A stretch of DNA of 64,000 bases from an uncultured Verrucomicrobiae bacterium (GCA_963812605.1 CAWEWF010000010.1:160001-224000); one strand, 5' to 3'; numbered from the stretch's first letter, positions 1 to 64,000 are shown. Notes: generated from the letters alone by a model not told the origin. Translations and numbers: made by a program.

Positions 1-1282
1 CCCAGCAAATCGGGAATCTCATCGAGGACTTTCGTGGAGAATCGATTGAACTCCTGGACCAGGCGGTCGGGCGCGGAAGTTTTGAGGAGCGCGAGCACTC
101 GTTTCGCCGCGGAGGTACTCAGGTCGTCGAGCAACGCCGATAGATTGTAGATCCCCGCCAGCAAGTTGGTGAGAAAAGCCCCGGCGTCTTCGACGGCCGT
201 CTGCCGGCGGCGGCCGAGTTGTTCGAGGATGACGGCGGCTTCGATGCGCTCGGGCTGGCGGCTGGTCGGCGTCTTGTTCAGGGCATCCAGCAACGCATCT
301 TGAAACTCCTGGATCAGGAGATCGGCATTGTCCATTTCATCGATACGCTTGAGGAATTCCCGCGCGACATTGGTTTTCTGGATCAAGCCCTTGGCGCTGC
401 GGAATGCTTCCAGAATTTCGTCCTGCTGCGAAACCGGCGCGGTGCGCAACACGATGGAGTCGGTCTTTTTCACGGGAAGGTCGAAATGCGGGTCCTTCTT
501 CGCCAGCTTGCGGACATTGTCCCACCACTTTTTCCACTGGTCCGCGGGAACCACCGAGCCCGAGAGCATGGCTTCGATGCGGTCGGCCGTGGCGGAACGA
601 TTGAGGCTGAGGAGCGCCTGGCGGAGCAATGCGACGGGATCTTCGGTGGCCAGGCGCTTGAGGCCGTCGAGGTCGGTGATCTTGCGGACTTCCACGTGGT
701 CCTGGTTCACGGGCGTGAGGCTTTCCGCGGCGTACGCGAGCTGCATCGAGTGCGAAGGATTATGCGCGAAGGCGACGACGACCTGACCCAGCGTGGTATC
801 AAAGGATTTGACGCGACCGAAGCCCCAGCTCTTGTGCTGGCAGAAGGCATTTGGTTGAAGCGCCAGCAGGGTTTCGATTCGGGCCAGCGCTAGTCGGAAG
901 GGGCGTACGATTTTGATCGAGTTCAGAGGCTGCGAGGATGGTTTTCAGACGGGGGTCTTTTTCATAGATTTCGTTGACCGCCTCGATAATCTGGGCGCGA
1001 AGCTGTTTGTCGGTCGGATGCGCTTCCGTTTGCAGCTTAAGGGCATAGAGCCATTCATGATGTTTGCCGGCAGCCTTGATATTTTCGGCGATAAGCGAGG
1101 CCAGTTCGGCGGCCACTGCCGGCTGCGCCGGCGTCCGCAAATTCCTTCACGAGCTGGAGCAGGAACTCAGGTTGGTCAGGGAATTGCTCTGCTAATTCAA
1201 GCCACAGGGCTTGCGCATTGTCCCAGTCGCGTTGGGACAGGAGGGTTTTGAGTTGTTCGTGGTGGTTTTGTGTCGAACTCAT
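1..1282 (-). CDS. Long PVC-type GreA-family transcription elongation factor, N-terminal part; runs off the window start; two apparent frameshifts (~1130, ~890)
   Basis: ORFs 1055-1282 and 799-1140 join a long open minus frame containing FCQHKSWGFGRVKSFD and WKKWWDNVRKLAKKDP, recalled as typical of Chlamydia/Verrucomicrobia GreA N-terminal extensions. The GreA domain itself is not in the window. Confidence 0.6.
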
Positions 1283-1388
1283 TTGGAATCAAGCAATTTT
1301 GGTTTTGTGAAGATGATGGTTGCCCACGAAATAGCTCGCGGCGCGCCAGCTTGACGGAGCCGGAGGCCATGGATATGATTCCAGGCCG

Positions 1389-2080
1389 ATGAGATGGATT
1401 TTCACGTTCGTTGCCCTTTGTCTTTTATTCGCCGGGTGCCAGTCTAACCAATCTGTACAGGTTTTGTCTCCTGAGAAATTCGTCGCTGCCACCGGGGGCG
1501 AAGCCTACAGCAGCACGGAAACGAATGCAACGACTGCGACGAATGCCAAACCGAGGGTGATTGTGCCCGGGGTCACCATCAGCGTGACGGTGGATGAAGA
1601 TCACAGCCTGAATCGCGCGTACTTGATTCCGAACAGCGGGGCGATTGACTATCCGCCGCTCGGACGGATTGCGGTGGAAGGCCTCACGCCGGACGAGGTG
1701 GCGCAGAAGATCCGGGAGAGTTTGGAGAAGGACTATTTTCAGAAGGCCACGGTGACCGTGGCGGTCGAGGCGGTGCCCATCGTCGGCGGCGCCGGAGCGG
1801 GGTGATCTATGTGACTGGCAATGTGAATCGGCCCGGGCCGCTGTTGTTGCCGAAGGACGAGAAGTTTACCGTGACGAAGGCGATCATCGCCGCGGGAAAT
1901 TTCGCGACCTTCGCCAATGGCGGCAAAGGTGCAACTGATCCGTTACAACGAAGCCGGCAAGAAATATGTCACCTATGTTGATGTGGATCGAATCATGAAG
2001 CGGGGCGAATTTGAAAAGGACATCCAGGTGCAAAACGGGGACTGGATCATCGTGCCCGAGAAATTGTGATCAACTTTTAG
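1389..2080 (+). CDS. Polysaccharide export lipoprotein (Wza/SLBB family), frameshifted near 1800, 1925 and 2068
   Basis: Lipobox FAGC; Poly_export motif GAIDYPPLGRIAVEGLTPDEV; continues in other frames as VIYVTGNVNRPG and DIQVQNGDWIIVPE (SLBB). Confidence 0.8.
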
Positions 2081-2104
2081 TCGCGGGGCGGAATTGTCCA
2101 TGCG

Positions 2105-3777
2105 CTATATCCCGGGTTTTGTTTCCCGGGCAGCGCCTCCCAGAAGCTGGCGCGCGCGCGAGAGGGCCGCGTCGATGTTGGCGCAGACGTTGTCCAGCCC
2201 GATTTTGTCCACGAACCCGGCGTTGTAGAGCACTTTCATCGGTTGCGGTTGGACGCCGCTCAGGATCAGTTGCGTGCCCTTGCGGTGGAACTTGTCGAGC
2301 ATGATTTCGAGGGCGTGCAGGCCCGTTGCATCGACGGCCGGCACGTTGCGCATGCGGAAAATGACGATGCGTGGCACGGTCGAATACCGGTCCAGGGCTG
2401 TTTCGAGTTTCTCCGCCGCGCCGAAAAAGAACGGACCCTCGATCCGATAGACCAGCACGCCTTCGGGAATTTCCTTGTCCCGAATCGAGCCCCCGCCAAC
2501 GTCCATTTCGCTGTCGGCGGTGACCAGACGGATCTGCGTGATTTCTTCCATCCGACGAACAAATAAAGCGCCCGCCATTGTCAGCCCCACTCCGACCGCG
2601 ATCGTGAGATCAAAAATCACTGTCAACCCGAACGTCACCACCAGCACGACGAAATCGCTCTTTGGTCCGCGCCACAACTCGAGAAAGTTTTCCCATTCGC
2701 CCATCCGGTAGGCAACGACCAAGAGGACCGCGCTCAGGGCGGCCAGCGGAATGGATTTCGCCAGCGGCGCGGCGACCAGGACGATTACCAGCAACGTGAT
2801 TGAATGGATTATGCCGGCCACTGGCGTCTTTGCGCCGCTGCGGATGTTCGTCGCGGTGCGCGCGATGGCGCCGGTCGCGGAAATGCCGCCGAAGAACGGG
2901 CAGAGGATGTTGGCGAGTCCCTGGCCTATCAATTCCTGGTTGGAATCGTGCCGCGACTCGATCATGCCGTCGGCCACAATCGCCGACAGGAGCGACTCAA
3001 TCGCGCCCAACATCGTGATCGTCAGCGCCGGGATCATCAGGTCCTGCACCTGCAGGAAGCTGATTCTGGGGAAGGAAATGCCCGGCAGGCCGCGCGGGAT
3101 GCCGCCGAACTTCGAGCCGATGGTCGGGACATCGATGTGAAAAACCGCCACCAGCACGGTCGTCACGATGACCGCCACAATCGACGCGGGCACACGCCGC
3201 CACGCTTTCGGCCAAGAATCAGGATCGCGACGGCCAGGAAACCAAGCCCGAGCGCGGGCCCTTGCGTCTGCGCGAGGTTTTGGGCGAGGGCTGCGATTTG
3301 CTAGGGCGTGTGCGCGGGCATCTTCACCGTCAGTCCGAAGAACTCCTTGAGTTGGCCGACGAAGATGATCACGGCGATCCCGCTGGTGAAGCCGGAGGTG
3401 ACGGGGTAGGGGATGAATTTGATCAGGTTGCCGAGCTTCAAAGCGCCCATGATCACGAGCATGATGCCCGCCATGATCGTCGCCACCACCAGCCCGTCAT
3501 AGCCGTACTTCACCACGATCACAAAAAGGATCGGCACAAACGCGCCCGTCGGTCCGCCAACCTGCACGAGGCTGCCGCCGCAAGCGGAAATGACAAAGCC
3601 GGCGATGATCGCTGTCCACAATCCGCGCGACGGTTCGACGCCGGAAGCGATTGCAAACCCAATAGCCAGCGGCAGCGCCACCACCCCGACGGTCACCCCC
3701 GCCGCAAGGTCGGACAAAAAGGTCATACGGTCATAGCCACGCAGCGCGTCGAGTAATTTGGGACGAAAAACGAACAT
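2105..3777 (-). CDS. SulP family anion transporter with STAS domain, split by frameshift(s) at ~3200-3310
   Basis: DLAAGVTVGVVALPLAIGFAIASG; GGPTGAF; ESLLSA..DSNQELIGQG; STAS-like YRIEGPFFFGAA and DATG. Confidence 0.9.
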
Positions 3778-4019
3778 TTGGCAAAGAGTAGTAACAGACG
3801 ACTGACGCGGCGCAAGAGAAAAGCGGGAGGGCTCGGGAATGAGGTGGCGATGCGCGAAAATTCACTGCGAAGGCGGCAACTGCGCTTTGCTTTCTTCTGG
3901 AAATCGAATTCCGATAATGCTATATTCCGAGGTATGGTCTTGGATTGGAAGTGGAATGGCGGGACAAGATGGCGCGATTGTGAAATTGTTCGGGGTCCAA
4001 GAGGGGCTATGCGTTTCTG

Positions 4020-4197
4020 CGAAACGAACCCACCGTTTTGTGGTGAAATTTATGACGCAACATCCATTGCATATGGTGGTAACGACGAAAAATCACTGGA
4101 AATTCGGTGGGTTCGTTTTGGAAAACGAACCCACATTTGAGGGGTTTTTGGTCGGTCCGGTGGCGCGAAGACAGCATTTTGGCGGAAAACGAGCCAT
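4020..4197. repeat. Intergenic AAACGAACCCA direct/inverted repeat cluster
   Basis: aaacgaacccac at ~4022 and ~4124, inverted gtgggttcgtttt at ~4107, degenerate aaaacgagcca at ~4186. Confidence 0.6.
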
Positions 4198-4375
4198 TTT
4201 CGGGGGAGTATTAGAGGTGTTTTCGGCTCAATCCTCTGATGAAAGAATGACAAGCGGGCCGCTTGTCCTACAAATCCGGCTGCGACGAACGTACGACGGC
4301 AAGCGGAGCGTTGCGCCGTCAGCACGGACTCGGCGCATCTCGTCGGACTCGGTTTGCCCTACAAGTCCGAACCGC

Positions 4376-4756
4376 TCAGCCGCCGTTGGATTCGGCCCAC
4401 TGGGCCTTGCGCTCGGCGATCAGCTTGTCGAACTTCTCCTGTTGATCGGGACGGAGCAGGACGCGCAATTTGGCTTCGGAACGGCCGAGAAGGTCTTCCA
4501 CCTGCGGTTGGATTTGCTTGCGAATGGCTTTCATCTCTCCCTGGCCTTCCGCGACGATGACGCGCAACTGTTCGCGCTGCGCCCGGTCCAGTCGCAGTTC
4601 CCAACTCAGCCGGCGGACGATCAGGTCCGCCAGCATCTGGCTGCCGTGTCCGTGCACGAGTCGATGGCGGACCAGGCCGATGGTCGTGATGCTCCCGGCC
4701 ACGCCGCCCAGGATGAAGATGGCGATGACGCCGACGATCGCTTTCCAGTTTTTCAT
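4376..4756 (-). CDS. Small membrane-anchored helical protein (Spy/CpxP or periplasmic sensor-like)
   Basis: N-terminal TM helix; L-x-L-D-x-x-Q and LRPDQQEKF (LTxxQ-like); coupled to the upstream gene. Confidence 0.6.
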   Translation of the reverse strand: MKNWKAIVGVIAIFILGGVAGSITTIGLVRHRLVHGHGSQMLADLIVRRLSWELRLDRAQREQLRVIVAEGQGEMKAIRKQIQPQVEDLLGRSEAKLRVLLRPDQQEKFDKLIAERKAQWAESNGG

Positions 4757-5049
4757 TGTGTTCCTCCCGAGAAGAAGTTCACCAGTGTGTTTTCATCGCG
4801 GTCACCGGCAATCGCGCTTTGCAGGTCGGTCGCGCTCGAATCGGTGTACGTCCATATCCCGAGCGCCACGACGATGGCGGCGAAGGCGGGAACCAGTTTC
4901 CAGGCGAACGCGTACCACGGCATGGACTGTTCCCGTTCCGCGCGCAGGCGCGCCACCAAACGTGTCTCGAAGCCGTACTCGGCGCGTGATGTGTCGGGTT
5001 TGTTCCCGCGCGCGGCGGCGAACAGTTTGTCCAATCGTTCATCGTTCAT
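4753..5049 (-). CDS. Putative single-TM anti-sigma factor
   Basis: Overlaps the ECF sigma stop; short cytoplasmic N-terminus plus one TM segment. Confidence 0.55.
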   Translation of the reverse strand: MNDERLDKLFAAARGNKPDTSRAEYGFETRLVARLRAEREQSMPWYAFAWKLVPAFAAIVVALGIWTYTDSSATDLQSAIAGDRDENTLVNFFSGGTQ

Positions 5050-5587
5050 GGCTTGTCTCCAATATCTTTTTCAGGGACTGGCGCGCGCGAAACGCGCGCA
5101 CCTTTACATTCGACTCGCTCCAGCCGGTCAACTCCGCCGTTTCGCGCACGGACTTTTCCTCCAACTCCAGCAACGTAATCACCAGCCGTTCGTCCGCCGA
5201 AAGCCGGGCCATCGCCCACTGCAATACCTCGGTTGCGTCCCGGGCGCTGACATTGTCCCGCACCCCGATCTCGATCCCATCGAGCGACACGTTCTGCCGG
5301 TCACGGCGGGTCTTGCGCAGGAAATCATAACAGGAGTGGACGGCGATGCGCGAGATCCAGTGTTCGAACGGCGCCTCGCCGCGAAAGCCGTTCAACTTCT
5401 GATACGCCTTCACGAAGATCTCCTGGCAAATATCGTCGAGTTCGTGGTCGTTGCGGGCAAAACGGGCCGCGATGCCGAACACCTTGCGCTTGTGCCGCCG
5501 CACCAACTCCGCGAACGCCTCATCGTCGCCCGCGAGGGTGGACTGAATGAGGCGTTCGTCAGTCGGTTCATCGATGGGCGCGCTCAT
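5039..5587 (-). CDS. ECF RNA polymerase sigma-70 factor
   Basis: GDDEAFAELVRRH; DDICQEIFVKAY; FEHWISRIA; region 4 SVRETAELTGWSESNVKVRAFRAR. Confidence 0.92.
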   Translation of the reverse strand: MSAPIDEPTDERLIQSTLAGDDEAFAELVRRHKRKVFGIAARFARNDHELDDICQEIFVKAYQKLNGFRGEAPFEHWISRIAVHSCYDFLRKTRRDRQNVSLDGIEIGVRDNVSARDATEVLQWAMARLSADERLVITLLELEEKSVRETAELTGWSESNVKVRAFRARQSLKKILETSHER

Positions 5588-5600
5588 CGCGCGACCATTA

Positions 5601-6083
5601 TTAGTCTGCCGCGATGCGGTTGGCAACTCGATGAAGGAATCCATCAATGCGTGCGTCAACATCGATCTGCATGTCCTTGAGCTTCTGCAATTGGTCCGGC
5701 GTCAGCACGGCGCGGATGTCGTGCGCGACATACGCGCGCTGCACCGCGAGGTCGGACTCCAGCGAGGCGACCTTCGCGGCCTGCGCGCGGATGGCGGTCT
5801 CGTCGATGGTCTGGGCGCGGATGGTGTCACGCAATGCGCGCCGCTCGCTTACGACCTGTTTGATCAGCGGCCCGACCGTCGGCTGGTACTTGCGGAGGAT
5901 GGTCTTCACTTCCGCTTTCTGGTCGGCGGTCACACCGAGCTGGGCCAGTTTCTGCGCGAAGCGTCCTCTGCTGAAACCGACATCGTTGGTGCTATTCGCG
6001 TGCGCGAGGAACGCGAAGAAACCGCCCACGGTGAGGACGATGATGGCTCCGGCTGCGATCAATACCTTTGTATGTGTCTTCAT
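5601..6083 (-). CDS. Spy/CpxP family periplasmic protein
   Basis: Signal/TM N-terminus; two LTxxQ motifs (LGVTADQK, VLTPDQL). Confidence 0.8.
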   Translation of the reverse strand: MKTHTKVLIAAGAIIVLTVGGFFAFLAHANSTNDVGFSRGRFAQKLAQLGVTADQKAEVKTILRKYQPTVGPLIKQVVSERRALRDTIRAQTIDETAIRAQAAKVASLESDLAVQRAYVAHDIRAVLTPDQLQKLKDMQIDVDARIDGFLHRVANRIAAD

Positions 6084-6191
6084 ATTGTTGTCCTTTCTCC
6101 AACACGAGACGCGGCGGGAAGAAAAAGGTTACATGAACGTGTGGAAAAGACGCGAGATCGGCAGTTCAACGGATCCGCAGGATCGACCGAA

Positions 6192-7280
6192 CTAGCCGTG
6201 ATGCTCGTTTTTGAGATCGGCTTTGGCGCCCGTCTCGTGCTGCAGCCGCAACTGGCCGCAGGCGGCGTTGATGTCGGTGCCTTTTTCCAGGCGCAGGGTG
6301 CTGGTGATGCCATGCGTCTGCAGCGTGTGCTGGAACATCTTGCAGCGGTCGCGGTCGGGGCGTTTCCAAAGGAGGCCCTCGACAGGGTTGCAGGGGATGA
6401 GGTTAACTTTCGCGCGCAAGCGCCGGGCCGCGGCCCCGAGCTTATGGGCCTGCTCCAACGAATCGTTCACGCCTTCGATGAGAATGTACTCAAATGTCAT
6501 CATCCGCTTCTTCGTATTCACATAGTAGTCGCAGGCGTCGAGGAGTTCCTTCAGCGGGTACTTCTTGTTCACGGGCATGATCTTTTCGCGCACTTCATCG
6601 GTCGCGCCATGCAACGAGACGGCGAGCCGAATCTGCATGGGCTCGTCGGCGAGTTGTTTGATCTGCGGCACGAGACCGACGGTGGACACCGTAATCTTTC
6701 GCGCGCCGATGCCAAGGCCCCACGGAGCATTGATGATCCGCAAGGCGCGCATCAGATTGTCATAATTGGCCAGGGGTTCGCCCATGCCCATGACGACGAT
6801 GTTATTGACCTTCTCGCCGCTGAGTTTTTGGACCTGCAAGACCTGATCGACGATCTCGGCCGCGGTGAGATTGCGCTTGATGCCGTCGAGACCGCTCGCG
6901 CAGAATTTGCAGCCATAGGCGCAGCCGACCTGGGTGGAAACGCAGACAGTGTGGCGATCGCTGCTGCTGGTCAGCCCGGGCGTCGCGGGAATCAGCACGG
7001 TCTCGATCAGCGAGTGGTCGCGGAGTTGAAAGAGGAATTTTTCCGTTGTGTCCGTGGCGTTTCGCGTCTTGAGCGCATGGACGGCGTCGAGAGTAAAGCT
7101 GTCCGCCAGTTTTTTTCGCAGGGAGGCGGACAGGTTGCTCATCCCTTCGAACGACTCCGCTTGCTTCCCATAGACCCATTGCAGAGTCTGATCGGCGCGA
7201 TACGCCGGCTCGTCGAGATCGCGAAGGCGCTGGCCCAGTTCCTCGCGACCAAGCGATTTGAAGTCCGTCTTGGTACTCAT
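6192..7280 (-). CDS. rlmN: Dual-specificity RNA methyltransferase RlmN (radical SAM)
   Basis: CVSTQVGCAYGCKFCASG, VVMGMGEP, DINAACGQL. Confidence 0.97.
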   Translation of the reverse strand: MSTKTDFKSLGREELGQRLRDLDEPAYRADQTLQWVYGKQAESFEGMSNLSASLRKKLADSFTLDAVHALKTRNATDTTEKFLFQLRDHSLIETVLIPATPGLTSSSDRHTVCVSTQVGCAYGCKFCASGLDGIKRNLTAAEIVDQVLQVQKLSGEKVNNIVVMGMGEPLANYDNLMRALRIINAPWGLGIGARKITVSTVGLVPQIKQLADEPMQIRLAVSLHGATDEVREKIMPVNKKYPLKELLDACDYYVNTKKRMMTFEYILIEGVNDSLEQAHKLGAAARRLRAKVNLIPCNPVEGLLWKRPDRDRCKMFQHTLQTHGITSTLRLEKGTDINAACGQLRLQHETGAKADLKNEHHG

Positions 7281-8428
7281 ATTTTGTTGGCCTTAAGTTC
7301 CGGCAAGGAATAATGCGTGCCGCGCCAGTCGATGCCATCATTCACCAGCGTCTTCAGCGTGGCTCGCCAGATAATGTACTGAAACAATATTGCCGTAACG
7401 GGGAAGCCCACGCAATGCCAGCGCTTCGCCCCGTGACAATGCGCATTGTCCATGTACAGGATGGCGAGCGACCCGACAATGACGAGGTTCAGCCACCAAA
7501 TTGCGCCGTGCGTCAATGTCAGAGCCACGAGTGGCCAGATAAACACCACCAGTTGGGCAATGCTGGAAGCCACGACAATGCCGAGGTTGTACTCGACGCC
7601 TGCAAACGTATTTTTTTCCAGTCCACGAATCAATTCGCCCACGGAACTGTACCATTCAACCGTAATGAGCCCGTCGCCAAGGACGAGGTCCTGGTGAAAT
7701 CCGTGCATCTTGATCAGTTTGCCGAGTTTCATATCGTCGTCTGGTCGCATTGCAATCGCCCGATGGCCGCCGATGGCGCGGTACGCTCGGCGCGCACAAG
7801 GTTGAACGCGCCGATGCCGATATGGCGTGGGCTTTCGGGTCGCGCGCTTTCCACGGTTTGGCGTACAGGCCGAAGAACAGGGCAAACGCGCCGCCAAACA
7901 TGCCCAACACCAGACCGGGCATTCGCAGTTGTGGCGTGATGGCGAGGTGGTCGATTTCTTCCGATGCAAATAGGCGACAGCGCGGCTGATTACCGAATGC
8001 TCCATCACCACATCGGCGTCCGTAAAAAGAATCAGCTCACCGGCCGCGCGTACCGCGCCGAAATGTTGGGCGTAATTCTTGCCAAGCCAGCCCGGGGGCA
8101 GTTCCACGATGTGGACAACGTGTACGCGCGTGTCCTGGTTCGCCAGGCGATCAAGAATAGTTCCGGTTCCGTCTGTCGATCGGTCGTCGACGACGACAAA
8201 CTCGAGGTTCGGATAGTCCTGCGCGAGGATGGACTGCAGCGCCGCTTCGATCTTGCGCGCTTCATTGCGGGCGGCGACGATCACGGAAACCTTCGGCGCT
8301 TCGCGGCCCTGAAATGGCGCGATATTCCCCAGCCGGGACAACGAGCGATTGCCGATGGCAAATTCGACGGCTGTCGCCAGCACCAACAGGAGCGTCGCCA
8401 CGGCGAGCCAAAACAAGAACAATGACAT
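7277..8428 (-). CDS. Glycosyltransferase family 2 (membrane), with compensating internal frameshifts at ~7790-7960
   Basis: VSVIVAARNE, VVDDRSTDGT, WLGKN, LFTDADV, RPDDDMKLG, WRGT; the middle section reads sensibly only in the alternative frame. Confidence 0.85.
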   Translation of the reverse strand: MSLFLFWLAVATLLLVLATAVEFAIGNRSLSRLGNIAPFQGREAPKVSVIVAARNEARKIEAALQSILAQDYPNLEFVVVDDRSTDGTGTILDRLANQDTRVHVVHIVELPPGWLGKNYAQHFGAVRAAGELILFTDADVVMEHSVISRAVAYLHRKKSTTSPSRHNCECPVWCWACLAARLPCSSACTPNRGKRATRKPTPYRHRRVQPCARRAYRAIGGHRAIAMRPDDDMKLGKLIKMHGFHQDLVLGDGLITVEWYSSVGELIRGLEKNTFAGVEYNLGIVVASSIAQLVVFIWPLVALTLTHGAIWWLNLVIVGSLAILYMDNAHCHGAKRWHCVGFPVTAILFQYIIWRATLKTLVNDGIDWRGTHYSLPELKANKI

Positions 8429-8649
8429 GGAAGGATACTACCAGAATTCCGTGAACCGGTTCCCGAATTCCGCGCCGGTCGCTATTTCGTATTTTGACGA
8501 AGGAACGCGATCGTTGCCGGCGACGCTTGTTTCGCTGCTTGCAGACACCACGAAAGACAAGATGGAAGCCAGTGAGAGAATTGTTGGCCTTGCGCAAAAG
8601 GCCAGTGGCCGGATGAACGAAATGAATTCTTTGGAGGGGGAGTTGGTCT

Positions 8650-8700
8650 TGCGGGCATCACCGGGGACGCCAGGTTTCGGCGCCACCAGTGAAGCCCGCA
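8650..8700 (-). terminator. Long GC-rich hairpin downstream of the Lys-rich small ORF
   Basis: tgcgggc...gcccgca outer stem with inner tcac/gtga and cgcc/ggcg pairing. Confidence 0.5.
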
Positions 8701-8715
8701 AATGTGGAACCAACA

Positions 8716-8769
8716 TTACTTCTTCTTCTTGCCACCCTTCTTCTTCTTGCCTTTTTTCTTCGCTGCCAT
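8716..8769 (-). CDS. 17-aa lysine-rich small protein MAAKKKGKKKKGGKKKK
   Basis: ATG...TAA on the minus strand, preceded by GGGGGTGA (complementary to this window's 16S 3' end) 6 nt before the ATG, and followed by a hairpin. Confidence 0.6.
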   Translation of the reverse strand: MAAKKKGKKKKGGKKKK

Positions 8770-8914
8770 TCCACCTCACCCCCATTCCGCTCTCAAGAAG
8801 AGCTATTGCCCTCTACCATGAACCTGCGCGCGCAATTACACCAGCACAAAAAAAGGAAAACCAGAAAATTTTTTACAAAGTTTTTTGCGCAAGACGAAAA
8901 GAAAAATTGCGCGG

Positions 8915-10729
8915 TCACGGTTGATTCCGGTTTACCAGCAGGATGCCGAAGTTTTCATTTCGCAACGGCTGGTCTCCAATCAAAGCACCGGATGATAATT
9001 CTGTTGTACCCAGGCGAACAGTGTTCGCGCGTAATCACGTCCAAAAAACTGGAAACCATATTCGGAAGTGTCTTTGTGCACGAACGCGATGTAGTCGGGA
9101 GGATGGGCGCGAAACGATTCCAGCACATGGTCTTCTCCGTAAAGGGCGAACTCCAACGGCATGAAATTCATGAGCGGGACGGAACTGGCGCGTCGCGATA
9201 GATAATTCAACATGACCCCTTCGGGCAAAACAGCCAGCGTCTCATTGCCTCGAACCGCGAAGCAATGGTCGACAGCGCCGCCGTAACCATTTCTCCGCGT
9301 GGATCGGTCAGGATGCTGTCGGCTCCTGCAGAGACGCGATGGGTTTTCCAGCGGAAGTACGACTGCTGCACAGAAAGGTGTGCGAAGATGGCGATCGTCA
9401 AGACGGCGAGGGCAGTGGCGCGAAAAACCCCGCCATTTCCTCCGCGATGGTCGATGGCAGCGGGCACCCAGCAGAGGAGGGCGGCGACCGTGATCAGGGT
9501 TGCGGGCATCGCCAGCGCGAAACCATAGTGATAGACGTGGACATTGAGAATGATCTTTCCCAATAGGACGAAGGCGTACACAAGCATGGTCAGGCGTACA
9601 ATAAGGGAAGCGCCTTCAGAAGAAGCCCGTCCTCTCTTGATAAACTCAGCAACGGAAACGAGGCCAATCCCGATCAGCAGCATTGGTAACGGACGCATCG
9701 CAGAAAGCCAGGCGATTGAACGCCAGATCACTGCCAATCCTCCCGCCACGATTGCAAATACAATCGGCAAGAGCCACGACCAGTGCACGCTGCGTCGGGG
9801 CAGCGCGAACGCGACTGCGGCGGCCATACCAAACACGACAAGATATTGTCCGAGCCACTCAAGATGGCTTTCAAACTGATGGTGATATTCGATGTTCCCA
9901 TTAGATCGCGGTAGAACTTAATGAAATCACTTTTCCGTTGATTAGACTGGTCCACGAACCCAACACGCCGACGAGAGCATGGCTTGCTCGGCATCTTCAG
10001 GCAGAGTAGGGAGAAACCAATGGCCGGCGGGATAACGGCACAACCGACAAACAGGCCGACGTCGCGGATAACGCGAGCGGCGCCTGGTCGTTCCTGCCAG
10101 AGAGTCAAACCCAGGCCCGTCGTCATCGCAAGGCACGCCGCCAATGACATCTCAGCCGAGGTCAGGAATACCAGCCCGAGCAGGATTCCGGCGCCGGCAA
10201 TCGGCGGCAACCCGCGGCGCGACAAATAGATTCGCAAACACCAAATCCCTGACAAGGACAAGAGGATGCCGTGAGTGCATTCATGGGAATACGGGCAGAC
10301 GAAATTGTAGTTCCCGATGGCGATGAATTGGGAAAAAGCGAAAAGAGTGAGAAACACCACGCAGCCGATGGTTGCCGACAGGCGGTCACTGATCAACAGC
10401 AGGATTTGATAGAGGAGATAAACGATCATCCCCAGGATCACGAGATTGCAAACAATCAGCGTGGTCACGCTCACGCCGAACAGCCGGAACCAGAGGGCAT
10501 TCAGATAAGGAGAAAACGGCCCCTTGAACCAGGCCACATCGGTATAGAGCGTCTTGCCGGCGGACAACTGCCAGGCTGCGTAAAGCTCCCTGCCAAAGTC
10601 CACCAGTACATCGGGCCATTTCCGCCAACTCCACCACGCATCAACAATTCCCACCAAGAGAATAATAAACGGGCCCAACCATCGCGTTCTGAGATTGGCG
10701 TGATCGCTGCGCGGCTCTGGGGCAGTCAT
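8915..10729 (-). CDS. Polytopic membrane glycosyltransferase-like protein (ArnT/PMT-like), several frameshifts
   Basis: Fragments 9728-10729, 9207-9836, 8980-9228; WPDVLVDFGRELY..GKTLYTDVAWFKGP.SPYLNA; many TM segments. Confidence 0.65.
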
Positions 10730-10743
10730 TGCCGGGCCGCTGG

Positions 10744-13218
10744 CTACTTCTTGTCGCCTTTTTCTTCTTCGGCGGTTTCTGCCGCGGCTTCTTGTTGCTC
10801 GCTGATGACGCGAGCGATAGCCACCAGTTTGTCGCCTTCGTTGAGGTCGATGAGTTTGACGCCCTGGGTATTTCTTCCCGCGATCCGGATGTCCTTGCAA
10901 CTGGTGCGGACGGTCTGGCCCTGGGAGGTCGAAAGCATGATTTCATCTGTGTCGGTGACACTCAGGGCGCCGACCACGCTGCCGACTTTGTCGGTGGTTT
11001 TCATGGTGATGATGCCCTTGCCGCCGCGGGACTGGACACGATATTCATCGAACGGGGTACGCTTGCCGATGCCGTGTTCGCCGGCGACGAGGAGCGTGGC
11101 ATTGGTGTCAACGATCTCAACGCCGATGACGTAGTCACCTTTGTCGGGGCGAATGCCCCAGTTGCCAACGGAGGCACGGCCCATGTCGCGCGCTTCTTCT
11201 TCATGGAACCGGATGCTCATACCGTCCTTGGTGACCAGTACGATTTCATTATTGCCGTTCGTCAGTTTCACGCCAATGAGGCGGTCACCCTGCTCGATCT
11301 TGATGCCAATGACGCCGCCTTTGCGGGGGTTGGCGTATTCACCGAGGTTGGTCTTCTTCACGATGCCGACCTTGGTCGCCATGAAGAGATACTGTTTGTC
11401 GGTAAACTCCTTGACACGGATGAGCGCGGAGACTTTCTCCTCCGGACGAAGCTGGAGGAAGTTTGCGAGGCTCTTGCCTTTTGCCGCGCGGCCCATCTCC
11501 GGCAATTCATACACTTTCTCCACATACACGCGTCCTTCCTCAGTGAAGAACATGATGTAATCGTGGGTGGAACAGGTGAATAGGTGCTCGATGAAGTCCT
11601 CTTCGCGCTGTTCCATGCCCATGACGCCCTTGCCGCCGCGACGTTGCGAGCGGTAGGCGCTGACGGCAGTGCGCTTGATGTAGCCCTGGTGGGAGATCGT
11701 GACGATACAGGCTTCGTTGACGATGAGGTCTTCAATGTTGATCTCGCCTTCATCGGCGACGATGTCCGTGCGGCGCGCGTCGCCGTACTTCTCTTTGACT
11801 TCGACCAACTCGGTCTTCACGACAGCCATCAGCTTTTTCTCGCTGGCCAGCAGGCTCTTCAGGTATTCGATGCGCTTGATGATTTCCAGGTATTCTTCCT
11901 CGATCTTGTCGCGTTCGAGGCCGGTGAGCTGATAGAGGCGCATCTCGAGGATTGCATTGCACTGGACCTCGGACAGCTTGAACTTGTCCATCAACTTCTT
12001 CTTCGCATCCTCGCGGTCGTCGGCGTTACGGATGATCTTGACGACGGCATCGATGTTGTCGAGCGCGATGCGGAAACCTTCGAGGACGTGGGCGCGCTCC
12101 TCGGCCTTCTGCAACTCGAACTTCGTGCGGCGAGTGATGACTTCGCGGCGGTGCGCGATGTAGCACTCGATCATCTGCTTGATGTTCATGATGCGCGGCC
12201 GACCGTGGTCGATCGCGAGCATGATGACGCCGAAGCTGTCCTCGAGTTGCGTGTGCTTGAAGAGATTGTTGATTACCACCTTCGGGATGGCGTCGCGCTT
12301 CAATTCGATGACGACGCGGATGCCGTCCTTGTTCGATTCGTCGCGGATGTCGCTGATGCCGTCGAGCTTCTTTTCGTTGACGAGTTGCGCCGTGCGCTCG
12401 ATGAGCGAGGCCTTGTTGACGTTGTACGGGATCTCGGAAATGATCAGGCGCTCTTTGCCGCCCTTGACCTCTTCCACGCCGATGCGGCCACGAATCTTAA
12501 GGCTGCCGCGGCCGGTGAGCAGGTAATCCTTGATGCCCTGTTTGCCGCAGATCTGGCCGCCGGTGGGGAAATCAGCGCCCTTGACGAATTTGGCGACTTT
12601 TTCGAGTTCCAGTTCCGGCTCATCGATCAACGCGCAGCAGGCGTCGATGATCTCGGTGAGGTTATGCGGCGGGATATTCGTGGCCATGCCGACCGCGATG
12701 CCCGTGCTGCCGTTGATCAGAAGATTGGGGATGCGCGCGGGCAGGACGACCGGCTCCACTTCCTTCTCGTCAAAATTGGGCTGGAAATTGACCGTGTCCT
12801 TGTCGAGGTCGGCGAGCAATTCCTCCGCGATCTCCTTGAGGCGGCATTCCGTGTAGCGGTAGGCCGCGGCGGGATCGCCATCGATCGAGCCGAAATTACC
12901 CTGGCCGTCAATGAGCGGATAGCGCATCGCGAAATCCTGCGCCATGCGCACGAGCGTGTCGTAAACGCTGGCGTCGCCGTGCGGATGGTACTTGCCGAGC
13001 ACTTCACCGACGACCTTGGCGCATTTGGAGTAGGAGCGGTTATGCAGCAACCCGATCTGGCGCATCGCGTAGAGCACGCGGCGGTTGGACGGTTTCAAGC
13101 CGTCGCGCGCGTCCGGCAGGGCGCGCCCGACGATGACCGACATCGAGTAATCGATGTAGGCCTGCTGCATCTGCTCGCTGATGTTGACCGGCGTGACCTT
13201 CTCGTTTTGTGCGTACAT
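10744..13218 (-). CDS. gyrA: DNA gyrase subunit A
   Basis: [28 protein letters not shown] (catalytic Tyr), GyrA box QRRGGKG. Confidence 0.98.
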
Positions 13219-13231
13219 AATTTGATTCCTG

Positions 13232-13621
13232 CTATTTCCCCAAAAACAGCTTGGTGGTTGTTAAAAAGTTCTCAGCATCGGCCATCAATTCTTTCAATCG
13301 CTCACAGCCCGGCGGCGGTTTGGAGCCGAAGTCGGCGTCGTGGTGCAACTGCGTGGCGCGCTTGAAACGCTCCCCGAACTCCTGGGGGATCAAACCCGTC
13401 TTCACGAATTCGCGCTGGAATTTCGCGGCGACATTGCCGTCACGGGACGGGCCGAATTCCTTCGTCGCGAGCAACGCGCACGCGCAATAGAACATCGAGA
13501 AATACACGCGGTCCGTGGCGCCGCGGCGCATCTTTTGACCGATGAGCAGACGCGCCTCGTTCAGGCTCTCGTCGGCTTGTGTGAGCCGTAAATGAATCAA
13601 GTCTTGGGCCTCGGGCGTCAC
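13232..13621 (-). CDS. HEPN-domain protein (UPF0332-like), degenerate
   Basis: ADESLNEARLL, DRVYFSMFYCACALL, FQREFVKTG, ADF resemble the small HEPN family. Confidence 0.7.
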   Translation of the reverse strand: MTPEAQDLIHLRLTQADESLNEARLLIGQKMRRGATDRVYFSMFYCACALLATKEFGPSRDGNVAAKFQREFVKTGLIPQEFGERFKRATQLHHDADFGSKPPPGCERLKELMADAENFLTTTKLFLGK

Positions 13622-13630
13622 GGCGTAAAT

Positions 13631-16253
<2,623 letters not shown>

Positions 16254-16399
16254 TTAAATTCCCCCTCCTTGAAACAACTCCAAAATAGTACCAAATCTCA
16301 GCCTTGGTCTGCAATCAGAATCATCACTTTTTTTTCAGTGTCTAACTAACGATGCGCGTGAATGTTCTAGCAAATTGATTGCTTTCGAAAAAGTGTGGG

Positions 16400-16427
16400 T
16401 TGACAAGGTGTGTTCTTGTGTTAAAAT
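16400..16427 (+). promoter_or_regulatory. Sigma-70-like promoter of rrf2
   Basis: TTGACA-16 bp-TAAAAT. Confidence 0.6.
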
Positions 16428-16458
16428 AAAGCATCTTTAGCAAGATACTAATGATTGA

Positions 16459-16878
16459 ATGAAAGCATCTGTAAAAAGTGATTACGCGTGTCGCGCGGTG
16501 GAGGCCCTGGCCCTTCATCACCCGAACGCGCGTCCGCTGCGCATCGAGGAAATTGCGGAGCGAGAGGCGATTCCGGCGAACTATCTCGTGCAAATCCTCA
16601 TCGAGCTGAAAAGCAAGGGGCTCATCCAGAGCTGGCGGGGAAAAGCCGGTGGCTATGCCCTGGCCAAGACCCCCCGCGAAATCACGGTGGGCGATGTTTT
16701 GCGGGCGGTACAGGGCGATGTGCTGGAGATGCCGTTACTCCTGGAATCGCGCTGCCCCGAGGAGATCAAACGCGCCTGGCGACGGATCAAGGAGGCCGCC
16801 GAACAGGCAGCGGATGATGTTAATTTTGAGGAGATTTGCGCGGAGGCGAAGAATCGGCCGGAAATGTACTACATCTAG
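16459..16878 (+). CDS. Rrf2 family transcriptional regulator (CymR-like)
   Basis: SDYACRA, IEEIAEREAIPANYLVQIL, RGKAGGYALAK, ITVGDVLRAVQG; lacks the IscR three-Cys cluster motif. Confidence 0.9.
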   Translation: MKASVKSDYACRAVEALALHHPNARPLRIEEIAEREAIPANYLVQILIELKSKGLIQSWRGKAGGYALAKTPREITVGDVLRAVQGDVLEMPLLLESRCPEEIKRAWRRIKEAAEQAADDVNFEEICAEAKNRPEMYYI

Positions 16879-16882
16879 GCCG

Positions 16883-16910
16883 TTGACAGGTGTTTGTTCT
16901 TTGATATAGT
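16883..16910 (+). promoter_or_regulatory. Sigma-70-like promoter upstream of the SAM riboswitch
   Basis: TTGACA-16 bp-TATAGT. Confidence 0.6.
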
Positions 16911-16942
16911 CCCCTCGTTCCCTGAAAGGTTTCAGGGAAGAA

Positions 16943-17074
16943 CTCATCAAGAGCGGTCGAGGGACTGGCCCGTAGAAGCCGCGGCAACCGTTCAGCCAGG
17001 CAGTCAATGGTTGAAGACAAGGTGCCAATTCCAGCTCCGAGGCCCGACGCAAGTCGGGAGCGGGGGAAGATGAG
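16943..17074 (+). ncRNA. SAM-I (S-box) riboswitch
   Basis: CTCATCAAGAG-CGGTCGAGGGACTGGCCC-GTAGAAGCC-GCGGCAACC...AAGGTGCCAATTCC...GGAAGATGAG matches the S-box consensus; P1 is CTCATC/GATGAG. Confidence 0.93.
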
Positions 17075-17110
17075 GGAGAGAATCGAGTTGTCTTGATGCC
17101 TCTTCATCGT

Positions 17111-17149
17111 CAACCCGCCGTTCGGGGACGCTGAAGGGGTTGTTTTTTT
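17111..17149 (+). terminator. Riboswitch expression-platform intrinsic terminator
   Basis: caaccc...gggttg followed by T7. Confidence 0.7.
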
Positions 17150-17198
17150 GCCCCGATGCGGTGGCGGTCGCTACTTGGTGAAGAAAGCGAGAGGGTAG

Positions 17199-18446
17199 AT
17201 GAAGGCAAAACATGGATTCTTCACCAGTCTAAAGTGTCGGGAGTGCGGGCGCCATTACCCGAAGGAGGCACTGCATGTCTGTGAGTTCTGCTTCGGTCCG
17301 CTGGAAGTCGATTACGACTACGACTTGATCAAAACCGTGCTGACACGGGACAAAATCCAGTCGCGGCCCACGAATATGTGGCGGTATCGCGAGTTGCTGC
17401 CGATTGAAGGCGAGCCGACCATCGGCTTCCAGGTCGGCTTCACGCCGCTGGTCAAGGCGGATCGCCTGGCGAAACGGCTGGGCCTGCGCGAGGTCTGGGT
17501 GAAGAACGACACGGTCAATTACCCGACATTGTCCTTTAAGGATCGTGTCGTCAGCGTGGCCTTGTCGCGCGCGCGGGAACTGGGCTTCGAAATTGTCGCG
17601 TGCGCGTCGACGGGTAATCTCGCGAATTCCGTGGCGGCCAACGCGGCGAGTGGGGGGCTGAAAAGTTACGTGTTCATCCCCGCAGACCTCGAAACGGGGA
17701 AGGTACTCGGGTCGCTGGTGTACGGAACGAACGTGATCGGCATCCGCGGCACGTACGACGCGGTGAATCGGCTCTGCAGCGAGATCGCGGGCAAGTACGG
17801 CTGGGCCTTTGTGAACGTAAACATCCGGCCCTACTACGCGGAAGGTTCGAAATCACTGGGCTATGAGGTCATCGAGCAACTGGGTTGGAGATTGCCGGAT
17901 CACGTGGTGGTCCCGATGGCAGGCGGTTCCCTCATCACGAAAATCCACAAGTCGTTCAAGGAATTCGTGAGACTCGGTTTGGTGGACGAGCGGGACTACT
18001 GCATTCATGGCGCCCAAGCCGAGGGTTGTGCGCCGATTGTGAACGCCATGAAGGCCGGCGCGGACATCATCAAGCCGGTGAGCAAGCCGCAGACAATCGT
18101 CAAATCGCTGGCCATCGGCAACCCGGCCGACGGGTTCTACTCGATCCAGACGATGAAGCAAACCGGCGGCTGGGCGGAGAACCCGGACGATACCGAGGTG
18201 GTCGAGGGAATCAAGCTGTTGGCGGAAACCGAGGGGATTTTCGCCGAGACGGCCGGTGGCGTGACCGTGGCGGCGACCAAGCGCCTCGTGGAAGATGGCC
18301 GGATCAAGCCGAACGAGTCGCTGGTGTTGTGTATCACGGGCCATGGACTGAAGACGCAGGAAGCCGTGGCCAACAAGTGCGGCGAGGCGCGGGTCATCGG
18401 GCCGCATCTGCATGAGTTTTCGGCGCTGCTCGACAGGAAGAATTGA
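17199..18446 (+). CDS. Threonine-synthase-like PLP enzyme (probably a homocysteine/sulfur-transfer paralog)
   Basis: N-terminal CxxC..CxxC; PTLSFKDR (PLP Lys); CASTGNLANS; EGIFAETAGG; ITGHGLK. Confidence 0.88.
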   Translation: MKAKHGFFTSLKCRECGRHYPKEALHVCEFCFGPLEVDYDYDLIKTVLTRDKIQSRPTNMWRYRELLPIEGEPTIGFQVGFTPLVKADRLAKRLGLREVWVKNDTVNYPTLSFKDRVVSVALSRARELGFEIVACASTGNLANSVAANAASGGLKSYVFIPADLETGKVLGSLVYGTNVIGIRGTYDAVNRLCSEIAGKYGWAFVNVNIRPYYAEGSKSLGYEVIEQLGWRLPDHVVVPMAGGSLITKIHKSFKEFVRLGLVDERDYCIHGAQAEGCAPIVNAMKAGADIIKPVSKPQTIVKSLAIGNPADGFYSIQTMKQTGGWAENPDDTEVVEGIKLLAETEGIFAETAGGVTVAATKRLVEDGRIKPNESLVLCITGHGLKTQEAVANKCGEARVIGPHLHEFSALLDRKN

Positions 18447-18467
18447 GAGGAAGAAGGAGAAACGATT

Positions 18468-18746
18468 ATGCCAGTAAATGTAAGGATTCCGACACCATTG
18501 CGGAAACTGACGAAGGACAAGGACATCGTACAAGCGGCGGGCTCGACGATCCAGGACATCATCGACAACCTGGAGAAAGAGTACCCGGGCTTGAAGGAGC
18601 GGATTTGCGACGAGCGGGGCGAATTGCGCCGCTTCGTGAACGTGTACCTGAATGACGAGGACATTCGCTTTGCGCAAGGCAAGAGCACGCCGGTGAAGGA
18701 CGGCGACGAAATTTCGGTGATTCCCGCAATCGCGGGTGGACGGTGA
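18468..18746 (+). CDS. MoaD/ThiS/CysO-family ubiquitin-like sulfur carrier
   Basis: VRIPTPLRKLT, LRRFVNVYLNDEDIRF, C-terminus IPAIAGG-R. Confidence 0.92.
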   Translation: MPVNVRIPTPLRKLTKDKDIVQAAGSTIQDIIDNLEKEYPGLKERICDERGELRRFVNVYLNDEDIRFAQGKSTPVKDGDEISVIPAIAGGR

Positions 18747-18755
18747 TAAATGATT

Positions 18756-18812
18756 TGTAGCCGCGAAACGTTTTCGCGGCAGAAGGGACCGCGAAGGAGA
18801 TTCGCGGCTACA
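18756..18812. repeat. GTAG-family REP doublet (REPIN-like)
   Basis: tgtagccgcgaa...ttcgcggctaca inverted ends with an internal hairpin. Confidence 0.65.
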
Positions 18813-19087
18813 TGACAAGAATGGCAAAGACAACGAAAGCAGCGAACGAGACCAAGCGTCTCTGGCTGACCTATCCGAAAAAGGCCATCCAGCGGCCGGT
18901 GATTTATGAGTTGGGTTACAAGTTCAAGGTCGTGACCAACATTCGTCAGGCCAGCGTGACGGAGGAAGTTGGCATTGTCTCGCTCGAATTGGTGGGTGAA
19001 CGCAGCGAGATCAAAAAAGCGATCAAATGGCTGGAAGGCCTCAGCATCAAGGTCGAGCCGGTCGAAATCAATGTGATCGAAGGGTAG
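18812..19087 (+). CDS. Stand-alone NIL-domain protein
   Basis: LTYP..IQRPVIYELG..F.VVTNIRQASV...GIVSLELVG....IKKAIKWL...IKVEPV pattern. Confidence 0.8.
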   Translation: MTRMAKTTKAANETKRLWLTYPKKAIQRPVIYELGYKFKVVTNIRQASVTEEVGIVSLELVGERSEIKKAIKWLEGLSIKVEPVEINVIEG

Positions 19088-19096
19088 AGAACGAAC

Positions 19097-19820
19097 GTGA
19101 AGTTCAGCGCGGAAGAAATCCATCAGTTGGCGGCGGAGTTTGAGACCCAAACCCCGCGCGACATTCTTCAATGGGCGGCGGACAGTTTTGGTTCGCGCGT
19201 CGCCATCTCTTCCGCGTTTGGCCCCGAAGGCCTGGTGGTGATCGACATCGCGATGCGCAAGGTCACGCCGCGGCTTCCCGTCTTCACCATCGACACCGGT
19301 TTCTTCTTCAAAGAGACCGATCGAACTCATCGGCAAGATCGAACAGGAATACGGCATCACGATCGAACGCCTCCATCCGGAGTTGACGCCCGAGCAACAG
19401 GCGGAGAAGCATGGGCCCGAACTTTATCGGCGCGAGCCGGACCGTTGCTGCTATATGCGCAAGACGCTGCCGCTGCAGAAAAAACTGGCGGATCTCGATG
19501 CGTACGTCTCCGGTCTGCGCCGGACGCAGGGCGAAACGCGCAAGGGCGCGAAGATTCTGCAATTGCAGGAGACATCGGATGGCCTGCGTTATTTGAAAAT
19601 CAATCCGCTCGCGGCCTGGAGCAAGGAAGAAGTCTGGTGGTATATCGTCAGCCACCAACTGCACTACAACCCGCTCCACGATCAGGGCTACCCGAGCATC
19701 GGTTGCTCGCCGGACTGCTGCACGCGTGCCGTGAAAGACGGAGAAGACGAGCGCGCGGGCCGCTGGGCCGGTTCCGAAAAGAAGGAGTGCGGACTCCACA
19801 CATTCGCCGCGAATATTTGA
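19097..19820 (+). CDS. cysH: APS/PAPS reductase, frameshift at ~19320
   Basis: IDTGFFFKET; CCYMRK; GLRRTQ; KINPL; GYPSIGC; RAGRW; ECGLH. Confidence 0.93.
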
Positions 19821-19830
19821 TCTTCATGAC

Positions 19831-19899
19831 TGTCATTCTGAGCGAAGCGAAGAATCTCTGTCGTTCGGTGGCAGACCCTTCGCTTTGCTCAGGGTGACA
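19831..19899. repeat. Palindromic intergenic repeat (TGTCA...TGACA type)
   Basis: tgtcattctgagcgaagcgaagaatct...agacccttcgctttgctcagggtgaca; a related half copy lies at ~60178. Confidence 0.65.
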
Positions 19900-19921
19900 A
19901 AGGAATAAAGTTACCGAATTT

Positions 19922-20722
19922 ATGGACCATCTCGACAAGCTGGAGAACCAAAGCGTTTTTATTATTCGCGAGGCGTTCAACAAGATTGAGCGGCTGGCGA
20001 TGTTGTGGAGCGTGGGCAAAGACTCTCAGACCATCATGTGGCTCGCGCGCAAGGCGTTTTTCGGGCACGTCCCATTTCCGTGCGTCTTCATGGAAACGAC
20101 TTTCGACATGCCGGAACTCGTCGAACTGCGCGACCGATTGACCAAGGAGTGGAAATTGAACCTCGTCATCGCCCGCAATGAGGAAGCGCTGGCGCAGGGT
20201 ATGAACCACACCCGCGGCCGCGTTAATTGCTGCTCGGCGTTATTGAAAGAGAACCTCAAGAAGATTGTCGACCGCGAAAAATACGGCGGACTTATTGTGG
20301 GCGTGCGTCGCGATGAAGACCCGACCCGAGCGAAAGAACGCTACTTCTCGCCGCGCGACAAGAACATGGAATGGAACGTCGAAGACCAGCCGCCCGAGCT
20401 CTGGGACCAATTCAACACGGACCTGGCGGGCGGCACGCATCTGCGTGTCCATCCGCTCCTGCACTGGACGGAGACAAACATTTGGGAATACGCCGAGCGC
20501 GAGCAGATTCCGAATGTGTCGCTGTACTTTGCCAAGAACGGGAAACGCTATCGCAGCCTTGGTTGTGTCCCCTGCACGTTCATGATCGACTCCAACGCCG
20601 ACACCTACGAAAAGATCCGCGAAGAATTGCGGACGACCAAGCGCAGCGAACGCAGCGTCCGCGCGCAAGACCAGGAAAGCGAAGACGCCTTCGAGAAGCT
20701 GCGGCGTGATGGGTATATGTAG
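19922..20722 (+). CDS. cysD: Sulfate adenylyltransferase subunit 2
   Basis: LWSVGKDS, RRDED..RAKERYFS, QPPELW, RVHPLLHWTE, YRSLGC, ends GYM. Confidence 0.95.
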   Translation: MDHLDKLENQSVFIIREAFNKIERLAMLWSVGKDSQTIMWLARKAFFGHVPFPCVFMETTFDMPELVELRDRLTKEWKLNLVIARNEEALAQGMNHTRGRVNCCSALLKENLKKIVDREKYGGLIVGVRRDEDPTRAKERYFSPRDKNMEWNVEDQPPELWDQFNTDLAGGTHLRVHPLLHWTETNIWEYAEREQIPNVSLYFAKNGKRYRSLGCVPCTFMIDSNADTYEKIREELRTTKRSERSVRAQDQESEDAFEKLRRDGYM

Positions 20723-20725
20723 GCG

Positions 20726-22621
20726 ATGAGCACGAACACTCTTCAATCCGAGCAGTTGAAAATCGTCATCGTCGGCCATGTGGATCATGGCAAGTCCACG
20801 CTGGTGGGGCGCTTGTTTTACGACACCGGCTCGCTGCCGGAAGGGAAGTACGAGAAGATCAAGACGGCCTGTGAGCGGCGCGGGATGCCGTTCGAGTGGG
20901 CGTTCCTGATGGATGGCTTGCAGGCGGAACGCGACCAGAACATTACCATCGATACCGCACAGATTTGGTTCCGCACGAAGCAACGCCAGTACGTGATTAT
21001 CGACGCGCCCGGCCACAAAGAGTTTCTCAAGAACATGGTCACGGGAGCGGCGAGCGCCGAGGCCGCGCTGCTGCTGATCGATGCGAGCGAGGGCGTGCAG
21101 GAACAATCGCGGCGGCACGGCTTCCTTCTTTCGCTGCTCGGGATTCGCCAGATTGCGGTGCTCGTGAACAAGATGGACTTGAAGGGCTACAGCGATAAGG
21201 CGTTCAAGTCGATTGAGGACGAGTATCGGGCTTTCCTGAAACAATTCGGCGTTGAACCGAAACTTTTCATACCGATTGCCGCGGCCAAGGGTGACAATGT
21301 CGCCAACAAGTCCGCGAACATGCCGTGGTACAGCGGCCCGACCGTTCTGGAAGCACTCGACCGGTTTCAAACTGCGGAACCGCCCCATAATTTGCCGCTG
21401 CGTTTCCCGATTCAGGACGTCTATCGGTTCGATCAACGCCGCATCCTGGCGGGCCGCGTCGAGTCCGGCACACTTCACGTGGGTGACAAGATTCTCTTCT
21501 CGCCACGAAACAAGGTGAGCACGGTCAAATCGATTGAGAGCTGGCCGCATAATTCCCGTGAGACCGCGAGCGCGGGTGAGTCCATCGGGATTACGCTGAC
21601 GGAGCAGATCTTCGTCGAGCGCGGGCAGATTGCATCCAATGAACAGGATGCGCCCATCGAGACGGATGTGTTCAATGCCAAGTTTTTCTGGCTCGGCCGC
21701 CAGAACCTCGAGGTCGGCCGCAAGATCAAACTGAAGCTGACCACTGAAGAGGTGGAGTGCCAGATCCAATCGATTGAGAAGCTGATCGATGCCTCGACGC
21801 TGGCGGAAATCGACACAAAATCGCGGCCTTACGTGGCGCGCAACGACGTGGCCGAGGTCACGATTCGCACCAAGACGCCCATTGCGTTCGACAACGCGGA
21901 CCGGATCGTCAATACCGGCCGTTTTGTATTCATCGACCGCTTCCAGGTGTGTGGCGGCGGTGTCATTTCCAAGGGGCAATATCCCGACCGCCGTCAGGTT
22001 TTGTCGGGAGTGAAGAGCCAGAACATTTTTTGGTCGGCGGGCAAGATCACGCGGGAGGCGCGCGAACAACGCAATCGGCACAAGGGAGCCATCCTCTGGC
22101 TCACGGGCTTATCCGGTGCCGGGAAATCCACGGTGGCCACGGAATTGGAGCGCGAACTTTTTGCGAAGGGATTGCATACGTATATTCTCGACGGCGACAA
22201 CATCCGCCATGGTCTGAGCGCCAACCTCGGGTTCTCGCCCGAAGATCGCACGGAGAACATTCGGCGGGTGGCAGAGGTCGCGCGGCTGCTCATGGATGCG
22301 GGTGTGCTGGTCATCACGGCGTTTATTTCGCCCTACCGGGACGACCGACGCCTGGCGCGTTCGCTGGTCAACGAGGGCGAGTTCGTGGAAGTCTATGTGA
22401 ACGCGCCGCTCGAAGTCTGCGAACAGCGCGATCCGAAGGGACTCTACAAGAAGGCGCGCGCCGGTCAGATCGCCAACTTCACCGGCATCTCCGCGCCATA
22501 CGAGCCGCCCGACCACCCGGAGTTGGTGGTCCATACGGACAAGCAGACCCCGGCGGAATGCGTTGCCCAGATCATTGACTTTTTGAAGCTGCAGTACATC
22601 GATGCGGACTGGAGCATCTGA
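20726..22621 (+). CDS. cysNC: Bifunctional sulfate adenylyltransferase subunit 1 / APS kinase
   Basis: [18 protein letters not shown]; C-terminal [29 protein letters not shown]. Confidence 0.96.
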
Positions 22622-22685
22622 ACCGCGAAGATTTACTTTCGCGTCGTTGAGTGCTGTGGTAGAATGAGATGCACAAGGAGAGAAC

Positions 22686-23156
22686 ATGGCGAAATCGGAA
22701 TCGAGGGTTCGCGACAAGCTGCAGTCGCCGTTGGTGAGGCAGTTCTCCGTCTTTCTTGAAAACAAGGTTGGCGCGCTGCTCGATCTCACCCGCACGTTGA
22801 GCGAGTCGAACGTCCACGTGTGCGGAATCTCGGTGGTGGATACCGCTGACGCATCGGTCGTGCGTATTGTGGTGGACGATCCGGAACGTTGTCACGAGGC
22901 GCTGGGGAAGGCAGGCATTCCCGTCAGCGGCTCGATCCTCGTGGTCGTAGAGATGCCGCGCGGCCCGGAAAAACTGGACACGGTGTTGCGGAGCCTGGTC
23001 GCCGCGGAGGTCAATATTCAGTACACCTATTCCCTGATGGTTCGTCCGCACGACAAGGCGCTTCTGGCCCTGCATTGCGAAGACCCTGAATTTGCCCGCG
23101 AGGTCCTGGTAAAAGCCGGCTACCGGGTCCTGGGCCAGAAGGACATTTCACGCTGA
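22686..23156 (+). CDS. Tandem ACT-domain protein
   Basis: QFSVFLENKVGAL, VNIQYTYSL. Confidence 0.8.
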   Translation: MAKSESRVRDKLQSPLVRQFSVFLENKVGALLDLTRTLSESNVHVCGISVVDTADASVVRIVVDDPERCHEALGKAGIPVSGSILVVVEMPRGPEKLDTVLRSLVAAEVNIQYTYSLMVRPHDKALLALHCEDPEFAREVLVKAGYRVLGQKDISR

Positions 23157-23578
23157 TGAGCGACCAGCCGACACCAATTGGCCTGGCGATCGTGATCTGT
23201 GACCTGATTATTGAGGACAAGCTCACGAACAAGAAATCCCTGATCGGGATTTTCAACCAGATTGGGACGCAAAACTTCCCCTGCCGTCATCCGCAAATTT
23301 GTGTGTTCGTCTCGCTCACCGAGGGGCGCGGGCAATGTGTTGCGCGCTTGCGGATCGTCCATGATGAGAGCGATCACGTCGTGGCCGAGGTCAACGGCGG
23401 CATCGAGTTTCCGGATGTAAACGCCGTGGTCGAATTGAATTTCAACCTGGTGGGGCTCGTCTTTCCCGAACCCGGCACGTATTCGATCGAGTTCTATTGC
23501 GATGACGCACTGGTCCTGGAGCGGCGCTTCAACGTCACGCAGGTCAAGCCCGCGCAGGGCCCGGCGCCCGAATCGTAG
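23156..23578 (+). CDS. Hypothetical beta-rich protein (DUF6941-like)
   Basis: ICDLIIED..TNKKSLIGIF, FPEPGTYSIEFY; translationally coupled to the previous gene. Confidence 0.6.
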   Translation: MSDQPTPIGLAIVICDLIIEDKLTNKKSLIGIFNQIGTQNFPCRHPQICVFVSLTEGRGQCVARLRIVHDESDHVVAEVNGGIEFPDVNAVVELNFNLVGLVFPEPGTYSIEFYCDDALVLERRFNVTQVKPAQGPAPES

Positions 23579-23597
23579 CGGCAGAGCCGAAGCCCCC

Positions 23598-23909
23598 CTA
23601 CAACGTCTTGAGCAGTTCTGTCAGTTCTTCACGAGGGCCGTCGTGGTGCTGCCCTATGGCGAGTTGCAGGGCGCGTTCCAGAATCGGTTTGGCTTCTGTC
23701 GAACGATCGAGGGCGATCAATGATTTGCCGAGTTGAATGTGCGCGACCATCCATTCGGGTTTCTTCCCGCAGAGCGCGCGCAGGTGTTCAATGGCAGCGA
23801 CGTAGTCGTTCGTATCGACATACGCCTGCGCGAGATTGAAACGCGAGAGATCATTATCGGGGAATTGCCGCCACAGTGCGAGGGCTTTGGCGATTCGGTC
23901 GTGACTCAT
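23598..23909 (-). CDS. Small TPR protein
   Basis: FPDNDLSRFNLAQAY, AHIQLGKSL. Confidence 0.7.
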   Translation of the reverse strand: MSHDRIAKALALWRQFPDNDLSRFNLAQAYVDTNDYVAAIEHLRALCGKKPEWMVAHIQLGKSLIALDRSTEAKPILERALQLAIGQHHDGPREELTELLKTL

Positions 23910-23938
23910 GGCGTTCTTCTACGCTAGGCTCTCGCGGC

Positions 23939-24631
23939 GTGGAAAGTAAATTCTACCGGGCCGATGAGCACCGCGCGGAAAAGGTGCACGATTTATTTGC
24001 CACGATCGCGCGGCGTTACGACCTGCTCAATGACATCATGAGCGCGGGACTGCACCGGCGGTGGAAACGCCGGTTGGTCGAGTTGGCGGGCGAGCCGCGC
24101 GAGGTGCTGGATCTCTGTTGCGGAACGGGCGACATCGCGCTGCGGTTTCGGGGGCGGGTGGTTGGAGTGGACTTTACCGGGGAGATGCTGCGCGTGGCGG
24201 CGACGCGCGAGAACTCCGAAGTCTCGTGGATTCAAGCGGACGCGTTGCGATTGCCATTCGCCGACAATTCATTCGACGCTGTCAGCGTGGGCTATGGCCT
24301 GCGAAACCTCGCGGACATCGAACAGGGGTTGCGCGAAGTCTTCCGCGTGCTGCGGCCGGGCGGAAAATTTGTGTCGCTTGATTTTGGGAAGCCCGAATCG
24401 CCGACCTTCCGGGCCTTGTATTTCGGCTATTTGCGCGTTGTCTCGCCGATCCTGGGGCGGCTCTTCTGCGGCGATCCCGACACATACGGGTATATCCTGG
24501 CGTCGTTGCAGAGTTATCCGGCGCAACGCGGGATCAAGGGACTGATGGAGTCGCAAGGCTATCGCGAGTGCGGCATCGAGGAATTCTGGTTCGGGTCCAT
24601 GGCCATCAACTACGGCTCCAAGCCGCACTGA
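23939..24631 (+). CDS. ubiE: UbiE/MenG family methyltransferase
   Basis: FATIARRYDLLNDIMSAGLHRRWK, LDLCCGTGD, ADALRLPF, YGLRN, RVLRPGG; GTG start. Confidence 0.9.
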   Translation: MESKFYRADEHRAEKVHDLFATIARRYDLLNDIMSAGLHRRWKRRLVELAGEPREVLDLCCGTGDIALRFRGRVVGVDFTGEMLRVAATRENSEVSWIQADALRLPFADNSFDAVSVGYGLRNLADIEQGLREVFRVLRPGGKFVSLDFGKPESPTFRALYFGYLRVVSPILGRLFCGDPDTYGYILASLQSYPAQRGIKGLMESQGYRECGIEEFWFGSMAINYGSKPH

Positions 24632-24646
24632 TTCCTTCTTTGGAGA

Positions 24647-25885
24647 TCATAGGCCTTCCAGGACCTTCACCCCCGCCACCATTTTGCAGACGTGGACCGC
24701 GTACTTGTCGGCAAGTTGCGGGTAACGGCGCGGGTAACCGACATCCACCGCTTTTTTCAATGCTGCGACGCTTTCCGCGCGCGCCAGCGCACCAGCCGCG
24801 CCCTTGTCGCCGCCGCCGAGCATGCGTTCGCCGAGAACGCCGGGAACGGAGCGGGCGATATCGCACATCGTTTCCAGTTCCGGACCCGATATTTGGTAAT
24901 CATCGCGCAAACTGATCCCATCCCGGCGGAAGACCGCGCCCACGGCCTCGATATCTCCAGATTTCCAGGCCTCCAGCATTTGTGGGAAGCGCTGCTGGGC
25001 ATGGAAGATGTATTTGAGGCGGGCGCAAAGCTGTGGATGCGACCTTCCGTAACGGGCGACCACGCGGTGGTAGAGCGCCTGGTCCCGAATGTCGGCGAGG
25101 CAGGAGAAGCCGAATTCCTTTCCCGCGAGGGCCACAAGCTCCTCGCACTCAGCGCGGCGAATCTTGTAGGTGGATTTTTCGAGGCCGGGCCTCACGGTGC
25201 CGGTGTCGAGACCAACAATCCGAAAGTCGATGGCCTGTTTGCCCAGTGGCACGTAGCGAACGGCGCGGGTTTTTGGATCATAATGCGTCCCCATGCCCTC
25301 ACGGGCGAAGTAAATCATGATTTGATCGAGGTTGCCGCAGGGGGAGCCGATGTAATCGTTCTCGACGGCCTGGGCCATGTCGATGATCTTCATTTCGTCC
25401 GACACCGTGATGCGGTTCACTTCCAGGAATGTGAGAATCAAGTTCAGGCAGAGCGATGCCGAGCGCGACATCCCGCCGCCGGGGATGTTACTGTAGAGGA
25501 CGGCGTCGAATCCACGGACCGGTTGCAATCCGTCCCGCCGCAAAACATGGTCGACGCCATAGGGGAATCGCACCCACCTGTTCGCAGCGCCCAATGATCT
25601 TGGTGGCGGCACTTCACCGAGTTTGAAACCGACAAGGCCCTCGTCCGGGAAATTCGCGCTGCACAGGCGTACACGGTCGGTATGATTGGGCTGGTAAGCC
25701 AGCCAAAGAAACCGATCCGTGCCGACGCCGAAAAGTTCCGTGCCGTTGTAGTCGCCATGCTCGACTCCCAGGCAGAATCGGGATGAAGTGCGGCGAATTT
25801 TGCCCCCTTGAACCCGGAGTCCGGTCGCCGCAGCCAGACGCCCGAGAGTTTCCCGTGCTTGAGTGTCTGAGGTGGTGTCTTTCAT
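24647..25885 (-). CDS. Galactokinase-like GHMP kinase
   Basis: RFCLGVEHGDYNG, IPGGGMSRSA, CGNLDQ, ISGPELE, GERMLGGG. Confidence 0.8.
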   Translation of the reverse strand: MKDTTSDTQARETLGRLAAATGLRVQGGKIRRTSSRFCLGVEHGDYNGTELFGVGTDRFLWLAYQPNHTDRVRLCSANFPDEGLVGFKLGEVPPPRSLGAANRWVRFPYGVDHVLRRDGLQPVRGFDAVLYSNIPGGGMSRSASLCLNLILTFLEVNRITVSDEMKIIDMAQAVENDYIGSPCGNLDQIMIYFAREGMGTHYDPKTRAVRYVPLGKQAIDFRIVGLDTGTVRPGLEKSTYKIRRAECEELVALAGKEFGFSCLADIRDQALYHRVVARYGRSHPQLCARLKYIFHAQQRFPQMLEAWKSGDIEAVGAVFRRDGISLRDDYQISGPELETMCDIARSVPGVLGERMLGGGDKGAAGALARAESVAALKKAVDVGYPRRYPQLADKYAVHVCKMVAGVKVLEGL

Positions 25886-26790
25886 CGCGTGGCGAGAATC
25901 GTCGCGATAAGAATCTGCGTGACGCTTCGCAAGAAATCGTAGTCGAGTGTGTCCGGCGTGTCGGTGGATTGATGGTAGTGCGGGTTGCGAAACTCGGCAG
26001 TATCGGTCCAAAGGATTGCGGGAATGCCGGCCCTCCAGAAGGGCATGTGGTCGCTCCGTTGCAGGACCGGCAGAAGTTTTTCCACGCCGGCGTATACTTT
26101 CAAGCTCAGCACCGGAAAATCCGGCCAGTAGGTCTTGGCTGTTTGCAGAACGGTGTTTGCCATGGCGGTGGAATCCTTGTTTGCCAGGATCCCCAGGAAA
26201 TCACCGCGGTCTGGCACCTGGATCGGCAGGCCCGGCGGGATCGTCTGCGAGCCGGGACGATGATCACAGTAGCCGATCATCTCCAGGATATGCGCTTCGC
26301 GAACGGACATTTGCCCTTCCGCGGTAATGGTTCTCACAAAGTCGGCGCTACCCAACAGTCCGTCCTCTTCGCGGTTGAAGGAAACGAAACAAACCGGACT
26401 TTCTGAAGCATGTTCGGCCAACGCCTTGGCGCAGGCCAACAGTGCCGCGACCGCGCTCGCATTGTCGTCGGCGCCCGGGGTGCCCGGCACAGTGTCGTAG
26501 TGCGCGCCAACGAGGACACAGGCGGCGTCCGAAGAGTGCCGGGAGCGAGCGACAACATTGGCGTATTCACCCTGCAACTTTGTTTCGTAACCGTACGAAT
26601 GCAACTGGCGCGCAATCGAATGCGCTGTCAGTCGGTTGTTCTCCGATTGCAATTCGTAATGACGGGGAACCGCAAGAGTCTCGACAGTTGCGCAGAGAAA
26701 GGACGCCGAGACACCAGCCATTGCCGCCAGTATCCGGGTATCAGGCGTGGTGGGTTGCGCGTTGGCGGAATGTTGAAGATGCATGGTCAA
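25882..26790 (-). CDS. M28 family metallopeptidase
   Basis: VGAHYDT, PGADDNASAV, FNREEDGLLGS, RSDH, YHQSTDT. Confidence 0.9.
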   Translation of the reverse strand: MTMHLQHSANAQPTTPDTRILAAMAGVSASFLCATVETLAVPRHYELQSENNRLTAHSIARQLHSYGYETKLQGEYANVVARSRHSSDAACVLVGAHYDTVPGTPGADDNASAVAALLACAKALAEHASESPVCFVSFNREEDGLLGSADFVRTITAEGQMSVREAHILEMIGYCDHRPGSQTIPPGLPIQVPDRGDFLGILANKDSTAMANTVLQTAKTYWPDFPVLSLKVYAGVEKLLPVLQRSDHMPFWRAGIPAILWTDTAEFRNPHYHQSTDTPDTLDYDFLRSVTQILIATILATR

Positions 26791-26844
26791 CGCGAAATCA
26801 TAGGACAGAGCGGGGAACAGTCCAAGCGTTTCGTCGAAGAGGTT

Positions 26845-26957
26845 ATGCCTCTATTTCGAGTGACCACAACCCGCATAAATGTGAATAATTTAGAAAAAGC
26901 CCGTAAACATTGACGTTTCTGCGATGCGATACAAATCAGGATTCGAGGACGAAAATG
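26845..26957. repeat. Bipartite repeat, right half (A), copy 1
   Basis: acccgcataaatgtgaataa..agaaaaagcccg.aaacattgacg.ttctgcgatgcg..acaaatcaggattcgagg, shared with 27301-27380. Confidence 0.85.
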
Positions 26958-26996
26958 CTCTCGCATGGCTACATTGTAGCAAAACTGCTAAAGAGA

Positions 26997-27170
26997 TTAT
27001 TTTATAAAAAGGATTATTTCATGTAGATTGCTCAAATAATAGCTCTGTATTTTATAATCAGCATCATACTCAAAGGCAAAATACCAACCAGCAAACTCTG
27101 TGGGTATACTATCGCTTCCAGAGGGGATCGGCTTCCTAAAATGAATATTGTAAGGCAACTGTTCAACAGG
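26997..27170 (-). pseudogene. AT-rich 3' gene fragment without a start (PVEQLPYNIHFRKP...YYLSNLHEIILFIK*)
   Basis: Open minus frame of ~57 codons ending in TAA, bounded on the 5' side by an in-frame TAG next to the repeat. Confidence 0.4.
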
Positions 27171-27202
27171 CTAACCAAATTCTGCTCCCGATCCGCCAGC
27201 GA

Positions 27203-27390
27203 AGCAAGCCAAACGAGCCGACCGCCTGAATCTTCAAAAAGCCCAATAAAACCGCTATGCCGATGCGTACAAATGCTTACCTACATTTCCAGTGATCCGA
27301 ACCCGCATAAATGTGAATAACTCAAGAAAAAGCCCGCAAACATTGACGATTCTGCGATGCGCACAAATCAGGATTCGAGGAAAGGAAATG
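27203..27390. repeat. Complete bipartite repeat (B+A), copy 2
   Basis: The left half matches 27811-27897 and the right half matches 26869-26948. Confidence 0.85.
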
Positions 27391-27420
27391 GCTGGTTAGG
27401 TCACATCGTGCTCAATCTAA

Positions 27421-27714
27421 TCACCAATATGGGTCGAAAAATGGCATAGAAAAATACCACAATAAAAAAATGGCTACGAAATTCATGAGTGCGCAAGCGA
27501 AAGCCACCTCCAGTGCTTTGGCAATCGGCTTACGCAATGCCAAGAGCGAAGCTGTAAACGAACTGGTAAAAAACATGGCAATCCATGACCAAGGCGCACC
27601 CATGTCAATGACGTGCATCCAATATTCACTCATAAACCATCCCCAAAGCCAAATCCCATAAAAGACGATGAGGACTATCGCATTGTATGTCAGGAGACGT
27701 TTCATGTGGCTCAT
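27421..27714 (-). CDS. Small AT-rich three-TM membrane protein
   Basis: GAGGAAGCC-ATG start; hydrophobic, Trp/Phe-rich; lower GC than its neighbours. Confidence 0.6.
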   Translation of the reverse strand: MSHMKRLLTYNAIVLIVFYGIWLWGWFMSEYWMHVIDMGAPWSWIAMFFTSSFTASLLALRKPIAKALEVAFACALMNFVAIFLLWYFSMPFFDPYW

Positions 27715-27810
27715 GGCTTCCTCTTGGCAGCACCTATTATTCCATAATATAGCACGGTTTTGCTCCAACCTCTCTCTTCCTCTCTCAAACGCTCCTGCTC
27801 CGCCCGTTTC

Positions 27811-28005
27811 GCAAGCCAAACGAGCCGACCGCCTGAATCTTCAAAAACCCCTGCAAAACCGCTAATCGATGCGGACAAAGCTTGCCTACATTTCCAGGTT
27901 GGAAGGGCACGCCTCGCAGAGGCGTGGCTACACCGCTGGACAAATGCTTATCGACATTTCCAAGTTGGAGAGGCACGCCTCGCAGAGGCGTGGCTACACC
28001 GCTGG
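27811..28005. repeat. Repeat left half (B), copy 3, followed by a ~65-bp tandem duplication with a REP-like hairpin
   Basis: gcaagccaaacgagccgaccgcctgaatcttcaaaaa identical to copy 2; ggcacgcctcgcagaggcgtggctacaccgctgg occurs twice. Confidence 0.8.
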
Positions 28006-28096
28006 CGTCAACGATCCCGAACGGCCACGACCCTTCGACTTCGTTCAGGACAGGCTCCGCGTGGCCCTCCACATTTAAGATACTACTACCGCCGGC

Positions 28097-29210
28097 TTAC
28101 TGTATGACTTGTGCGCGGTAGAAACGCTTGGGTTGCGTCGTGGCGTTGGTGTCGATGACGGTGACGATGCCACCGGTACCGACGAAGATTGCTGCTAAGG
28201 GTCGTCCACACGCCGGTCACGAGGTCAGTGGCGCTCTGGACGAGATAAAGCCGATTCGAAGCGGTGCATAGGCCGATGTGGATATCCGCGCCTACCGGGG
28301 CGATATTGGTGATCCTCAGGTCAGGTCCAAGCTCGAAGTTGATAACGCTATTGATCCAGGCGGCGTGGGACGAAACACGTGAGCTATAAAAACCGGTGGG
28401 AATATCGGCAGATTGATTCGGGAAGAACTGCCAACCCCCTGCGCCGTTGGCGATATAAAGTCCGCTCACGTCCATGATGGCACCTTGGAATTGCGTGTTG
28501 GTTGTCCCATCGAGGCTGAATGGTCCATCCACCGCATAATGGATCCCCGCCAATTTCCACGTGGAACCGTCTTGGATAAACATCGCGCCACTGGAATCTC
28601 CGACGGAGAGGTCGCACTCATTGGTGATCCCGTTGCGATCAAAGTTGGGCTTTAGAAACTGGCCGAGCGATGCGTCCGTGTAAATCGTGGAGACGATGTT
28701 TTCCCCCCAGCGGACGACTCCATCTGGCGTTCCCCATTCCCAACCCTTGAGCCGAGGGGGGCTGCCTGCGGTGACAGAATTGCCCCGTTGGGTGCCCCGC
28801 CCGATGACGACGCAGAGTTTGTTCACTTCGTTCGAGTTCGTATAGAGCGGAGCGTACCGTGGAAAGGTGTTGGCCACCTGCCAGACGCGCAGGTCGGAAT
28901 TGGGACAATCCCAAAACGCAACCGTTTGGTAGAGGAACGGAACAGCATTCATTTGAAAGGGATCGCCGACGTTACCGCCGACATGCTGTGCCGCGAGGAA
29001 AAAAGTCGGGGCGATGGTGGTCCCCATGTAGCTTCCCTGCCAGATCCCTTCATACTGCCAGCCGCTATTGGTCAGCGCACCTGTCGGAGCCGTGGTGTTG
29101 AATGTCACGTTGCTGGTGGACTCCAAAATGACCGCTTCGCTTCGTGTCGCAAAGGATCCGAGTGCCAAAAGGCAGAACAACGCCCACGCCCTGCTAACCC
29201 ATGAGTTCAT
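28097..29210 (-). CDS. Secreted trypsin-like serine protease with a Verrucomicrobia-type C-terminal domain (frameshift near the C-terminus)
   Basis: Signal peptide; LAAQHVG (His), SDL (Asp), GDSSG (Ser); the corrected end reads VIDTNATTQPKRFYRAQVIQ*. Confidence 0.8.
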
Positions 29211-29560
29211 GCCGCGTTTAGGGTAACAAAAATCAGGTCAGATGACAAGTGCGACGGGCGAAGAACGCTGAAGTTATGTTGTTCTGGAACAGATTGCCGA
29301 GGAACACAGCCAGCGATTCGCGTATGTTGGCTGATAGCAACGGAGTACAGCTCCCGCCCTGCCCTCAAATCAGCCCCATTTCCCAAACGACAGCCCCTTA
29401 GTAACCCGTGAGGGCAGGGCGAAAGATTCTGTGTGAAGCAGACTCCCACGAAATTGTGACGAATCAAGCCAGCAACGGTTACGATTTGGTGAAGGGAAGG
29501 AGCGTGGTGTATCTTGACCTCCATGGGAGGGGGAACTACTATCAGGTCGCGAGCAGCGAT

Positions 29561-29650
29561 GGAGAGGTGGCAGAGTGGTCGATTGCGGCGGTCTTGAAAA
29601 CCGTTAGGCGCGCAAGCGTCTCGGGGGTTCGAATCCCTCCCTCTCCGCCA
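29561..29650 (+). tRNA. tRNA-Ser(TGA)
   Basis: GGAGAGG...CCTCTCCGCCA acceptor; anticodon loop CTTGAAA; long variable arm; GGTTCGAATCC. Confidence 0.96.
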
Positions 29651-29797
29651 GTCTTCGCTGGCAGCAGCTACGACTCGGCACGCCAGTCTTCGCTGGCAGC
29701 TTTGGTGACAGCGAAGACTGTCTCGCCGTAGCGCAAGCGTAGGCGGACAAAGAGAGGTTACCGTTGGCTGCCAGCTACGACTCGGCACGCCAGTCTT
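29646..29797. repeat. Nested direct/inverted repeats starting at the tRNA 3' end
   Basis: cgccagtcttcgctggcagc twice; cagctacgactcggcacgccagtctt twice; inverted agcgaagactg. Confidence 0.8.
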
Positions 29798-29799
29798 TG

Positions 29800-30063
29800 A
29801 TGGGAGAAGCTTTGGTCGGGCAATTCTATTACGTTTACATCCTTCAGAGCTGCAAGAATTCGAATCGCTTCTACACCGGGTTTACGGAGAACTTCAAGGA
29901 GCGACTTGCCGAGCACAACGCGGGGAAGTCACTTCACACGAAAGCACTTCGTCCCTGGCGCATCAAGACTTGCATTGCCTTTACTGATCGCAAATCGGCC
30001 CTGGACTTCGAGCGTTATCTCAAGACCGCATCGGGACGAGCATTCGCCAAAAAGCGTTTGTAG
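29800..30063 (+). CDS. Small GIY-YIG nuclease family protein
   Basis: YYVYILQS....RFYTGFT....RLAEHNAG....T...RPW, FERYLKT..GRAF. Confidence 0.9.
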   Translation: MGEALVGQFYYVYILQSCKNSNRFYTGFTENFKERLAEHNAGKSLHTKALRPWRIKTCIAFTDRKSALDFERYLKTASGRAFAKKRL

Positions 30064-30369
30064 AAGCACGTGAGTGCCAGCGATAATTGTCGGGGAGGTA
30101 GATCAACAAGTCGGTCTGTTCAGCGGGATTGAGGCAAAAGTGCATTCAGCTTCACCTACAGGGCAAGAGAGAGTCTTACCGTCAGCTTGCATTGCGTTAA
30201 ACACGCCCGCTGAGAGACAAAACGCTGACCGAAAAGGCGTGCCGGAACGACCTTGACAGGACGGGTAAGGGTTTGGTACAGAAGGCCCAGTATCCAAGGG
30301 TTGTATGCACAGGATCTGTGAGCCGTTTGTGATGAAATCTGGAGGAATGCAGTCGGATGCGTGAGTGGC

Positions 30370-30402
30370 ACCGTGCCTGCCCGATGGGGCGGCGCGGTTT
30401 TT
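30370..30402 (+). terminator. Intrinsic terminator-like hairpin in the csp leader
   Basis: accgtgcc-t-gccc-gatg-gggc-ggcgcggt-tttt. Confidence 0.55.
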
Positions 30403-30478
30403 AATTCTGGCCCCCAAAAACCTTTTTTCCCAAAGTGAATTTCCGAGCAAGCAACATCCCCGATGGAGGTAACAAGAC

Positions 30479-30679
30479 ATGGCACGCGGCACTGTGAAGT
30501 GGTTCAATGAAAAGAAGGGTTTCGGTTTCATTCAGCAGGAGGGTGGAGCGGACGTATTCGTCCACTTTTCGGCCATTCAGGGTGACGGATTCAAGACCCT
30601 GGCCGAGGGGCAAGCCGTGGAGTTCGAGATCATCGAGGACGCGAAGGGCGCCAAGGCCCAGAACGTCACCCGGGTCTAG
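30479..30679 (+). CDS. Cold-shock protein (CspA family)
   Basis: [24 protein letters not shown]; GGAGG SD. Confidence 0.96.
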
Positions 30680-31360
30680 GCTGCTGGAGCGCCGCGGGAA
30701 TGCGGCCAGTTTTTTTGAGCCGGGGTGGGTGGGAGGGCAACGACTGTGCGCAAAACGCGGAAGCGCTGGCGTTTGCAGCGCGTTCGCGCATGGAAATGGC
30801 TTCACGTAGTGCTGCGATGCCCATAAAATCTTGCTCCGGGAGCAAATTGAAAATAGTTCTTGCATCCGCGCGGGGCGGTCTGTAGTTTGGCCGTCCTTTG
30901 ACAGGGAAACGGCCGCGGGATCGCGGTAAAAATTTTTGTTTGATGGGCTTGACAGGCATGGGGAGTGCGAGTACATAGAGGGTGCCTGCAAGGGGACGTT
31001 TCGGACGGTTCTTTAGGAGCGCGACAAACTCTAATCCCGAGAGCGGGTTTGCTGTCGCCTGAAAACAGAAGTGATCAGCGGTTAGACATGAGCGTTCAGC
31101 CCGACGGCTGAGAGTTCATTATCTGAAAGTTGATTACACGCGCCGCCAATGGCGTCGCGTCGCGTTCTTTGAAAATTGAAAGTGCGATACGTGAGAGCCC
31201 ACGTTTGTCTCGGCGCAAGTCGGGATGGACAAATTGAGTAGTAACAGACCAGTTGGTTAGCCCTAACTGGTCGCTCAACGTGGAATCGGTCGGATCAGCA
31301 ATGGCCCCGAAAGGGGGCATTGACGCTTCGGAGCAATTCGGGGCAGGTCTGGTTGATTTT

Positions 31361-32920
<1,560 letters not shown>

Positions 32921-33101
32921 CCTTGATCCGGGACTTCGGTCTCGGATCGGATCCTAGGTCGAATCCCGTCCTGCGCAAGCAGGGCTGGGACGCTTAAACG
33001 TATCGCACTTTTCAGTTTTCGAGGAGCCACTGTTCTTTACAAACGTGAAGTACTGGAGAAAATACCTTCTGGGGCAAAGCGATCCCAGGCCGAGCCCCAG
33101 C

Positions 33102-33177
33102 GGGGCCGTAGCTCAATTGGTAGAGCGCCTGCTTTGCAAGCAGGAGGTCACGAGTTCGACTCTCGTCGGCTCCACCA
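33102..33177 (+). tRNA. tRNA-Ala(TGC)
   Basis: GGGGCCG...CGGCTCCACCA; anticodon loop TTTGCAA. Confidence 0.96.
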
Positions 33178-33199
33178 GTTTCGGCGCCACGCGCCGCCT

Positions 33200-33276
33200 G
33201 GGCGCGTAGCTCAGCTGGTTAGAGCATGCGCTTGATAAGCGCAGGGTCATAGGTTCGAATCCTATCGCGCCCACCA
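33200..33276 (+). tRNA. tRNA-Ile(GAT)
   Basis: GGGCGCG...CGCGCCCACCA; anticodon loop TTGATAA. Confidence 0.96.
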
Positions 33277-33421
33277 GTTTTCGCGGTTCAATTTTCGCCC
33301 CGCTCGGCGGGGCGGATGTTCTTTGACAATTGCATACAGTGTAGTGGGTATAAAAAACTACATAATGCTGAGAATATTTGTTCTGGAACTCTTGTAGAAG
33401 AGAACCAGACGGATAGTTTGT

Positions 33422-36342
<2,921 letters not shown>

Positions 36343-36522
36343 TTAAATTTCCTTCGCAAGAAGGAGCGATTTAACAAATCAGCATTGTGTAGTCTTGCCC
36401 CCTTGCTGTATGCAATTATCAGAGAACCTGTTCTTTCACAAAGCTGTCAGTCGTCCGCCCGGTTCACCGGGCCAGCGTCCCGCTTTTCGAATGCGGAACG
36501 CCGACTCCTGACAGCTTGAGAT

Positions 36523-36640
36523 TTCCCGGTAGTTTTGCCGCAGTGGTCCCACCCGTTCCCATTCCGAACACGGCCGTGAAACGCTGCAGGGCCGATGGTA
36601 GTGCCTGTATAGCTTGCGCGAGAGTAGGTCGCTGCCGGGG
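36523..36640 (+). rRNA. rrf: 5S rRNA
   Basis: CCACCCGTTCCCATTCCGAACACGG, GCCGATGGTAGT, GAGAGTAGGTCGCTGCCGG. Confidence 0.95.
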
Positions 36641-36648
36641 TAATTTGG

Positions 36649-36687
36649 AAAAGCCCGCGTTGAAAAATCAGCGCGGGCTTTTCATTT
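36649..36687. terminator. Bidirectional terminator after the rRNA operon
   Basis: aaaagcccgcg...cgcgggctttt. Confidence 0.8.
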
Positions 36688-38085
36688 GGGGATTGGGGAT
36701 GGTTGCTGGCTCTTAATTGCGGCCTGGCGGTCATCATGCGCCGCAATAAAATCCCGGAGAAAATCAATCAAGGCATCGCCCCAGATGCCGGTATGATTGT
36801 CTACGATGTCCTTGGTGGCAGAGATCACCAAAAAGGGCTTGTGCTTCGCAGGGACTGGCTGGCCGGGGTAGGGAAGGAGGTCCCACTGGCGATTCGTAAT
36901 CGCGCTGAGCTGCGCGATCAGCCCTTCTGATAACGATGGGATTTGCGCCCGATGCCGTCTGGGAATGTTAATATCTGTGTCCTGATGGTCGGAGGCTGTG
37001 GCGGCAGCGGAGTTGGTATGCCCAATACCTGTCAGCCGATAATCAAAATACGAGTTGTAATGCCCGAGGGCCTTCCGGTTCATCACACGCTCGTCGGAGT
37101 CCGTCTTAAAGTTTTGCAATAGCGATGGGAAGAACTGTCCTACCGGAAAGGCGATTCCAGTAGCGGTATCGTTTTGCGCGCCGATCGTCATGAGCACTGT
37201 GTTTTGGTAGGGATTGAATTCGGTGCAATTCGTCGTGGCTTCGGCCAGCCCGGAGTAGAGCAATGTTTCAAATGCCGGGTTCAGCAGCACCACCAGATCG
37301 GTGTCACCGGCGGTGATGACACGTACGCTCTTAGATTCACCATGCTCAGAGAGAACCATGCTCTCTAATGTGTTCTTCTTAAGAATGTTATCCAGGGCCG
37401 AAAAAACAATGGCGCCTCCGAAACTGTGGCCGATGACTACCAGCCGCGTCCCGTAGCGTTTGTCAGGCGGTTCAAACGCTATCAGCCGGCGTTTAAGATC
37501 CTCCAAGTGGACCAGAAGTTCGTCCATGTCGCCGCGGCCGATTTTGTGCGCCGCCTTCTTGCGGCTCCAAAATGTCAGCCACTTTATCAAAGGCAGTCGT
37601 TGTGATTGGCCTCTCCAGCCGACGTATACTCCAATGATTCTCCGCCCATCCGGCCCTTCATCCTGGTACCAGTCGTAAAGCGTGCGCCGAAAGCACCGGA
37701 CGGTCGCGTTAACGACATCCGCGTTTTCCTGCCACCCATGGACAAACACGAGGATGATGGCGCCATTTTGCTTCGCCTTTGCGTCGTTAACCAATCCGTC
37801 AAGCGCAATTAACTGCTGCTCCTTATTCCAAAACTTGCCCTGATCGTCGAACTCAACGACGCTCAGATCAAACTGCTGGTAGCTTTCGACAATTCGTTCA
37901 CCCACCCGTTTGGCAAAAGCGTCGTGGGGCAGATGTTTCAGGTTGTTGTAATCACCCAGCGAGTCCTTGCCCAGGGGATCAGAGACAACAAGGGTTCTGA
38001 TTTGCTGGTGCGGAGTTGTGCCCACGCAAGCGGAGAGAAGGCAGAGGGCCAGACCACAGGTCGCAATTAGCGGAGTGCGTGACAT
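36682..38085 (-). CDS. Lipoprotein with alpha/beta-hydrolase-like motifs
   Basis: Lipobox LSAC; VEFDDQG, VFVHGW, IGVYVGWRG, IGHSFGG nucleophile elbow. Confidence 0.75.
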   Translation of the reverse strand: MSRTPLIATCGLALCLLSACVGTTPHQQIRTLVVSDPLGKDSLGDYNNLKHLPHDAFAKRVGERIVESYQQFDLSVVEFDDQGKFWNKEQQLIALDGLVNDAKAKQNGAIILVFVHGWQENADVVNATVRCFRRTLYDWYQDEGPDGRRIIGVYVGWRGQSQRLPLIKWLTFWSRKKAAHKIGRGDMDELLVHLEDLKRRLIAFEPPDKRYGTRLVVIGHSFGGAIVFSALDNILKKNTLESMVLSEHGESKSVRVITAGDTDLVVLLNPAFETLLYSGLAEATTNCTEFNPYQNTVLMTIGAQNDTATGIAFPVGQFFPSLLQNFKTDSDERVMNRKALGHYNSYFDYRLTGIGHTNSAAATASDHQDTDINIPRRHRAQIPSLSEGLIAQLSAITNRQWDLLPYPGQPVPAKHKPFLVISATKDIVDNHTGIWGDALIDFLRDFIAAHDDRQAAIKSQQPSPIPK

Positions 38086-38157
38086 GAACTGTCCTTTCCC
38101 ACCACAGGGACCAGCCAAGTGGCTGTTCACGACGTTATTGTTGGCGGCACACAGCAG

Positions 38158-38994
38158 TTACGGAACCGTGTCTTTTGTGAGCTTCGTGAGGGTCTTCCAC
38201 ATTTCATCGGGCTTGTCGCAATCGAGTAATGCCTTGCGCGCTTCCGTTGACTCAAATGTCCGCACCAATCCCGCCAGCAGCCTCAGATAAAAAGCCGTCG
38301 CCGCTGTCGGGATCACAATAAAAAAGAAAATCTTGCTCAAATGATCTCCGGTCGCACCGAAATCGAGGCCTTTCTCTTTCAAGCCCACGGCAAACGTCAA
38401 CCCGCCGCCTTCCACGTCGCGTACATGCGGAAACGCCAGTCCGTGTTCAACCGCCGTGCTCACAATCGCTTCGCGGCGCAACGCCAATTCCGTCACCGTG
38501 GCCGTGTCCTCCACAAAGCCCCCTTCACCCAGCGCCTTCGACAGTTCACTAATAACCTCTTCACGGCTCGTCGCCGCCAGCTTGGGCACCATCAAGTTCG
38601 CCGCCGAGAAGCGCGCGATGCCGACTTCCACCGGGCGATTTCCGTCAAACTTCTTCTTGGGTGTGCGCGCGATCGTGTCGGGAAAGAAAAGAAATCGGCC
38701 ACAATGCGGGCAATACTGCAATTGCTCGCCGGCTTTCGCCGCGTTCACGACATTGGCGGGTACCGCCAGGCCGCAGCGCGAACAATTCCCGTGCGCCAGC
38801 GGGATCACGGCCAGCGGATAGCGCTTCTGCAACCGGTCGTATCGATCGGCCACATCGGGCGGCAATTGCCCGCGAATTTTCGCGATGGATTTCTCCAACT
38901 GCGCGAGCGGCATCTGCGAGTTCGAGGCTTTCTGCTCCTCCTTGGCAAAGTTTAGTTCCTGTAACTGGATCAATTGATTGAGAATGCTCTTCAT
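38158..38994 (-). CDS. C4 zinc-ribbon plus PTS EIIA-domain fusion protein
   Basis: CSRC...CPHCGRFL, then RREAIVSTAVEHGLAFPHVR (EIIA phospho-His motif). Confidence 0.8.
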   Translation of the reverse strand: MKSILNQLIQLQELNFAKEEQKASNSQMPLAQLEKSIAKIRGQLPPDVADRYDRLQKRYPLAVIPLAHGNCSRCGLAVPANVVNAAKAGEQLQYCPHCGRFLFFPDTIARTPKKKFDGNRPVEVGIARFSAANLMVPKLAATSREEVISELSKALGEGGFVEDTATVTELALRREAIVSTAVEHGLAFPHVRDVEGGGLTFAVGLKEKGLDFGATGDHLSKIFFFIVIPTAATAFYLRLLAGLVRTFESTEARKALLDCDKPDEMWKTLTKLTKDTVP

Positions 38995-39102
38995 TGGAAT
39001 TCTAGTCGGTTGGATGGCACAAACTCGATTATAAGGCTTTTTCGCTTCTTCGCAAAGACTAATCACTTTCCCTCTGCTGCGTCTCACGCTAACATACAGG
39101 CG

Positions 39103-39801
39103 ATGATTCGCGCTCAAACACGTTTTGGTGACATCATGCTCGGCGCCATTCCGCGTGTCGTTGGGACTGTCTCCCAACCGGATACGCTCGCTCAACTCGT
39201 TGCGGGCGCAAATTACGACTGCGATATTGTCGAAATCCGTCTCGACCTCATCGGTTCCGGCGCGCCACAGTGGCTGGAAAACGCCCGAACCCTTGAGGCG
39301 CGTGGTTTGCCCGTCCTTGTCACCGTTCGGATCGCCGAAGAAGGCGGCCAATGGAAGCAAGCCGATGAGATGCGCCTGCCTTTATTCGATACCGCACTGC
39401 ATCAACTTGCCGCCGTTGACATCGAATTGCGCAGCCCGATCCTGGAGCAGGTTTCCGCACTGGCCAGTCGTTGCCAACGCGCACTTATTATTTCGTACCA
39501 CGATTTCCAGAGAACTCCGCCAATCGACGAACTCAAAAAAGTCATGGCCAGGGCTGCCAACTTCGGCACCGTCGTCAAGATTGCCACGTTCACCAGGACC
39601 GAAGAAGACGTCGCTACACTGCGAACATTGTTCCACGAGAACTGTTCCGCCGCGCTTTGTGTGCTGGGCATGGGGCCGCTTGGGCCGCAGACCCGCGTTG
39701 AATTTCCGAAATTGGGTTCGTGTCTGACGTATGGCTACCTGGACGCGCCCGTCGCGCCGGGACAAGTTTCCGCGCGTGAATTAATGCAGCAGTTGCGCTA
39801 A
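39103..39801 (+). CDS. aroD: Type I 3-dehydroquinate dehydratase
   Basis: DIVEIRLD, TVR...EGG, VDIEL, ISYHDFQRTP, VKIA, MGPLG..TR, APGQ. Confidence 0.93.
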   Translation: MIRAQTRFGDIMLGAIPRVVGTVSQPDTLAQLVAGANYDCDIVEIRLDLIGSGAPQWLENARTLEARGLPVLVTVRIAEEGGQWKQADEMRLPLFDTALHQLAAVDIELRSPILEQVSALASRCQRALIISYHDFQRTPPIDELKKVMARAANFGTVVKIATFTRTEEDVATLRTLFHENCSAALCVLGMGPLGPQTRVEFPKLGSCLTYGYLDAPVAPGQVSARELMQQLR

Positions 39802-40596
39802 ACGCTCGGCCGCGATCTGGCAGTACTTCTTCGAAACATCAACATGGATAAAATGCCGGCCTGTTTTCTTGGCGATGACCGCCACGGTCCCGGTCCCGCC
39901 GAACGGATCCAGCACGGCATTGCCACGAAAGCTGTAGAACTTCACGAGCCGGTAAATCAATTCTTCGGGAAATGGCGCAGGGTGGCTTCCGGTTCTTGTT
40001 TCGCGTTGTTTTCGTCCCGACTTCGGAGGATAGAGACTCTTTAGAAATGGCTGACGCCCGCGCGTCTCCGGGGGAATTTGCCAGAAGCCGTCGGAAAATC
40101 TGATGAACTCCTCGCCGGCAATATCGGCGTCCTGCTTGTCGCCGTCGAGAGTCCAGAAACCCTTTGAGAACACGAGCACGTATTCCCAACTGGGGATAAT
40201 GTGCGGGTTGCGCGGGCTTTTCCAGGAGCCCCACGCGGTGCGGCGGCGCATCGTCTGTTTGTACCACAGAATCTCAGTGCGCATGATGAATCCAAGACCA
40301 CGCAACTGCGCCGCCATGTCGTAGTGGATCGGCTTGAAGTCCTTGATGCTGGTCGGAGCGATGTTCAACGCGAAGCGTCCACCGTCCACAAGGAGACGAT
40401 GAAGTTCGCGCCACACCGGCAGCAGCCACGCAAGGTACTCGTCGTAAGACATATGGTCGTTGTGGCCGTCATAATCGAGCCCGACGTTGTACGGCGGCGA
40501 CGTGATGGCGAGATGCACGCATTTATCGGGCAAGGTTTGCAGCACCTCGCGGCAATCGCCACGGAGGATGCGGTCCTTCCAGACGGTTTTTTTCAT
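39781..40596 (-). CDS. Orphan beta-class DNA amino-methyltransferase (SPPY, probably N4-C)
   Basis: TSPPY, HPAPFPEEL, LDPFGGTGT. Confidence 0.9.
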   Translation of the reverse strand: MKKTVWKDRILRGDCREVLQTLPDKCVHLAITSPPYNVGLDYDGHNDHMSYDEYLAWLLPVWRELHRLLVDGGRFALNIAPTSIKDFKPIHYDMAAQLRGLGFIMRTEILWYKQTMRRRTAWGSWKSPRNPHIIPSWEYVLVFSKGFWTLDGDKQDADIAGEEFIRFSDGFWQIPPETRGRQPFLKSLYPPKSGRKQRETRTGSHPAPFPEELIYRLVKFYSFRGNAVLDPFGGTGTVAVIAKKTGRHFIHVDVSKKYCQIAAERLAQLLH

Positions 40597-40655
40597 GGTT
40601 CCCTTATAGCTCATTAGCTTGGTCGCCGGAAGCGGAATCTGCTATAATCCGTCTG

Positions 40656-41171
40656 ATGAAGAATCTGGTCTTGGTGGGATTCATGGGCAGCGGCAAGACG
40701 GACGCCGGCAAGCTCGCAGCCGCGCGGCTGGGGATGACGTTTGTGGACATGGACGAGATCATCGAACAGCGGCATGGGCAAACGGTTTCCAAAATCTTTG
40801 AAACGAAGGGCGAAGCCTTCTTTCGCCTGCAGGAGCGCGCCTTGGTTCGCGAACTGGCTGACCGCCAGGACCGCGTCATTGCCACCGGCGGCGGGGTTAT
40901 TCTGAATCCGAACAACATTCGGGATTTCAGCCGCACGGGGATTGTCATTTGTTGTTGGGTGGACGCCACGGTAGCGCATGAGCGCACGAAGAATGCGAAA
41001 CACCGCCCCTTGTTGGGGGGACAAACCGACCGACTCACGCGGATCAAGGCTCTCTTGCGTGAACGCGAGCACCTTTACAAAGCCGTGTCGAACCGTGTCG
41101 ACACCTCGGCGATGAGTGTGAAGCAGCAGACCGATGAAATCCTCCGCATCTACAAGCAGCAGGCAGGATAG
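40656..41171 (+). CDS. aroK: Shikimate kinase
   Basis: GFMGSGKT, GEAFFR, ATGGG, RPLL. Confidence 0.95.
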   Translation: MKNLVLVGFMGSGKTDAGKLAAARLGMTFVDMDEIIEQRHGQTVSKIFETKGEAFFRLQERALVRELADRQDRVIATGGGVILNPNNIRDFSRTGIVICCWVDATVAHERTKNAKHRPLLGGQTDRLTRIKALLREREHLYKAVSNRVDTSAMSVKQQTDEILRIYKQQAG

Positions 41172-42240
41172 CAACACGGCCCCGGGGTCCTTCGGGCTTG
41201 AGCAGCAGATCAAAGCCCGCGCCCGCGACATCGGTTTCGATCTTGTCGGCATCACAACCGCCCAGCCGCCGCAACATTCCCAGCACCTGCAGCAGTGGCT
41301 CGCAAAAGATTTTCATGGCGAGATGGGTTATCTGGCTCGGAATGTCGACAAGCGGGTTAATCCCTCCAAAATACTGGGCGATGCACGGTCAATTGTGGTG
41401 GTTGGTTTGAATTACTATGGCGGCGATCACGACCGAACAGGTCGCGTCGCGCGTTATGCCTGGGGCGCGCGCGACTACCACGAAGTGATGTCGGGAAAGT
41501 TGGAACAGCTATCGAGGAACATCGCCGAAATCGGCGGACCGGGCACACGATGTCTTGGGTATGTCGATACCGGTCCTATCCTCGAGCGCGACCTCGCACA
41601 GCGCGCCGGCATCGGATTCATTGGCAAGCATACCAATCTCGTCAGCCGTCAACTTGGCAATTGGCTTTTCCTCGGCGAAATACTGACGAATCTCGAACTG
41701 CCGCCTGACCCGCCGGAACGCGAATACTGCGGCACCTGCCAGCGCTGCATGGATGTCTGCCCCACGCGCGCCATCGTCGGTCCCTACCAGTTGGATGCGC
41801 GCTTGTGCATCAGTTATCTTACGATTGAACTGAAAGGCCCGATCCCCGTTGAACTGCGATCGTTGGTTGGCGATCACGTCTTCGGTTGTGACGACTGCCT
41901 CGAAGTTTGTCCGTGGAACCGGTTCGCCCAACAATCACCGGTGCGCCAGTTCCAGCGTCGCGACACGCCGCCGTTGACGGAATACCTGTCGTGGGACGAA
42001 GCGAAGTTCCGCGAGTTTTTTCGGGGCACGCCCATCTTCCGCATCAAACGCCGCGGTTTTCTCCGCAATGTTTGCGTCGTTCTGGGGAATATCGGCGTCC
42101 AATCTGCGTTGCCCGCATTGGAGCGCGCGCGCCAGGATGTCGAGCCGATGGTGGTGGAACACGCAGCCTGGGCGATAGAGCAAATTCAGCGTCGCCAAAG
42201 GCCGAGGATAAACTTTGACACGACTCGAAGTTCGGTTTAA
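41134..42240 (+). CDS. queG: Epoxyqueuosine reductase (start approximate)
   Basis: ARYAWG.RDYH, VDTGPILER, CGTCQRCMDVCPT, CISYLTIE, GCDDCLEVCPWN. Confidence 0.95.
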   Translation: MKSSASTSSRQDSNTAPGSFGLEQQIKARARDIGFDLVGITTAQPPQHSQHLQQWLAKDFHGEMGYLARNVDKRVNPSKILGDARSIVVVGLNYYGGDHDRTGRVARYAWGARDYHEVMSGKLEQLSRNIAEIGGPGTRCLGYVDTGPILERDLAQRAGIGFIGKHTNLVSRQLGNWLFLGEILTNLELPPDPPEREYCGTCQRCMDVCPTRAIVGPYQLDARLCISYLTIELKGPIPVELRSLVGDHVFGCDDCLEVCPWNRFAQQSPVRQFQRRDTPPLTEYLSWDEAKFREFFRGTPIFRIKRRGFLRNVCVVLGNIGVQSALPALERARQDVEPMVVEHAAWAIEQIQRRQRPRINFDTTRSSV

Positions 42241-42242
42241 GT

Positions 42243-43289
42243 TTGCAGATGTTTTTCGTTCGTCTCGGAAGCCGTCGGGAGCTTGCTCTTGTTGTTATTC
42301 TCTTGGGAATCTGCACGCTTGCCGGTCGAAACACATTTGCCGACACCAACTTGGTGGATAACGGAACTTGGGTGATCGACGGCACTGATGATGTGGGGCC
42401 AAATCCCACGAATATTGCGCTGTCGGTAAACGGACACGCCACCAACTCGTTCTCCAAGCTGGTATTCTCTTACAATGTTGGCGGCACGGGCGTCGTGGCG
42501 GTATGCACGCTCACGGGCAGTGGTGCTATTCGTCTTTCCTTGCCGCCTCCGGGGGTGTTTGGGGGAACATTCTACATGACCAGTTACGAGGATTGCGATG
42601 AAGGGCTGATCCCCCCGATGTCGATTGTTGCGCTGGATATTGAAGCAAAAAAAGGGAAGAACGGGGAACTACGGCTTCAAGGGAAGATTTCCAATTTCAC
42701 ATCGATGGAAGCGAAGGATTTCCTGTTGGAGTTTTCCCCACCGCAGTCTGACTCCATGAGTGTTGACGTGAGTTACAGTCTGGTTGCCACGCGCGACATT
42801 TGCATCAGCCAAACCAACAGCGATGAGGCGGATACTTTTCACGTTGCGAGCATGGCGGCAAATTACCTGTCCACCAATGTTCAGGAAAATGATGAGGCGC
42901 GCTATCTGAGGGTTACACAGAAAGTCTGTTTCTTTTATGGCTGCGTCGTCACGAAAAAGTCATTTTGTTGGAGCCTGGTGGATACAAATGGCTTCCTCAT
43001 CGATAATCCGAAGAAACTTGGCAGCACCACCTTGCATCTGGATCATACGCAGCCGTTGCCCCAGGATACCCCGTCCCTCAAAGTACAATTTCAGTCGCCT
43101 CGGGCTGGAAGCATAAAGCCTCAGGGCTTTACCAACGAATCAAGCGACCCGTCGGATCAAAACGTCAGCGTTTGGGGAAATTGGAACGCCGCGAAATCCG
43201 AGTATGGGAACAAGAAGAAAATCGAAAAATTCCGCTACACGCTGTCGGTAGTTCCGCCCCAGGCTTTTACTTGCGACAACTCGAACTAG
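42243..43289 (+). CDS. Hypothetical secreted beta-rich protein
   Basis: Long ORF with a signal-peptide-like N-terminus; no motif recognised. Confidence 0.6.
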   Translation: MQMFFVRLGSRRELALVVILLGICTLAGRNTFADTNLVDNGTWVIDGTDDVGPNPTNIALSVNGHATNSFSKLVFSYNVGGTGVVAVCTLTGSGAIRLSLPPPGVFGGTFYMTSYEDCDEGLIPPMSIVALDIEAKKGKNGELRLQGKISNFTSMEAKDFLLEFSPPQSDSMSVDVSYSLVATRDICISQTNSDEADTFHVASMAANYLSTNVQENDEARYLRVTQKVCFFYGCVVTKKSFCWSLVDTNGFLIDNPKKLGSTTLHLDHTQPLPQDTPSLKVQFQSPRAGSIKPQGFTNESSDPSDQNVSVWGNWNAAKSEYGNKKKIEKFRYTLSVVPPQAFTCDNSN

Positions 43290-43315
43290 GGCGCAGCCCA
43301 CCGAGTGGTCCATTC

Positions 43316-43639
43316 TCAACGGTTTTCCTTCTCCCGCAATTTGTCGGCAAAGCGCTGGTTCATAAACTCGCGTTCGAATAACTCGCGCCGGGTTCGCTGC
43401 AAGGTGCGCCGGACCAGCAGCATGTCCCCGAGGGCCAGGATGATTGCTCCGAACGTGAGCAGCAAACACCACGTCCAATAGAGAACGAATTGGACGCCCT
43501 GCAACCGCTCATAAAGGACCGTCATGCCGAGCACGACCATCAGCGCGCAGCCTGTCAGTAACACGCCGCCACAAATGCGCAATATAATCTGGCCGCGAGA
43601 AAGCGGGAGCTTTTCAGGTTGTTGAGTGGCTGGCGCCAT
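43316..43639 (-). CDS. Small two-TM hypothetical protein
   Basis: Two hydrophobic segments; co-oriented with the ABC ATPase. Confidence 0.55.
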   Translation of the reverse strand: MAPATQQPEKLPLSRGQIILRICGGVLLTGCALMVVLGMTVLYERLQGVQFVLYWTWCLLLTFGAIILALGDMLLVRRTLQRTRRELFEREFMNQRFADKLREKENR

Positions 43640-43654
43640 GCGCGCCTCAGATGA

Positions 43655-44782
43655 TTAAACGATGACCTGTTCGGTCTGCGCGTCGAAGAAATGGCTTTTC
43701 CGCAAGTCGAACGCCATCTCGAGCTTCTGTCCCACGTCGGCCTTTTCATGAGGATTGACGCGGGCCACAAAACCATGGCTGCCGGTGTTGAGGTAGAGAT
43801 AAATCTCCGCGCCCATCGGCTCCACGACCTCCACGGTGGCCGCCGCAGTCTGGTCGGGCTGGGTGAACGAAGCATATTGCTTGTTATTGATGTCCTCGGG
43901 TCGAGAACCGAATACGACGGTTTTGCCGACATGGCCGGTGAGCTTTTTTGCCAGCTCGTCATTGATCCGCATCGCGAAGCCCTTCGGGCCGCCAGCGACT
44001 GCTTGCTCGACAAACCACAAGGCGCCCGGCCGTTGCTCAATCGTTCCCTTGAAAAAATTCATGGGCGGCGAGCCGATGAAGCCCGCGACGAACATGTTCT
44101 TCGGATTGTCGTAAAGCGCGATGGGTTCCGCCACCTGCTGGATGAGGCCATCCTTCATCACCACGATACGATCGCCCATCGTCATCGCTTCGACCTGGTC
44201 ATGCGTAACATAAATCATTGTGGAGTTGAGCCGATCGTGAAGCTTGGAAATCTCGGCGCGCATCTGGACGCGCATCTTGGCGTCGAGATTCGAGAGCGGC
44301 TCGTCGAAAAGAAAAGCCTTCGGTTTCCGCACGATGGCGCGGCCCACCGCGACGCGCTGGCGTTGGCCGCCCGAGAGGGCCTTTGGTTTGCGCTCGAGTT
44401 GTTCGTCGGTAATGCCAAGGATTTGCGCGGCCTCGCGCACCCGTTGGTCGATTTCCGTCTTGGGATACTTCCGCAGCATGAGACCGAACGCCATGTTTTT
44501 GTACACCGTCATGTGCGGGTAGAGTGCGTAATTTTGGAAGACCATGGCGATATCACGGTCTTTGGGCGGGACGTCATTGACGCGTTTGCCGTCGATGAAA
44601 ATGTTGCCGCCAGTAATCTCCTCGAGGCCGGCCACCATGCGGAGCGTCGTCGACTTGCCGCAGCCCGAAGGACCGACAAGCACAACGAACTCTTGGTCGC
44701 CGATTTCAAGATTGGCGTTGTCGACCGCTTTGAATCCGCCGGGATAGGTTTTGCAAACGTTTTCGAGGAGAACTTTTGCCAC
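43655..44782 (-). CDS. Sugar ABC transporter ATP-binding protein (MsmX/UgpC/MalK family)
   Basis: [41 protein letters not shown]-like C-terminus. Confidence 0.95.
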
Positions 44783-44904
44783 AGTGAATACCTGTTTGTT
44801 GTACCGAAGCTCCGCAGTCTCTTTGTAACAGAGGTGTCTCACCCCTGTCAAACCCAACATTGCCATTCCGCCACGCCTTGGCGGGTGGTATACTCGCTGT
44901 CGTA

Positions 44905-46666
44905 ATGAGTCGACTCGGAGAGTTGTTGTCGCAGTACCGGCGGTTATGGACGTATGTAAAGCCCTATCGCGGCCGACTGGTCGGCGGGGTTGTTTTCAGC
45001 ATTCTCTACGGCCCGATCAACGTGGGCGTCTTATCGGTCGTCCGTCATCTCTGGGCGCGTATATTTGGGCAATCGGCGGGCAACCTGACGCTGTGGCAGG
45101 CGTTCGCGGTCGCGATGCTGCTGCCGGTAGCGATGATTGCGCGTGGTGCTTGCGATTTTCTCGGGACGTACCTGCTGAACTGGGTGGGGCTGCGCGCAGT
45201 AATGGATATGCGGGAGCGATTGTTCGAGCACCTCCAGGGCCTGTCGCTGGATTTCTATAGCGGCACCCAGACCGGGGAGTTGATTTCACGAGTCACGAAT
45301 GACGTTGGCGCGGTGCAGCAGGCCATCTCCAATGTTGTCGAGGACATCGTCAAGCAGCCCGTGACATTGGTCTGCGTCCTGGGCTGGTTGCTTTACGCCG
45401 ATTGGCGGCTGACGCTGGCGACGTTGGTGCTGTTTCCGATCTGTCTCGTGCCGATTATGGTTTATGGCCGCAAGACCCGCGTGGCCAGCCGCAAGACGCA
45501 GGAACACCAGGCCACGCTGGTCTCTGTCTTGCACGAAGCGATTGCGGGATTTCGCGTCGTTAAAGCGTTCGGCATGGAAGAGCGTGAGTCCCAGGATTTT
45601 CGTAATCTCACCAGCCGGGTGTTTCGCGAACGCATGAAAGTCATCCGTTCGCGCGCCATTTCGGGGCCGATTATCGAGATGGTCGTCGGGCATCGCCGCC
45701 GCACTGGTATTTATTTATGCCTTCGTTTCCCAAATGCAATCAAGCGAACTCGTCAGCTTTGCGCTTGGCTTGTTCATGCTCTACGATCCTGTCAAAAAAA
45801 TCAGCCGCGTGAACCTCCAAATCCAGGAAAGCATGAGCGGGGCGGAACGCGTCTTTCAAATACTGGACACCCAACCCACGGTCGTTGAAGCGCCGCAGGC
45901 GATTGCCTTGCCGCGCCTTCGGCAGGCCATTCGCTACGAAAACGTCAGCTTCCGCTACGGTTCCAACGGCGCGGTGCTCGATGAAGTAAACCTTGAAATC
46001 CCCGCAGGCTCCATCATGGCCATTGTCGGCGCCAGCGGTGCGGGCAAGACCACTCTCTTCAATCTCATCCCGCGCTTCTACGATCCAACCGGAGGTTTGG
46101 TGACCATCGACGGACAGGACATTCGCCGCGGCACGTTCCAATCCTTGCGCGGCCAGATTGGGCTCGTGACCCAGGAAACATTCCTTTTCAACGACACCGT
46201 TGCTAATAACATCGCGTATGGGAAGATGGGCGCTTCACGCGAGGAGATTGTCGAAGCGGCGAAGCGCGCCCATGCCGACGAATTCATCGCGCAGATGCCA
46301 AATCAATATGACACTGTCATCGGGGAGTCGGGGATGAAATTGTCCGGCGGCCAGCGCCAGCGGCTGGCCATCGCGCGCGCGATTCTCAAGAATCCGCCGA
46401 TTCTCCTGCTCGACGAGGCCACGAGTGCGCTCGATACCGAGAGTGAACGCGCTGTACAGGCGGCGCTCGACGACCTGATGTGGAGTGGGAAACAGAAGAA
46501 GGCGCATACGATGCTCGTCATCGCGCATCGTCTTTCAACCGTTCAGCACGCCGATTGCATCATCGTGCTCGACAAAGGGTGCATCGTGGAGAAGGGGACA
46601 CACGATCAGCTTCTGACGCTGGGTCAGGTTTACAAACGTCTCTACGAGATGCAGTTTAGCGTATGA
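44905..46666 (+). CDS. msbA: MsbA-like ABC transporter (permease + ATPase), frameshift at ~45690
   Basis: [14 protein letters not shown]; [35 protein letters not shown]; followed by a DUF374 gene. Confidence 0.8.
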
Positions 46667-47292
46667 TTGGCTGGCTGCTGCGAGTCCTGGTTTCGCTCAT
46701 CGGCAGCACGGTGCGCTGGCGCATCGATGACGCGCCGGGGTTGCTGGCGCGGACGCCGGACCGCTCGTGCATTTTCGTGTTTTGGCACAACCGTATTTTT
46801 CTGATGCCCTATCTCTTCCGCAAATACTGGCACACACGACGCCGTGACCGCGTCGTTGTGCTCGTCAGCGCCAGTAAGGATGGTGAGAAACTGACGCGCG
46901 TGCTCAGCAAGTTCAACCTGATTTGCGTACGCGGTTCGAGCAGCCGCCGCGGGAAGGAAGCGTTACGCGAGTTGACGCATCTGGTCGACGAAGGTTATGA
47001 CGCTGGCATCACCCCGGATGGCCCTCGTGGCCCGAAATATCATTGTCACGACGGCGCCATCAGCCTGGCGCAACTCACCCAGGCGCCGATCATCCCGGTT
47101 TCCTACGATCTGGGGCACAAAATCACGGTGAATAGTTGGGACGGCTTCATGATTCCGTTGCCGTTTACTCACGCAACACTTCGCATCGGGTCACCAATGA
47201 TCGTGCCCGTCGGTGCGGGAGACAGGCAGCGCGAGCAAAAAAGACTTGAACTCGAAAACATCTTGAAGTCTTTGTCGGCCAGTCCAGAGTGA
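46663..47292 (+). CDS. DUF374 / lipid A acyltransferase-like protein
   Basis: FWHNR, VSASKDGE, RGSSSRRG, TPDGPRGP, SWD.F.IP.PF. Confidence 0.85.
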   Translation: MIGWLLRVLVSLIGSTVRWRIDDAPGLLARTPDRSCIFVFWHNRIFLMPYLFRKYWHTRRRDRVVVLVSASKDGEKLTRVLSKFNLICVRGSSSRRGKEALRELTHLVDEGYDAGITPDGPRGPKYHCHDGAISLAQLTQAPIIPVSYDLGHKITVNSWDGFMIPLPFTHATLRIGSPMIVPVGAGDRQREQKRLELENILKSLSASPE

Positions 47293-47322
47293 GGCGGCGC
47301 AGCTTTTGAAAGAAAGGAACAG

Positions 47323-47820
47323 ATGAGCAAGACAAATAAACCCTTGGTCGGGATTCTCATGGGCAGCGACTCGGATTGGCCCGCGATGAAACTGGCGGCG
47401 GACGCCTGTGCGGAATTTGGCATCGGGGCCGAGGCGCAGGTGATGTCGGCGCATCGGACGCCGGACGATGTCGCCGAATACGCACGCACAGCACATACGC
47501 GGGGACTGCGCGTGCTCATTGCGGGCGCAGGCGGCGCGGCGCATCTCGCGGGGGTCGTGGCCGCGCAAACGCCGTTACCGGTGATCGGCGTGCCGATCGA
47601 ATCGAAATCCCTGAAGGGACTCGATTCTCTGTTATCCATGGTGCAGATGCCCGCCGGCGTGCCCGTGGCGACCGTGGCCATCGGTGCGGCGCGCAACGCG
47701 GGATTGCTGGCCGTGCAGATTCTGGCCGTGAGCGATGGAAAACTGCAGGCGAAATATTTGGAATTCAAGCGGCGGCTCGCCGACGAATCGCGGGCGAAAA
47801 ACGTCACACTCCGACGGTGA
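47323..47820 (+). CDS. purE: N5-CAIR mutase
   Basis: [38 protein letters not shown]. Confidence 0.97.
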
Positions 47821-47920
47821 ATATTTTTCTTTCTCCGCTATGCCAGATATTTGCTGGGCTCCACCGCAAGGATATTTTTTGAACGAAACCCCGGGCACGG
47901 TGTCGAATCTTAATAGCAGG

Positions 47921-48628
47921 CTATGGGTGCCCGTAAGCAATCCACGATGGTAGCTGCGCTTCTCCTAGCCTCAACCTGGCCTCACCCAGGACACTACCAT
48001 CCAGCTCGCGGGCACCCGCCAATTCCCCCGCCTCCCCGCGCTCCCGGTAAATCCGATAGCTCTCCATCACATCGGTGACATAATCCCGCACGCTCGGAAA
48101 CGTAATCCCCCCCACAAACTCCCCCACCGTCACCTCACGCCCCCGCGGCAGCCACCGCACCACATTCGCCAACCCCGCATTATACTCCGCCAACCCCAAC
48201 GCCACCCGCAACTCCGCCCCCCGCTCCGGCCACCGCCCCATCGCCCGCCCCAGATACCACGTCCCCGCCTCCACATTCACCCGCGCATCCCACAACAAAC
48301 TCCGCCCATAATCCCGCCGCCCCACCGCCCGCGCCCACTGCGCCCCCGCCCCCTCCGTCACCTGCATCAACCCAATCTCCCCGCGGCTCCCATACACCCA
48401 CGGATCAAACTTACTCTCCCGCCGCACCACCGCCTTCACCAAACACGGATCCACCCCATACTTCCCCGCCACCTCCCCGATCAATTTATCAAACCGCCGC
48501 TCCCGATACTCCCACCGCCACCACACAAACCCCGCCGACCCCACCGCCCCCACCACCAAAACGAGGCTGACCCAATTCCCGATCCTCTCGAATCCCGACG
48601 ATTTCCTCTTTCTGCGTTTCCCCGACAT
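47921..48628 (-). CDS. Lytic transglycosylase (SLT domain) with an N-terminal TM
   Basis: AVVRRESKF, GEIGLMQV, NVEAGTWYL, AEYNAG, RDYV. Confidence 0.88.
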   Translation of the reverse strand: MSGKRRKRKSSGFERIGNWVSLVLVVGAVGSAGFVWWRWEYRERRFDKLIGEVAGKYGVDPCLVKAVVRRESKFDPWVYGSRGEIGLMQVTEGAGAQWARAVGRRDYGRSLLWDARVNVEAGTWYLGRAMGRWPERGAELRVALGLAEYNAGLANVVRWLPRGREVTVGEFVGGITFPSVRDYVTDVMESYRIYRERGEAGELAGARELDGSVLGEARLRLGEAQLPSWIAYGHP

Positions 48629-48699
48629 ATCCCACGACTATACCGCACCCCCTCTCAATTGGTCGCCCCTCAATTGTTATACCGCAGTGCCCAAAGGCT

Positions 48700-49040
48700 T
48701 TGGTGGCGCAAGCGTCCCTGCTTGCGGCTGTTTTCCTGTAGCAGCCCCCGCTTTCAACGTCATTGGTAGGGACGGCTCTCCGAGCCGTCCGTCCTCCCCG
48801 TAGAATGGGCGTCCCGCCCGTTCTCCTGCCGCCCGCCGTCACACGCCGCCTTCTCCAATCTTAAATCCCAAATCCTAAATCCAAAATTGCCCCGCCGTCC
48901 TCCCCGTTGAACAGGCGTCCCGCCTGTTGCCCCCACCCGTCCTCCTCGCCAACCCCGAACCGCGAACCGTGAACCGAGAACCCGCTTGCCGTCCCCTCCG
49001 CCAAAACCGCGAACCCCGAACCGCGAACCGTGAACCGCCC
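48700..49040. repeat. Composite spacer: REP-like palindromes plus 7-bp periodic repeats (AAATCCN, GAACCNN) and CCGCCAAAACC motif
   Basis: gtagggacggctctccgagccgtcc; aacaggcgtcccgcctgtt; aaatcccaaatcctaaatccaaaat; gaaccgcgaaccgtgaaccgagaacc. Confidence 0.8.
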
Positions 49041-49148
49041 GAACATGCGGACAAATCCACCTCATAAGCATGCTCTTAGTCTTAGGGCGTTGTGAACATT
49101 TGCCAGCGTCAGCTTGACACAGACGAATGAGAAACCTATATTTCAGTC

Positions 49149-49460
49149 ATGGGGCGCGCACTAGAACGGAATCGCAAGACCGCTGGAAAGCGACGAAAGC
49201 CGCATCTCCATCGCAAAATTTCATTTTCATCCGGATTTGGCGGTCGCAAAGATTTGGTGCTAAAACTTGACGACCACCTTACGCGAAATAAGGGCATCAC
49301 AATTCTGGTGGATGACGCCATGTTCCAGCGCACTCTGCAGCAACCGCCCGTCGCAGGCACTCGCAGCCGTTCCGTTTACCGGCAGGCCGCTAAAAAGGTC
49401 CTGGCCGGGCAGGATATAAAAGTAGTCCGCGCCTCAAAGCCGACCACTGTTCCTGCCTGA
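49149..49460 (+). CDS. Basic hypothetical protein
   Basis: ATG ORF ending 2 nt before the next gene; TTGACA upstream at ~49114. Confidence 0.45.
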   Translation: MGRALERNRKTAGKRRKPHLHRKISFSSGFGGRKDLVLKLDDHLTRNKGITILVDDAMFQRTLQQPPVAGTRSRSVYRQAAKKVLAGQDIKVVRASKPTTVPA

Positions 49461-49462
49461 GT

Positions 49463-50137
49463 ATGGCTGCCGGCAAATACGATAAGTGCGTATTTGTTAA
49501 TTGCCCGTTTGATGAACATTACACACCCATTTTTAATGCGATCATCTTTGCCATTTTCGACTGCGGCTTTGTGCCCCGCTGCGCTTTGGAAGAACAGGAC
49601 GCCGGTGAGGTTCGTGCCAGGAAACTGCAGCGAATTATCCAGGATTGCCGGCTCGGACTACATGACATTTCGCGAATAGAACTTGATCGCGGTACCCGGC
49701 TTCCTCGGTTCAACATGCCGTACGAACTCGGAGTTTTTCTCGGCGCAAAATGCTATGGCGCCGGTAAACAGGGACGCAAAATCTGCATGATCCTCGAGCG
49801 AAAACGCTTTAGTTATCAAAAATACATCTCGGATATTGCCGGCCAGGATATTAAAGCGCATGGCAACGACTCAAAAGAAGCAGTCGCCATCGTCAGGAAT
49901 TGGTTGAGTACGACACGGGGGAAGGGTGCGATTTCTGGTCCGAGCAAAATCTGGGACCGGTATTGTGCCTTCACAAAAAATCTTCCTCAAATGGCACGGT
50001 CCGCCGACCTCAGGATGAAAGAATTGACCTACGCGGACCGGGTTGAGTTTATTTCCGCTTGGTTACAAGGTGCAGTCAAACAGGCTCAAAAAGCTTCACG
50101 TGGAAAGAATACCCTACGCCCACGCCGTCGTCCCTGA
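49463..50137 (+). CDS. TIR / nucleoside-deoxyribosyltransferase-like fold protein
   Basis: VFVNCPFD, IIQDCRLGLHDISR, RFNMPYELG (catalytic-type Glu), SDIAG.DI..H. Confidence 0.6.
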   Translation: MAAGKYDKCVFVNCPFDEHYTPIFNAIIFAIFDCGFVPRCALEEQDAGEVRARKLQRIIQDCRLGLHDISRIELDRGTRLPRFNMPYELGVFLGAKCYGAGKQGRKICMILERKRFSYQKYISDIAGQDIKAHGNDSKEAVAIVRNWLSTTRGKGAISGPSKIWDRYCAFTKNLPQMARSADLRMKELTYADRVEFISAWLQGAVKQAQKASRGKNTLRPRRRP

Positions 50138-50312
50138 ACTGGCGAAATAGAGCCCGTCCTGAGCTTGACCGAAGGGACCGCTGCCCTCCCCGCCAAAACC
50201 GCCAACCCCGAACCCCGAACCTCCAACCCCGAACCGCCCCCAACAAACCGAAAAAAGAAGTGGAAAATTTATCGATTTACGATATAATGGGGTTAAACAG
50301 AGGACATGATCA

Positions 50313-51005
50313 ATGAGGAAATCGACCAGTCGGATTACGCGGTTGCCGGCGGAGGTGCGGGAGGAGATCAATCGGAAGTTGGACCAGGGATGGGCGTATC
50401 GGTCGATTCGGAAATGGTTGTTCGAGCAGGTGGCGGAGTGTGATGTGCCGGCGTTGGAGCTGGTGAAGGGGGATTCGCTTTCGTTGGCGTGGGTGCGGGC
50501 GGCGAAGAGCCCGGAGCACGCGTGGCATCATTGTGAATTGGCGTTGGGGAATTGGTTTCGGGTGCATCATCCGCAGTGGTTGCGGGAACAGGTGCAGCGG
50601 GATGATTCGATGCGGGTGGTGAGGCGGGCGGATTTGTTGACGAAAGAAGCCGCCCAGGTCGGCGGGATACGCCCGCCGGACGGGGCATCCCGCCCCACAA
50701 CGACTCTTGGGGCCCAGGCGATCGAGGGCGGGAATGTGATGATGCGGTCGGTATTGGTCGATGCGATCAGTACGATTCGGGGTGGGAGCAATCATCCGCG
50801 GGACATTGCGCAGTTGGCGAATGCGTGGGCGCGGCTGAACCAGACGAACGTGGAGGTGGAGAAGTTGCAGTTGAGGACGCAGGATGCGCATAACGTTGCG
50901 TTGGATGAGATCGGGAAGGACATTCGCGACATTCCTGAGGCGCGGGAGTTGTTCAGCAAGCTGCTCGCGGTGTTGAAGCGAGAGGAGGAGGTGCGGAAGA
51001 ACTGA
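50313..51005 (+). CDS. DUF3486 (Mu gp27)-like protein
   Basis: SRITRLPAEVREEINRKL...Y..I..WL N-terminus; GAGG SD; TATAAT upstream. Confidence 0.5.
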   Translation: MRKSTSRITRLPAEVREEINRKLDQGWAYRSIRKWLFEQVAECDVPALELVKGDSLSLAWVRAAKSPEHAWHHCELALGNWFRVHHPQWLREQVQRDDSMRVVRRADLLTKEAAQVGGIRPPDGASRPTTTLGAQAIEGGNVMMRSVLVDAISTIRGGSNHPRDIAQLANAWARLNQTNVEVEKLQLRTQDAHNVALDEIGKDIRDIPEARELFSKLLAVLKREEEVRKN

Positions 51006-51068
51006 TTTTTGATTTTAGATTGGCTATCGCCTGCCGGAGGAAAGATTGCGTGGTATGGCCGCGCCTGG

Positions 51069-51128
51069 TGTAGCCGCGCATCTGTGAGGCGCGTTTGCTC
51101 AGCAGCGGCTCACAGAGCCGTGGCTAAA
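51069..51128. repeat. GTAG-family REP doublet
   Basis: tgtagccgcgcatctgtgag...ctcacagagccgtggcta. Confidence 0.6.
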
Positions 51129-51286
51129 GCCCCGGAAGGAAACCCCGCATGAGGACCGTCCCCGCAGCTTGGTCAGCTTTGGAAACCGCGCGCGAGCGGC
51201 AGGTGAAATAATTCGTTGACGGGAGCGCGAAAAACCCACAATAATGACGCTGTTGTTTTGGACCTGTTTGTGCTAATTTTGCTTGT

Positions 51287-51883
51287 ATGAGTTCGCCTTT
51301 GACCCATCGTAAAGCCACCCAGGCTCTGAATTTTATGGCCCGACAATCTGGTGGCCGTATTAGTCGGTTAAAAGCGCTAAAGCTACTTTTCTTTGCTGAC
51401 CGATACCATCTGCGTAAATATGGACGGACGGTTAGCGGATGTACCTATTATGCAATGACTCATGGCCCAGTGGCGTCCGAAGCGAAGAGCATTGCAGAAG
51501 ACGATGACCGTTTGCCTTCACCCGCGCGAACCTACGGCCGGCGATTTCTCCGCAAGCGCGATTTCGATTATGCCTCGGTTGTCAACGTGGATAAATCTGT
51601 CCTGTCAGTCAGCGACCTCGAGGCGTTGGACTTTTCCTGGAAGAATTTCGGGCGATTTAACAAGTATCAACTTCGTGATATCACGCACCACTACCCCGAG
51701 TGGAAGCGCCACGAAGGTGCATTGGGGCATCCGACAAAACGCCGCGTGCCAATGGATTGTGCTGACTTTTTCGATGAGCCCGACGCGGGCTATATTCCCT
51801 GCCACGCTCTCAGCGAAGAAGAACGCAAAGCTGCGCGAGAATTGTTCCTTCAACGTCAGGCCTTCGACAAACGCTGGAGCTGA
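51287..51883 (+). CDS. Panacea (DUF4065/SocA) domain antitoxin
   Basis: KALKLLFFADRYHLRKYGR.V....YYAM.HGPV, LRDITHHYPEW. Confidence 0.85.
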   Translation: MSSPLTHRKATQALNFMARQSGGRISRLKALKLLFFADRYHLRKYGRTVSGCTYYAMTHGPVASEAKSIAEDDDRLPSPARTYGRRFLRKRDFDYASVVNVDKSVLSVSDLEALDFSWKNFGRFNKYQLRDITHHYPEWKRHEGALGHPTKRRVPMDCADFFDEPDAGYIPCHALSEEERKAARELFLQRQAFDKRWS

Positions 51884-51886
51884 TCC

Positions 51887-52327
51887 TTGGCAGGTGCCGG
51901 CATCGATGTCAAACTCCGGCTGAGTCTCCGCGAAGGAAGTATCTATTATTTTACAGATCGCTCACTCACCTCGACGGAGCCGCACTACTTCATCGTCATC
52001 AATTCGGCCCCGCTCACCCAGTGCGTGCTCCTGCTCTGCGTAGTGACCTCCCAGGTCGCGAACGTAAAACTCCGGCGCAAGACCTGCCCAGAGACTCTCG
52101 TCGAGCTCTCGCCGACCCTGTTTGATGTCCTGAACAAATCATCCATTGTAGATTGTAACGACTTGAAGCAGGTCTCTCTGATCGAGTTCAACACCCGATT
52201 CGTGCGCAAGGAAATCCGCTATTTCGACAAGGACTTGCCCGCTGCATTGCGCAGAGCGCTTCGCAAGGCCATCCACGCCAGCAACATTGTCTCGCCGGAG
52301 CTGAAGGCTCTTGTTAATAGGCCATAA
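51887..52327 (+). CDS. Putative toxin, PemK/MazF-like fold
   Basis: GSIYYF....EPHYFIVIN..LLCVVTS..SIVDCN; directly downstream of the Panacea gene. Confidence 0.55.
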   Translation: MAGAGIDVKLRLSLREGSIYYFTDRSLTSTEPHYFIVINSAPLTQCVLLLCVVTSQVANVKLRRKTCPETLVELSPTLFDVLNKSSIVDCNDLKQVSLIEFNTRFVRKEIRYFDKDLPAALRRALRKAIHASNIVSPELKALVNRP

Positions 52328-52401
52328 TCGGGGCGGCCCCGATAAACACTCTACCACGGCAAGCTTGTCGAAGAGGCGCCGACTGACTACACTGCGCGCA
52401 A

Positions 52402-53988
52402 ATGCCGACGCTGAATTGGATCGGGAAAGAGGCGGTGGTGAACCACCACCTCAAGGTGCCCTTCCATCTCCTCAAGGACGTGCCCGATCTCTCCGTTGGC
52501 GATCCGGGCAGTGGCAATCTCATTGTGCAGGGGGACAATCTCGTCGCGCTCAAGGCGCTGCTGCCGTACTACGCCGGGCAGGTCAAGTGCATCTATATCG
52601 ATCCGCCGTACAATACCGGCAACGAAGGCTGGGTTTACAACGATAACGTCAATAGCCCTCTCATTCAACAATGGCTCAATAAAACCGTCGGAGACGAAGC
52701 CTCCGACCTCTCCCGCCACGACAAATGGCTCTGCATGATGTATCCAAGATTACAGTTGCTTTGGAAGTTTCTAAGGAATGACGGTTCAATTTGGATTTCG
52801 ATGGATGACTCGGAGATCTCCAACCTGCGCTTTCTTTGTGAAGAGATTTTCGGTCGCGACAAATTCGTTGCCAGCAATGTCTGGCAGAAGCGGTACTCGC
52901 GCGAAAACCGTGAAGCGATTGGCGACGTTCACGAGTACGCGCTTGTCTATGCAAAGAATCCGGAGTTATTCAAGGTAGCGCGCAATCGCGTACCGATAGA
53001 CGAAGCACAAGCCAAGATTTACAAAAATCCCAAAAACGATCCTCAGGGGCGGTGGCGTGGCATTCCCATGACCGCGCAAGGTTGGCGGCCTAATCAGATG
53101 TATGAGATCATCTCGCCCGCAGGTATCAAACACGAGCCACCAGAAGGTCGTTGTTGGAGCATGGTTGAAAGTGAGTTCAAGAAACTCCTAGCCGACGGAC
53201 GAATCTACTTTGGCAAGGACGGCAAATCGCAGCCGAGCGTCATTCGCTACCTTTCGGAAGTTGATGGCTTCGTCCCGTGGACTTGGTGGCCGCATGACGA
53301 AGTAGGCCACACCGATGAGTCACGCAAAGAGATTCAAACAATACTGGGCACGCAGACAGCATTCGAAACACCGAAACCTGTTCGTCTTCTTGAGCGAGTC
53401 CTTCAAATCGCCACCAATCCCGGTGACTTGGTTCTCGATTCGTTTGCAGGCTCGGGCACGACCGGTCATGCGGTATTGAAGCTCAACAAAGAAGTCGCAG
53501 CAGACCGTCGCTTCATCCTCGTGGAGATTGAAGCGAAAATTGCACGTGAAGTTACAGCCGAACGCGTCCGCCGTGTCATCAAAGGTTACGGTGAGACGCC
53601 GGGCCTGGGCGGCGGGTTCCGGTACTGCGAGCTTGGCGAGCCGGTTTTCGACGCGCAACGGAAGATCAACCCGAAGGTGCGGTTTGGAGATCTGGCGCGG
53701 CATGTCTATTTCGTGGAAACCGGCGAGCCCTTGCCAAACGGCAAGCCAGCAAAATCGGCGTTGTTGCACATCTGTCGCGGCATTGGGATTTATTTGCTCT
53801 TCAATGGCATCCTCGGCGATAAGAAGGTTGACGGCGGCAACATACTGACGCGCCCGGTGCTGGCGAAACTCCCGAAATATGACGGACCAAAAGTGATTTA
53901 TGCGGCAGGTTGCCGGCTTGGTGAGGCGAGCTTGCGGGCCGAGGGAATCACGTTTCGCCAGACGCCGTACGAGATCAAAATGTCATGA
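52402..53988 (+). CDS. Type III R-M methyltransferase (Mod)
   Basis: MPTLNWIGK, QGDNL.ALKAL, YIDPPYNTG, TPKP, LDSFAGSGTTGHAV. Confidence 0.92.
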   Translation: MPTLNWIGKEAVVNHHLKVPFHLLKDVPDLSVGDPGSGNLIVQGDNLVALKALLPYYAGQVKCIYIDPPYNTGNEGWVYNDNVNSPLIQQWLNKTVGDEASDLSRHDKWLCMMYPRLQLLWKFLRNDGSIWISMDDSEISNLRFLCEEIFGRDKFVASNVWQKRYSRENREAIGDVHEYALVYAKNPELFKVARNRVPIDEAQAKIYKNPKNDPQGRWRGIPMTAQGWRPNQMYEIISPAGIKHEPPEGRCWSMVESEFKKLLADGRIYFGKDGKSQPSVIRYLSEVDGFVPWTWWPHDEVGHTDESRKEIQTILGTQTAFETPKPVRLLERVLQIATNPGDLVLDSFAGSGTTGHAVLKLNKEVAADRRFILVEIEAKIAREVTAERVRRVIKGYGETPGLGGGFRYCELGEPVFDAQRKINPKVRFGDLARHVYFVETGEPLPNGKPAKSALLHICRGIGIYLLFNGILGDKKVDGGNILTRPVLAKLPKYDGPKVIYAAGCRLGEASLRAEGITFRQTPYEIKMS

Positions 53989-54567
53989 GGCCGAAGAAAA
54001 CAGTCGAGACGCTGATTCTGACGGTGCGCGGACACAAGGTCATTCTGGATGCCGATTTGGCGGAGTTGTACGGTGTGGCGACGAAGCGTTTCAATGAAGC
54101 GTTCAAACGCAATCGGCAGCGATTTCCCGATGATTTCGCATTTCAATTAACGGCAAAAGAGTTTGAGACATTGCGCACACCGAACTCATCGCAGATCGCG
54201 ATAAGTTCCGGCGACGAACGGGCCCAACCGAACTGGCCGCAATTTGCGACCAGTTCCCGCAAGCACCGCGGCGCGGCCTATCGTCCATGGGCCTTCACCG
54301 AACACGGCGCGCTTCAAGCGGCGAACATTCTTCGGAGCCAGCGGGCGGTGGAAATGAGCCTGTATGTCATCCGCGCGTTTGTGAAAATGCGGGAAGAACT
54401 GGCGGTGAACCGGGAGATTCTCAAGCGATTGACGGAAATCGACAAGACGCTGCTGCAGCATGATTCCGCCTTGCGGGACGTTGTACCGGAAGCTGTTGCC
54501 GCTTCTCGAACCGCCGCCAGTTCCTCCGCAGCGGCGCATCGGTTTCAAACAGGATGACGCATCATGA
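53985..54567 (+). CDS. ORF6N (KilA-N-related) DNA-binding protein, frameshift at ~54481
   Basis: RGHKVILDADLAELYGV, KRN..RFPDDFAFQLT, PWAFTEHG, IRAFVKMRE; the alternative frame gives the typical ending PPQRRIGF, overlapping the res ATG. Confidence 0.88.
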
Positions 54568-57524
54568 ACGTCTCGCTCAAACCCTACCAACAACGCGTCC
54601 TCGATTCGTTGCGCGATTTCTTGCGTGAGTGCGTCCGCACGAAGAATCCGAGCGGCGCGTTTGCGACAGTCACGCAGCGGCTTTTCGGGACCGCCCAACC
54701 CTACTTCCCGGTTCAAATACCAGAACTGAGCGGCTTGCCATATGTTTGCTTGCGGGTGCCAACGGGCGGCGGCAAGACGCTCCTGGCATGCCACGCCGCC
54801 GGTATCGCGCAAAGTGATTTCGTCCAAGCCGACCGGTCAGTTGTGCTATGGCTCGTGCCCAGTAACACCATCCTGGACCAAACGGCTCGGGCGCTGTCAG
54901 ACAACCGGCATCCCTACCGGCGCGCCCTGGAAATGGGCGTTGGCGGGACCGTCGAAGTACTGGCGATTGACGAGGCCCTGCGTATGTCCCGCGCGACGGT
55001 GGACGGCCAGACCGTCGTCATCGTGGCGACAATCCAGAGTTTCCGGGTCGAGGACACAACCGGACGCAAGGTGTACGAAGATAACGGGTATTTGCAGGCG
55101 CACTTTGACGGCTGGCCGGAGCATCTACTAGCCGGTCTTGAACGCGGCCCCGACGGCAAACCGGTGCGCTCATTGGTCAATGCGCTGCGCTTGCGCCGTC
55201 CCATCGTAATTGTGGACGAAGCGCATAACGCGCGGACGGAACTTTCGTTTGCGACGCTCGGCAAAGTCCTGCCGTCTTGCATTATTGAATTCACGGCGAC
55301 GCCCGCATTGGAACACAAGCCGTCGGTGGGGCGGTTCCCGTCCAATGTGCTCCACCGCACATCAGCAGCGGAATTAAAAGCGGCGGCGATGATCAAGTTG
55401 CCGTTGCGCGTCATCAACCGTGCTTCCAGCCAGAAGGAGGAGTTGCTGGCGGAAGCGGTGATATTACGGAGCGATCTCGAGAAAGTCGCGCTTACCGAGG
55501 GCCAGGCGACCGGCGAGTACATCCGTCCCATTTTGTTGATCCAAGCGGAACGCATTAGCGACACCGAGCCGTTGCGCGACCGAATGGTGAAGGAGTTGCG
55601 GTTGAGCGCGGATGAGATCAAGATTTCCACCGGCAGTCTTGACGAATTGAAGGACATCAAGGACATCGCCGCGCCGAACTGTCCGGTTCGCCACATCATC
55701 ACCGTGCAGAAGCTCGCGGAGGGCTGGGATTGTCCATTTGCCTATGCGCTGTGCACCTTGAAGGAGACACGGTCGGCCACAGCGATCGAGCAAATCGTGG
55801 GACGCGTGCTGCGGCTGCCGAATGTCGAGTTCAAGCGGCATGCCGAGTTGAATTGCGCGTATATTTTTTCGTGCTCGGATTCCCTGCCAACCGTGTTGGG
55901 CGAATTTCAGCACGCCCTGGAATTGAATGGTTTCACACCAGCGGAGGCGGAGCAGATTATCATTCCGGCGTCTTCGCCGAATCTGCCCCTTGGTGTCCAA
56001 CCGAGATCAGTGACCGTCGATCCGTCGAAGGATTTTGACACGACGCTTGTGAAAGCAAATGCGCCTGAGTTGATCGGCAAGGTAGCATTCGATACCGAGA
56101 CTGGGACGATCCGGGTGCTGGCGCCCCTGACGGACGACGAAGAAAAAGCGTTGTACGCTTGCTTGCGAACCGATGAGGCCCGTAAGAAAGCTGCCTCGGT
56201 TGTGCGCGAGGTCGCGAAAGCAGCGGAGACATTCGGCGCAAGCAAACCAAAAGCGGCGACCGGTTATGAGAAGCAGGTAAGTTTTATCGTTCCCCTGCTC
56301 GCTCTCCGGCAGAACGATCTGCTTTGGGAGTTTGACAAGACGGACCTGCTGGAACGGGAGTGGAAGCTTTCCGAGAAAGACGCAACCATCAGCGAAACCC
56401 TGTATTCAAGCAAGCGGCCCACGGGCGATCTGGCGGAAATCGACGTGGAGGCCACTGGCAGGGTTAAAGTGCAGCAGGTCCACGAAGCCCGACCCGAAGA
56501 TTTCGTTGGTAAATTACATCAACAGGTTTGGGCCATCGCGAGCGAGCAGAACTGGACAGCCGAAGACCTGATTCAATGGCTGGACCAGCACGTCGAGCAC
56601 CGCGACATTCCCGCCAACGAATCGGCGGAGTTTCTCCGCAAGGTAATACAGGGGTTATTGAGCAGCCGGGGTTTTGCGGACATTGGCGCGCTCGTATTGG
56701 ATCGGCACCGGTTGCGCGATGCCGTCGCGCATAAAATTGACGAGCACCGTCGGACGGAACACACCCAGGCATTCCACGACCTACTTTCGTCCGCGTCGGG
56801 CCTGGTGGTGTCGCCTGAGAAAGCAGTTGATTTCTCAAAAATCATCTACGACCCAAGTTGGTGGTACGACGGTGCGTTTCAATTCCAAAAGCATTACTTC
56901 GGCAAAGTTGGTGAGTTGAAATCGGGTGGTGAAGAGTATGAGTGCGCGATGTTCCTCGACGGCTTGGACGACGTGAAGTACTGGGTCAGGAATCTGGCCA
57001 AGCGCCCCACGGCATTTTCTCTGCAAACTTCCACGGATCGCTTTTACCCAGACTTTGTTTGCTTGCTGAAAGACGGGCGGGTATTGGTCGTGGAGTACAA
57101 GGGCAAGGATCGCTGGGATGGCATCGACGCGACAGAGAAACGCGCGATTGGCGCGGTTTGGGAGGGGCGAAGCCGAGGTAAGTGCCTCTTTTTAATGCCT
57201 GAGGGCAAAGACTTTCAAAGCATATCGAAGAAAATAGCGGGGCAAAGCGCGGTGGATTCGGCTGCAAAAGAGGCTACATTAGATACAAGAAGTATGCCCG
57301 GCATTGGCAAAAACATTGAGGTTTGTGGCGGCGTGGCCAGAATCGCTGGAACTCGGATTCCGGTTTGGGTCTTGGTGCAGGCGCGACGACTGCACATGGA
57401 CGATGCGGAGATTCTCAGGAATTATCCGAGTCTTAGCGCCAAAGAATTGGAGCAAGCCTGGGAATACGCTGAAACACATCAGGCCGAGATTGATGAGGAT
57501 GTCCGATCCAACGAGAACGCCTGA
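54564..57524 (+). CDS. Type III restriction helicase-nuclease (Res) with an in-frame C-terminal DUF433 domain
   Basis: PTGGGKT, VDEAH, TATP, EGWDCP, QIVGRVLR, FYPDF...VEYKG; then VCGGVARIAGTRIPVWVL..NYPSL....AWEYA. Confidence 0.88.
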   Translation: MNVSLKPYQQRVLDSLRDFLRECVRTKNPSGAFATVTQRLFGTAQPYFPVQIPELSGLPYVCLRVPTGGGKTLLACHAAGIAQSDFVQADRSVVLWLVPSNTILDQTARALSDNRHPYRRALEMGVGGTVEVLAIDEALRMSRATVDGQTVVIVATIQSFRVEDTTGRKVYEDNGYLQAHFDGWPEHLLAGLERGPDGKPVRSLVNALRLRRPIVIVDEAHNARTELSFATLGKVLPSCIIEFTATPALEHKPSVGRFPSNVLHRTSAAELKAAAMIKLPLRVINRASSQKEELLAEAVILRSDLEKVALTEGQATGEYIRPILLIQAERISDTEPLRDRMVKELRLSADEIKISTGSLDELKDIKDIAAPNCPVRHIITVQKLAEGWDCPFAYALCTLKETRSATAIEQIVGRVLRLPNVEFKRHAELNCAYIFSCSDSLPTVLGEFQHALELNGFTPAEAEQIIIPASSPNLPLGVQPRSVTVDPSKDFDTTLVKANAPELIGKVAFDTETGTIRVLAPLTDDEEKALYACLRTDEARKKAASVVREVAKAAETFGASKPKAATGYEKQVSFIVPLLALRQNDLLWEFDKTDLLEREWKLSEKDATISETLYSSKRPTGDLAEIDVEATGRVKVQQVHEARPEDFVGKLHQQVWAIASEQNWTAEDLIQWLDQHVEHRDIPANESAEFLRKVIQGLLSSRGFADIGALVLDRHRLRDAVAHKIDEHRRTEHTQAFHDLLSSASGLVVSPEKAVDFSKIIYDPSWWYDGAFQFQKHYFGKVGELKSGGEEYECAMFLDGLDDVKYWVRNLAKRPTAFSLQTSTDRFYPDFVCLLKDGRVLVVEYKGKDRWDGIDATEKRAIGAVWEGRSRGKCLFLMPEGKDFQSISKKIAGQSAVDSAAKEATLDTRSMPGIGKNIEVCGGVARIAGTRIPVWVLVQARRLHMDDAEILRNYPSLSAKELEQAWEYAETHQAEIDEDVRSNENA

Positions 57525-57871
57525 TGACGCGATTTTATTCGAACGAGAATTTTCCCCAAGGAACAGTTGAGGCGCTCAGGCAACTGGGACACGATGTTTT
57601 GACATCGCATGACGCGGGCAAGTCCCGACAGGCTATCCCCGACGAAGACGTCCTCGGATTTGCCACGACTGAAAATCGAGTGCTTTTGACACTTAACAGA
57701 AAAGACTTTATCCATCTTCACAAGAACGTCCAGGGCTCCCATCCTGGAATAATTGTTTGCACTCAAGATGCGGATTACCTTGGTCAAGCCCAACGAATCG
57801 ATGCCGCGACTGCCGAACATGCAATTCTCGACGGGAAATTGATACGAGTGAATCGACCGAACCGAGCCTAG
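57524..57871 (+). CDS. DUF5615 PIN-like toxin
   Basis: FYSNENFP, LRQLGHDV, DEDVL.FA...RVLLTLNRKDF, HPGII. Confidence 0.85.
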   Translation: MTRFYSNENFPQGTVEALRQLGHDVLTSHDAGKSRQAIPDEDVLGFATTENRVLLTLNRKDFIHLHKNVQGSHPGIIVCTQDADYLGQAQRIDAATAEHAILDGKLIRVNRPNRA

Positions 57872-58042
57872 CGGCGATTATCAGTCGTCTTCTGTACTTG
57901 TAAGGTAGAATTGTCCGCATCGTCAGCCGGGAGGCGGTTCGCAGTTCTGGATTTTGGCGGCGAACGGCGGCACGCGGGCCGCGTGCCCTACAATTCGGCG
58001 CAGGCGCGGTGCCCGTTCCTTGGCCCCTTGGCTACTTGGCTA

Positions 58043-58096
58043 CTGTTTCCCCGCCCGCGCCGTCCTCCCCCATCCCTCCCGCCAAAACCGAGAACC
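58043..58096 (+). repeat. Island spacer block, near-identical to 60889-60943
   Basis: ctgtttccccgcccgcgccgtcctccccc(c)atccct(c/t)ccgccaaaaccgagaacc. Confidence 0.85.
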
Positions 58097-58300
58097 GTCA
58101 ACCGCAAACTGCGACCCAGCGGAACTCGCCCCCCGCGTTAATAAAAACAGGAAGAAGGGTCAGTCCCGCATAATCGCATATTTCCAAACAAACCTTGCCG
58201 CCCCGACTCGTCCGCAATAGCATGAACTGCACTGGCTGCGCTACCCGCCGCGATGTAGTCGTCGCGGCAACCGAGCCATCCCACTGCGACGCCCGATTCC

Positions 58301-58609
58301 TTACCCGCGCTCTTCGCTCGAGTAGATGACCACCCCTTCACGGGCGATCTTCTCCTTGAGCCGCGGATTGGTTGCCTGCTCGGGACGCACCACGTCGAGT
58401 TCGTAAATAAGCGGAGCATTTTCCACCGCTTGGCAGATGTCCGCCCATTCCGCCGTCGTCGCGTTCGGCGCGGAGATGGCCAGGTCCAGATCGGAAGCCC
58501 GGCGCGCCGTGTCCGTCGCGCGCGAGCCGAACACCTTCACCTCGCGCACCGCCGGAAAACGGCGGAAAGTTGTCCGCAACGCCTCAAGCTCCTTGGCGCG
58601 CAGCTTCAT
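58301..58609 (-). CDS. Minimal nucleotidyltransferase (MNT) antitoxin
   Basis: FGSRA........SDLDLA (GSx10DxD). Confidence 0.9.
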   Translation of the reverse strand: MKLRAKELEALRTTFRRFPAVREVKVFGSRATDTARRASDLDLAISAPNATTAEWADICQAVENAPLIYELDVVRPEQATNPRLKEKIAREGVVIYSSEERG

Positions 58610-58613
58610 TCGC

Positions 58614-59018
58614 CTACTCCCACGCCAGCCCCTGAATCCGTTCCGCCATGCGCCGCAACAACGGCGCATAATCCTGCGCGATATGCTGATAGATCCGCTG
58701 CGCCAGTGCTTCGTCATACGCATGACTGGTCAGGTTCCGATCGTCCAGCATTTGCAGCCACACGTCCGCCTCTTCGGGCGACTGGATCAGGCCCTCGGAA
58801 AAGGATTTCTTCAACGTCGCCCGCGGGCTCCCACACTCCAGACCCCGATGTTCAAGGTAAAGCTGCAGAGCCTTCCATGTGAGTTCAAAAGTGAACTCAA
58901 ACCGTTGAATCACCGCGTCCCGAACGATGGAACTTTCCGCTTGCGTCACCGCCTCTTGCAACCGCGCCACCGCGTTCTGCACCTCAGCCCGACGCTCCGC
59001 GAATCGCTGTTGGCTCAT
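58614..59018 (-). CDS. HEPN toxin (HI0074 / nucleotidyltransferase substrate-binding family)
   Basis: DAVIQRFEFTFELTWK, SPR, RNLTSH.Y (Rx4H). Confidence 0.9.
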   Translation of the reverse strand: MSQQRFAERRAEVQNAVARLQEAVTQAESSIVRDAVIQRFEFTFELTWKALQLYLEHRGLECGSPRATLKKSFSEGLIQSPEEADVWLQMLDDRNLTSHAYDEALAQRIYQHIAQDYAPLLRRMAERIQGLAWE

Positions 59019-59389
59019 GGGTTCACAACCCCTAATTTTCTCTCCAGCATCCCCCGAACAGTACCCCGTCACACCCCTACCAGCAAGCTATTGTAGGCCG
59101 TATGCCCCCCACATGTCGCCAGCTTGTCCGCCAGAGCACGATGTGCAACGGCGGACTTGTCTCGCTACAGCACAACGCGCGACGGCGGAAGCCGTCCGAT
59201 AAATGCACCTCTTCTGCCGTCCTACCGCCATCCCGCAGCCAATCCGCCAATCCAAAATCCTAAATCCAAAATCGGCAATTCGCCTACTGGTTACTGCCTC
59301 CCGCCAACCCGCGAACCATCCAGCCCATCAGGCGCATCAAAGACGAGTGATGGAACAAAGCTGTGCTTACTGTCTAAAGGAGATTCAAC

Positions 59390-59980
59390 ATGTTAAAACT
59401 GAGCGACGACGGCCTGGACCTGATCTTTCGTGATGCACGGACCCACAGCAACTGGCTTGACCAGCCTGTTGACGACGCGCTGCTTGCCCAGGTCTACGAC
59501 CTCGCCAAGATGGGGCCCACTTCCGCCAACATGTGCCCGATGCGGCTGATATTCGTCAAATCGAAGGCGGCGAAGGAGAAGCTAAAACCCGCCCTGTCAC
59601 CACCCAACGTGGACAAAACCATGGCCGCGCCCATCACGGCCATCATCGGCATGGACATCCACTTCTATGAGAAACTGCCCATGCTGTTTCCGCATGTGGA
59701 CGCCAAGGCCTGGTTCAAGGATTTGCCCGAGAACGTGCTGGAATACATCGCCCTGCGCAATGGCTCCCTGCAAGGCGCCTACTTCATGCTGGCGGCCCGT
59801 TCGCTCGGCTTGGATTGCGGGCCCATGTCCGGCTTCGATAACGCGAAGGTCGACGCCGCGTTCTTCGCAGGAACGACCGTCAAATCAAACTTCCTCTGCA
59901 ACCTCGGTCACGGCGACCCAACCAAGCTCCATCCCCGCGGCCCCCGTCTCAGCTTTGCAGAAGCCTGCCAGATCGCCTGA
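59390..59980 (+). CDS. rutE: Nitroreductase family malonic semialdehyde reductase (RutE-like)
   Basis: [48 protein letters not shown]. Confidence 0.88.
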
Positions 59981-59991
59981 TTCGAAAATCT

Positions 59992-60080
59992 GTCACCGTC
60001 AACAGCTTCCGTTCAACATCCGTCTCAATCACAATCATATTCTAATAAGCCTTTGGTGGCACAGGCGTCCCTGCCTGTGA
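59992..60080. repeat. ~89-bp direct repeat (other copy 60581-60670) containing a truncated duplicate gene start
   Basis: gtcaccgtcaaca..ttccg.tcaacatccgtctcaatcacaatcatattctaa.aagcc..ttggtggc.caggcgtccctgcctgtga. Confidence 0.9.
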
Positions 60081-60261
60081 GCGTCGTCCCCGCCGCGCCG
60101 GCCGCGCCGCCTCGTTGGTAGGAGCGGCTCGGAGCTTGCCCTGAGTCGGACCGAAGGGACTTTCGCCGTCCGCCCTTTGTCATCCCGAACCTGTCGAGGG
60201 ATCTCTGTCGTCTTCTGGTCGCCCGACGCCGCCTCTCCCGTCCACTTTCCGCTCTCCGCTT

Positions 60262-60627
60262 TCAATTCCCCAACACCCTCATCGCTTCCTCCATCGTCTC
60301 AACCGTCACGATAGCGACATCAGGCCGGTAATGAAACATAGACATCACTCCAAACCCAATATCCTTCTTCGGATCAGGAACGATTCTCACCACCGTCGAC
60401 ACGCCCCGGCAATCAATCAAATCCATCGCCTGATCAATCAACGGCGCACACGCCACATCCATCGACTCCAACCCGCCGAGATCGGTCAACAATCGGAACC
60501 CAGGCTCCAACCGCGCCAACCCGTCCTCAATTTGCTTCAAGGCCGGCCCAAACTCCCCCGGCATCACCTGCCCGCAATACGTCACCGTCAACAAATTCCG
60601 CTCAACATCCGTCTCAATCACAATCAT
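60262..60627 (-). CDS. STAS/SEC14 (SpoIIAA-like) domain protein
   Basis: LLTVTY.G.V, GFRLLTDL..L, V.TMEEA pattern. Confidence 0.55.
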   Translation of the reverse strand: MIVIETDVERNLLTVTYCGQVMPGEFGPALKQIEDGLARLEPGFRLLTDLGGLESMDVACAPLIDQAMDLIDCRGVSTVVRIVPDPKKDIGFGVMSMFHYRPDVAIVTVETMEEAMRVLGN

Positions 60628-60812
60628 ATTCTAAAAAGCCTTTTGGTGGCGCAGGCGTCCCTGCCTGTGACCATGGATCTTCACTGCCCTGCATGCTTTT
60701 GGTATGGCGGGCTGGCCGGCCCGCCTTCATCACGCCGCAAATTATACCCCAAGCATCACAATTTGTAATAAACGAAATTGTAAGGCAAGCGCCCCGCTCG
60801 CCGCTCTCTTCT

Positions 60813-60965
60813 CAAATCTCCAATCCTCAAATCCAAAATCTAAAATCGCCCCTTCCTCTCCGCCCCTCGGCTACTCGGTTACTGGCTGCTGTTTCCCCGC
60901 CCGCGCCGTCCTCCCCCCATCCCTTCCGCCAAAACCGAGAACCTAGAACCATGAACCCCGAACCC
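60813..60965. repeat. Island right spacer: AAATC heptamers, ctactcggttactg, CCGCCAAAACC motif, GAACC heptamers
   Basis: caaatctccaatcctcaaatccaaaatctaaaatc; aaaaccgagaacctagaaccatgaaccccgaacc. Confidence 0.8.
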
Positions 60966-61016
60966 ATCCCCGCTTCCCACTTTCCGCTTCCCTCTTTCTC
61001 CTGTCATCCTCCCACC

Positions 61017-63316
<2,300 letters not shown>

Positions 63317-63320
<4 letters not shown>

Positions 63321-64000
63321 ATCCGCGACCGATTATCGTGGTGTTCGTCGTGGCGTTGCTCGTGCGACTGGGTGTCGTGTTGCTGCTGTTGCCACAATTG
63401 CTGCCGGACCAAAACCCGGATTTCTACCGTGAACTTGGGCGAAACGTGGCCGCAGGAAAGGGCTTTGTCGCTACCGCACCGGATGGACGCGAGCTGCCGA
63501 ACATCAACCGGCCGCCGGGCTATCCGTTGTTCCTGGCGGGATTGATGAAGATCGCCGGCGACCGCCTCGGTGTGCTGCTGGTCGCCAACTGCGTGCTGGC
63601 CGCCGTCAGCTGCGCATTAACAGTGGTCCTGGCCTCGCACTGGTTGAAATCGGGGGCCGCGATGGTCGCCGGGCTGTTGACAGCCGTGGAACCAAACTCC
63701 GTGCTGCGCTGCTGCCTGGTCATGACGGAAACATTGTTCGTGTCGTTCTTGTTGGCGGGACTCTGCGTGCTGGTTTGGCGGCGCGAGAAGAATTACGCTT
63801 GGGGACTTTGCGGCCTCCTGTGGGGATTGGCGACATTGTGCCGCGCTGTCGCGATGTGGTTGCCGTTGGTCGCGTTGGCCGCGGCGCTCCTGTGGCGAAT
63901 GCGCCCGCGACACGTCATCTTTTTCCTGGTCGGCTTCCTGCCGTTGGTCGGATTATGGATCGGGCGGAACGAGCTCTTGACCGGCCACTTTTTTTTCAGT
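63317..64000 (+). CDS. ArnT/GT39-like membrane glycosyltransferase (partial, runs off the window)
   Basis: ATG overlaps the priA stop; RPPGYPLFLA, MTETLF, GLATLCR; many TM segments. Confidence 0.75.

Follow-up and report, generated by a model that had tools for sequence, protein, structure and literature searches.

A type III restriction-modification (RM) unit of an uncultured Verrucomicrobiae bacterium carries a complete DUF433 (COG2442) antitoxin-type domain at the C-terminus of its restriction subunit Res, and the next gene, which overlaps the res stop codon, encodes a DUF5615 PIN-like toxin candidate. The unit lies in a stretch of 64,000 nucleotides (GCA_963812605.1 CAWEWF010000010.1:160001-224000), here called the window. 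The fusion is conserved in another species and recurs on other Res proteins, and the DUF433-PIN cassette is retained where the RM core has been exchanged. We give an even chance to the explanation that this is a mobile type III RM unit whose Res carries a VapBC-type DUF433 antitoxin as an addiction or guard module; both that role and the toxicity of the PIN-like protein are presumed.

Reading frames of the unit and the predicted complex

Res and DUF433 are encoded in a single reading frame of 986 aa (54564-57524, plus strand), which is followed by a frame of 115 aa (Table 1). The original prediction, made from the DNA alone, had claimed that the Res frame runs through a linker of approximately 25 aa into a complete DUF433 antitoxin domain, and that its stop overlaps the ATG of a DUF5615 PIN gene. 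These claims hold: the DUF433 profile is matched at positions 3-56 of 56 (residues 916-969, 59.6 bits against a cut-off of 23.6), the domain matches PDB entry 2GA1 (6e-30 with a profile) and the two frames share one base at TGATG. The domain is thus not the small free-standing protein of approximately 70-120 aa that is typical of its class, but part of the 986-aa Res.

The Res part matches Pfam ResIII at residues 3-248 (1.7e-13) and PADLOC REase_III at residues 5-885 (6.6e-115), so that residues 886-986 are extra. The helicase motifs PTGGGKT (residues 66-72, Walker A) and DEAH (218-221) are present, as is the nuclease motif FYPDF...VVEYK (D830, E844, K846), which is assigned by motif only and is conserved in all aligned relatives. 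In NCBIfam, Res had matches far below threshold only, with no dedicated nuclease model at cut-off, and the PIN-like protein had none. A Mod partner for Res is encoded in the same operon (MTase_III and N6_N4_Mtase matches), and the PIN gene is embedded in the RM locus by its overlap with the res stop. The neighbourhood contains other defence and toxin-antitoxin (TA) genes (Panacea, MNT/HEPN and PDC-S05, from Pfam and PADLOC). A scan of 51800-58400 gave 3 sites resembling promoters and 11 resembling terminators (2.3 and 8.5 on average after shuffling), and thus offers no usable evidence of an internal promoter or of where the operon ends. In the same region no direct or inverted repeats were found that flank the unit at approximately 52351 and 57871 as marks of a mobile element, and with a GC content of 0.53-0.59 the unit does not clearly stand out from its flanks.

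Table 1. Features of the RM unit and its DUF433-PIN cassette, numbered from the first nucleotide of the window; G004 is a relative with a different RM core.
Feature	Position	Strand	Evidence
Upstream leader	52351..52401	+	With the first 102 nt of mod, left conserved flank common to G004; blastn L149 5550-5702 vs window 52503-52351, 93% identity
Type III Mod methyltransferase, 528 aa	52402..53988	+	Pfam N6_N4_Mtase 6.4e-42; PADLOC MTase_III 2e-196, residues 1-527
ORF6N-domain gene, 190 aa, between mod and res	53985..54557	+	Pfam ORF6N 4.3e-27; PADLOC candidate family PDC-S05 3.3e-43
Res core: SF2 helicase and C-terminal PD-(D/E)xK nuclease	54564..57233	+	Pfam ResIII; PADLOC REase_III; motifs read
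Junction and linker, residues 891-915; left end of the DUF433-PIN cassette	57234..57308	+	Homology with the free-standing G004 cassette starts at 57234
DUF433 (COG2442) antitoxin-type domain, residues 916-969, and tail to residue 986	57309..57521	+	Pfam 2.7e-16; PDB 2GA1 1.1e-15 by sequence; predicted PIN binding
TGATG, Res-DUF433 stop and PIN start, one-base overlap (putative translational coupling)	57522..57526	+	Sequence read
DUF5615 PIN-like toxin candidate, 115 aa	57524..57871	+	Pfam 7.6e-23; consensus residues; AF2 pLDDT 93

In the AF2 model the Res tail and DUF433 form two separate domains with a low-confidence linker (pTM 0.57; pLDDT 53 in model block 121-130, residues 900-909). Two in-frame starts lie near the junction in the window, GTG 57252 and, at the domain border, ATG 57294. 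The related locus G011, from another species of the same genus, keeps an in-frame ATG at the domain border and has GTA in place of GTG 57252. Free antitoxin could therefore be made as well, from the ATG in both loci and from the GTG in the window. In the fused locus L123 no ATG, GTG or TTG lies in frame from the nuclease motif region to the DUF433 core, and in at least this lineage the antitoxin would be supplied in fused form only.

DUF5615 is the only Pfam match of the second frame and covers residues 3-111. In a 43-sequence alignment the protein fits the family consensus at 16 invariant columns (Y5, N9, R19, G22, D24, D40, V43, L44, R52, T56, N58, R59, F62, H73, G75 and C79), where invariant includes the window by construction as its protein is row 1, and at 26 nearly invariant ones, among them N7, E8 and D82. 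The first motif position of the family is N, not the canonical D, in most members. The AF2 model has a five-strand alternating alpha/beta fold. With this model, Foldseek gave no hit against the PDB at E<=0.001, and VIA wide gave a best Z of 8.1, all 50 rows shown being generic three-layer alpha/beta proteins (flavodoxin, CheY or TIR-like) without a PIN entry, which proves nothing either way. Sequence and profile searches of the PDB gave nothing credible for the PIN-like protein, nor was a like complex found there; according to the available parts of Matelska et al. (2017, PMC5499597), the DUF5615/COG4634 (Mut7-C) group was without a solved structure in 2017. The gene looks intact and would encode a DUF5615 toxin candidate that is probably translationally coupled to Res-DUF433.

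Prediction of a complex between residues 896-986 of Res and the PIN-like protein gave a score of 0.84, and the best of 3 controls reached 0.01. Of 157 solved complexes 116 pass the threshold applied, as do 2 of 215 mismatched pairs; since the alignments used here were our own, this calibration is only approximate. Agreement between runs is at least 100% of contacts, with a partner pLDDT of 89 or higher. The predicted interface includes PIN residues 7-9, 34-41, 57-61 and 78-83 and with them the conserved N7, E8, N9, D40, N58, R59, C79 and D82. The fused DUF433 is thus predicted to bind the downstream PIN-like protein and to cover its conserved pocket. Together with its family membership, this suggests that the fused domain may act as an antitoxin.

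Conservation and recurrence of the fusion

The junction contains AAAATAG (57231-57237), with TAG (57235-57237) out of frame as assembled. It had been cautioned that loss of one A would bring this TAG into frame, which we confirmed from the raw sequence; one extra A at 57231-57234 might then falsely join a separate DUF433 gene to a Res that ends in ...SISKK. No gaps occur in nine short pieces of contigs from 4 public runs, which align to 56757-57452 and 57772-57900 and leave 56700-56756, 57453-57771 and other stretches without coverage. The independent coverage of the site itself consists of one of these nine pieces (215 nt), at a depth of 2.4; its 7 substitutions and low depth indicate that it comes from a variant strain. 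This piece has no gap, so that the check proposed for the site did not reveal a stop preceded by three As. In G011, a 986-aa Res-DUF433 frame is followed by a 114-aa DUF5615 gene at the same TGATG, and 3308 nt align with the window without a gap until the last PIN codon, at approximately 18% DNA divergence (DNA identity of 82.2% for Res and 66.3% for the cassette, with 59% and 45%, respectively, at third positions). G011 keeps the frame via a different junction sequence, as do P0121, P0389 and P0388 at the protein level, and the four unfused close relatives all extend 3-8 residues past KK instead of ending there. An assembly error is therefore hardly conceivable and, as judged from these comparisons of sequence, the Res-DUF433 fusion is real and conserved and not an indel artefact.

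Homologous fusions were found, as the original prediction had proposed to look for. Among the 120 listed relatives of residues 780-986, three hold both PF04851 and PF04255 (P0002, P0006 and P0012; 46-51% identity), and P0144, P0388 and P0393 are further fused forms. The list is a lower bound: a search for longer DUF433 proteins, with 147 candidates scored, found 7 proteins. A tree of 60 rows built from the Res part alone requires 3 or more changes to account for the 7 fused rows, and the starred branches force three. P0388 shares approximately 90% identity with the window in its DUF433 part and approximately 32% in its Res part, and thus has a near-identical cassette on a very different Res. 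In L123, which represents the P0002 clade for downstream DNA, Res-DUF433 is followed by a DUF5615-like frame with an overlapping TGATG. The toxin gene is located directly 3′ of the fusion in all three fused loci with readable downstream DNA (window, G011 and L123). At least four other lineages of Res have a C-terminal DUF433, and the fusion arose independently at least three and probably five times. All of these recurrent fusions are at the C-terminus of Res. P0389 consists of a 202-aa Res tail with DUF433, encoded on a 261-kb contig, and may show a Res that is decaying while the antitoxin piece survives.

The architecture is rare. It was found in 2 of the 461 genomes searched (sets of 61 and 401, with the window's own genome, G000, in both), namely G000 and G011, and among 113 loci with the Res nuclease part DUF433 and PIN occur together in these two only; of the 599 stretches from a GTDB-wide scan the best 80 were examined. 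This rarity makes a strong general advantage doubtful. We found no published description of a Res-DUF433 fusion, a comparison that extends to the available parts of PMC5499597 and PMC2701414.

The locus G004 belongs to a nearer relative of the window than G011. It is common to the window only at 52351-52503 and 57234-57871, and between these blocks a 1167-aa type IIG RM gene stands in place of mod-ORF6N-res. DUF433 (92% identical; 90 aa, from GTG) and PIN (86%) are free-standing genes there, with the same TGATG overlap. The gene upstream of them stops exactly at the TAG which in the window is out of frame, and a one-base frameshift at the junction thus separates the fused from the unfused state. 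A likeness of the type IIG end to the Res tail was considered and rejected on reading frames, the DNA homology starting only at ATAG. The mod-res core has been replaced between conserved flanks, with the DUF433-PIN cassette retained, and the cassette apparently works, or at least persists, unfused. In G011 the ORF6N gene is missing between mod and res, and the mod stop overlaps the res start.

Possible roles of the fused antitoxin

As an addiction or integrity guard, the unit would consist of mod, an inserted ORF6N gene and res, with the DUF433/COG2442 antitoxin as a true C-terminal domain of Res and the DUF5615 PIN-like toxin translated from the overlapping next gene. The fused domain would bind the toxin and cover its conserved pocket, each toxin molecule would be neutralised by, and docked on, full-length Res, and loss of the unit or premature termination in res would leave toxin uncovered. 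Since the antitoxin makes up the last 90 residues of the 986-residue frame, its supply depends on an intact and fully translated Res. Cells usually escape a costly RM system by inactivating or losing res. A full-length interlock, in which survival is tied to uninterrupted translation of the whole 3-kb res and cells that inactivate or lose res are poisoned, is a tentative possibility; it is weakened by translational coupling, as a premature stop in res also lowers new synthesis of the PIN-like protein.

The PIN-like protein might instead be latent on Res-Mod, as PrrC is on its complex, and be set free or activated once the complex is inhibited, degraded or titrated by a phage, with abortive infection as a further layer of defence behind restriction. 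The toxin candidate encoded inside the RM operon, its predicted docking on the restriction subunit and the defence and TA genes around the locus agree with such a role, for which PrrC-EcoprrI is a precedent (available parts of PMC12707154 and PMC3506569); that immunity components inhibit associated toxins is also the hypothesis of Makarova et al. (2012, PMC3506569, as far as available). However, there is no sign of a phage trigger, the predicted interface resembles that of any antitoxin, one domain against another, without an evident link to the state of Res, and the toxin candidate is not a HEPN anticodon nuclease. Moreover, the same cassette persists free-standing behind the type IIG enzyme of G004 and thus does not need Res. 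We consider phage-triggered release unlikely. The retention of the cassette at the core swap, the fusions at the C-terminus only and the lineage without an internal start point at least as strongly to an addiction or integrity module carried along by a mobile RM unit as to a PrrC-like role.

It is somewhat doubtful, too, that the fusion is neutral. Adjacent frames would then have been merged by a small indel where the cassette begins on its left, DUF433 would work as before, with the internal ATG or GTG as a possible additional start, its link to Res would have no function, and RM and TA genes would just share defence-island slots. The one-base difference from the G004 stop, the in-frame starts 57252 and 57294, the rarity of the fusion and the two domains with a low-confidence linker in the AF2 model would all fit, whereas the at least three origins at the C-terminus of Res-type helicase-nucleases on the Res tree, the two further architectures P0388 and P0393, the frame kept over long divergence without an indel and the absence of an internal start in L123 argue against it. 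DUF433 has a DNA-binding three-helical or winged-helix fold and VapB10 binds its own promoter (available parts of PMC3834315 and PMC2701414), which would fit an additional DNA-binding or autoregulatory module of Res or of the operon, with a PIN-like protein that is no toxin here. This is very improbable, as an overlapping PIN gene is always present where the context is known (G000, G011, G004 and L123) and the predicted interface covers the conserved PIN residues.

Relation to known systems and implications

RM systems and TA modules are known neighbours in defence islands. To our knowledge, PrrC is essentially the sole documented case of a direct physical link between the two. No direct interaction of TA and RM systems had been demonstrated up to 2017 according to the available text of Matelska et al. 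(2017, PMC5499597), which describes type I RM operons with PIN-like genes and, in Belliella baltica, DUF433-PIN_10 beside HsdM/HsdS/GmrSD. As in the window, these are PIN-type TA genes in an RM neighbourhood; unlike it, they are neighbourhoods and not fusions, and type III Res fusions are not reported in that text.

The closest validated TA pair is of the PIN-COG2442/DUF433 type, VapBC10 of Synechocystis PCC 6803 (PMC3834315), from a class predicted by Makarova et al. (2009, PMC2701414). Both have DUF433 directly upstream of, and co-transcribed with, a PIN-type toxin gene; slr1767 is compared here at the PIN-type level. Binding of antitoxin and toxin was shown for VapBC10 (PMC3834315, available parts) and is predicted in the window, and the small, labile antitoxin of VapBC10 contrasts with a C-terminal domain on an 890-residue restriction subunit. 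The COG2442 fusions noted in the available parts of PMC2701414 are with winged-HTH domains only.

With PrrC-EcoprrI, an anticodon nuclease latent on a type Ic RM complex, the window shares an RNase-type toxin candidate inside an RM locus, a physical association with the restriction complex (here predicted) and an immunity component as putative inhibitor. PrrC is a HEPN/ABC-ATPase protein that has no classical antitoxin and is activated by the T4 Stp peptide, whereas the window has a type III system with an antitoxin domain grafted on Res and a 115-aa PIN-like toxin candidate, and no HEPN anticodon nuclease with an N-terminal ABC-type NTPase. Canonical type III RM systems (EcoP15I-like Mod and Res) have the same N6/N4 Mod followed by an SF2 helicase-PD-(D/E)xK Res, and the PADLOC models match end to end; the C-terminal extension of approximately 100 residues, the overlapping toxin gene and the ORF6N gene between mod and res are extra in the window.

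The exchange of RM cores between fixed flanks, with the TA cassette staying in place, informs how defence islands are rebuilt. If the interlock were true, this would be the first case of an immunity enzyme that literally is the antitoxin, and the at least three, probably five, independent origins would reflect selection for it. The hypothesis of coupled immunity and suicide (Makarova et al., 2012, PMC3506569, available parts) would then be testable with one construct. In this soil bacterium a DNA-cutting defence and a suicide module appear physically tied via a textbook antitoxin domain on the restriction subunit. The system thus opens the questions of whether immunity proteins can serve as antitoxins, whether defence genes are kept intact by TA modules and whether failure of restriction can lead to growth arrest.

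Layout and surroundings of the locus

In the window, the restriction subunit of a type III restriction-modification (RM) system (Res) runs in frame into a complete DUF433 domain, and the gene is followed by one for a DUF5615 PIN-like protein (see table). Residues 5-885 of the fused protein match the PADLOC type III restriction-enzyme model (6.6e-115), with ResIII at residues 3-248 (Pfam, 1.7e-13) and DUF433 at residues 916-969 (Pfam, 2.7e-16; profile positions 3-56 of 56). The helicase motifs PTGGGKT (66-72) and DEAH (218-221) and the nuclease motif FYPDF...VVEYK (D830, E844, K846) could be read directly from the sequence. The stop codon of Res-DUF433 and the start codon of the PIN gene have one base in common within TGATG (57522-57526). 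Both the in-frame fusion and the overlapping PIN start of the original prediction were confirmed by the ORF listing, Pfam and the raw DNA. The raw DNA also contains the AAAATAG (A-run, 57231-57237) described in the original prediction, the TAG of which is one base out of frame.

The ORF6N-domain gene is located between mod and res and overlaps mod at ATGA; in G011, another species of the same genus with a fused Res, mod and res overlap directly and the ORF6N gene is absent at that place. By blastn, the two ends of mod are 76-84% identical to the G011 mod, while the middle (52746-53424) finds no match. In this alignment the middle resembles a target-recognition region that has been exchanged, and the specificity would then differ.

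Defence genes are numerous around the unit. The 146-aa ORF behind the SocA/Panacea gene is a candidate for a Panacea-associated toxin without a family assignment. Because the ORFs listed for the MNT/HEPN-type pair overlap by approximately 110 nt, the true start of the downstream one is probably located further along. An 18-nt motif, CCGCCAAAACCGAGAACC, occurs in four copies with at most two mismatches (0 expected) on the forward strand at 48998, 50190, 58079 and 60926. All copies are intergenic and bracket the defence genes. Just past the PIN gene, one of them forms an arm of an inverted repeat of 27 nt (57934-57960/58079-58105); this may represent a REP- or MITE-like element. The 1-kb bin 48000-48999 has a GC content of 0.644 and a GC skew of -0.497, far from its neighbouring bins. 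Elsewhere in the same genome, two free-standing DUF433 genes are each followed by a short PIN-like ORF starting with M(R/K)VL(I/F)DEC; these two pairs are distant paralogues of the DUF433-PIN cassette in the window.

Features of the locus and related loci (window positions unless a locus is named)
Feature	Position	Strand	Remarks
SocA/Panacea antitoxin-domain gene	51287-51883	+	upstream of unit; Pfam 2.1e-18
146-aa ORF	51887-52327	+	4 nt after Panacea gene; no Pfam or PADLOC match
Left block common to window and G004	52351-52503		51 nt leader and first 102 nt of mod (153-nt remnant in G004); 93% identity
Type III methyltransferase (mod)	52402-53988	+	full-length match to the PADLOC model for type III methyltransferases, 2e-196
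ORF6N-domain gene	53985-54557	+	190 aa; Pfam 4.3e-27; PADLOC candidate defence family PDC-S05, 3.3e-43
Res-DUF433 ORF	54564-57524	+	986 aa, single open frame
Right block common to window and G004	57234-57871		ATAG to PIN stop; 87% identity
DUF5615 PIN-like gene	57524-57871	+	115 aa; Pfam DUF5615, residues 3-111, 7.6e-23
MNT/HEPN-type pair	58301-59072	-	downstream of unit; nucleotidyltransferase (Polbeta/NTP_transf_2; PADLOC PDC-S09) and NTase_sub_bind/HepT-like gene
Free-standing DUF433 genes of the same genome (118, 121 aa), each with its PIN-like ORF	L002 1336-1973, contig C5; L003 1157-1833, contig C14	+; -	

Authenticity and distribution of the fusion

The original prediction had warned that loss of one A from the A-run would place a stop directly after the KK at the end of Res, so that an extra A in the assembly could falsely join Res and DUF433. 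A search of 60 relatives' genomes and the window's own identified G011, in which the last 157 residues are matched over their full length in one frame, at 73% identity and inside a 1006-aa open frame. In G011 the fused ORF likewise has 986 aa, the gene after it encodes a DUF5615 protein of 114 aa, and the alignment of this locus with the window (3308 nt) is gap-free up to the last PIN codon. At the DNA level, Res is 82.2% identical and the cassette 66.3%, with third-position identities of 59% and 45%, respectively; since no gaps occur at such low identity, the reading frame has been kept over a long divergence. The junction DNA reads ATAGCGGGGC in the window and ATAAGCGGGC in G011, and this dissimilarity excludes a shared sequencing error. 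Parts of the stretch are also present in four public soil-metagenome runs of one study, where none of nine contig pieces shows a gap. One of the nine spans the A-run (57085-57299, 215 nt, depth 2.4) and has lost no A; it carries seven substitutions and thus stems from a variant strain. This single low-depth contig is thin evidence, yet independent of the window consensus. Four close unfused Res relatives (74-76% identical) end 3-8 residues past the KK and not at it. Together with further fused proteins, these observations argue against an assembly error, which we consider extremely improbable.

The Res-DUF433-PIN architecture is rare. In a phylum sample of 400 evenly drawn genomes plus the window's own, 27 genomes matched (E<=1e-8) and only the latter had both halves in one frame. 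A GTDB-wide scan returned at least 585 relatives, and among the matches listed for the best 80 only the G011 contig was fused. Comparison of 113 loci with the Res nuclease part likewise showed DUF433 and PIN alongside only in the window's genome and G011.

The homologous fusions called for by the original prediction were found by protein searches. Among the 120 relatives listed for residues 780-986, three combine ResIII and DUF433 (P0002, P0006 and P0012; 968-972 aa, 46-51% identity), and P0144 (940 aa, from a representative protein search), P0388 (a fused partial type III enzyme) and P0393 (936 aa, from another ResIII family and with a region resembling RE_endonuc) are further examples. P0389 (202 aa) consists of the last ~110 residues of a window-like Res and DUF433; either it represents a decayed Res in which the antitoxin part survives, or the gene was called behind a frameshift. 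Its contig has 261,410 nt, as has that of the PIN protein P0270.

In a tree of Res alone, built from 60 rows after removal of the DUF433 part (quick IQ-TREE, LG+G4), the seven fused rows fall in three places; the fewest changes are three, and the starred branches force three. An equally low score was obtained in none of 500 label shuffles. P0144 is on a long branch and its placement is unsure. P0388 shares ~90% of its DUF433 part (70/78 positions) and ~32% of its Res part with the window; therefore nearly the same cassette seems to have been grafted onto a very different Res. Its junction is unlike that of the window, as similarity begins at window M911. Altogether, there are probably five fused lineages: the window with G011, P0121 and P0389; the P0002 clade; P0144; P0388; and P0393. 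DUF433 is C-terminal in all five. P0197, P0163, P0135 and P0251 carry a C-terminal DUF433 behind unrelated N-terminal regions, which in P0197 (389 aa) include a restriction-endonuclease region with a weak resemblance to Mrr_cat, below threshold (E 0.0072). DUF433-nuclease fusions may be more widespread.

The adjacent DUF5615 gene expected from the original prediction was present downstream of the fusion in G011 and L123, the relatives whose downstream DNA was read. L123 is a locus on a JGI metagenome contig of high GC. At 75% identity to P0002, it alone among 25 loci extends to the last residue of that protein, and its DUF5615-like ORF starts at an overlapping TGATG. The PIN family is large (2919 of 2926 candidate proteins at E<=1e-5). 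An alignment of 43 sequences, with the window as row 1, has 16 invariant and 26 nearly invariant columns, at which the window PIN fits the family consensus (including N7, E8, N9, D24, D40, T56, N58, R59 and D82); by this comparison it looks intact.

Exchange of the RM core and supply of antitoxin

The relative G004 is nearer to the window than G011 by one marker (a PriA segment 93% identical, against 81-84% in G011). Comparison of 12 kb of G004 revealed only two blocks common to both, and positions 1330-5702 of its locus L149 (G004:C1:33000-45000) correspond to window 52351-57871. Between the blocks, the window has mod-ORF6N-res and G004 has a 1167-aa type IIG enzyme (MmeI/Eco57I-like) with the domains MmeI_N, HSDR_N, N6_Mtase, Eco57I and TaqI_C. 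This enzyme stops at the same TAG that in the window lies outside the reading frame, and G004 has separate genes for DUF433 (90 aa from GTG, 92% identical) and PIN (86%). From the mod remnant in G004 we infer that a type III core occupied the place first. The RM core was swapped between fixed flanks, with the antitoxin-toxin cassette retained whole. Such retention is as expected if loss of the antitoxin is lethal. G004 also shows that the cassette has no strict need of Res.

Free antitoxin could also arise from internal starts. The in-frame GTG 57252 of the window has a weak GGGG at -13, and ATG 57294 is without an SD-like motif. G011 has GTA in place of the GTG and keeps the ATG, the residue at the ATG position is W in the P0002 clade, K in P0144 and R in P0393, and L123 lacks any ATG, GTG or TTG from its nuclease region to the DUF433 core. 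Because start codons are absent or replaced there, the antitoxin is likely supplied only in fused form in some lineages; the window keeps the in-frame GTG and ATG.

Putative antitoxin function of the fused domain

Pairs of PIN and COG2442 (DUF433) have been predicted as toxin-antitoxin (TA) modules (PMC2701414), and one, VapBC10, has been validated by toxicity, neutralisation, complex formation and ClpXP-dependent decay of the antitoxin (PMC3834315). A complex prediction for residues 896-986 and PIN, with an alignment supplied for each chain, scored 0.84 (three runs, 0.83-0.85), compared with 0.01 for the best of three controls; of the reference cases, 116 of 157 solved complexes attained the score mark, as did 2 of 215 mismatched pairs, counts that are a rough guide here, as custom alignments were used. 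Contacts agreed between runs (at least 100%), and the partner pLDDT was at least 89. The predicted interface comprises a conserved pocket of PIN (residues 7-9, 34-41, 57-61 and 78-83) and the invariant TRIPVW segment of DUF433, the domain residue R36 of which (Res R931) touches PIN 7-9. Sequence and profile searches of the PDB yielded no similar DUF433-PIN complex, only the lone DUF433 structure 2GA1. The model supports, rather than demonstrates, binding of the fused domain to PIN. AF2 folded residues 780-986 into two confident domains with a low-confidence linker (pLDDT 53 in model block 121-130; pTM 0.57).

Taken as a whole, the locus would be a VapBC-type module that guards a mobile RM unit and whose antitoxin is covalently part of Res, a complete chain to which we give even chances. 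Through the TGATG coupling, synthesis of PIN would keep pace with that of Res, on which the toxin would then be held. The antitoxin closes the res frame, so that only an intact, fully translated Res would provide it. Against this addiction or guard reading stand the rarity of the architecture, the unfused persistence of the cassette in G004, the possible internal starts, and P0389, which hints that the antitoxin can persist on a mere remnant of Res; after a premature stop, the coupling would also reduce new toxin synthesis.

It is rather unlikely that the fusion is neutral and arose from a frame shift at the cassette edge. Slightly less probable again is a guard like PrrC, the anticodon nuclease held latent by a type Ic RM complex, with PIN firing when a phage disables restriction; the analogy is attractive in light of PMC3506569 and PMC12707154, but the trigger is hypothetical. 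A regulatory DNA-binding role of DUF433 seems very improbable.

Full-text literature searches, with matches judged mostly by title and abstract, yielded no description of a Res-antitoxin fusion, and DUF5615 was not found named in the literature searched. A section of Matelska et al. (2017, PMC5499597) describes PIN genes near type I RM subunits and states that direct TA-RM interaction had not been shown. ResIII and DUF433/PIN are known families, and their combination is new. In the addiction or guard reading, the module would stabilise the mobile RM unit and penalise loss or truncation of res. Res-DUF433-PIN would be a literal case of the idea, put forward by Makarova et al. (2012, PMC3506569), that an immunity component inhibits its associated toxin.
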